Part shown: in pieces, positions 1 to 32,252 of the stretch
Position numbering within the stretch: position 1 is the first letter of the stretch
How the letters are laid out: every line of letters starts with the position of its first letter
NCBI GenBank assembly: GCA_964464605.1
Contig: CAYXJN010000007.1
Location: 186,001 to 218,252 of the forward strand
Length of the DNA: 32,252 nucleotides
From: an uncultured Ignavibacteriales bacterium
GTDB taxonomy: Bacteria > Zixibacteria > MSB-5A5 > GN15 > FEB-12
Reading direction: 5' to 3'
The notes under the pieces: generated by a model
What the model was told of the DNA's origin: nothing
Database searches by the model: none
What the model saw: only the letters and a program-made list of their open reading frames with translations
Position numbers and translations under genes: made by a program

Positions 1-2
1 GA

Positions 3-701
3 ACAGAACAGACTGAGTTTTTGGCGCAACCCTTCCGACATCGGCTGGGCGGAACGGCATAACAGCATATTCGGTTGAATACCAATAGCGCGAAGTTCAC
101 GAACCGAGTGCTGTGTCGGTTTGGTTTTGAACTCTCCAGCCGCGCGAATGAATGGCACCAGGGTTACGTGCACATACATCGTGTTGCGCGGGCCTTCTTC
201 GAGTCCCAACTGGCGAATCGCTTCCAAGAACGGTAATGATTCAATATCACCGACTGTGCCGCCGACTTCCGCGATGATGACATCCGGCGCCGGCTCGGAT
301 TTTTCAAGCCGTTTAATCCGGTTCTTGATTTCTTCTGTTACGTGCGGAATTACCTGAACAGTCGCACCCAAATAATCGCCGCGACGTTCGCGGGTAATAA
401 TGGTGTGGTAGACCTGACCGGTGGTGACGCTGTTATCTTTTTTAAGGGGTTGATCCAAAAAGCGTTCGTAATGTCCTAAATCCAGATCAGTTTCGGAACC
501 GTCATCAAGCACGAACACTTCCCCGTGCTGGTACGGGTTCATCGTTCCCGGATCGACGTTCAAATAGGGATCAAGTTTGATATTGGTAACGCGCAGTCCG
601 CGCCGTTCCAAAAGCAGTCCGATAGAGGCGGCAGCAATCCCTTTTCCTAAGGAGGAAACCACACCGCCGGTTACAAAAATATATTTAGTACTCTTTCCCA
701 T
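3..701 (-). CDS. pyrG: CTP synthase, N-terminal part (3' end runs off the window)
   Basis: Manual translation from ATG at 701: [28 protein letters not shown]...[40 protein letters not shown], the canonical PyrG synthase domain. It is absent from the ORF track because there is no stop in the window. Confidence 0.98.
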
Positions 702-706
702 TTGTT

Positions 707-1456
707 TCACCGAATCCTTGGTTGTAATTGAATCTTATGAATATCGGCCGGAGTGTCAACAGAAACCGGCTTTACTTTTGCAAGATAAACGCTCATTTCC
801 CCACCTTGTTCCAAAATGCGAAGCTGTTCCAGTGATTCCGCTTTTTCCGCGTCAGTCCGTTTCCAGCGAGCGTATTGCCGCAGCGCTTCCGCGGTGAACA
901 AATAAATCCCTATATGTCCCAAAAACTGTGCCTGACCAGCCCGATTGCCGGAAGTCGGCTTTTGCAGATACGGAATCGGGTACCGGGAAAACCAGGCTGC
1001 CCGTTTTTTGGCATCTAAAACCACTTTTACCTGTGAGGGGTTGAATAACTCGGAATCATCGGTCAGCGGGAAGGCAAGTGTTCCGAACGAGCTATTCCCA
1101 TTTTTAAATTTTGTGAGCGCGGAACTGACCGGCTTGGCGAAGGGAAACAGATTGTCCCCCTGTATGTTAACATAGATTTCCGCCGGGATTTTTTTCATCA
1201 CTTCGGCTATGCGGTCACTGCCGGTGTGCGGGCGGCTGGAGCTTTTGACCGCTTCACCGCCGAAATCTTCAACGGCTTTGACAATCCGGTTGTCATCGGT
1301 CACGACAACAAGTCGATCAATGCCCTTAATTTTGCGCGCCTCATCCCACACGTAGTAAATGAGCGGTCTGCCTTTTAGAGAGAAGAGTATCTTGTTGGGG
1401 AATCGGGTAGAGCCGAGTCGGGCGGGAATCGCTGCCACGACCTTGGCCATCTTCAC
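707..1456 (-). CDS. kdsB: 3-deoxy-manno-octulosonate cytidylyltransferase (CMP-Kdo synthetase)
   Basis: Motifs [37 protein letters not shown] and SVDTPAD. It lies directly upstream of pyrG, and its GTG start overlaps the gatC stop (GTGA). Confidence 0.96.
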
Positions 1457-1740
1457 CCGATAACCTTCGGGACGCGGAAGAATTTCCCATCGGAGTCAGG
1501 GGCATTCTTCAGCGCCTCTTCACGCGGGAGAGAAGGAACAACCCGGTCTTCCCGAAAACGGTTTTCAGAACCAAGCACACCGACATACGGGGCCACGCCT
1601 TCTGTATTCACTTCAGCCAATTGACCGACATAATCCAAAATTACCGTCAGTTCGGTGGTGAATTGCTCGACTTCTTTGGGGGATAACTCTAAGCGCGCCA
1701 GCTTGGCGATATGCTCGACTTGGTTCGTTGATAGCGGCAT
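1453..1740 (-). CDS. gatC: Asp-tRNA(Asn)/Glu-tRNA(Gln) amidotransferase subunit C
   Basis: Motifs VEHIAKLARL, FREDRV, ALKNAP and FFRVPKVI; 95 aa. Confidence 0.95.
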   Translation of the reverse strand: MPLSTNQVEHIAKLARLELSPKEVEQFTTELTVILDYVGQLAEVNTEGVAPYVGVLGSENRFREDRVVPSLPREEALKNAPDSDGKFFRVPKVIG

Positions 1741-1745
1741 GGGTG

Positions 1746-1774
1746 AGTATAGAGAAAAGGGCGTATCCTGTCAA
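1746..1774 (-). promoter_or_regulatory. sigma70-type promoter of gatC-kdsB-pyrG, probably giving a leaderless mRNA
   Basis: Minus strand reads TTGACA-17 nt-TATACT, then only 5 nt before the gatC ATG, with no Shine-Dalgarno. Confidence 0.75.
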
Positions 1775-1818
1775 GCCATAACGTTTTCTTACTTTTTTTC
1801 TGACTTCCCCGTCAAAGC

Positions 1819-1846
1819 CTAAAGAAAAAATCCGGCCTTCCGATAG
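1819..1846 (+). promoter_or_regulatory. putative sigma28 (FliA/SigD-type) promoter
   Basis: CTAAA (1819-1823), then 15 nt, then TCCGATAG (1839-1846), against the consensus TAAA-N15-GCCGATAA. It sits 41 nt upstream of the ORF at 1888. Confidence 0.5.
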
Positions 1847-1887
1847 TCCACTTAGAAACAAATGTGTCATTGTGAAACGACAACCGG

Positions 1888-3231
1888 ATGAAAACTATAG
1901 AGACGCTCCCCAATAGACTTTCCAAAACGGAAGCTATCGATGCTACGTCCATACTGGATGTGATCATCGGTCATCGCTTGCGCGGAAAGCTGGTCGAGCA
2001 TGATTTAACCGCACTGCGCGATGCATCTCCCGATCGCCTGTCCCTCTTTTTATTGTGCGGGGCGCAGCTTCTCTATCCGCTTGGCAATGCGGATTTGCCC
2101 CTTGAAACGATTCTTTCATCAGAAAAGCAGAATCCGCACGGCTTCTATTTACATAGCTGCATGCAAACCGAATGGTCAGTTCCGCAAAAAGGAGTCTACC
2201 ACACGGCGGCCACACCGGATGCGGCCGTTCCATATACGATTGGACTTTTCGGCGCAATGTATGACCTGCAAACAGCCGAAACCCAAAACTGGTTGCACAG
2301 AGTTGTCGAGTCACTCCATCGTGACGTAAAGGGAATGAGTGAGTCCCTTGGACGCATACTGGTTGAGTTATCCGAACCGGGATTGGCTGTTTTGTTCAGT
2401 AATTCGGAAGGATCGATTGTTACTGCTAATCCTCTTGCCTGTGAGATTATCGGAAAAAGTCAAATTGATATGGTGGGAGCGGATTACCAGTCACTGTTAA
2501 TCGAACCGGAAATCAAAAACAGAGTCGGTAAGAACAAGTTGACTTCCGTTGCGTTTGGCAGCACCACATATACGTTGATTTCTTTGGCAGCCAAACAGGA
2601 AACGACGAACAGCGCCCGGTATCAGGAATCTATTACGTTTCTCTTTCAATTACTACGGGATAAAGTTGCGGTCTGTGATATCGCTTCAGATTTACTGTCG
2701 TCCTCACTGGCGCAGATGCCTGATACGGCCCTCGGCGATATCGCTCAAACCTTAGCAAAAGAGCTGCATGACCTTCGTCTATACGTCGAGCGGTCAGAAA
2801 TGCTTGTGCACAATCGCTGGAATGTTGTTACCCGCCAGAATCTTTGTGCGCTGGTCACAATAGCAGCCGATAAATCACGATCGATGCTTCCGCGCCGCCA
2901 TGAAATCCGCACCCTTCCCTTTGAAGAAAATATCTATCATCCCTGTTCAGCTCAGGGAATCGACACCCTTTTGGAAACGGTGATCTGGCTGCATTTACAT
3001 GAGCATAATTGCTTGACGCATACATCACTTTGTCTCACCCGTAACAACCTTACGCAAATCGATGTAACGACAACATCATTGACTGATTGCAGACTGCATG
3101 AACCGAAAATTGGATGGACCACATATTTGCAGCACCTGGGTCAGGAATTGAATCTGCACATCGAAACAGTGCAGAATGACACGACCTCCGCCATAACCAC
3201 GTATATACAATTCGGTAATATAAAGGAATAA
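1888..3231 (+). CDS. PAS-domain protein with degenerate histidine-kinase-like (HisKA/HATPase) C-terminus
   Basis: PAS-like segment AVLFSNSEGSIVTANPLACEIIGKSQIDMVG. The H-box-like helix FLFQLLRDKVAVC has no His, and the HATPase-like region lacks recognisable N, G1 and G2 boxes. It ends 5 nt upstream of an NtrC-type gene. Confidence 0.55.
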   Translation: MKTIETLPNRLSKTEAIDATSILDVIIGHRLRGKLVEHDLTALRDASPDRLSLFLLCGAQLLYPLGNADLPLETILSSEKQNPHGFYLHSCMQTEWSVPQKGVYHTAATPDAAVPYTIGLFGAMYDLQTAETQNWLHRVVESLHRDVKGMSESLGRILVELSEPGLAVLFSNSEGSIVTANPLACEIIGKSQIDMVGADYQSLLIEPEIKNRVGKNKLTSVAFGSTTYTLISLAAKQETTNSARYQESITFLFQLLRDKVAVCDIASDLLSSSLAQMPDTALGDIAQTLAKELHDLRLYVERSEMLVHNRWNVVTRQNLCALVTIAADKSRSMLPRRHEIRTLPFEENIYHPCSAQGIDTLLETVIWLHLHEHNCLTHTSLCLTRNNLTQIDVTTTSLTDCRLHEPKIGWTTYLQHLGQELNLHIETVQNDTTSAITTYIQFGNIKE

Positions 3232-3236
3232 GGACA

Positions 3237-4622
3237 ATGAACGTTCGAGACACCCACGCACCCGCAGTCATTTTATTGATCGACGCCGATCAGACCAACC
3301 GCCGAATCTTGGCCGAAACGCTGCAAAAGCAGAATTATCACATTCTGGAATCTGATACCCTGAGCAGCGGCGAACTGATGCTCGGCGAGCATGATATTGA
3401 TCTGGTTGTTTCCGTTATTGCCGATGAATCGGAAACGGCAAATACTATCGCCCGTGTTCGCGCGGCGTCGATACAGACGGAAATTATCATTCTGGCAGCG
3501 AACGGTTCGATTGAGCATGCCGTCGACGCTATCCATGCCGGCGCATTCACCTATATGGTGAACCCGTATTCATTGGAATTGTTGGAAGCAAAAATTTCAA
3601 GCGCGCTGCAGCGCAGACAGATGAAGCAGGAATTGTCCGTACTCCGTGAGCATGTCGCCATGTCATACGGCTTCGACAATATCGTCGGTATTTCCCGACC
3701 GATGACCAAACTGAAAGAGACAGCCCAGCGCATAGCCTCGACCGATATCACCGTGCTCATCACCGGAGCGTCCGGTACGGGCAAGGAATTACTGGCAAAA
3801 GCGATTCATCATCATTCCCGCCGCCGCGCTAAACGGTTAGTGGTGGTCGATTGCTCGGCGATCCCGGAATCATTGATCGAATCTGAATTGTTCGGCCATT
3901 CCAAAGGATCATTCACTTCAGCCTATGATATGAAACGAGGATTGATCGAAGAGGCGGATGGCGGCACATTGTTTTTGGATGAAGTGCACAATATGCCCGC
4001 TTCGATGCAGATGAAATTCCTCCGCTTTTTGCAGGATTCCGAAATCCGCGCGATTGGCGCATCGAACTCCAAAAAAGTCGATGTCCGTATTATTGCCGCA
4101 ACCAATCGCGATTTAACGGCGATGGTTGAAGACGGCAGCTTCCGCGAGGATTTATTCTACCGCTTAAATGTCATTCCGCTTCGCATTCCGCAATTGTCGG
4201 AACGGAATGAAGATGTCGAGATATTGACTGACTACTTCCTGCGCAAAGTCGCCCGGGAAATGAATCGCGGCGAAGTTACTATCACACCGCAGGCACGCGA
4301 ACGGTTACTTGCGCACAACTGGCCCGGAAATGTACGGGAGCTGGAAAACACGATCAAACGCGCGATCGCGTTAAGCCAGAGCAACAGCATCGATGCGAAC
4401 GGCATTCAATTCATCGGTTCGTCTCCGAAGCAGTCGGTTGTCGATGCCGCCGATATGAACGTACGGCGTCCGTTGTCGGAAACGCAGCGTGATATTATCC
4501 GGAAAACACTCGAAGAAAATCAGTGGAATTTTACGCAGACAGCGCAGGAACTCGGTATCGGACGTACCACCCTCTGGCGCAAAGTAAAAAAATTCAAACT
4601 GACGCGCGAAGCGGTCGGATAA
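3237..4622 (+). CDS. sigma54-dependent Fis-family activator (receiver-AAA+-HTH) with atypical receiver
   Basis: Walker A GASGTGKE, ESELFGH, Walker B LFLDE, FREDLFYRLNV, WPGNVRELEN and C-terminal HTH TAQELGIGRTTLWRK. Confidence 0.95.
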   Translation: MNVRDTHAPAVILLIDADQTNRRILAETLQKQNYHILESDTLSSGELMLGEHDIDLVVSVIADESETANTIARVRAASIQTEIIILAANGSIEHAVDAIHAGAFTYMVNPYSLELLEAKISSALQRRQMKQELSVLREHVAMSYGFDNIVGISRPMTKLKETAQRIASTDITVLITGASGTGKELLAKAIHHHSRRRAKRLVVVDCSAIPESLIESELFGHSKGSFTSAYDMKRGLIEEADGGTLFLDEVHNMPASMQMKFLRFLQDSEIRAIGASNSKKVDVRIIAATNRDLTAMVEDGSFREDLFYRLNVIPLRIPQLSERNEDVEILTDYFLRKVAREMNRGEVTITPQARERLLAHNWPGNVRELENTIKRAIALSQSNSIDANGIQFIGSSPKQSVVDAADMNVRRPLSETQRDIIRKTLEENQWNFTQTAQELGIGRTTLWRKVKKFKLTREAVG

Positions 4623-5690
4623 TTATTCGGCGCTGGATTCAGATGTATCCCGCAGTGACGCCTGATCCCGCTCAAAACGGATTTTGAGCTTGGCGATATT
4701 GTGCTCGTCGTTGGTGCGCGAGAACTGATGTCCGCCGGTATTGTTCGCGACAAAGAACAGATACGGCGTACTGGCCGGCCGAAGCACCGCTTTAATCGCG
4801 GCTAAACCAGGTGAATTGATCGGCGTCGGCGGCAATCCGCTGTGCAAATAGGTATTGTACGGCGTATTGAATTTCAAGTCCCGCCGGGTGAGCATCCGGT
4901 TGAGTCTTCCCAATCCATACGCAACGGTCGGGTCGGCATCTAATTTCATGCCGATACGAATTCTATTTAAGTAAACCGATGCGACTATCGGTCGTTCATT
5001 ATCCAACCGCGTTTCCGCTTCTACGATTGAAGCCAGCGTAATCACTTCTTCCCGCGATAAACCATCCACAATCAACGACGGCCACAACGAATCAGTCGCT
5101 GCTTTGAACTGATGGACTAATCGAGTGATCGCAGTATGGGCATCCGTTCCCCACGGGAAATCATACGTTTCCGGAAACAGATACCCTTCCAAATACGGCA
5201 CATCGAGTTTCGCCAAAAACTGCGCATCCTCATTCATTTTCATCATCTCAGTCGAATCAAGGGCGAGTTTGCGGGAAAGAATCGAAATCGTTTCCCAGAG
5301 TGTTTGCCCTTCCGGAACAGTGACGCGAACCATCACGATATCCGCATCCAAAAACTTTTTAATAATCGATCCGACTGAAACATTGCCGGTGAAATCATAA
5401 CGACCCGGCAGCAAACGGCGATCCACCCCGCTCCACAGGGCGGCATACCAAAGCGTCGCGCGGGAACGAACAACATTCTCAAGCGTCAGTTTATCAGCAA
5501 TTTTGCCGAAGGTATCCCCCTGCTTGACGATAATCGTGACGGTTTTACTTCCCAAATCGACCGGCTCGATAAACATATGATAGCCATACGCACCGATAAC
5601 GATAATAAGAATTAAGATAATCGATCCAGCCCAGCGGATTATCCGTCCCGGTATATGTTTATGCGGCCAGTGAGGCCAGCGCGGTTTCAC
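4623..5690 (-). CDS. mltG: endolytic transglycosylase MltG (YceG family)
   Basis: N-terminal TM helix, then LEGYLFPETY, LASIVEAE, LDADPTVAY, YNTYLHSGLPPTPINSPG and YLFFVA. Confidence 0.96.
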   Translation of the reverse strand: MKPRWPHWPHKHIPGRIIRWAGSIILILIIVIGAYGYHMFIEPVDLGSKTVTIIVKQGDTFGKIADKLTLENVVRSRATLWYAALWSGVDRRLLPGRYDFTGNVSVGSIIKKFLDADIVMVRVTVPEGQTLWETISILSRKLALDSTEMMKMNEDAQFLAKLDVPYLEGYLFPETYDFPWGTDAHTAITRLVHQFKAATDSLWPSLIVDGLSREEVITLASIVEAETRLDNERPIVASVYLNRIRIGMKLDADPTVAYGLGRLNRMLTRRDLKFNTPYNTYLHSGLPPTPINSPGLAAIKAVLRPASTPYLFFVANNTGGHQFSRTNDEHNIAKLKIRFERDQASLRDTSESSAE

Positions 5691-6121
5691 AGTGTTCTTT
5701 CCCCATCCATATAACGCTGAAGAATCACAACTGCTGCAAGCCGGTCAATTGCCGCTTTCCGTTTTCCGCTTTTTTTGCCGTGACTCGTGATAACTTTGAC
5801 CGCATCACCGCTGCTGCCGAATTCATCCACCTTGTGAATCGGGCCGTTATATAATTTTTCAAGCTGCACAATAAACTGATCGATTTCATCACACATTTTG
5901 CTTTTGTCGCCGGAGGGTAACAGCGGATACCCGATAACGATGCCGTTCGGTTTTATTTCCGCCAGAATTGCCGTGATTTCGTCGAAAACCTGTTTAGCGG
6001 AATTGACCTCAATCGTTTTGTATGCGGATGCTATCAACCCTAATTCATCACTCTTCGCCAGACCGATACGGCGGCGGCCATAGTCAATAGCGAGCAGATT
6101 ACGACGTTCAACAGACTTCAT
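5687..6121 (-). CDS. ruvX: Holliday junction resolvase-like / pre-16S rRNA nuclease YqgF
   Basis: Motifs LAIDYGRRRIGLAKSD, IVIGYP, VDEFGSS and IDRLAAVVILQRY. Start placed at MKSV (6121) because the ATG at 6199 lies inside a putative -10 (TTGCCT-16-TATGTT, 6195-6222). Confidence 0.92.
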   Translation of the reverse strand: MKSVERRNLLAIDYGRRRIGLAKSDELGLIASAYKTIEVNSAKQVFDEITAILAEIKPNGIVIGYPLLPSGDKSKMCDEIDQFIVQLEKLYNGPIHKVDEFGSSGDAVKVITSHGKKSGKRKAAIDRLAAVVILQRYMDGERTL

Positions 6122-6236
6122 AGTAAAAACAGCAGAGGACTCTTGTTCCGATTGCCACATAGGTGATACGACTCTCCCACTCCAATGCGGCTGGAACATA
6201 CCGCCTGGGGAAAGCGAGGCAAACTAAAATTATCGC

Positions 6237-7499
6237 TTAGGTTTTGCGCTCTTTGCGCTTGGCTGCGGGGAATAAGACGTTATTCAGAATCAACCGATAG
6301 CCGGGAGAGTGTTTGTGCAGTGATAAATCAGTCGGCGGATCGCTGACACGATGTTCATAATCCTCCGGATCATGCCCGGAATAAAACGTAAAGGTGCCGC
6401 GCCCAAGATTTCCGTGCACGTACCGCACCTCATCGAAATTATCCGGCTGTCCCAAAATCGTGACGTACTTTTTCAAGAGTGACTTTTTGAATCCGGTGGT
6501 CTGCCCCATGAATCCATCGACGGTATTGGTATGGCATTGCGTCAGCATCGTCGGCACCGGATCAAGCTTGGCGGCAAAATCGAACAGGAAAAAGTAGTCA
6601 TCTTCTTGTCGCGTGAAGCGCACCATCCGCTCAGGGTAGGTGTCGATATCGGAAATCCGATAGGCGAACGGATCAAAATTCGGCGTAAAATTTTCAAAGG
6701 CGAAAGTTAGTGAATAATCGAGTTTAGAAACGGCGTTCGGTTCCACCGGGTCACCGTCAAATTCTTTCGGCACAATATCGACATTGGTGGCCGCTAACGC
6801 GACATCTATTGAGGAGGGTGCGGAACACATTTGGAACATCATTCCGCCGCGCCGAACATAATCATAAATCTTGGTCGCGACCGCCCGTTTTAGCTCGGAG
6901 ACTTTGGAAAACCCCATTTTATGGGCCATCGCCTCGTTCGCTTTGACATCCTCCTGATACCACAACTGTGCGCGGAATGCGCCGTAGAATTTTCCGTACT
7001 GGCCGGTGAAATCTTCATGGTGGCAATGCAGCCAGTCATATTCTTCCAGCTTGCCGGTAAGAACATCTTCATCCCAAATTTCCGTGTACTTAATCCCGGC
7101 ATAGGTCAGCGCGAGGGTGACAGCATCATCCCACGGCTGCGAATTATGCGGGACATAGACGGCAATTCGCGGCGCTTTTTCAAGCTCCACCCGCTCCATG
7201 TTGCTTACTTCGATTTCCCGGTAAATATCCGCTTCCTGACCGGATGTTACCGGTTCGTAGGTCACCCCGGCTAACAGACAAAGGTCCCGGTTCGCCTGGT
7301 TATCATCAAGAATAAACGATCCGGCCCGGTAATTGAGCAGCCACTGCCCTTTGGAGCCTTTGTCGAGGGAATTGAAAACGACGCCGTACGCCTTGAGATG
7401 GTCAGCTTGGGCGTCATCCATCGGAATCAACAAATCCGCGGCAGCCGTCGGCTGTTTTATAAGGAAAACGAGAGCTAGTACTAAGACTATTTTACGCAT
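6237..7499 (-). CDS. exported conserved protein with class I glutamine-amidotransferase-like domain (family often mis-annotated as asparagine synthetase B)
   Basis: Signal peptide; motifs HLKAYG, WLLNYRAGSF, WDDAVTLALTYA, HHEDFTGQYGKF, MCSA (possible nucleophile elbow), GHDPEDY and GYRLILNNVLFPAA. Confidence 0.7.
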   Translation of the reverse strand: MRKIVLVLALVFLIKQPTAAADLLIPMDDAQADHLKAYGVVFNSLDKGSKGQWLLNYRAGSFILDDNQANRDLCLLAGVTYEPVTSGQEADIYREIEVSNMERVELEKAPRIAVYVPHNSQPWDDAVTLALTYAGIKYTEIWDEDVLTGKLEEYDWLHCHHEDFTGQYGKFYGAFRAQLWYQEDVKANEAMAHKMGFSKVSELKRAVATKIYDYVRRGGMMFQMCSAPSSIDVALAATNVDIVPKEFDGDPVEPNAVSKLDYSLTFAFENFTPNFDPFAYRISDIDTYPERMVRFTRQEDDYFFLFDFAAKLDPVPTMLTQCHTNTVDGFMGQTTGFKKSLLKKYVTILGQPDNFDEVRYVHGNLGRGTFTFYSGHDPEDYEHRVSDPPTDLSLHKHSPGYRLILNNVLFPAAKRKERKT

Positions 7500-7506
7500 G
7501 GTGGTA

Positions 7507-7512
7507 ATTATA
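7507..7512 (-). promoter_or_regulatory. putative -10 element, likely leaderless transcript
   Basis: Perfect TATAAT 7 nt before the ATG at 7499, with no SD. No convincing -35. Confidence 0.45.
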
Positions 7513-7541
7513 CGGGGTTTATGAAACTACGTTGCAGAAAT

Positions 7542-9275
7542 TTAAGTCTCTTTGTTGTGCAATTCAAATTTTAAATTGAGCTTCTGTTCTAAAACTTCCT
7601 TTAGCCTAATTATCTGAATTTTATGAGCTAAACGATTCGAATCTAAGAAGTAAATACTATGACCTTCCTTATCTTTCGCAAATTTCAACTTTCTGACATC
7701 TCCATCTTCAATACCAACAAATTCGATGTCAGGAGCAACACTTTTATCAAAATCCCAACACACAACCCATCTCAAATATCGAAATGCATGGTTGAACTGT
7801 TTGTTGCTCAACAAGTACTTAAGCTCAACATAACTATACTCGCCCTCAATGATTGGGTTTCCGGTCCGATTCCGTGCAATAACATCAATCCCACGAGTTG
7901 TATTGTAATCTAGTGGTTCAAACTCGAATAGCTCTGGGCATAAAGTATTGATTGTTATAAAGAGTCCGAACAATTCAGATTCATTTGATGGTTCGATAAA
8001 AACACTATCGCCAAACTTTGAACTTTTTCTTTTTCCAAGGTTTTTCTTTCTTCGTTCAAATTCAGCTTTTTCCTGTTCTAAAGTACGAAATTCTTGCTGC
8101 CAATTTTTTAGCGTAAAAAGCTCTTTCTTGTTAGATTCAATATCAATTTGCTCAATTAGTCTTTCAACAGAAGAACGTATTTCATCTAATATTTTAGGGT
8201 CCGAGTTTGCAATATCTCCACGATTAGCTGTCAATTTGAAACGCTGGCAATTCACGAAGCCATGTAATAATACATAGGCTCCAGAGCCGGTTCCAAAACC
8301 AGAAACCCAATCATTTCTTCTAACAATCGGAATATAGTCTTTACATAGCCACAACCCGTAACGATCTCTTACCAGATATCTACCTGTATCTTTCCGCCTC
8401 CGATCACCTAACATAGGATTGTATGCTCTCTTTATAGCATCCCCTTCGACAGAAATAACTACATCGAAGGTTACATGAGGATGATTTTGTAATCGCTGCT
8501 CTTTCCAAATGTATCGTTTTACATAATAGTCTGCCGCATCGGTCCCTCGTTCCTCAAAGAGTCTATTGAGATCTGAGCTTTCGTCGGGGAATTTGTGACC
8601 AAACGTTATAGGTTCGGCATCTTTCTGCCAATCTAAGCATTTCAAATAGATTTTAAACTCTCCAAGACGGTCTATATCAAGAAGCAATTCAATCGAGCCA
8701 ACTTTGGTAAACCAAAGTATATAATCTTTTACCAATTCTTGGCGATATTTAGAGCATTCATTATCATTGTACCCAATTATCTTAACTTCTGTGCCAGTAT
8801 GGGACCAATGATTGTCAGTTGGTCGAATCCGAGGTTGATGTAATTGATTTCGGGCAAGAAAACTAAGTGGTCTGTCACATTCAGAAAGAAATGCACCTTC
8901 CGCACATTGAGTTTTAACGATAACTTTTTCAGAACGCAGAAAAATTTTGGTTCCGTGACCTTTTTCCCCAATTGCATCTGATCGCCCTTTCGACTCAGAG
9001 AAACCTAATCCCCAAAAAGATTTTTCAAGCCGATTTCTATTCATCCCATCGCCATTATCTCTTATTGTTATAACAGATCGATCGACTCCTTCTATGGATT
9101 CTACAGCAAATTCAATAGACATTTCTGTAGCATGATGATCAATAGAGTTAGAAATAGCCTCTCGTAATAGTTCTAACGGATCGCCAAAATCATTAACAAT
9201 TTCATAAAATTCTGCCTCTGAATTAACGGCAGGATAGATTGATTCCCAAAGTTCTTCGTCCCTAACTCCGCTCAT
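7542..9275 (-). CDS. GHKL (HSP90/MORC-like) ATPase fused via a coiled coil to a C-terminal PD-(D/E)xK nuclease-like domain
   Basis: Bergerat-fold motifs REAISNSID, DNGDGM, GEKGHGTK and GTEV. Coiled coil RTLEQEKAEFERRKK. Nuclease-like PSNESEL...GIDVI...YVELK. The gene is visibly AT-richer than its flanks. Confidence 0.8.
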   Translation of the reverse strand: MSGVRDEELWESIYPAVNSEAEFYEIVNDFGDPLELLREAISNSIDHHATEMSIEFAVESIEGVDRSVITIRDNGDGMNRNRLEKSFWGLGFSESKGRSDAIGEKGHGTKIFLRSEKVIVKTQCAEGAFLSECDRPLSFLARNQLHQPRIRPTDNHWSHTGTEVKIIGYNDNECSKYRQELVKDYILWFTKVGSIELLLDIDRLGEFKIYLKCLDWQKDAEPITFGHKFPDESSDLNRLFEERGTDAADYYVKRYIWKEQRLQNHPHVTFDVVISVEGDAIKRAYNPMLGDRRRKDTGRYLVRDRYGLWLCKDYIPIVRRNDWVSGFGTGSGAYVLLHGFVNCQRFKLTANRGDIANSDPKILDEIRSSVERLIEQIDIESNKKELFTLKNWQQEFRTLEQEKAEFERRKKNLGKRKSSKFGDSVFIEPSNESELFGLFITINTLCPELFEFEPLDYNTTRGIDVIARNRTGNPIIEGEYSYVELKYLLSNKQFNHAFRYLRWVVCWDFDKSVAPDIEFVGIEDGDVRKLKFAKDKEGHSIYFLDSNRLAHKIQIIRLKEVLEQKLNLKFELHNKET

Positions 9276-9325
9276 AAAAAATCTCTTTCAAAAAAAGTTT
9301 CTGCCAAACCGAACAGAAGTTAAAC

Positions 9326-10009
9326 TCAGATTTTGTTTTTGGGCAAGTCGATACTTTGAACAATCTCCGGCCGCAAGTATACGAACATCCCTTTCTTTCC
9401 GGATTTTGCGGCTGCTATCATCGCCTGCGCGACAACACGTCCTTCGGTTGGAAGATATTTTTGCCACCGCTTCGGATAAACTCCTTTAAGTAGATTCCCC
9501 ACCCAAATCGCAAACTCCTCTTTGAGGCGTTTCTTTTCCTGACGACCTGCTAACAGAGAGGGCTGGAAAATATGGAGGGAATCATAGCCGAGTTTTTTGA
9601 TTTCCTGTTCGACTTCCCCCTTCATCTGCAGGTACGCAAACCGGGAATTGATATCCGCGTCGATCGCCGATACAATCAGATATTGCTTCGCGCCGTTTTG
9701 CCTGCCGAGTTTGGCTGCTTCCAGCGGATACAACACATCCACTTTCCGGTACTGCTCCGGATCCGGCGTATCTTTGGTGGTGGAACCAAGACAGCAGAAA
9801 ATGTCATCCACCGCGAAATGCGATTTGTATTGTTCCATCCGGTCGAAATCGACAACAAGCTCAGTCAATTTCGGATGAGCCGGAAAAAACGACTTACGAA
9901 CCAGCGCCGTCACTTTCGAATAGGCTGAATCTTCCAATAGTAAAGACACAACGTGTCCCCCGATAAGACCGGTTGAACCGATAAGGAGGGCTGTTCGCTG
10001 GGAAGACAT
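9326..10009 (-). CDS. NAD(P)-binding oxidoreductase, TIP30/HTATIP2 (YraR-like) family
   Basis: GSTGLIG Rossmann motif, FCCLGST, YLQMKGEVE and IFQPSLL. Confidence 0.88.
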   Translation of the reverse strand: MSSQRTALLIGSTGLIGGHVVSLLLEDSAYSKVTALVRKSFFPAHPKLTELVVDFDRMEQYKSHFAVDDIFCCLGSTTKDTPDPEQYRKVDVLYPLEAAKLGRQNGAKQYLIVSAIDADINSRFAYLQMKGEVEQEIKKLGYDSLHIFQPSLLAGRQEKKRLKEEFAIWVGNLLKGVYPKRWQKYLPTEGRVVAQAMIAAAKSGKKGMFVYLRPEIVQSIDLPKNKI

Positions 10010-10105
10010 GGCCTAAGATACACTTTCAGACATGCAAAACGAGTCAAAAAAATGACCGGAAATTGCTCGGAACTAATTGCTTGTCCGAGGGTTAGAATGT
10101 AGCAT

Positions 10106-12271
10106 ATGCGGCTAATGACCCCACGAATTTCACAACTTGCCCTAGCCGCATGCGCCATTCTTTGGCTTATTTCCCCCATTTTACAGGCAAAACCGGTCGA
10201 TGCCGGTCATGTAACCGCCGAATTAGTCCCTCAAAACTCAGCCTTAGCCCCGGGTGAACCGTTTGCCATCGCCTTAAAACTGACCATCGACAGCGGCTGG
10301 CATGTGAACTGGATTAACCCCGGTGATGCCGGTCTTGCGCCGGAAATCGAATGGGAATTGCCCGAAGGATTCACCGCCGGGGATATCCAATGGGCATACC
10401 CGCACAAATTGCCGCTTCACCCCTTCATGGGTTTCGGATACGAAGAAAAAATTCTCTTTCCCGTTGTTATCACCCCGTCCAATGCGATCTCAGAAAGCAG
10501 CATTACGATTCGCGCACATGCCGAATGGTTAGTTTGCCGTGAGGAATGCGTTCCGGAAGAAGCGAATTTAGAGTTCACGATGTCTGTTGATCCGGCAGGC
10601 GCAACGCAGCCTTCCGCATGGCATGATGAATTCACCGCAACGTATCGTGATTTTCCGGTAACGCCGACCGGATGGCAATTCAGCACCGCAATCGATGACA
10701 CCAGTTTTTTAGTAACGATGACGCCGCCGGAGGGATTTATCCCTTCCTTTTCCGATGTTTTTCTTTTTCCGCAGGAGAAAGGAATAATTGAGAATGCATT
10801 GCCGCAGATTCTAACAACCGACGGGGAAACCTATCAACTTCTTGTTCAGCGCAACCGGATGGTGCATGATAATCCGGAAAAATTTACGGTCGTTCTTGTC
10901 GCTGATGCTCCCTGGCTGCCAAACTCCGATGCCAAAGCAATAACGACTGTTTTGTCCCCGGGAGCAGAATTGGCTCCGATCGCAGGTACGACAACGAATT
11001 CAAACAGTTCCGTTTCCAGCCTCTGGCTCGCGTTAGTGTTGGCCTTTGCAGGTGGGTTGATTCTTAATCTGATGCCGTGCGTGCTACCGGTCTTATCGCT
11101 CAAAGTATTTGGTATTATTCACAGCGCACAGCAGGCTAAATCGACGGTGATTCGGCACGGACTATTGTTCACCCTCGGTGTGCTGTTGTCATTCTGGATT
11201 TTAGCCGGAACATTGATTTTGCTGCAAGCAGGGGGTGAACAGTTAGGATGGGGCTTTCAGTTGCAGTCTCCTGCCTTTATTGTCGTGTTAACCTCGCTGT
11301 TGTTTGTTTTCGGATTGAATCTATTAGGCGTGTTTGAAATCGGTACATCTTTAACCGCGCTCGGACAAAAAGGTGAACATTCAAATGGAAATCTTTCTTC
11401 GTTTTTTAACGGTGTTCTCGCGACTATCGTTGCCACCCCTTGCACCGCGCCGTTTATGGGTTCTGCGCTCGGTTACTCTCTCAGTCAACCACCATTCGTT
11501 GCGATGTTGATTTTCACCGCGCTTGGGCTTGGTATGGCCGCACCATATTTGGTAATCTCATTTGTTCCTAACTTAGCCAAACTGCTGCCGAAACCGGGCG
11601 CATGGATGGAAACCCTCAAACAGGTCATGGGCTTCCTGTTGTTAGCCACGGTTATCTGGCTTTTATATGTACTAAGCCAACAGATCGACAGTCTGGCCAT
11701 ATCCCTTTTCTTAGGCTGCCTTTTACTTTTAGGTATCGCCGGATGGATTTTGGGACGTTGGGGAACGCTGATGACCGACAATGGACCCAGAAAAACGGCA
11801 AAAATTATCGCGACGACTATCGCAATCGCATCAGTCATATGTGGAATTTATATAACCGGTCTGGCCGGACCATCCAGTTCATTAGCCCATGAATCCGAAG
11901 GGGTTCCGCTTGCCTGGCAGCCTTTTTCCCCGTCCGAACTGGAGCGTTTGCGACAGGCCAACAAACCGGTTTTTATCGACTTTACCGCCGCATGGTGCCT
12001 AAGTTGTAAAGTCAACGAACGCATTGCTTTGTATAACGATCAGGTAGTCGCGGCCTTTAAAGAACGCGGCATTACAACAATGAAAGCTGACTGGACAAAC
12101 CGTGATGCCACCATCGCCCAAACGCTGGCCGCTTATGGCCGGAATTCGGTGCCGTTGTATTTGTATTTTAACGCGGGTATGGCGGAACCGATAGTGTTGC
12201 CGGAAATTTTGACGCCGGGAATTGTCCTTGATGCCTTACAAGAAACTAAAGAAGATATACAATACGACTAA
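10106..12271 (+). CDS. dsbD: DsbD-family thiol:disulfide interchange protein (N-terminal Ig-like, TM and thioredoxin domains)
   Basis: Signal peptide, GWHVNWINPGDAG, CREEC, LNLMPCVLPVLSLK, ATPCTAPFMG, LPKPGAWM and DFTAAWCLSCKVNE. Confidence 0.92.
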   Translation: MRLMTPRISQLALAACAILWLISPILQAKPVDAGHVTAELVPQNSALAPGEPFAIALKLTIDSGWHVNWINPGDAGLAPEIEWELPEGFTAGDIQWAYPHKLPLHPFMGFGYEEKILFPVVITPSNAISESSITIRAHAEWLVCREECVPEEANLEFTMSVDPAGATQPSAWHDEFTATYRDFPVTPTGWQFSTAIDDTSFLVTMTPPEGFIPSFSDVFLFPQEKGIIENALPQILTTDGETYQLLVQRNRMVHDNPEKFTVVLVADAPWLPNSDAKAITTVLSPGAELAPIAGTTTNSNSSVSSLWLALVLAFAGGLILNLMPCVLPVLSLKVFGIIHSAQQAKSTVIRHGLLFTLGVLLSFWILAGTLILLQAGGEQLGWGFQLQSPAFIVVLTSLLFVFGLNLLGVFEIGTSLTALGQKGEHSNGNLSSFFNGVLATIVATPCTAPFMGSALGYSLSQPPFVAMLIFTALGLGMAAPYLVISFVPNLAKLLPKPGAWMETLKQVMGFLLLATVIWLLYVLSQQIDSLAISLFLGCLLLLGIAGWILGRWGTLMTDNGPRKTAKIIATTIAIASVICGIYITGLAGPSSSLAHESEGVPLAWQPFSPSELERLRQANKPVFIDFTAAWCLSCKVNERIALYNDQVVAAFKERGITTMKADWTNRDATIAQTLAAYGRNSVPLYLYFNAGMAEPIVLPEILTPGIVLDALQETKEDIQYD

Positions 12272-12312
12272 TAGAGCAGTTATAACATTCTCATTACAAG
12301 AGGTAAAAAACA

Positions 12313-12984
12313 ATGAAAACGTTCTTGAAACTCGCACTCGCTGCCGTTTCACTCTGCGCTGTTGCAGCTGTATACGCGCATGACGGCCATGACCATGCTA
12401 CTCCTGCTGCCGCTAAAACCGAAACACCGGCCCCTGCCGTTGCTATCGGAAAAGCTGCTCCGGATTTCACGTTGACCGATCCGAGCGGCATCAAACATTC
12501 TCTGTCCACCTACAAAGGAAAGTATGTGGTACTGGAATGGGTTAACTTCGATTGTCCGTTCGTACGTAAATTCTATGGTTCCGGTACTATGCAGCAATTA
12601 CAGGCCGATATGACCAAAGACAGCGTTATTTGGCTTTCAATCTGCTCATCTGCTCCCGGCATGCAGGGTAATTTCAGCGGTGAAGCGCTTACCACCCGCA
12701 TCAAAGAAGAAAAAGTTCATAACACCGCGTATTTGATCGATGAAGCCGGTACTGTCGGCCGTTTGTACGGCGCCAAAACCACCCCGCATATGTTCATCAT
12801 CAATCCGGAAGGCAATTTGGTCTATGCCGGTGCTATCGATAACAAGCCCTCTCCGAAACCGGAAGATATCGCGGAAGCAACCAACTATGTTCGCGCCGCC
12901 TTTGTCTCACTTAAGTCAGGCAAGCCTGTTGAAACCTCAGCCACCGATCCGTACGGCTGTTCAGTAAAATATAATAAGCAGTAG
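12313..12984 (+). CDS. exported thioredoxin-fold redoxin (AhpC/TSA family)
   Basis: Signal peptide, APDFTL, VVLEWVNFDCPFV, YGAKTTPHMF, YAGAIDN and YGCSVKY; SD GAGG. Confidence 0.9.
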   Translation: MKTFLKLALAAVSLCAVAAVYAHDGHDHATPAAAKTETPAPAVAIGKAAPDFTLTDPSGIKHSLSTYKGKYVVLEWVNFDCPFVRKFYGSGTMQQLQADMTKDSVIWLSICSSAPGMQGNFSGEALTTRIKEEKVHNTAYLIDEAGTVGRLYGAKTTPHMFIINPEGNLVYAGAIDNKPSPKPEDIAEATNYVRAAFVSLKSGKPVETSATDPYGCSVKYNKQ

Positions 12985-13003
12985 TAATCGGAGACTCTGC
13001 ACT

Positions 13004-13040
13004 AAAACGCCCGCTGCGCTCTACAGCGGGCGTTTTTTTT
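13004..13040 (+). terminator. intrinsic terminator of dsbD-redoxin
   Basis: AAAACGCCCGCTG-cgctcta-CAGCGGGCGTTTT continuing into a T tract (T8 in total). Confidence 0.9.
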
Positions 13041-13111
13041 GTCTGTACCCTTTCGTTGACAGTACCAATACAAATCACGATGTTACTCTCATACAAAACG
13101 AGGAGGATACT

Positions 13112-13609
13112 ATGGCTCAGAATTTTTCATTCGATATTGTCTCAAAAGTCGATTTGAACGAAGTGCAGAACGCCGTCAATCAGGCGACCAAAGAGATTGC
13201 CCAGCGATACGATTTCAAAGGAAGTATCAGCGAAATCACGCTCAAAAAAGAAGAGAATGAACTCGATATTCATTCCGACGATGAACTCAAACTTCGCAAC
13301 GTGTTCGATATTTTGAAAGAACGTTTGGTCAAACGGGGTGTGTCTCTCAAAGCGCTCACACCCGGTACGGTTGAGCCGGCCGCGTCCGGTACCGTAAAGC
13401 AGAAAATCACGATTCAATCCGGTATCGAAACGGAAAAATGCAAAGAGATCGTGAAGTTTATCAAAGATTCAAAAATCAAAGTGCAGGCGGCTATTCAGCA
13501 GGGACAGATCCGCGTTTCCGGCCCCAAGAAAGATGACTTACAGACTGTGATGGGGAAACTGCGGGAAGTTGATTTCAAAATTCATATGGAATTTTCGAAT
13601 TATCGGTAA
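13112..13609 (+). CDS. yajQ: YajQ family nucleotide (c-di-GMP)-binding protein
   Basis: SFDIVSKVDLNEVQNAVNQ, RYDFKGS, KVQAAIQ, RVSGPKKDDLQ and NYR end; SD GAGGAGG. Confidence 0.95.
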   Translation: MAQNFSFDIVSKVDLNEVQNAVNQATKEIAQRYDFKGSISEITLKKEENELDIHSDDELKLRNVFDILKERLVKRGVSLKALTPGTVEPAASGTVKQKITIQSGIETEKCKEIVKFIKDSKIKVQAAIQQGQIRVSGPKKDDLQTVMGKLREVDFKIHMEFSNYR

Positions 13610-13614
13610 TAGAA

Positions 13615-14595
13615 TCAGGCGACTGCCGCCCGCTGGCGAAACGCCTCGACATAGCCGAGCGCATCCGTAACCGTATCTACCTGCTCAAGCTGCATCCGCA
13701 GCTCTTTTGCCCCGTCGAATCCGGTGGCATACGAGCGCAGGTGTTTCCGCATCGAAACAAACCTTCGCTCCTCTCCGAACATCTCCGCGAAAAGATTCGC
13801 ATGCTCGCAGATAGCATCCAGCCGCTCATCCATTGTAATCGATTCCGGCCGTCGTTCACGATTAAACAACCACGGGTTGCCGAAAATTGCACGACCCAGC
13901 ATGACGCCGTCGATTCCGGTTTCTTCAACAAGCTGTTTCGCCTGATCGAGCGATTTAACATCCCCGTTGCCGAGCAAAATCGTACCCGATGCTTTCGCAA
14001 GTACCGCAACTCTGTGCATCAATTCCCAATGAGCCGGTACGAGCGACATCTCTTTGGCCGTTCGCAAATGAATAGTCAATGCGGCTGGCTCTGTTTCTAA
14101 AATCTGCGGGATCCACTCATCGATGGTTTCTTTATTGTATCCGATACGAGTTTTTACTGAAACCGGCAAACCGGAACCTTCTTTTGCTGCCTGAACGATT
14201 TCTTTCGCCAAAGTCGGATTTTTTATGAGTGCAGCACAGGAACCATTGCTTACTATTGCTTTAACCGGACAGCCCATATTGATATCGATACCATCGAATC
14301 CAAGTTCCTGCAACAACTGGGCAGTCTTTACGAACAACTCCGGTTTTTTACCGAAAATCTGCGCAACAATCGGCCGTTCGATCGGCGCATATTTTAAATG
14401 AATCAGCAGATTTTCCTTACCGCGGGAACAGAGTCCGTCGCAGGAGACAAACTCGGTGAACATGACATCCGGTTTCCCATGCTTGGCGATCAGATACCGA
14501 TAAACGCAGTCGGTTACTTCGTGCATCGGCGCCAAAGCGAAAATGGGGCGGTTCAGCTTTCCCCAAAATCCGAGGTTTTTGGTTGTTGCGGTCAT
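13615..14595 (-). CDS. dus: tRNA-dihydrouridine synthase (DusB-like)
   Basis: Motifs LAPMHEVTD, IDINMGCP, VSVKTRIG, GNGDV and GVMLGRAIFGNPW. Confidence 0.93.
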   Translation of the reverse strand: MTATTKNLGFWGKLNRPIFALAPMHEVTDCVYRYLIAKHGKPDVMFTEFVSCDGLCSRGKENLLIHLKYAPIERPIVAQIFGKKPELFVKTAQLLQELGFDGIDINMGCPVKAIVSNGSCAALIKNPTLAKEIVQAAKEGSGLPVSVKTRIGYNKETIDEWIPQILETEPAALTIHLRTAKEMSLVPAHWELMHRVAVLAKASGTILLGNGDVKSLDQAKQLVEETGIDGVMLGRAIFGNPWLFNRERRPESITMDERLDAICEHANLFAEMFGEERRFVSMRKHLRSYATGFDGAKELRMQLEQVDTVTDALGYVEAFRQRAAVA

Positions 14596-14603
14596 AGATG
14601 AGT

Positions 14604-14632
14604 AATATAGTCAACGAAGCATTTAACGGCAA
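14604..14632 (-). promoter_or_regulatory. sigma70-type promoter of dus, leaderless or near-leaderless
   Basis: TTGCCG-17 nt-TATATT, then 8 nt to the ATG, with no SD. Confidence 0.55.
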
Positions 14633-14661
14633 ATCGCCGTTGATGTAGAGAAGGAGTTAGG

Positions 14662-14907
14662 CTGGATCAGATTCTGCAAATTATCGGCGCGTTGTTGATA
14701 CTCGCCGGATATGCCCTCGGTCAGTTCAAAGTTCTCAAAACTGATTCACTTACCTATTTGCTGTTGAACTTTGTTGGCTCAATAATTCTGACTCTGTTAG
14801 CCTGGCTTACGAATCAGTGGGGATTCTTTCTTTTAGAAGGGGTCTGGGCGCTTATCTCACTTTGGGGGCTTTTCAAATTCTTTCAGACAAAAAATAATCG
14901 GGTTTAG
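14662..14907 (+). CDS. small membrane protein, CBU_0592-like family (probable CTG start)
   Basis: Three hydrophobic helices with YLLLNFVGS and LLEGVWALIS. The frame extends upstream of TTG 14692 as CTG-DQILQIIGA, with AAGGAG at 14651-14656. Confidence 0.7.
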   Translation: MDQILQIIGALLILAGYALGQFKVLKTDSLTYLLLNFVGSIILTLLAWLTNQWGFFLLEGVWALISLWGLFKFFQTKNNRV

Positions 14908-14955
14908 TTGTTACGCCAAACCCGATCGGAGCAGAAGACGTGACAAAAGGTAGTT

Positions 14956-15681
14956 TTATTTACTGTTCGTCGTTACTTGCCCACCCTGCGATAATCCGAC
15001 GCCGTTTTTCGTAGCGGCACGGTAGATGGAAAAATGCTCCATTTCGATATGGAAGTTCCCGTCGATATCTTTGAGAATAGTTCCCTGCATATCCCATTTT
15101 CCCGTGTCAGGATTAAAGTACAACCAGAAAATTTCATCCGCTGGAGAGCCATCCGATTTTTTAAACAACGATCCGGAAAGAATTAATTCTGCTTTTTGGG
15201 AAAACTGCAAACCATGCGGACTGAAATGATACTCGCGAACATCCAACCCCATCACGGCAAGTGAATAAGAAGTAATTTGAATAGTTGTATCGCTCTGAAT
15301 AGAGCCGGGTCTGACTTCGAAACTACCGACAACTTCATCCCCGTTATGCAACATAATTGAACCGCCGCTGTGTCTGATAATCCGCTTCTCATCGACAACT
15401 GAGGGAAACGTTGGAGGGAGATCGACGACTATTGTCGAGGTATCAAGACCGACCCCTTTTCCTTTGACCGGAATAGCGATTCCACTGCTATCTATAACCG
15501 GCGGCATGAGCGATTGTACGACCACAATCTGCTCGATTTCATCTTCTTTTTGAGCTTGAACTATTCGGGAAATATCCCGCGAGCAGCTGACAAAGTGAAT
15601 ACCGACCACGTTAACGCCCAGACAAAATACTATCCAGGTCGTTGCGTTTACGATGCTGTTTTTCTTTAGTCCGAAGATCAT
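14956..15681 (-). CDS. putative lipoprotein with ZU5-like domain and C-terminal HFS motif (paralog 2)
   Basis: Lipobox-like FVSC; GGSI, FEVRPGSI..DTTIQI, FSPHGLQF, WLYFNPDTGKWD and HFSIY. Confidence 0.7.
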   Translation of the reverse strand: MIFGLKKNSIVNATTWIVFCLGVNVVGIHFVSCSRDISRIVQAQKEDEIEQIVVVQSLMPPVIDSSGIAIPVKGKGVGLDTSTIVVDLPPTFPSVVDEKRIIRHSGGSIMLHNGDEVVGSFEVRPGSIQSDTTIQITSYSLAVMGLDVREYHFSPHGLQFSQKAELILSGSLFKKSDGSPADEIFWLYFNPDTGKWDMQGTILKDIDGNFHIEMEHFSIYRAATKNGVGLSQGGQVTTNSK

Positions 15682-15696
15682 ATGCTTTCTTTCTTT

Positions 15697-15728
15697 TATC
15701 GGGTTCGGCGATTACGTCGAACCCGATA
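15697..15728. other. strong intergenic hairpin between the two ZU5-like genes
   Basis: TATCGGGTTCGGCG-atta-CGTCGAACCCGATA, a 14-bp stem with one imperfect pair. It is not followed by a U tract on either strand. Confidence 0.7.
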
Positions 15729-15751
15729 GTATCAGGGCATGATGAAAGGAC

Positions 15752-16495
15752 CTATTTAGCGTTCGTTTGCGGTTTGACCTGTCCACCCTGTGAAATACCG
15801 ATACCACTCTTCGTGGCGGCGCGATAGGTTGAGAAGTGCGAAACCGGAACGTAGAAATTTCCGTCTATCGCTCGCGGAACAAGGGTATTCAACTCCCATT
15901 TTCCGTTGAGCGGATTCAAGTATAACCAAAGCAATTCGGTCGGGAGTATTCCGTTGTTATCGGCAAATAATGAAGCCGGCAATTTCACTGTTGCCGAGCG
16001 ATTGAATTTCAAGCCATCCGGGCTGAATTGATATTCACGAATCGCCAGACCTAACACTTCAAGTGAAAATGAACGGACAGTGATCGTCGTATCTTTCGGT
16101 ATTGCGTTCGCCGGTACTTGGAATTCACCGACTACTTCACCACCACAACGCAGATAAATGGTACCGCCACTATTTTTCGTAACACGGGCGCTATCGACGC
16201 CACATGGCGGAAGCAACAAATTATGAACGCTGTCGACGACTGAACCAAGCCCGGTTTTGATTCCGTTGACAATGCCGCCGATAAGCGGAGGTGCGGAGGT
16301 TACGGCGGTTGCATCCGTCACCTGCGGAATCGAATTATTCGCGTCAATAATCTGCGTGATTTGCTGATCCTCAGCGGAACCGATCATCCGGTTCGGATCA
16401 CGGGAACAGCTTATCTGCAGTATTACCGCTAACAATAGACTGGTTAACAGAACCCCCCAGGTGAACACGCTCAAATGTCGCTTTTTCGGGTTCAT
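15752..16495 (-). CDS. putative lipoprotein with ZU5-like domain and C-terminal HFS motif (paralog 1)
   Basis: Start MNPKKRH (16495) after AAGGAG/GCAGGT. Lipobox-like QISC; GGTI, FQVPANAI..DTTITV, FSPDGLKF, WLYLNPLNGKWE and HFSTY. The longer ORF-track start would overlap the promoter. Confidence 0.72.
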   Translation of the reverse strand: MNPKKRHLSVFTWGVLLTSLLLAVILQISCSRDPNRMIGSAEDQQITQIIDANNSIPQVTDATAVTSAPPLIGGIVNGIKTGLGSVVDSVHNLLLPPCGVDSARVTKNSGGTIYLRCGGEVVGEFQVPANAIPKDTTITVRSFSLEVLGLAIREYQFSPDGLKFNRSATVKLPASLFADNNGILPTELLWLYLNPLNGKWELNTLVPRAIDGNFYVPVSHFSTYRAATKSGIGISQGGQVKPQTNAK

Positions 16496-16549
16496 CGTAC
16501 CTGCTCGCTCCTTATATGGCTGTTTCTTGCTCATACTGAAACAGTAGGT

Positions 16550-16567
16550 ATGCAACTGCTTTGCCGG
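16550..16567 (-). promoter_or_regulatory. sigma54 (-24/-12) promoter
   Basis: Minus strand CCGGCAAAGCAGTTGCAT = GG-N10-GC, against the consensus TGGCAC-N5-TTGCW. Confidence 0.7.
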
Positions 16568-16571
16568 GTGG

Positions 16572-16584
16572 TAACTCATTGATA
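16572..16584 (-). promoter_or_regulatory. IHF-binding consensus site
   Basis: TATCAATGAGTTA matches WATCAANNNNTTR exactly, immediately upstream of the -24 element. Confidence 0.6.
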
Positions 16585-16690
16585 TTGCTACGCTTTTAGA
16601 AGAACTGTGGCCATTTTTCGCGATTTTTTGTGGGAGTTATCCAATACCTGATAGACTTTTGGTCAGGGTGGCGATGTCACCCTTTATCGT

Positions 16691-16720
16691 TTGACATTTA
16701 CTAAGCAGAGTCATTATGCT
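16691..16720 (+). promoter_or_regulatory. sigma70-type promoter
   Basis: TTGACA-18 nt-TATGCT, 9 nt before GTG 16730. Confidence 0.55.
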
Positions 16721-16729
16721 GTTTTCATT

Positions 16730-17263
16730 GTGGGCAAAAAAAGTTCGACTAAATCAGATGGCGGCAGTGCAGTACCGTGGAAGTCGATCGGATGGATCGG
16801 GTTCGCGATAGTTTTCATTATACTTTTTCGCGGTGAAATCGGAATCTTGATAACGAAGATCGGGGAGTTTTCATTCAAAGGACCCGGTGTCGAATTTGGA
16901 TTCAAAGTAAAAAGCCTCGAAGCCGCCGCCAAAGATATCCCGATTACTATTCCCGAAGATTCAGTGTTACATATTCCTGACAGCGTTTCGCAAACAATCC
17001 TCGCGCTGAAAGATTCAATCCCGCCGGAAACATTGGCCACCCGCCCTGACCTGCTTTTGAAAATCGGCGTGGTGGAACATGTTAGGGGAGATTCGGCAGA
17101 GGCGATGACATTTTTCCAAGCGGCAGAACTTCAGGCCGACAAAACCGGCGATAGAACGATCAAACAAGCCGCGTCTGCCAATATCCAAACGGCACGCATG
17201 CAGGCAGGTGTCAGTCCCCAACTCAGAATCGGCAGTGAGTTGATACGAAGGGATAGTTCGTAA
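16730..17263 (+). CDS. single-pass membrane protein with C-terminal TPR-like helices
   Basis: TM segment WIGFAIVFIILF and TPR-like LLKIGVVEHVRGDSAEAMTFFQAA. The ORF-track TTG start at 16691 coincides with a -35 box, so GTG 16730 is preferred. Confidence 0.6.
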   Translation: MGKKSSTKSDGGSAVPWKSIGWIGFAIVFIILFRGEIGILITKIGEFSFKGPGVEFGFKVKSLEAAAKDIPITIPEDSVLHIPDSVSQTILALKDSIPPETLATRPDLLLKIGVVEHVRGDSAEAMTFFQAAELQADKTGDRTIKQAASANIQTARMQAGVSPQLRIGSELIRRDSS

Positions 17264-17272
17264 ATCTTCTGC

Positions 17273-17349
17273 TCTTGTTACCCCACCAATAGGTGGTTTT
17301 TTTATTTACTAGTTAATCGTTTGAAACCCACAGCAAGGTGTGGGCGACC
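17273..17349. repeat. REP-like composite palindromic unit, copy 1 (degenerate)
   Basis: TCTTGTTACCCCACCAATAGGTGG...TTATTTACTAGTTAATCG...AACCCACAGCAAGGTGTGGGCGACC; aligns with 17418-17495. Confidence 0.8.
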
Positions 17350-17387
17350 TCGTTTGTAAATGTGATATTACTTTTCCTTATCCAACA

Positions 17388-17412
17388 GGTCAAAACCTCT
17401 GTGGTTTTGACC
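17388..17412. repeat. perfect palindrome (REP-like)
   Basis: GGTCAAAACC-tctgt-GGTTTTGACC. Confidence 0.8.
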
Positions 17413-17417
17413 TTCTT

Positions 17418-17495
17418 TCTTGTACCCCACCCAACGGGTGGGTTTTCTTATTTACCAGCTAATCGATTGGAACCCACAGCAAGCTGTGGGCGACC
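17418..17495. repeat. REP-like composite palindromic unit, copy 2
   Basis: CCCACCC-aac-GGGTGGG and CCCACAGC-aa-GCTGTGGG hairpins joined by TTATTTACCAGCTAATCG. Confidence 0.8.
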
Positions 17496-17501
17496 CTGCC
17501 A

Positions 17502-17870
17502 TCAAAGTATCCATTCTAACAAATAGTTACAAATGTATGTGAAGGCAAAAATACCAATAGCAATTAGACTATAACGGAATAACTTTTTCTTCAAAGCTAT
17601 TACAAAAAAGAATAGTGAAAAAAGAAAAATAGAACCTTGAATTAGTGCCGTTGTAGCATATGTACCTGCTGTAGCATAGTGCCATCCTCCATAACCCATC
17701 ATTGCTTCTGAGCCGAAATAATAACTATCTATCGTCAATGGATCGGCAATCACACCGATCTTAAATCCTTCATATATGAGTATGAATGATAGAAGTAAAG
17801 AAAGGGTCAACCCAACTGTAGTTACCGGCAAAAATAGGACTTTTGAAATTGTCGACCATCTTGTTTTCAT
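17502..17870 (-). CDS. hypothetical membrane protein (3 TM), AT-rich
   Basis: 122-aa ORF with three hydrophobic segments and a loop YYFGSEAMMGYGGWHY. Confidence 0.65.
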   Translation of the reverse strand: MKTRWSTISKVLFLPVTTVGLTLSLLLSFILIYEGFKIGVIADPLTIDSYYFGSEAMMGYGGWHYATAGTYATTALIQGSIFLFSLFFFVIALKKKLFRYSLIAIGIFAFTYICNYLLEWIL

Positions 17871-17911
17871 TGAGTCTGAATAATAATGAATGATAGATAG
17901 AAGGCCACTTC

Positions 17912-17948
17912 AAAAAAAACGCCCAGCCTCTTTCGAGACTGAGCGTTT
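17912..17948 (-). terminator. intrinsic terminator of groESL
   Basis: Minus strand AAACGCTCAGTCTC-GAAA-GAGGCTGGGCG followed by a T8 tract. Confidence 0.9.
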
Positions 17949-17972
17949 GTATATACAGCGTAAGCCTGCGGC

Positions 17973-19628
<1,656 letters not shown>

Positions 19629-19922
19629 TTAGCTTTTGGCGATGACTGCGAAGATGTCTGACTCACGCATGATGAGCAGTTCCTGGCCGTCGATTGAAAC
19701 TTCCGTACCGGAATATTTGCCGTAAAGCACCCGGTCACCTTTTTTGACTTCGAGCGGCAGCTTTTTGCCGTCTTCAGAAATCTTGCCCGGGCCGACTTCG
19801 ATAATTTCACCCTGCATCGGTTTTTCTTTGGCGGTATCAGGGATAATGATTGACCCCTTTTTCGCTTCCATCTCTTCAACGGGACGAACAACGACTCGAT
19901 CCGCGAGTGGCTTAATGTTCAT
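19629..19922 (-). CDS. groS: co-chaperonin GroES
   Basis: Motifs [21 protein letters not shown] and [17 protein letters not shown]. Confidence 0.99.
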
Positions 19923-19967
19923 TGCTAAAGACCTCCATTTATTAAGTTAGCTTGTTAATCACTGCTG

Positions 19968-19994
19968 TTAGCACTCACAATTAATGACTGCTAA
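19968..19994. promoter_or_regulatory. CIRCE element (HrcA operator)
   Basis: TTAGCACTC-N9-GACTGCTAA, one mismatch from TTAGCACTC-N9-GAGTGCTAA, upstream of groES. Confidence 0.93.
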
Positions 19995-20001
19995 TAGCAA
20001 T

Positions 20002-20030
20002 AACTTAGACATTTAACGATTTTTTGTCAA
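20002..20030 (-). promoter_or_regulatory. sigma70-type groESL promoter
   Basis: TTGACA-17 nt-TAAGTT, 7 nt upstream of CIRCE. Confidence 0.7.
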
Positions 20031-20175
20031 GAAGGTTCCAAAGGATATTGTGAAAAATTTCTTTTAATGGCAGAAGAAGAAGCAAGCAGTTTGTTCGTAA
20101 TGTATTGCCTTATAATATATTATTATAATTATTATGCGGACTGACAATATGGCATTAAATGACAGTTTTGAAAAT

Positions 20176-20206
20176 AAAAAAACCGCTAACATGAATTAGC
20201 GGCTTT
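20176..20206 (-). terminator. intrinsic terminator after the cytochrome c gene
   Basis: Minus strand CCGCTAA-ttcatg-TTAGCGG followed by T7. Confidence 0.8.
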
Positions 20207-20228
20207 GATCGATTCTGTATGTGCCAGA

Positions 20229-20849
20229 TTAATTCGTCGGCGTTTCGGTTGACGGCGGGACTTCGGACATCGCCGGTGGCATCGGGGCCGGGACTAAATT
20301 CGGTACTGCTGGCAGCGTTCTAATATAGGCAAAGATTGCTTTCAGGTCTTCATCGGTCATTTTCGCCATAGATTCCCAGGGCATCGGCGGAAGAATCATC
20401 CTGCCATCCGGGCTTCCCATATGCTTCCCGGTGTGCATGGCATCAAGAAAATTCTTTTCTGTCCACATGCCGATTCCATGCACGGAATCAGGAGTAAGAT
20501 TCGCGGCGAAGGAAATTCCCCATGGTCCTGCCCAGGCGGTCATATGCACATTACACAGCCCTACCCATCCGTTCATGTCCGGAACGCCAGCCGGCAACGC
20601 CGGTAGCACTGAATTCGCCGGATGACCGGAGAGGAGAATTGACTGATCGAGTGTCGGCATACCGTTTTCACCCATCCGTTTCGGGGTATGACAATCATTA
20701 CAACCACCGACGAGCACCAAGTACTCTCCCCGTTTCACCATTTCTTCTTGTGTGAGCGGCTGGCTGCCTTTCGGCGCGCAAGTAATTTGCACCAAGACAA
20801 CGCCGAATAACAAAAGCATAACAAATGCGGTAATAGTCGATTTTTTCAA
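20229..20849 (-). CDS. exported c-type cytochrome (c-553-like, one CxxCH)
   Basis: RGEYLV...GCNDCHTP, AANLTPD, ILPPMPW and DLKAIFAYI. TTG start at 20849 after AGGAG; possible lipobox ITC. Confidence 0.85.
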   Translation of the reverse strand: MKKSTITAFVMLLLFGVVLVQITCAPKGSQPLTQEEMVKRGEYLVLVGGCNDCHTPKRMGENGMPTLDQSILLSGHPANSVLPALPAGVPDMNGWVGLCNVHMTAWAGPWGISFAANLTPDSVHGIGMWTEKNFLDAMHTGKHMGSPDGRMILPPMPWESMAKMTDEDLKAIFAYIRTLPAVPNLVPAPMPPAMSEVPPSTETPTN

Positions 20850-20966
20850 GAGGCACTCTCCTTGCGTTTTCTGTTCATCCAATGGTTAAAAAACCTGCTT
20901 ACATCCAGAAATACGATACAGTAATACAGGAGTTTCATAGTATTGTTTTTTTGACGGGCTATCAAT

Positions 20967-23439
20967 TTACTCTTTCGCCCCTGCCTGCTCCAATAGCCTG
21001 ATAATGTCACCCCTGTTCTTTTCTCTCGCTATCATCAAAGCCGTGATGCCGTCGAACTTACCGGTCATCTTAATAGTGACATCCGCTCCGGCATCCAAAA
21101 GCAACTGCACAATGTCAGTAGCCCCTTCATAAATGGCAAACATGAGCGGCGTTTGGTTATAGTCGGCAGTCTCATTGACATAGGCACCACGCTTAAGAAG
21201 CGATTTTACGACTGCACTCCGTTTTGCCCCGGCAGCATACATAAGCGGTGAGCGGGAAAAAACATCATCTTTTTGATTCGGATCAGCCCCTTTGGTCAGC
21301 AACATCTCTACGATATCGACATGACCGGCATACGAAGCTGCTATCAATGCGGTCACGCCAGTATCATTGTCAGCTGATAAATCAATACGGTTCTTAAGCA
21401 GCGTTTGTACTTTCTTCATATCCCCTTTTCCGGCTGCTTTAATCAATGCCTGCGCTTCCTCCGGAATCATGACAGTGCTGTCATAGTAGGACTTGCCGGC
21501 TTGCGCGCCGGTTTTTTTCAACAGCTCAATGACATCTTTATACTGGAAATCCTGAGCGATACTTAGGGCTGTTGCCCCGCTCATTTCGCCGATCATTGTA
21601 ATACTCGGGTCTGCACCTGCATCTAAGAGTATCTTAGCCAGATCTTTTGAGCCGACCGCCGCCGCCCACATGAGTGGAGTCTGCTTATAGGAACTGACCG
21701 CATTAACATCAGCGCCGTTTTTCAGCAGCACTTTCACGACATCCGGCTTATTTGCACCAACAGCATACATCAATGCCGTCATACTCAGATCCGTCGTGCG
21801 AAAATCGATTTTAGCACCTGCTTTGATCAGTTTTTCTACTGTCCCGGGATGACCGTTGACCGACGCTAACACCAGTGCGGTGAGCCCATCGTCATTACGG
21901 GCATTGATATTGAGTTCTTTTTTTTGACGCGGATTCGAGGGCGCCATTGTCACCCGAACGAGCAGCGTTGCGCATAATCGCTTCTGCCTCCTCGTTAATC
22001 GGATTACCGCCATCATCAACGGGTTCGGCAGGTATTGCAGCGGGTGCCTGCGCGGTAGTTGGCGGTGGTGTTGTTTCGACTGGGGCAGATTTCGCTACGA
22101 GCGAGCCTGCTTTCCCTCCCGCTTCACTGATCGCAGCAAGCGCTTCATCATATCCGCTGGTGCCGGCATAATTGTATGCCGTCATGCCTTGTTTATCTTC
22201 ATGGTTCGGATCGGCACCGGCAGTAAGTAACAGCCTGATAACATCCGCACGACCATACAACGAGGCAACGATAAGCGGCGTCATACCACCGGTATCCGGA
22301 AGGTTTGGATCTGCTTTTGCAGTAAGCAGTTCTTTGATAACTTCCATATGGCCGTTTGCAGATGCAAAATGCAAGGCAGTCCATCCGCCACGTGTTTGTA
22401 CGTTCACGTTCGCGCCTTTTGCCAAGAACAGGTTAACACAGGCTAACTGCCCAGTTAAGGCTGAAGTGATAAGCGGGGTACTGTTATCTGATGCCGGGCT
22501 ATCGACATTCTGTCCGAGCAGCAAACAGTAAAGTATGGCTGAAGTATCACCGATAGTAGCCGCGGGATAAAGCAGATTCGCTTTGTAGTTCAGAATTGCA
22601 CCGGTTGGATACGCAAGTGCATCGACAATCCCATAATAACCGGCCTGACTAGCATAGTCTGATGCACTCAGCCCGGCGATGTCCCGCAGACTTGGCTCAG
22701 CGCCATAATCCAAAAGAGCCGCGACAACATCCGAAAAGCCCTTTGACGCCGCGTATATCAGAGCAGTGGTGTTGTCCGGGCCGAGCCGGTTCGGATCGGC
22801 ACCCGCTTTGAGCAACAGCAAAACTGAGGATAAATCACCGGCAGCGGATGAATATATCAGCGTGGTAAATCCGTTAAATGCAGTCGCATTCGGGTTGGCT
22901 CCTAATGCCAATAACGCCTGCACCGCTTTTACCTTGCCAAATGCCGCTGCTTGTATGAGTACTGTTTCCCCGGAATCGTTTGTTTGCTCGATTTGGTAGC
23001 CGGCCTGGGCAAGCAGTTTTAATATCTCCCCATTTCCCCGTTGTGCCGCGTCAAACGCAGCCATTCCACCGAACATATTTTTCGCGTTCGGGTTCGCTCC
23101 AGCAGCCAGTAAAGCTTTGACCATCTGAGCATTGCTAATACGGGTAGCCAAGATAAGCGCATTATCCCCGGCGATGTTGGCTCCCTCCACATTGGCTCCG
23201 GCGGCCAAAAGAAATTTGACCGTGCGAAGATTATTGGTAGAAATAGCGACCATAAGTGGTGTTTCAGTGATATCATTCGCGGCGCTTGGATCCGCTCCTT
23301 TTTGCAAGAACTCGCGTAGTTTAGTCGTGTCACCACCGCTAAAGCGTATGGCGTCAAAAAACTCCTTTTTCGTATCCTGCGCAAAAGTCAGAATTGGAAA
23401 CAGAAAAATAATGAGCCCACTGAGTATTCGCTTTGTCAT
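20967..23439 (-). pseudogene. secreted ankyrin-repeat protein split by a +1 frameshift in an A8 run (823 aa if restored)
   Basis: Two overlapping ANK ORFs (21895-23439 and 20967-22019). Removing one A at 21918-21925 joins ...AARSGDNGALESASKK to ELNINARNDDGLTAL, giving an intact repeat. Signal peptide at the N-terminus. Confidence 0.8.
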
Positions 23440-23555
23440 GCTATCCCTTCCTGCGTGTTAAAAAGCATCATGAACTGCGGTAAATTATAGGATGGGTTAC
23501 GCCGGTCAAGTGAGTTCTTAAGCAGGCGGAATCCGTCAGAAAATGACCGAAACAA

Positions 23556-24659
23556 CTAATTCCCGGCGGGCATTTTCTTATTCTTCTTCAGGTATTTCAA
23601 GAAGGAGTCCATGCTTTGTGATTCGGCAAACTTGCGAATGCGACGGAACCCCTCGCCGTACAAAAAGTCCGTATCGGCTTCAGCCGATTGTCGAATATAC
23701 TCAGCCTCTTTTGAAGTGAAATCATTCATAACAAGCCATCCGATATAGCTGATACTACCGGTATGAAGCATCTGCTCTGCGTTCTTTTTGCCAAACCGAA
23801 ACAGCCAAAGACTCATCATGGACTGGGATAAAATGTACGCGGCTTCGGCTCTTGGAAGACCGTACAGCAAATACACGTCTACCTGCCGGTCGACCGGAAT
23901 AAGACCAAACACAACCCGGCTCTCTTTAAACGCAGCATATCCCTTGAAACGAAGGCTATTTGAGTTTCCGATTTCGGCCAACTCGCCTCGGTAGACCAGG
24001 TGGTTGTCGGCTGCATCGAATGGGACATCGATACCTTTGTTCAACAGCGATTGACGAATTTCCTGAACCAGTTGATTCATTTGTTCGAGGGTGGTGATTG
24101 CTGTTTTCCCGCAAAGTCCGCATATCCAGCGACCGTCGAAGTACATTTGGCCGCTATCAGAGGCGGCACAAACAAATCTCTGGCATGACACACATTCCGG
24201 CACGTGTCCGCGATGTGACAAATGATATTGATTTCCCCAGTAATCCGTGATGTATTGTCCTTCGATAATTTCACGACAGACCGTGCAGTGAAGCGCGACC
24301 TTATTGTTGTAGCAGGAATCATGGTAGCTCTTCCCTTCAAATGTAACATACCTGCTATCAATTATAGTACTGCATGCGGCACATCTGGGGCCAAAGAGTT
24401 CGAAATAACAGGTCTGGTCATAGTGTTTATCCTTCTCTTTAAAATACTTCTCACCCCCAATCGATTTGTCGCAATTGGCACAGCGAAAATGGGTGGCACA
24501 GTAATAGTTCCCGTCTACCTCAAAAAACCGAGTCGTCTGCACCGGTTTCTTGCAATAACCGCAGATTTTTTCAGCGGCTAAAAGCGTATCAACGGAAATG
24601 AGGCAGAAGACAGAAAGGAACAAAAGAAAAGATAATCGCCGTACGATGCGTGTAGTCAC
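23556..24659 (-). CDS. secreted LIM-domain + DA1-like protein with degenerate metallopeptidase site
   Basis: Signal peptide, tandem CxxC...H/C zinc fingers, and DA1 hallmarks LLYGLPR and YGEGFR. The HEMMH position reads QSMMS. Confidence 0.8.
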   Translation of the reverse strand: MTTRIVRRLSFLLFLSVFCLISVDTLLAAEKICGYCKKPVQTTRFFEVDGNYYCATHFRCANCDKSIGGEKYFKEKDKHYDQTCYFELFGPRCAACSTIIDSRYVTFEGKSYHDSCYNNKVALHCTVCREIIEGQYITDYWGNQYHLSHRGHVPECVSCQRFVCAASDSGQMYFDGRWICGLCGKTAITTLEQMNQLVQEIRQSLLNKGIDVPFDAADNHLVYRGELAEIGNSNSLRFKGYAAFKESRVVFGLIPVDRQVDVYLLYGLPRAEAAYILSQSMMSLWLFRFGKKNAEQMLHTGSISYIGWLVMNDFTSKEAEYIRQSAEADTDFLYGEGFRRIRKFAESQSMDSFLKYLKKNKKMPAGN

Positions 24660-24668
24660 GACCTAACT

Positions 24669-25250
24669 CTAATTCTTTAACAGCGCAGTGTACTTAACAA
24701 TGACAGAACCGAGTTTTTGCACCTGTTCGTCGGTTTTCGGATCCTTTATTTTACCGTTTTCATCGAAAGCTTGATCGGCACGGGGGATCATCACTTGATT
24801 CGGCAAAACAATCAGACTGACCGCATTCAGCGTTTCGCGGAGCATAATCAATCCGCGCACGCCGCCGAACATCGTGCCGGATGCACTCATTATAACAGCC
24901 GGCTTGTGTAGGAAACTATCGTAACGAGGAACACCGGGAAGCGGGCGGGAAACCCAATCGATCATGTTTTTCAACACGCCGGGAATGCCGTAATTGTACT
25001 CTGGTGATGCGATCATGAAACCGCTATGCGAAAGAAAAATCTCCCGCAGCTTCTTTGCATTTTCCGGCCAGCCGTGAGCAGTTTCAAGGTCAGCGTCGTA
25101 AAGTGGGAGCGGATAGTCACGCAACTCGACAACCGTTACATCAGCGCCCGCGGCCCGCGCGCTATCCGCAGCGATACGAATCAGCTTACGATTAAAGGAT
25201 GCCTCTCGGGTACTCCCTGCGAATGCCACAATGCGCGGTCTTTCGGCCAT
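24669..25250 (-). CDS. NAD(P)H-dependent FMN reductase (ChrR/YieF-like flavoprotein)
   Basis: Motifs FAGSTREASFN, LPLYDADLE and ASPEYNYGIPGVLKNMIDWVSR. Confidence 0.93.
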   Translation of the reverse strand: MAERPRIVAFAGSTREASFNRKLIRIAADSARAAGADVTVVELRDYPLPLYDADLETAHGWPENAKKLREIFLSHSGFMIASPEYNYGIPGVLKNMIDWVSRPLPGVPRYDSFLHKPAVIMSASGTMFGGVRGLIMLRETLNAVSLIVLPNQVMIPRADQAFDENGKIKDPKTDEQVQKLGSVIVKYTALLKN

Positions 25251-25252
25251 GA

Positions 25253-26566
<1,314 letters not shown>

Positions 26567-26738
26567 TTATGTATTGAATAGTGCGATAATAATATGCCGG
26601 AAATGTGACAAAGAAGTCGGGCAGGAGCAAGCAGAAGTTTTCACAAGAATATGACTTGCTCAAACGCCGGTCAAAACGCAATCTTCGCGTTGCATATCCC
26701 ACGAAAACACAGGGTTACAACGAGCGCATAATATAGGT

Positions 26739-28697
26739 ATGACCGAAAACAGAGAAACCGCTTCTCATATCTCCGATTTTTCGAACAATTCGGCACGGAC
26801 AGCCAATATTCTGGTGCTGCTTCTGTGGATTATGCTGGGCATGGTCATCCTCCGCACAGCCTGGGTGAGTGATGATGCCTATATCAGTTTTCGGACAGTC
26901 GATAATTTTGTCAATGGCTATGGATTGCGCTGGAATGTCGATGAGCGCGTACAGAGTTTTACCAACCCGCTTTGGGTACTGTTGATATCTATTCCGTATG
27001 CGATTACCGGTGAAATCTATTACACGTCGATCTTTTTCTCACTGCTCATCGTTTTGCTCACGGCGCTGCTCATTGCACGAAGAATCGCCGTATCACCCTA
27101 CGCTGCACTTATTGCTTTTACCGGATTGATATGCTCTAAAGCGTTTATTGATTATTCGACCTCCGGTTTGGAACAGCCGCTGCTTTACTTTTTGTTCGCC
27201 CTCTTTATCTGGCGGTACGCCAAATTTGACGGTCACGCGAAAACATTCGGCAAGCTGGTACTGATTGCTTCGTTAAGCGCAGTGACTCGCATGGACACGC
27301 TGCTTTTGTATGGACCGGCTTTGCTGGCTCTGTTTTGGCAGTGTCGTTCATGGAAAGCGGTAAAATATGGATTGCTCGGGTTTATTCCGTTTATTAGCTG
27401 GGAGCTGTTTTCAATACTGTACTATGGCTTCCCTTTTCCGAATACTTATTATGCAAAACTGCACGCCGGTATTCCCGCCGAAGCGATGACGCAGCAAGGA
27501 TTCATTTACTATCTCGAAACGCTAAATGCCGATCCGATTACGTTACTCGTGATAGTGAGTGCAACGGTCTTAACTCTTTTTAGAAGAATTTGCGGATACG
27601 CCGCTATCGGACTAGGTATCGCATTGTATTTGTATTACATCGTGAAAGTAGGCGGTGATTTTATGAGCGGACGTTTTTTTGCGCTGCCGCTTTTGGGTAG
27701 CTGCATTCTCTTAAGCAGATATGCATGGGACCGAACGCAGCTTGTCGGTGCAATAGCGGTAATGTTACTCGTCGGTTTTATGGCTCCGTATCCCACACTC
27801 TTATCTAATTCTGCATTTGGCGCAAGCGGCAACAATGGTATCAACCCAACCGGAATTGCTGATGAGCGTGGCTGGTATTATCAAAAAACCGGTTTACTGC
27901 GTGTAAAACGTGATACTGAGATGCCCGAACATGAGTGGGCACAGAAAGGGAAAATATATTCCTTCAAGGGAGACGTGATTGAATACGAAAGCTGCGTCGG
28001 CTTTACTGGTTACTTTGCCGGTCCACGGGTACACATATTTGACGGCTACGCGTTAACCGAACCGCTGCTTGCTCGTCTTCCGGTTAACTTGGAAGAGAAA
28101 TGGAGAATCGGACATCTTCCCCGAACCGCTCCCTTTGGATATCGTAAGACACTTGAAAAAGATAGCAATCAAATCGCTGATAGTAATCTCGCTATTTTCT
28201 ATAACAAGCTCAGCCTCATTACTCGAGGGAATATTTTTAGCGCCCAGCGTTTGCAGGCAATTGCAGCTATGAATCGCGGAAAGTATGACTACTTACTCAA
28301 GAACTATTGGGATGAAACTCCGAAGGAAATCACCTATCAAAAGTTTTCGACACCAAAAGCTGATGGCAGTCCGTGGAATGCACCTGATGCAATCATCATC
28401 CGTCGCGGCGATTTGTTCGTGACACTTGATTCTGTTTCTCATTCACCTACGTTTGAAACCAGTTGCGATCATAATGATTATTATGCGATAAAATTCTTTC
28501 GCGATACTGTGCTGTTGGGTCGAATTGAAATTCTGAAACGAGTTACGCCGGCCGGTAATATGCATATCGAAAAAGGAACGGTTCCTGATTTAGCGCAGAA
28601 GATCGGCTATAATCGTGTACATCTTATAGCAGTTTCAGGCGATGATGCGTACAGTTTTGGTCATCTCCGATTACTGGATACTGTACTTACTAAATAG
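26739..28697 (+). CDS. GT-C fold membrane glycosyltransferase, AftB-like, with extra C-terminal domain
   Basis: SDDAYISFRTVDN..GYGL..N..ERVQ.FTNPLW, SGLE, TRMD, PNTYYAK, GGDFMSGRFF and RIGH; many TM helices. Confidence 0.75.
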   Translation: MTENRETASHISDFSNNSARTANILVLLLWIMLGMVILRTAWVSDDAYISFRTVDNFVNGYGLRWNVDERVQSFTNPLWVLLISIPYAITGEIYYTSIFFSLLIVLLTALLIARRIAVSPYAALIAFTGLICSKAFIDYSTSGLEQPLLYFLFALFIWRYAKFDGHAKTFGKLVLIASLSAVTRMDTLLLYGPALLALFWQCRSWKAVKYGLLGFIPFISWELFSILYYGFPFPNTYYAKLHAGIPAEAMTQQGFIYYLETLNADPITLLVIVSATVLTLFRRICGYAAIGLGIALYLYYIVKVGGDFMSGRFFALPLLGSCILLSRYAWDRTQLVGAIAVMLLVGFMAPYPTLLSNSAFGASGNNGINPTGIADERGWYYQKTGLLRVKRDTEMPEHEWAQKGKIYSFKGDVIEYESCVGFTGYFAGPRVHIFDGYALTEPLLARLPVNLEEKWRIGHLPRTAPFGYRKTLEKDSNQIADSNLAIFYNKLSLITRGNIFSAQRLQAIAAMNRGKYDYLLKNYWDETPKEITYQKFSTPKADGSPWNAPDAIIIRRGDLFVTLDSVSHSPTFETSCDHNDYYAIKFFRDTVLLGRIEILKRVTPAGNMHIEKGTVPDLAQKIGYNRVHLIAVSGDDAYSFGHLRLLDTVLTK

Positions 28698-28702
28698 CAA
28701 CG

Positions 28703-32252: not shown

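Follow-up and report, generated by a model that had tools for sequence, protein, structure and literature searches.

Bacterial domains that cleave themselves at an HFS motif were predicted in 2012 (PMC3482391), and the self-cleavage of bacterial GAIN-like (MAIN) domains, described as releasing big surface enzymes, was demonstrated in 2026 (10.64898/2026.05.12.724683). As presented in the latter preprint, self-cleavage was seen for the bacterial HFS domains put to the test, the two fragments of the tested homologues stay together until they are denatured, and membership of the MAIN group is defined by a PSI-BLAST relationship to the MAIN domain of YfkN. Whether the fragment acts in its own right after the cut is a question that its authors leave open.

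Related domains occur in eukaryotes. ZU5 (PF00791) is autoproteolytic in PIDD and in the FIIND of NLRP1/CARD8, and non-cleaving in ankyrin, UNC5, and ZO-1. In Nup98, a protein of the eukaryotic nuclear pore, the C-terminal autoproteolytic domain is cut at HF|S, and the next strand sits in its groove.

Here, we describe two adjacent genes whose products, P0001 and P0002, apparently represent an undescribed form of this known autoproteolytic domain type. The original prediction did not recognize the system as described. This is half right: bacterial self-cleaving HFS domains are on record from 2012 and 2026, but of the minimal HFS lipoprotein form and its GGQ tail we found no description in the literature searched.

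Organization of the two genes

Both genes are on the minus strand of the window, that is, the whole stretch of 32,252 nucleotides that was analyzed. With the stop codons counted in, the gene for P0001 (241 aa) occupies positions 14956-15681 and that for its paralogue P0002 (247 aa), which has the same layout, positions 15752-16495. The longest ORF for P0002 extends from 15752 to 16579; with a start at 16495 (MNPKK...), the product has a signal peptide and agrees with the homologue P0003.

The two genes are separated by a spacer of 70 nt. Beginning 29 nt past the P0001 stop codon, there is an intrinsic-terminator-like hairpin (14896-14927, minus strand; called by consensus scan only) with a 12-bp stem and then a T run, which probably closes a unit of two genes, P0002-P0001. 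The spacer holds a 10-bp perfect hairpin without a T run (15698-15727, minus strand), which was read from the sequence and not called by the consensus terminator scan; its stem words, ATCGGGTT and AACCCGAT, are those of the terminator-like hairpin.

The two paralogues, each with SCSRD and an HFS motif, had been noted before, and the coordinates of HFS are exactly as given then: 15028-15036 for H216-F217-S218 of P0001 and 15830-15838 for H220-F221-S222 of P0002, both on the minus strand. The sequences after HF, SIYRAATKNGVGLSQGGQV and STYRAATKSGIGISQGGQV, are indeed identical at 15 of 19 positions. Overall identity is 43% (BLASTP E 5e-63) and is unevenly spread, with 20 of 26 residues identical in HFS plus tail (77%), 53 of 118 in the domain (45%), and 32 of 91 in the N-terminal part (35%), so that the tail is better conserved than the remainder, as had been claimed.

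Putative lipoprotein anchor and domain assignment

Both proteins start with a positive N-region, a hydrophobic helix in the models, and [VI]-S-C. The S-C-S-R-D of P0001 (15574-15588, minus strand) belongs to a lipobox-type F-V-S-C with Cys33, and that of P0002 (16397-16411, minus strand) contains Cys30, the putative acylation site, in a lipobox-type sequence with an atypical Q at the -3 position. In the alignment of 26 clusters, a Cys with a small residue ahead is found in every row that keeps its N-terminus; the lipobox-like Cys proposed earlier is conserved across the family alignment, and both proteins are presumably lipidated. The order in P0002 is signal peptide, Cys30, helix, disordered linker, ZU5 domain, HFS, and GGQ tail. 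The 24-26-aa part after HF has neither a TM segment nor LPXTG nor SLH in either protein.

That the domain is ZU5-like is borne out both by fold and by transitive sequence evidence. In P0001 (residues 95-226; 15004-15399, minus strand) and P0002 (residues 99-230; 15806-16201, minus strand), a beta-sandwich is predicted that can be superimposed on solved ZU5 domains, the closest of which are the non-cleaving ones of ankyrin, ZO-1, and UNC5b. The strands of the P0002 model, from E99 to E228, have a pLDDT of 91-98. At the sequence level, profile A2 matches the ZU5 domain of ZO-1 (E 7.8e-4), and PF00791 is carried by 14 of the 24 longer profile matches and by 6 of the 124 small members.

A Pfam scan of P0001 and P0002 gave no match at E<=10, ZU5 included. 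Pfam ZU5 found nothing above the cut-off in the whole genome and was without a match in the Bacillus subtilis control genome as well. With Pfam ZU5 silent, it is motif, fold, and shared architectures, and not a direct alignment, that lead us to equate this domain with the tested MAIN domain of YfkN. There is no other Pfam or NCBIfam domain in either protein; a match to DUF7468 (E 0.037, 14.7 bits vs. a cut-off of 27) was below threshold and was dropped. Sequence matches to Nup98, at the HFS region, are all non-significant (E 0.21-1.5), those of the C-terminal profile against solved structures having E 1.1-1.5. Kelch matches, obtained with the C-terminal profile against solved structures, were spurious and due to a repeated YNPxTxxW word.

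A protein atlas contains look-alike clusters of hypothetical proteins of about 200 aa, in one of which 38% of the proteins carry ZU5; we record this as a lead only. Complex prediction for a heterodimer of the domains of both paralogues, run without controls, scored 0.00 twice and says nothing either way.

The HFS motif

In the models, HFS lies in a tight turn ahead of the final strand, between strands E209-216 and E219-224 in P0001 and between E213-220 and E223-228 in P0002. Comparison of the models with the literature places it, as predicted, where ZU5, GAIN, and MAIN domains self-cleave at an H-x-(S/T) triad, and F|S is the predicted self-cleavage site in both proteins. The motif is invariant in 124 alignment rows, and of the 153 proteins from the profile search, 150 have HF[ST] (147 HFS, 3 HFT, and 3 with none by pattern; in P0132, HFS falls outside the matched stretch), an invariance that is partly ascertained because the collecting profile contains HFS.

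The GGQ tail

The original prediction described the part after HF as a payload of only 24-26 aa. The length is correct, but the first seven or so residues (S-I-Y-R-A-A-T) form the last beta-strand of the domain, and according to the models only the 11-19 residues past this strand are an appended, disordered motif. In P0001, G-L-S-Q-G-G-Q (residues 229-235; 14977-14997, minus strand) lies within a disordered tail comprising residues 225-241, with a pLDDT of 55-65 (predicted disorder); in P0002, G-I-S-Q-G-G-Q (residues 233-239; 15779-15799, minus strand) lies within a tail, likewise predicted to be disordered, comprising residues 229-247.

Across 26 aligned clusters with an overall identity of 25-30%, S231, G234, and Q235 are invariant, and Q232 and G233 are kept in at least 90%. 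Since SQGGQ is conserved well beyond the P0001/P0002 pair, as the original prediction would have it, the similarity does not come from recent duplication or conversion only. Of the 20 tail residues that the two proteins share, 13 are encoded by different codons, which rules out gene conversion as the source of the similarity and means that it exceeds chance or recent copying. Strain comparison of P0002 gave three synonymous and no nonsynonymous differences in the motif, and five and none, respectively, in the whole tail. The tail usually ends the protein, and several members have 4-14 more residues after GGQ. The exact DNA pattern for HFSxYxGxSQGGQ matched in three contigs only, which, judged by length, had already been sampled as G194, G059, and G193.

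A C-terminal GGQ or GGE is also found in Pup-like tags, which are cytoplasmic and come with a Pup ligase/deamidase. A Pup-like tag was rejected here: the protein is exported, and PF03136 is absent from this 100%-complete genome and present in the control genome.

Proposed mechanism

By analogy with homologous cleaving domains, we infer cleavage at F|S in P0001 and P0002. The Ser would attack the Phe-Ser bond, and an N-to-O acyl shift followed by hydrolysis would leave the chain cut at F217|S218 in P0001 and at F221|S222 in P0002. In this reading, each exported protein has a probable lipid anchor at the N-terminus, a helix plus an about 60-aa disordered linker, and a single ZU5/GAIN-B-type beta-sandwich. 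To this the C-terminal 24-26-aa fragment would stay docked via its beta-strand, S-x-Y-R-A-A-T, and expose a flexible tail; the core of the tail, G-[LI]-S-Q-G-G-Q, would be a short linear motif selected for a partner. We likewise infer both the docking of the fragment and the use of the tail as a recognition motif. Taken together, an exported, lipid-anchored ZU5/GAIN-B protein, self-cut at F|S, with its fragment docked and its tail serving as a partner motif, is the reading that we regard as on balance probable from this analysis.

One may also read the domain as a ZU5 binding module that does not cleave, with a structural or binding role for HFS and an intact chain, the protein being an adaptor in the periplasm or at the surface that is extended at its C-terminus. 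Ankyrin, ZO-1, and UNC5b, the nearest solved structures, do not cleave, and in most relatives the loss of 5-7 residues would have no obvious purpose. However, to our knowledge, the non-cleaving animal ZU5 domains lack the H-F-S triad, and fold alone hardly explains why HF[ST] should stand in 150 of 153 homologues exactly at the position of the cleaving relatives. Given also that the tested bacterial HFS domains cleaved (10.64898/2026.05.12.724683), we consider an intact chain unlikely.

Distribution and gene neighborhood

P0001 and P0002 belong to a large family of lipoproteins of about 200 aa, which occurs in 157 of the 285 genomes that represent the phylum. As a rule, the chain stops 5-7 residues after HFS, directly past the last strand; the GGQ subfamily, which includes P0001 and P0002, adds G-[LI]-S-Q-G-G-Q. 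A search of the genome contigs for related loci with profile A1 gave no confirmed relative.

The neighbors of P0001 and P0002 in the window are Dus, DUF520, small membrane ORFs, and GroEL; no homologue of any of them lies next to another GGQ gene, and no TPR signaling gene adjoins the pair in the window. We compared 17 loci, 16 with an xGGQ tail and one (L060) without, where 39 of the 68 flanking ORFs were scanned with Pfam (short ORFs and duplicates of syntenic loci were omitted, and four window ORFs were scanned separately). Past genus-level synteny, the neighbors at these loci are unrelated housekeeping genes, with no shared operon partner and no linked receptor-like gene.

The non-GGQ sister groups present a different picture, in that the lipoprotein gene is directly downstream of a gene for a TPR protein at 11 of 21 loci. 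At the five loci that were fully read, from five genera, the non-GGQ lipoprotein follows genes for a cNMP-binding histidine kinase and a cyclase-AAA_16-TPR protein, the cyclases being of the cyclase-STAND-TPR signaling type. This genome and two others (G017 and G190) have GGQ-type genes only and no cyclase-TPR orthologue; three further genomes (G194, G077, and G059) have the orthologue, which adjoins a non-GGQ member in G194 and G077.

As a rule, the RRNPP quorum-sensing systems of Gram-positives sense short C-terminal peptides through TPR receptors. The TPR, cyclase, and histidine kinase genes upstream of the non-GGQ lipoproteins would suit a self-maturing precursor that, once cut, frees a fragment of 10-26 aa (S-x-Y-R...G-L-S-Q-G-G-Q) from the domain to act on a receptor. 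Adjacency does not tell which product is the ligand, however; the GGQ-only genomes lack the cyclase-TPR orthologue, the 17 loci compared have no common neighbor beyond close relatives, and the fragments of tested homologues remain bound until denatured (10.64898/2026.05.12.724683). The release of a free peptide, as originally proposed, is unsupported because in known homologues the fragments do not part and there is no linked receptor gene here, and we rate a diffusible fragment as rather improbable. A broader version would make the small HFS lipoproteins widespread self-maturing peptide precursors of outer-membrane bacteria, with the peptide pre-cut by a built-in ZU5 autoprotease and retained in the sandwich until it is freed by unfolding or force, one branch feeding cytoplasmic TPR receptors that make or degrade cyclic nucleotides, and the GGQ branch having a longer peptide for a different receptor or envelope target; this we offer as a speculation with a similarly low chance of being right.

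Less probable still is a GGQ tail that serves as a tag for covalent attachment or sorting, such as a transglutaminase-type Gln substrate that ties the C-terminal fragment to the cell envelope in a breakable membrane-ZU5-envelope tether: the tail is flexible, Gly/Gln-rich, and usually the C-terminal end, and the protein would become a miniature of the MAIN layout, in which an anchor always follows the domain (10.64898/2026.05.12.724683), but no known sorting signal matches, the idea draws on substrate preferences, several members extend 4-14 residues past GGQ, no transglutaminase-type enzyme is linked to the genes, and the Transglut_core proteins of this genome (four matches, three above the cut-off) say little because such proteins were found in 10 of 14 control genomes.

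Significance

With a putative lipid anchor, a predicted cutting domain, and a short peptide, the family reduces the GAIN/ZU5-type system to its minimum. The peptide is the only thing that cleavage, if real, can change, so the family lends itself to a clean test of whether the fragment does anything by itself after the cut. In the GGQ tail, the subfamily has a motif that is selected and sharply delimited. The linkage of the sister genes to cyclase-TPR proteins offers a concrete way into what may be a new peptide-sensing pathway of little-studied sludge and sediment phyla. Should the self-maturing-precursor reading be true, the protein would be a bacterial counterpart of the adhesion-GPCR tethered agonist.

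Comparison with known systems

In exported pro-peptides of the Phr/RRNPP type, the active part is the last few C-terminal residues, and separate proteases do the cutting. The likeness lies in the C-terminal active residues, if such they are here, and in the TPR genes that adjoin the non-GGQ relatives; the difference is that Phr/RRNPP precursors have no folded self-cleaving domain and that no TPR gene is linked in this window.

The known ZU5 forms are cytoplasmic animal signaling proteins whose C-terminal parts are large (UPA, death domain, or CARD). The bacterial ZU5 autopeptidase domains described by Zhang et al. in 2012 share a superfamily with P0001 and P0002; found in polymorphic toxins and large surface proteins, they are described as lying within very large proteins, with a proposed role in filament or toxin release (PMC3482391). 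The family profile does find SLH-anchored and RHS/SpvB-type proteins carrying Pfam ZU5, whereas in P0001 and P0002 the domain stands alone and has no toxin or filament of any size as payload.

When longer relatives were sought by word-indexed search, SLH, RHS, GLUG, and peptidase M23 proteins came up and nothing YfkN-like, which is weak evidence. Lipoproteins are mentioned nowhere in the main text of the MAIN preprint by Brogan and Rudner, which describes MAIN proteins such as YfkN as averaging 158 kDa and as consisting of a signal peptide, ectodomains, the MAIN domain, and, at the C-terminus, a wall anchor (10.64898/2026.05.12.724683). P0001 and P0002 reverse this architecture: the lipobox-type anchor is N-terminal, an ectodomain to release and an anchor at the C-terminus are both missing, and a tail of only 24-26 aa follows the predicted cut site.

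The predicted lipoprotein pair

On the minus strand, P0001 is encoded by an ORF of 241 aa (14956-15681), and its partner P0002 by an ORF at 15752-16579, for which we set the start at 16495 (MNPKK..., 247 aa) because this choice yields a typical signal peptide and matches the closest homologue. Both proteins carry [VI]-S-C-S-R-D past a hydrophobic helix, HFS is encoded at 15028-15036 (P0001) and 15830-15838 (P0002), both minus strand, and 15 of 19 positions compared after HF are identical; in all three respects the original prediction was accurate. Overall identity is 43% (E 5e-63); it rises from 35% over the N-terminal part through 45% across the domain to 77% (20/26) in the stretch that begins with HFS and runs to the end.

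A consensus scan placed a terminator-like hairpin 3' of P0001 (14896-14927, minus strand); therefore, the two genes probably form a single unit. The spacer between them holds another hairpin (15698-15727, minus strand), which has the stem words ATCGGGTT / AACCCGAT in common with the terminator hairpin, and in which a variant strain has a change at 15704 that yields a G-U pair in one stem position. The window genome has no family copies beyond these two.

Family and domain identity

Three further close proteins were all that a word-indexed search across 5.8 billion clusters returned, and each of them (3/3) has HFSxYRAxTxxGxGxSQGGQ. When an alignment of the close proteins was run as a full HMM search against 1.84 billion representatives, 193 matches reached E ≤ 1e-3, 34 of them E ≤ 1e-10. 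The majority are 180-210 aa long, possess a signal peptide and [LF]-x-G-C-[SG], and terminate 5-7 residues past HFS, typically as HFSKY[AG]IS[DE]. HF[ST] is found in 150 of the 153 collected proteins (by pattern match, the exceptions are P0072, P0107, and P0111). Among 124 aligned small members, with a mean column identity of 13%, only P155, F160, H216, F217, and S218 are invariant, the invariance of HFS being partly ascertainment since the collecting profile itself includes it. Family matches occur in 157 of 285 genomes of the phylum, frequently as tandem arrays of up to six. One protein, P0154 (532 aa), is an enzyme-bearing form, with a family-profile region (E 1.3e-12) and a peptidase M23 domain (PF01551, from a precomputed list).

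Neither P0001 nor P0002 was recognised by Pfam or NCBIfam. The family profile (A2) matched the ZU5 domain of ZO-1 (E 7.8e-4), PF00791 was matched by 6 of the 124 small members (E ≤ 0.01), and it was above cut-off within the matched region in 14 of 24 longer profile matches, SLH-anchored proteins included; the longer relatives of one such match are SLH, RHS/SpvB-type, and GLUG proteins. This indirect sequence evidence is consistent with a ZU5 identity.

AlphaFold2 models are confident (pLDDT 88-98) at residues 95-226 of P0001 and 99-230 of P0002, and the aligned range reaches residue 225-226 and so covers the strand that follows HFS. In each model the penultimate strand ends at the His, Phe-Ser makes up the turn, and the last strand is I/T-Y-R-A-A-T, followed by coil with a pLDDT of 55-65 (225-241 in P0001; 229-247 in P0002). 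The short C-terminal payload proposed originally has to be revised: it comprises the domain's own last strand, as modelled, plus an appended conserved motif.

Recent copying or selection

Recent copying as the source of the tail similarity is ruled out by codon usage and the domain tree. From HFS onward, 13 of 20 identical residues use different codons, which is not below the rest of the gene (27/51 identical residues in the domain). In a domain-only tree, P0001 pairs with the homologue P0005 (SH-aLRT 98) and P0002 with P0003 (SH-aLRT 97). Each of P0003 and P0005 comes from a contig of 2,115 bases, which may be the same one; this fits a candidate tandem pair in another organism and a duplication older than the split. 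The tail conservation is therefore not merely an effect of duplication or conversion, as the codon differences and the retention of SQGGQ in other homologues bear out.

A strain from sludge or rhizosphere matches the region at 97.7% identity. In its P0002 gene, codons 98-247 show 17 synonymous changes, of which 5 fall in the tail, and no nonsynonymous change; codons 1-97 have 5 nonsynonymous changes, and the stop codon is TGA in place of TAG.

G-[LI]-S-Q-G-G-Q stands at or near the C-terminus in ~26 representative clusters, either directly behind HFSxY[RVF] or, as in the window proteins, past a 7-residue insert. In the alignment of this GGQ type (mean column identity 25%), three motif columns are invariant (S231, G234, and Q235) and two more reach ≥90% conservation (Q232 and G233). 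Further genomes hold variants (GLGSGGQ, MSPGGQ, SLGGQ, SASGQ, and, in one protein, an SPGGE end). Some variants retain a canonical last strand (HFSKYGVS, HFSKWAVSED) with the motif added behind, so the tail is an appendage of the domain and not a diverged last strand.

In the domain-only tree, in which one row (P0100) is mislabelled by tail pattern, one clade (SH-aLRT 92) has 26 rows, of which 25 carry the tail and the other (P0008) stops inside the motif; the remaining rows with the motif or a variant fall in two or three separate places among HFSKYAIS-type proteins. Tail gain and loss require a minimum of 6 changes, at least 2 of them forced by well-supported branches. Whether the motif was repeatedly gained or repeatedly lost, this points to selection on it.

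Neighbouring genes and occurrence

Between the pair and groEL lie two small membrane-protein ORFs without a Pfam family: one of 190 aa (16691-17263, plus strand), divergent from P0002 and with a promoter-like site at its start (consensus scan), and one of 122 aa (17502-17870, minus strand). Neither was found next to other GGQ genes, nor does any other window neighbour recur there. Elsewhere in the window, a 367-aa protein with a LIM domain and a DA1-like region lies beside a neighbouring pair of ankyrin-repeat proteins of 350 and 514 aa (20970-23439 and 23559-24659); eukaryotes are where such domains are chiefly known. Sequencing runs from bioreactor, activated sludge, aquaculture, sludge, wastewater, and rhizosphere (20 runs, 7 studies) have contigs near-identical to positions 14900-16650; 10 of these runs may themselves be the assembly's source.

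No reader of the tail was found among the genes flanking 17 loci (16 with the tail or a variant, and L060 without). These are unrelated housekeeping genes (ATP synthase epsilon, L13, GNAT, SurA, serpin, and UvrC), with synteny within genera only.

Among 21 loci of non-GGQ relatives (25/47 ORFs scanned), 11 have a gene for a TPR protein immediately upstream of the lipoprotein gene and in the same orientation. Five fully read loci from five genera (L066:1212-12382, L067:479-7161, L068:15-6829, L069:75-6840, and L060:7207-13969) share a conserved module of three parts, in this order: a cNMP-binding-PAS-histidine kinase (~510 aa), a Guanylate_cyc-AAA_16-TPR protein (~1,330-1,365 aa), and one to six HFS/ZU5 lipoprotein genes. 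Such a module may serve cyclic-nucleotide signalling, the lipoprotein being either the source of the ligand or the output, and because of this linkage a peptide signal stays a live reading for the family as a whole. In two genomes (G194 and G077), the orthologue of the cyclase protein adjoins a non-GGQ member and not the GGQ member; in G059 it is in pieces; and the window genome, G017, and G190 have GGQ-type genes only and no orthologue. This distribution argues that the GGQ branch acts through something other than cyclase-TPR.

Probable self-cleavage and comparison with MAIN proteins

Zhang et al. (2012; PMC3482391) united ZU5, GPS, and the Nup98 domain in one grouping and put forward an autopeptidase activity as a prediction for the ZU5 domains of bacteria. 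Self-cleavage of microbial GAIN-like (MAIN) domains has been demonstrated by Brogan and Rudner (2026; 10.64898/2026.05.12.724683), who report for Bacillus subtilis YfkN a cut between F and S of HFS (Edman degradation), its loss in S1346A and restoration by Thr, and fragments that co-purify and need SDS or heat to separate. P0001 and P0002 share the HFS motif and its structural position with MAIN domains; self-cleavage at F217|S218 and F221|S222, respectively, is therefore likely by analogy. Pfam ZU5 had no match in the B. subtilis control genome, and we base the proposed identification with MAIN on the motif, the fold, and the architectures that both have in common (SLH, RHS). The ZU5-like domain with HFS, as first proposed, is backed by the predicted structure and by cleaving homologues.

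By this precedent, the C-terminal fragment would not be expected to depart spontaneously, and the peptide release and tethered ligand proposed originally are hypothetical. Since homologue fragments stay together and the initial seven residues of the fragment are a strand of the sandwich in the models, we read the tail as a displayed motif: it would be short and flexible and presented on a pre-cut strand, and unfolding or pulling could free it.

Our literature search found no minimal lipoprotein form with a GGQ tail, though the preprint's supplementary list of ~15,000 MAIN proteins might include such forms. We regard P0001 and P0002 as a ZU5/MAIN-type domain in minimal form, with a predicted lipid anchor and a conserved GGQ motif at the C-terminus; unlike MAIN proteins, they have neither an ectodomain nor a C-terminal anchor, and the N-terminal lipid would hold them at the membrane.
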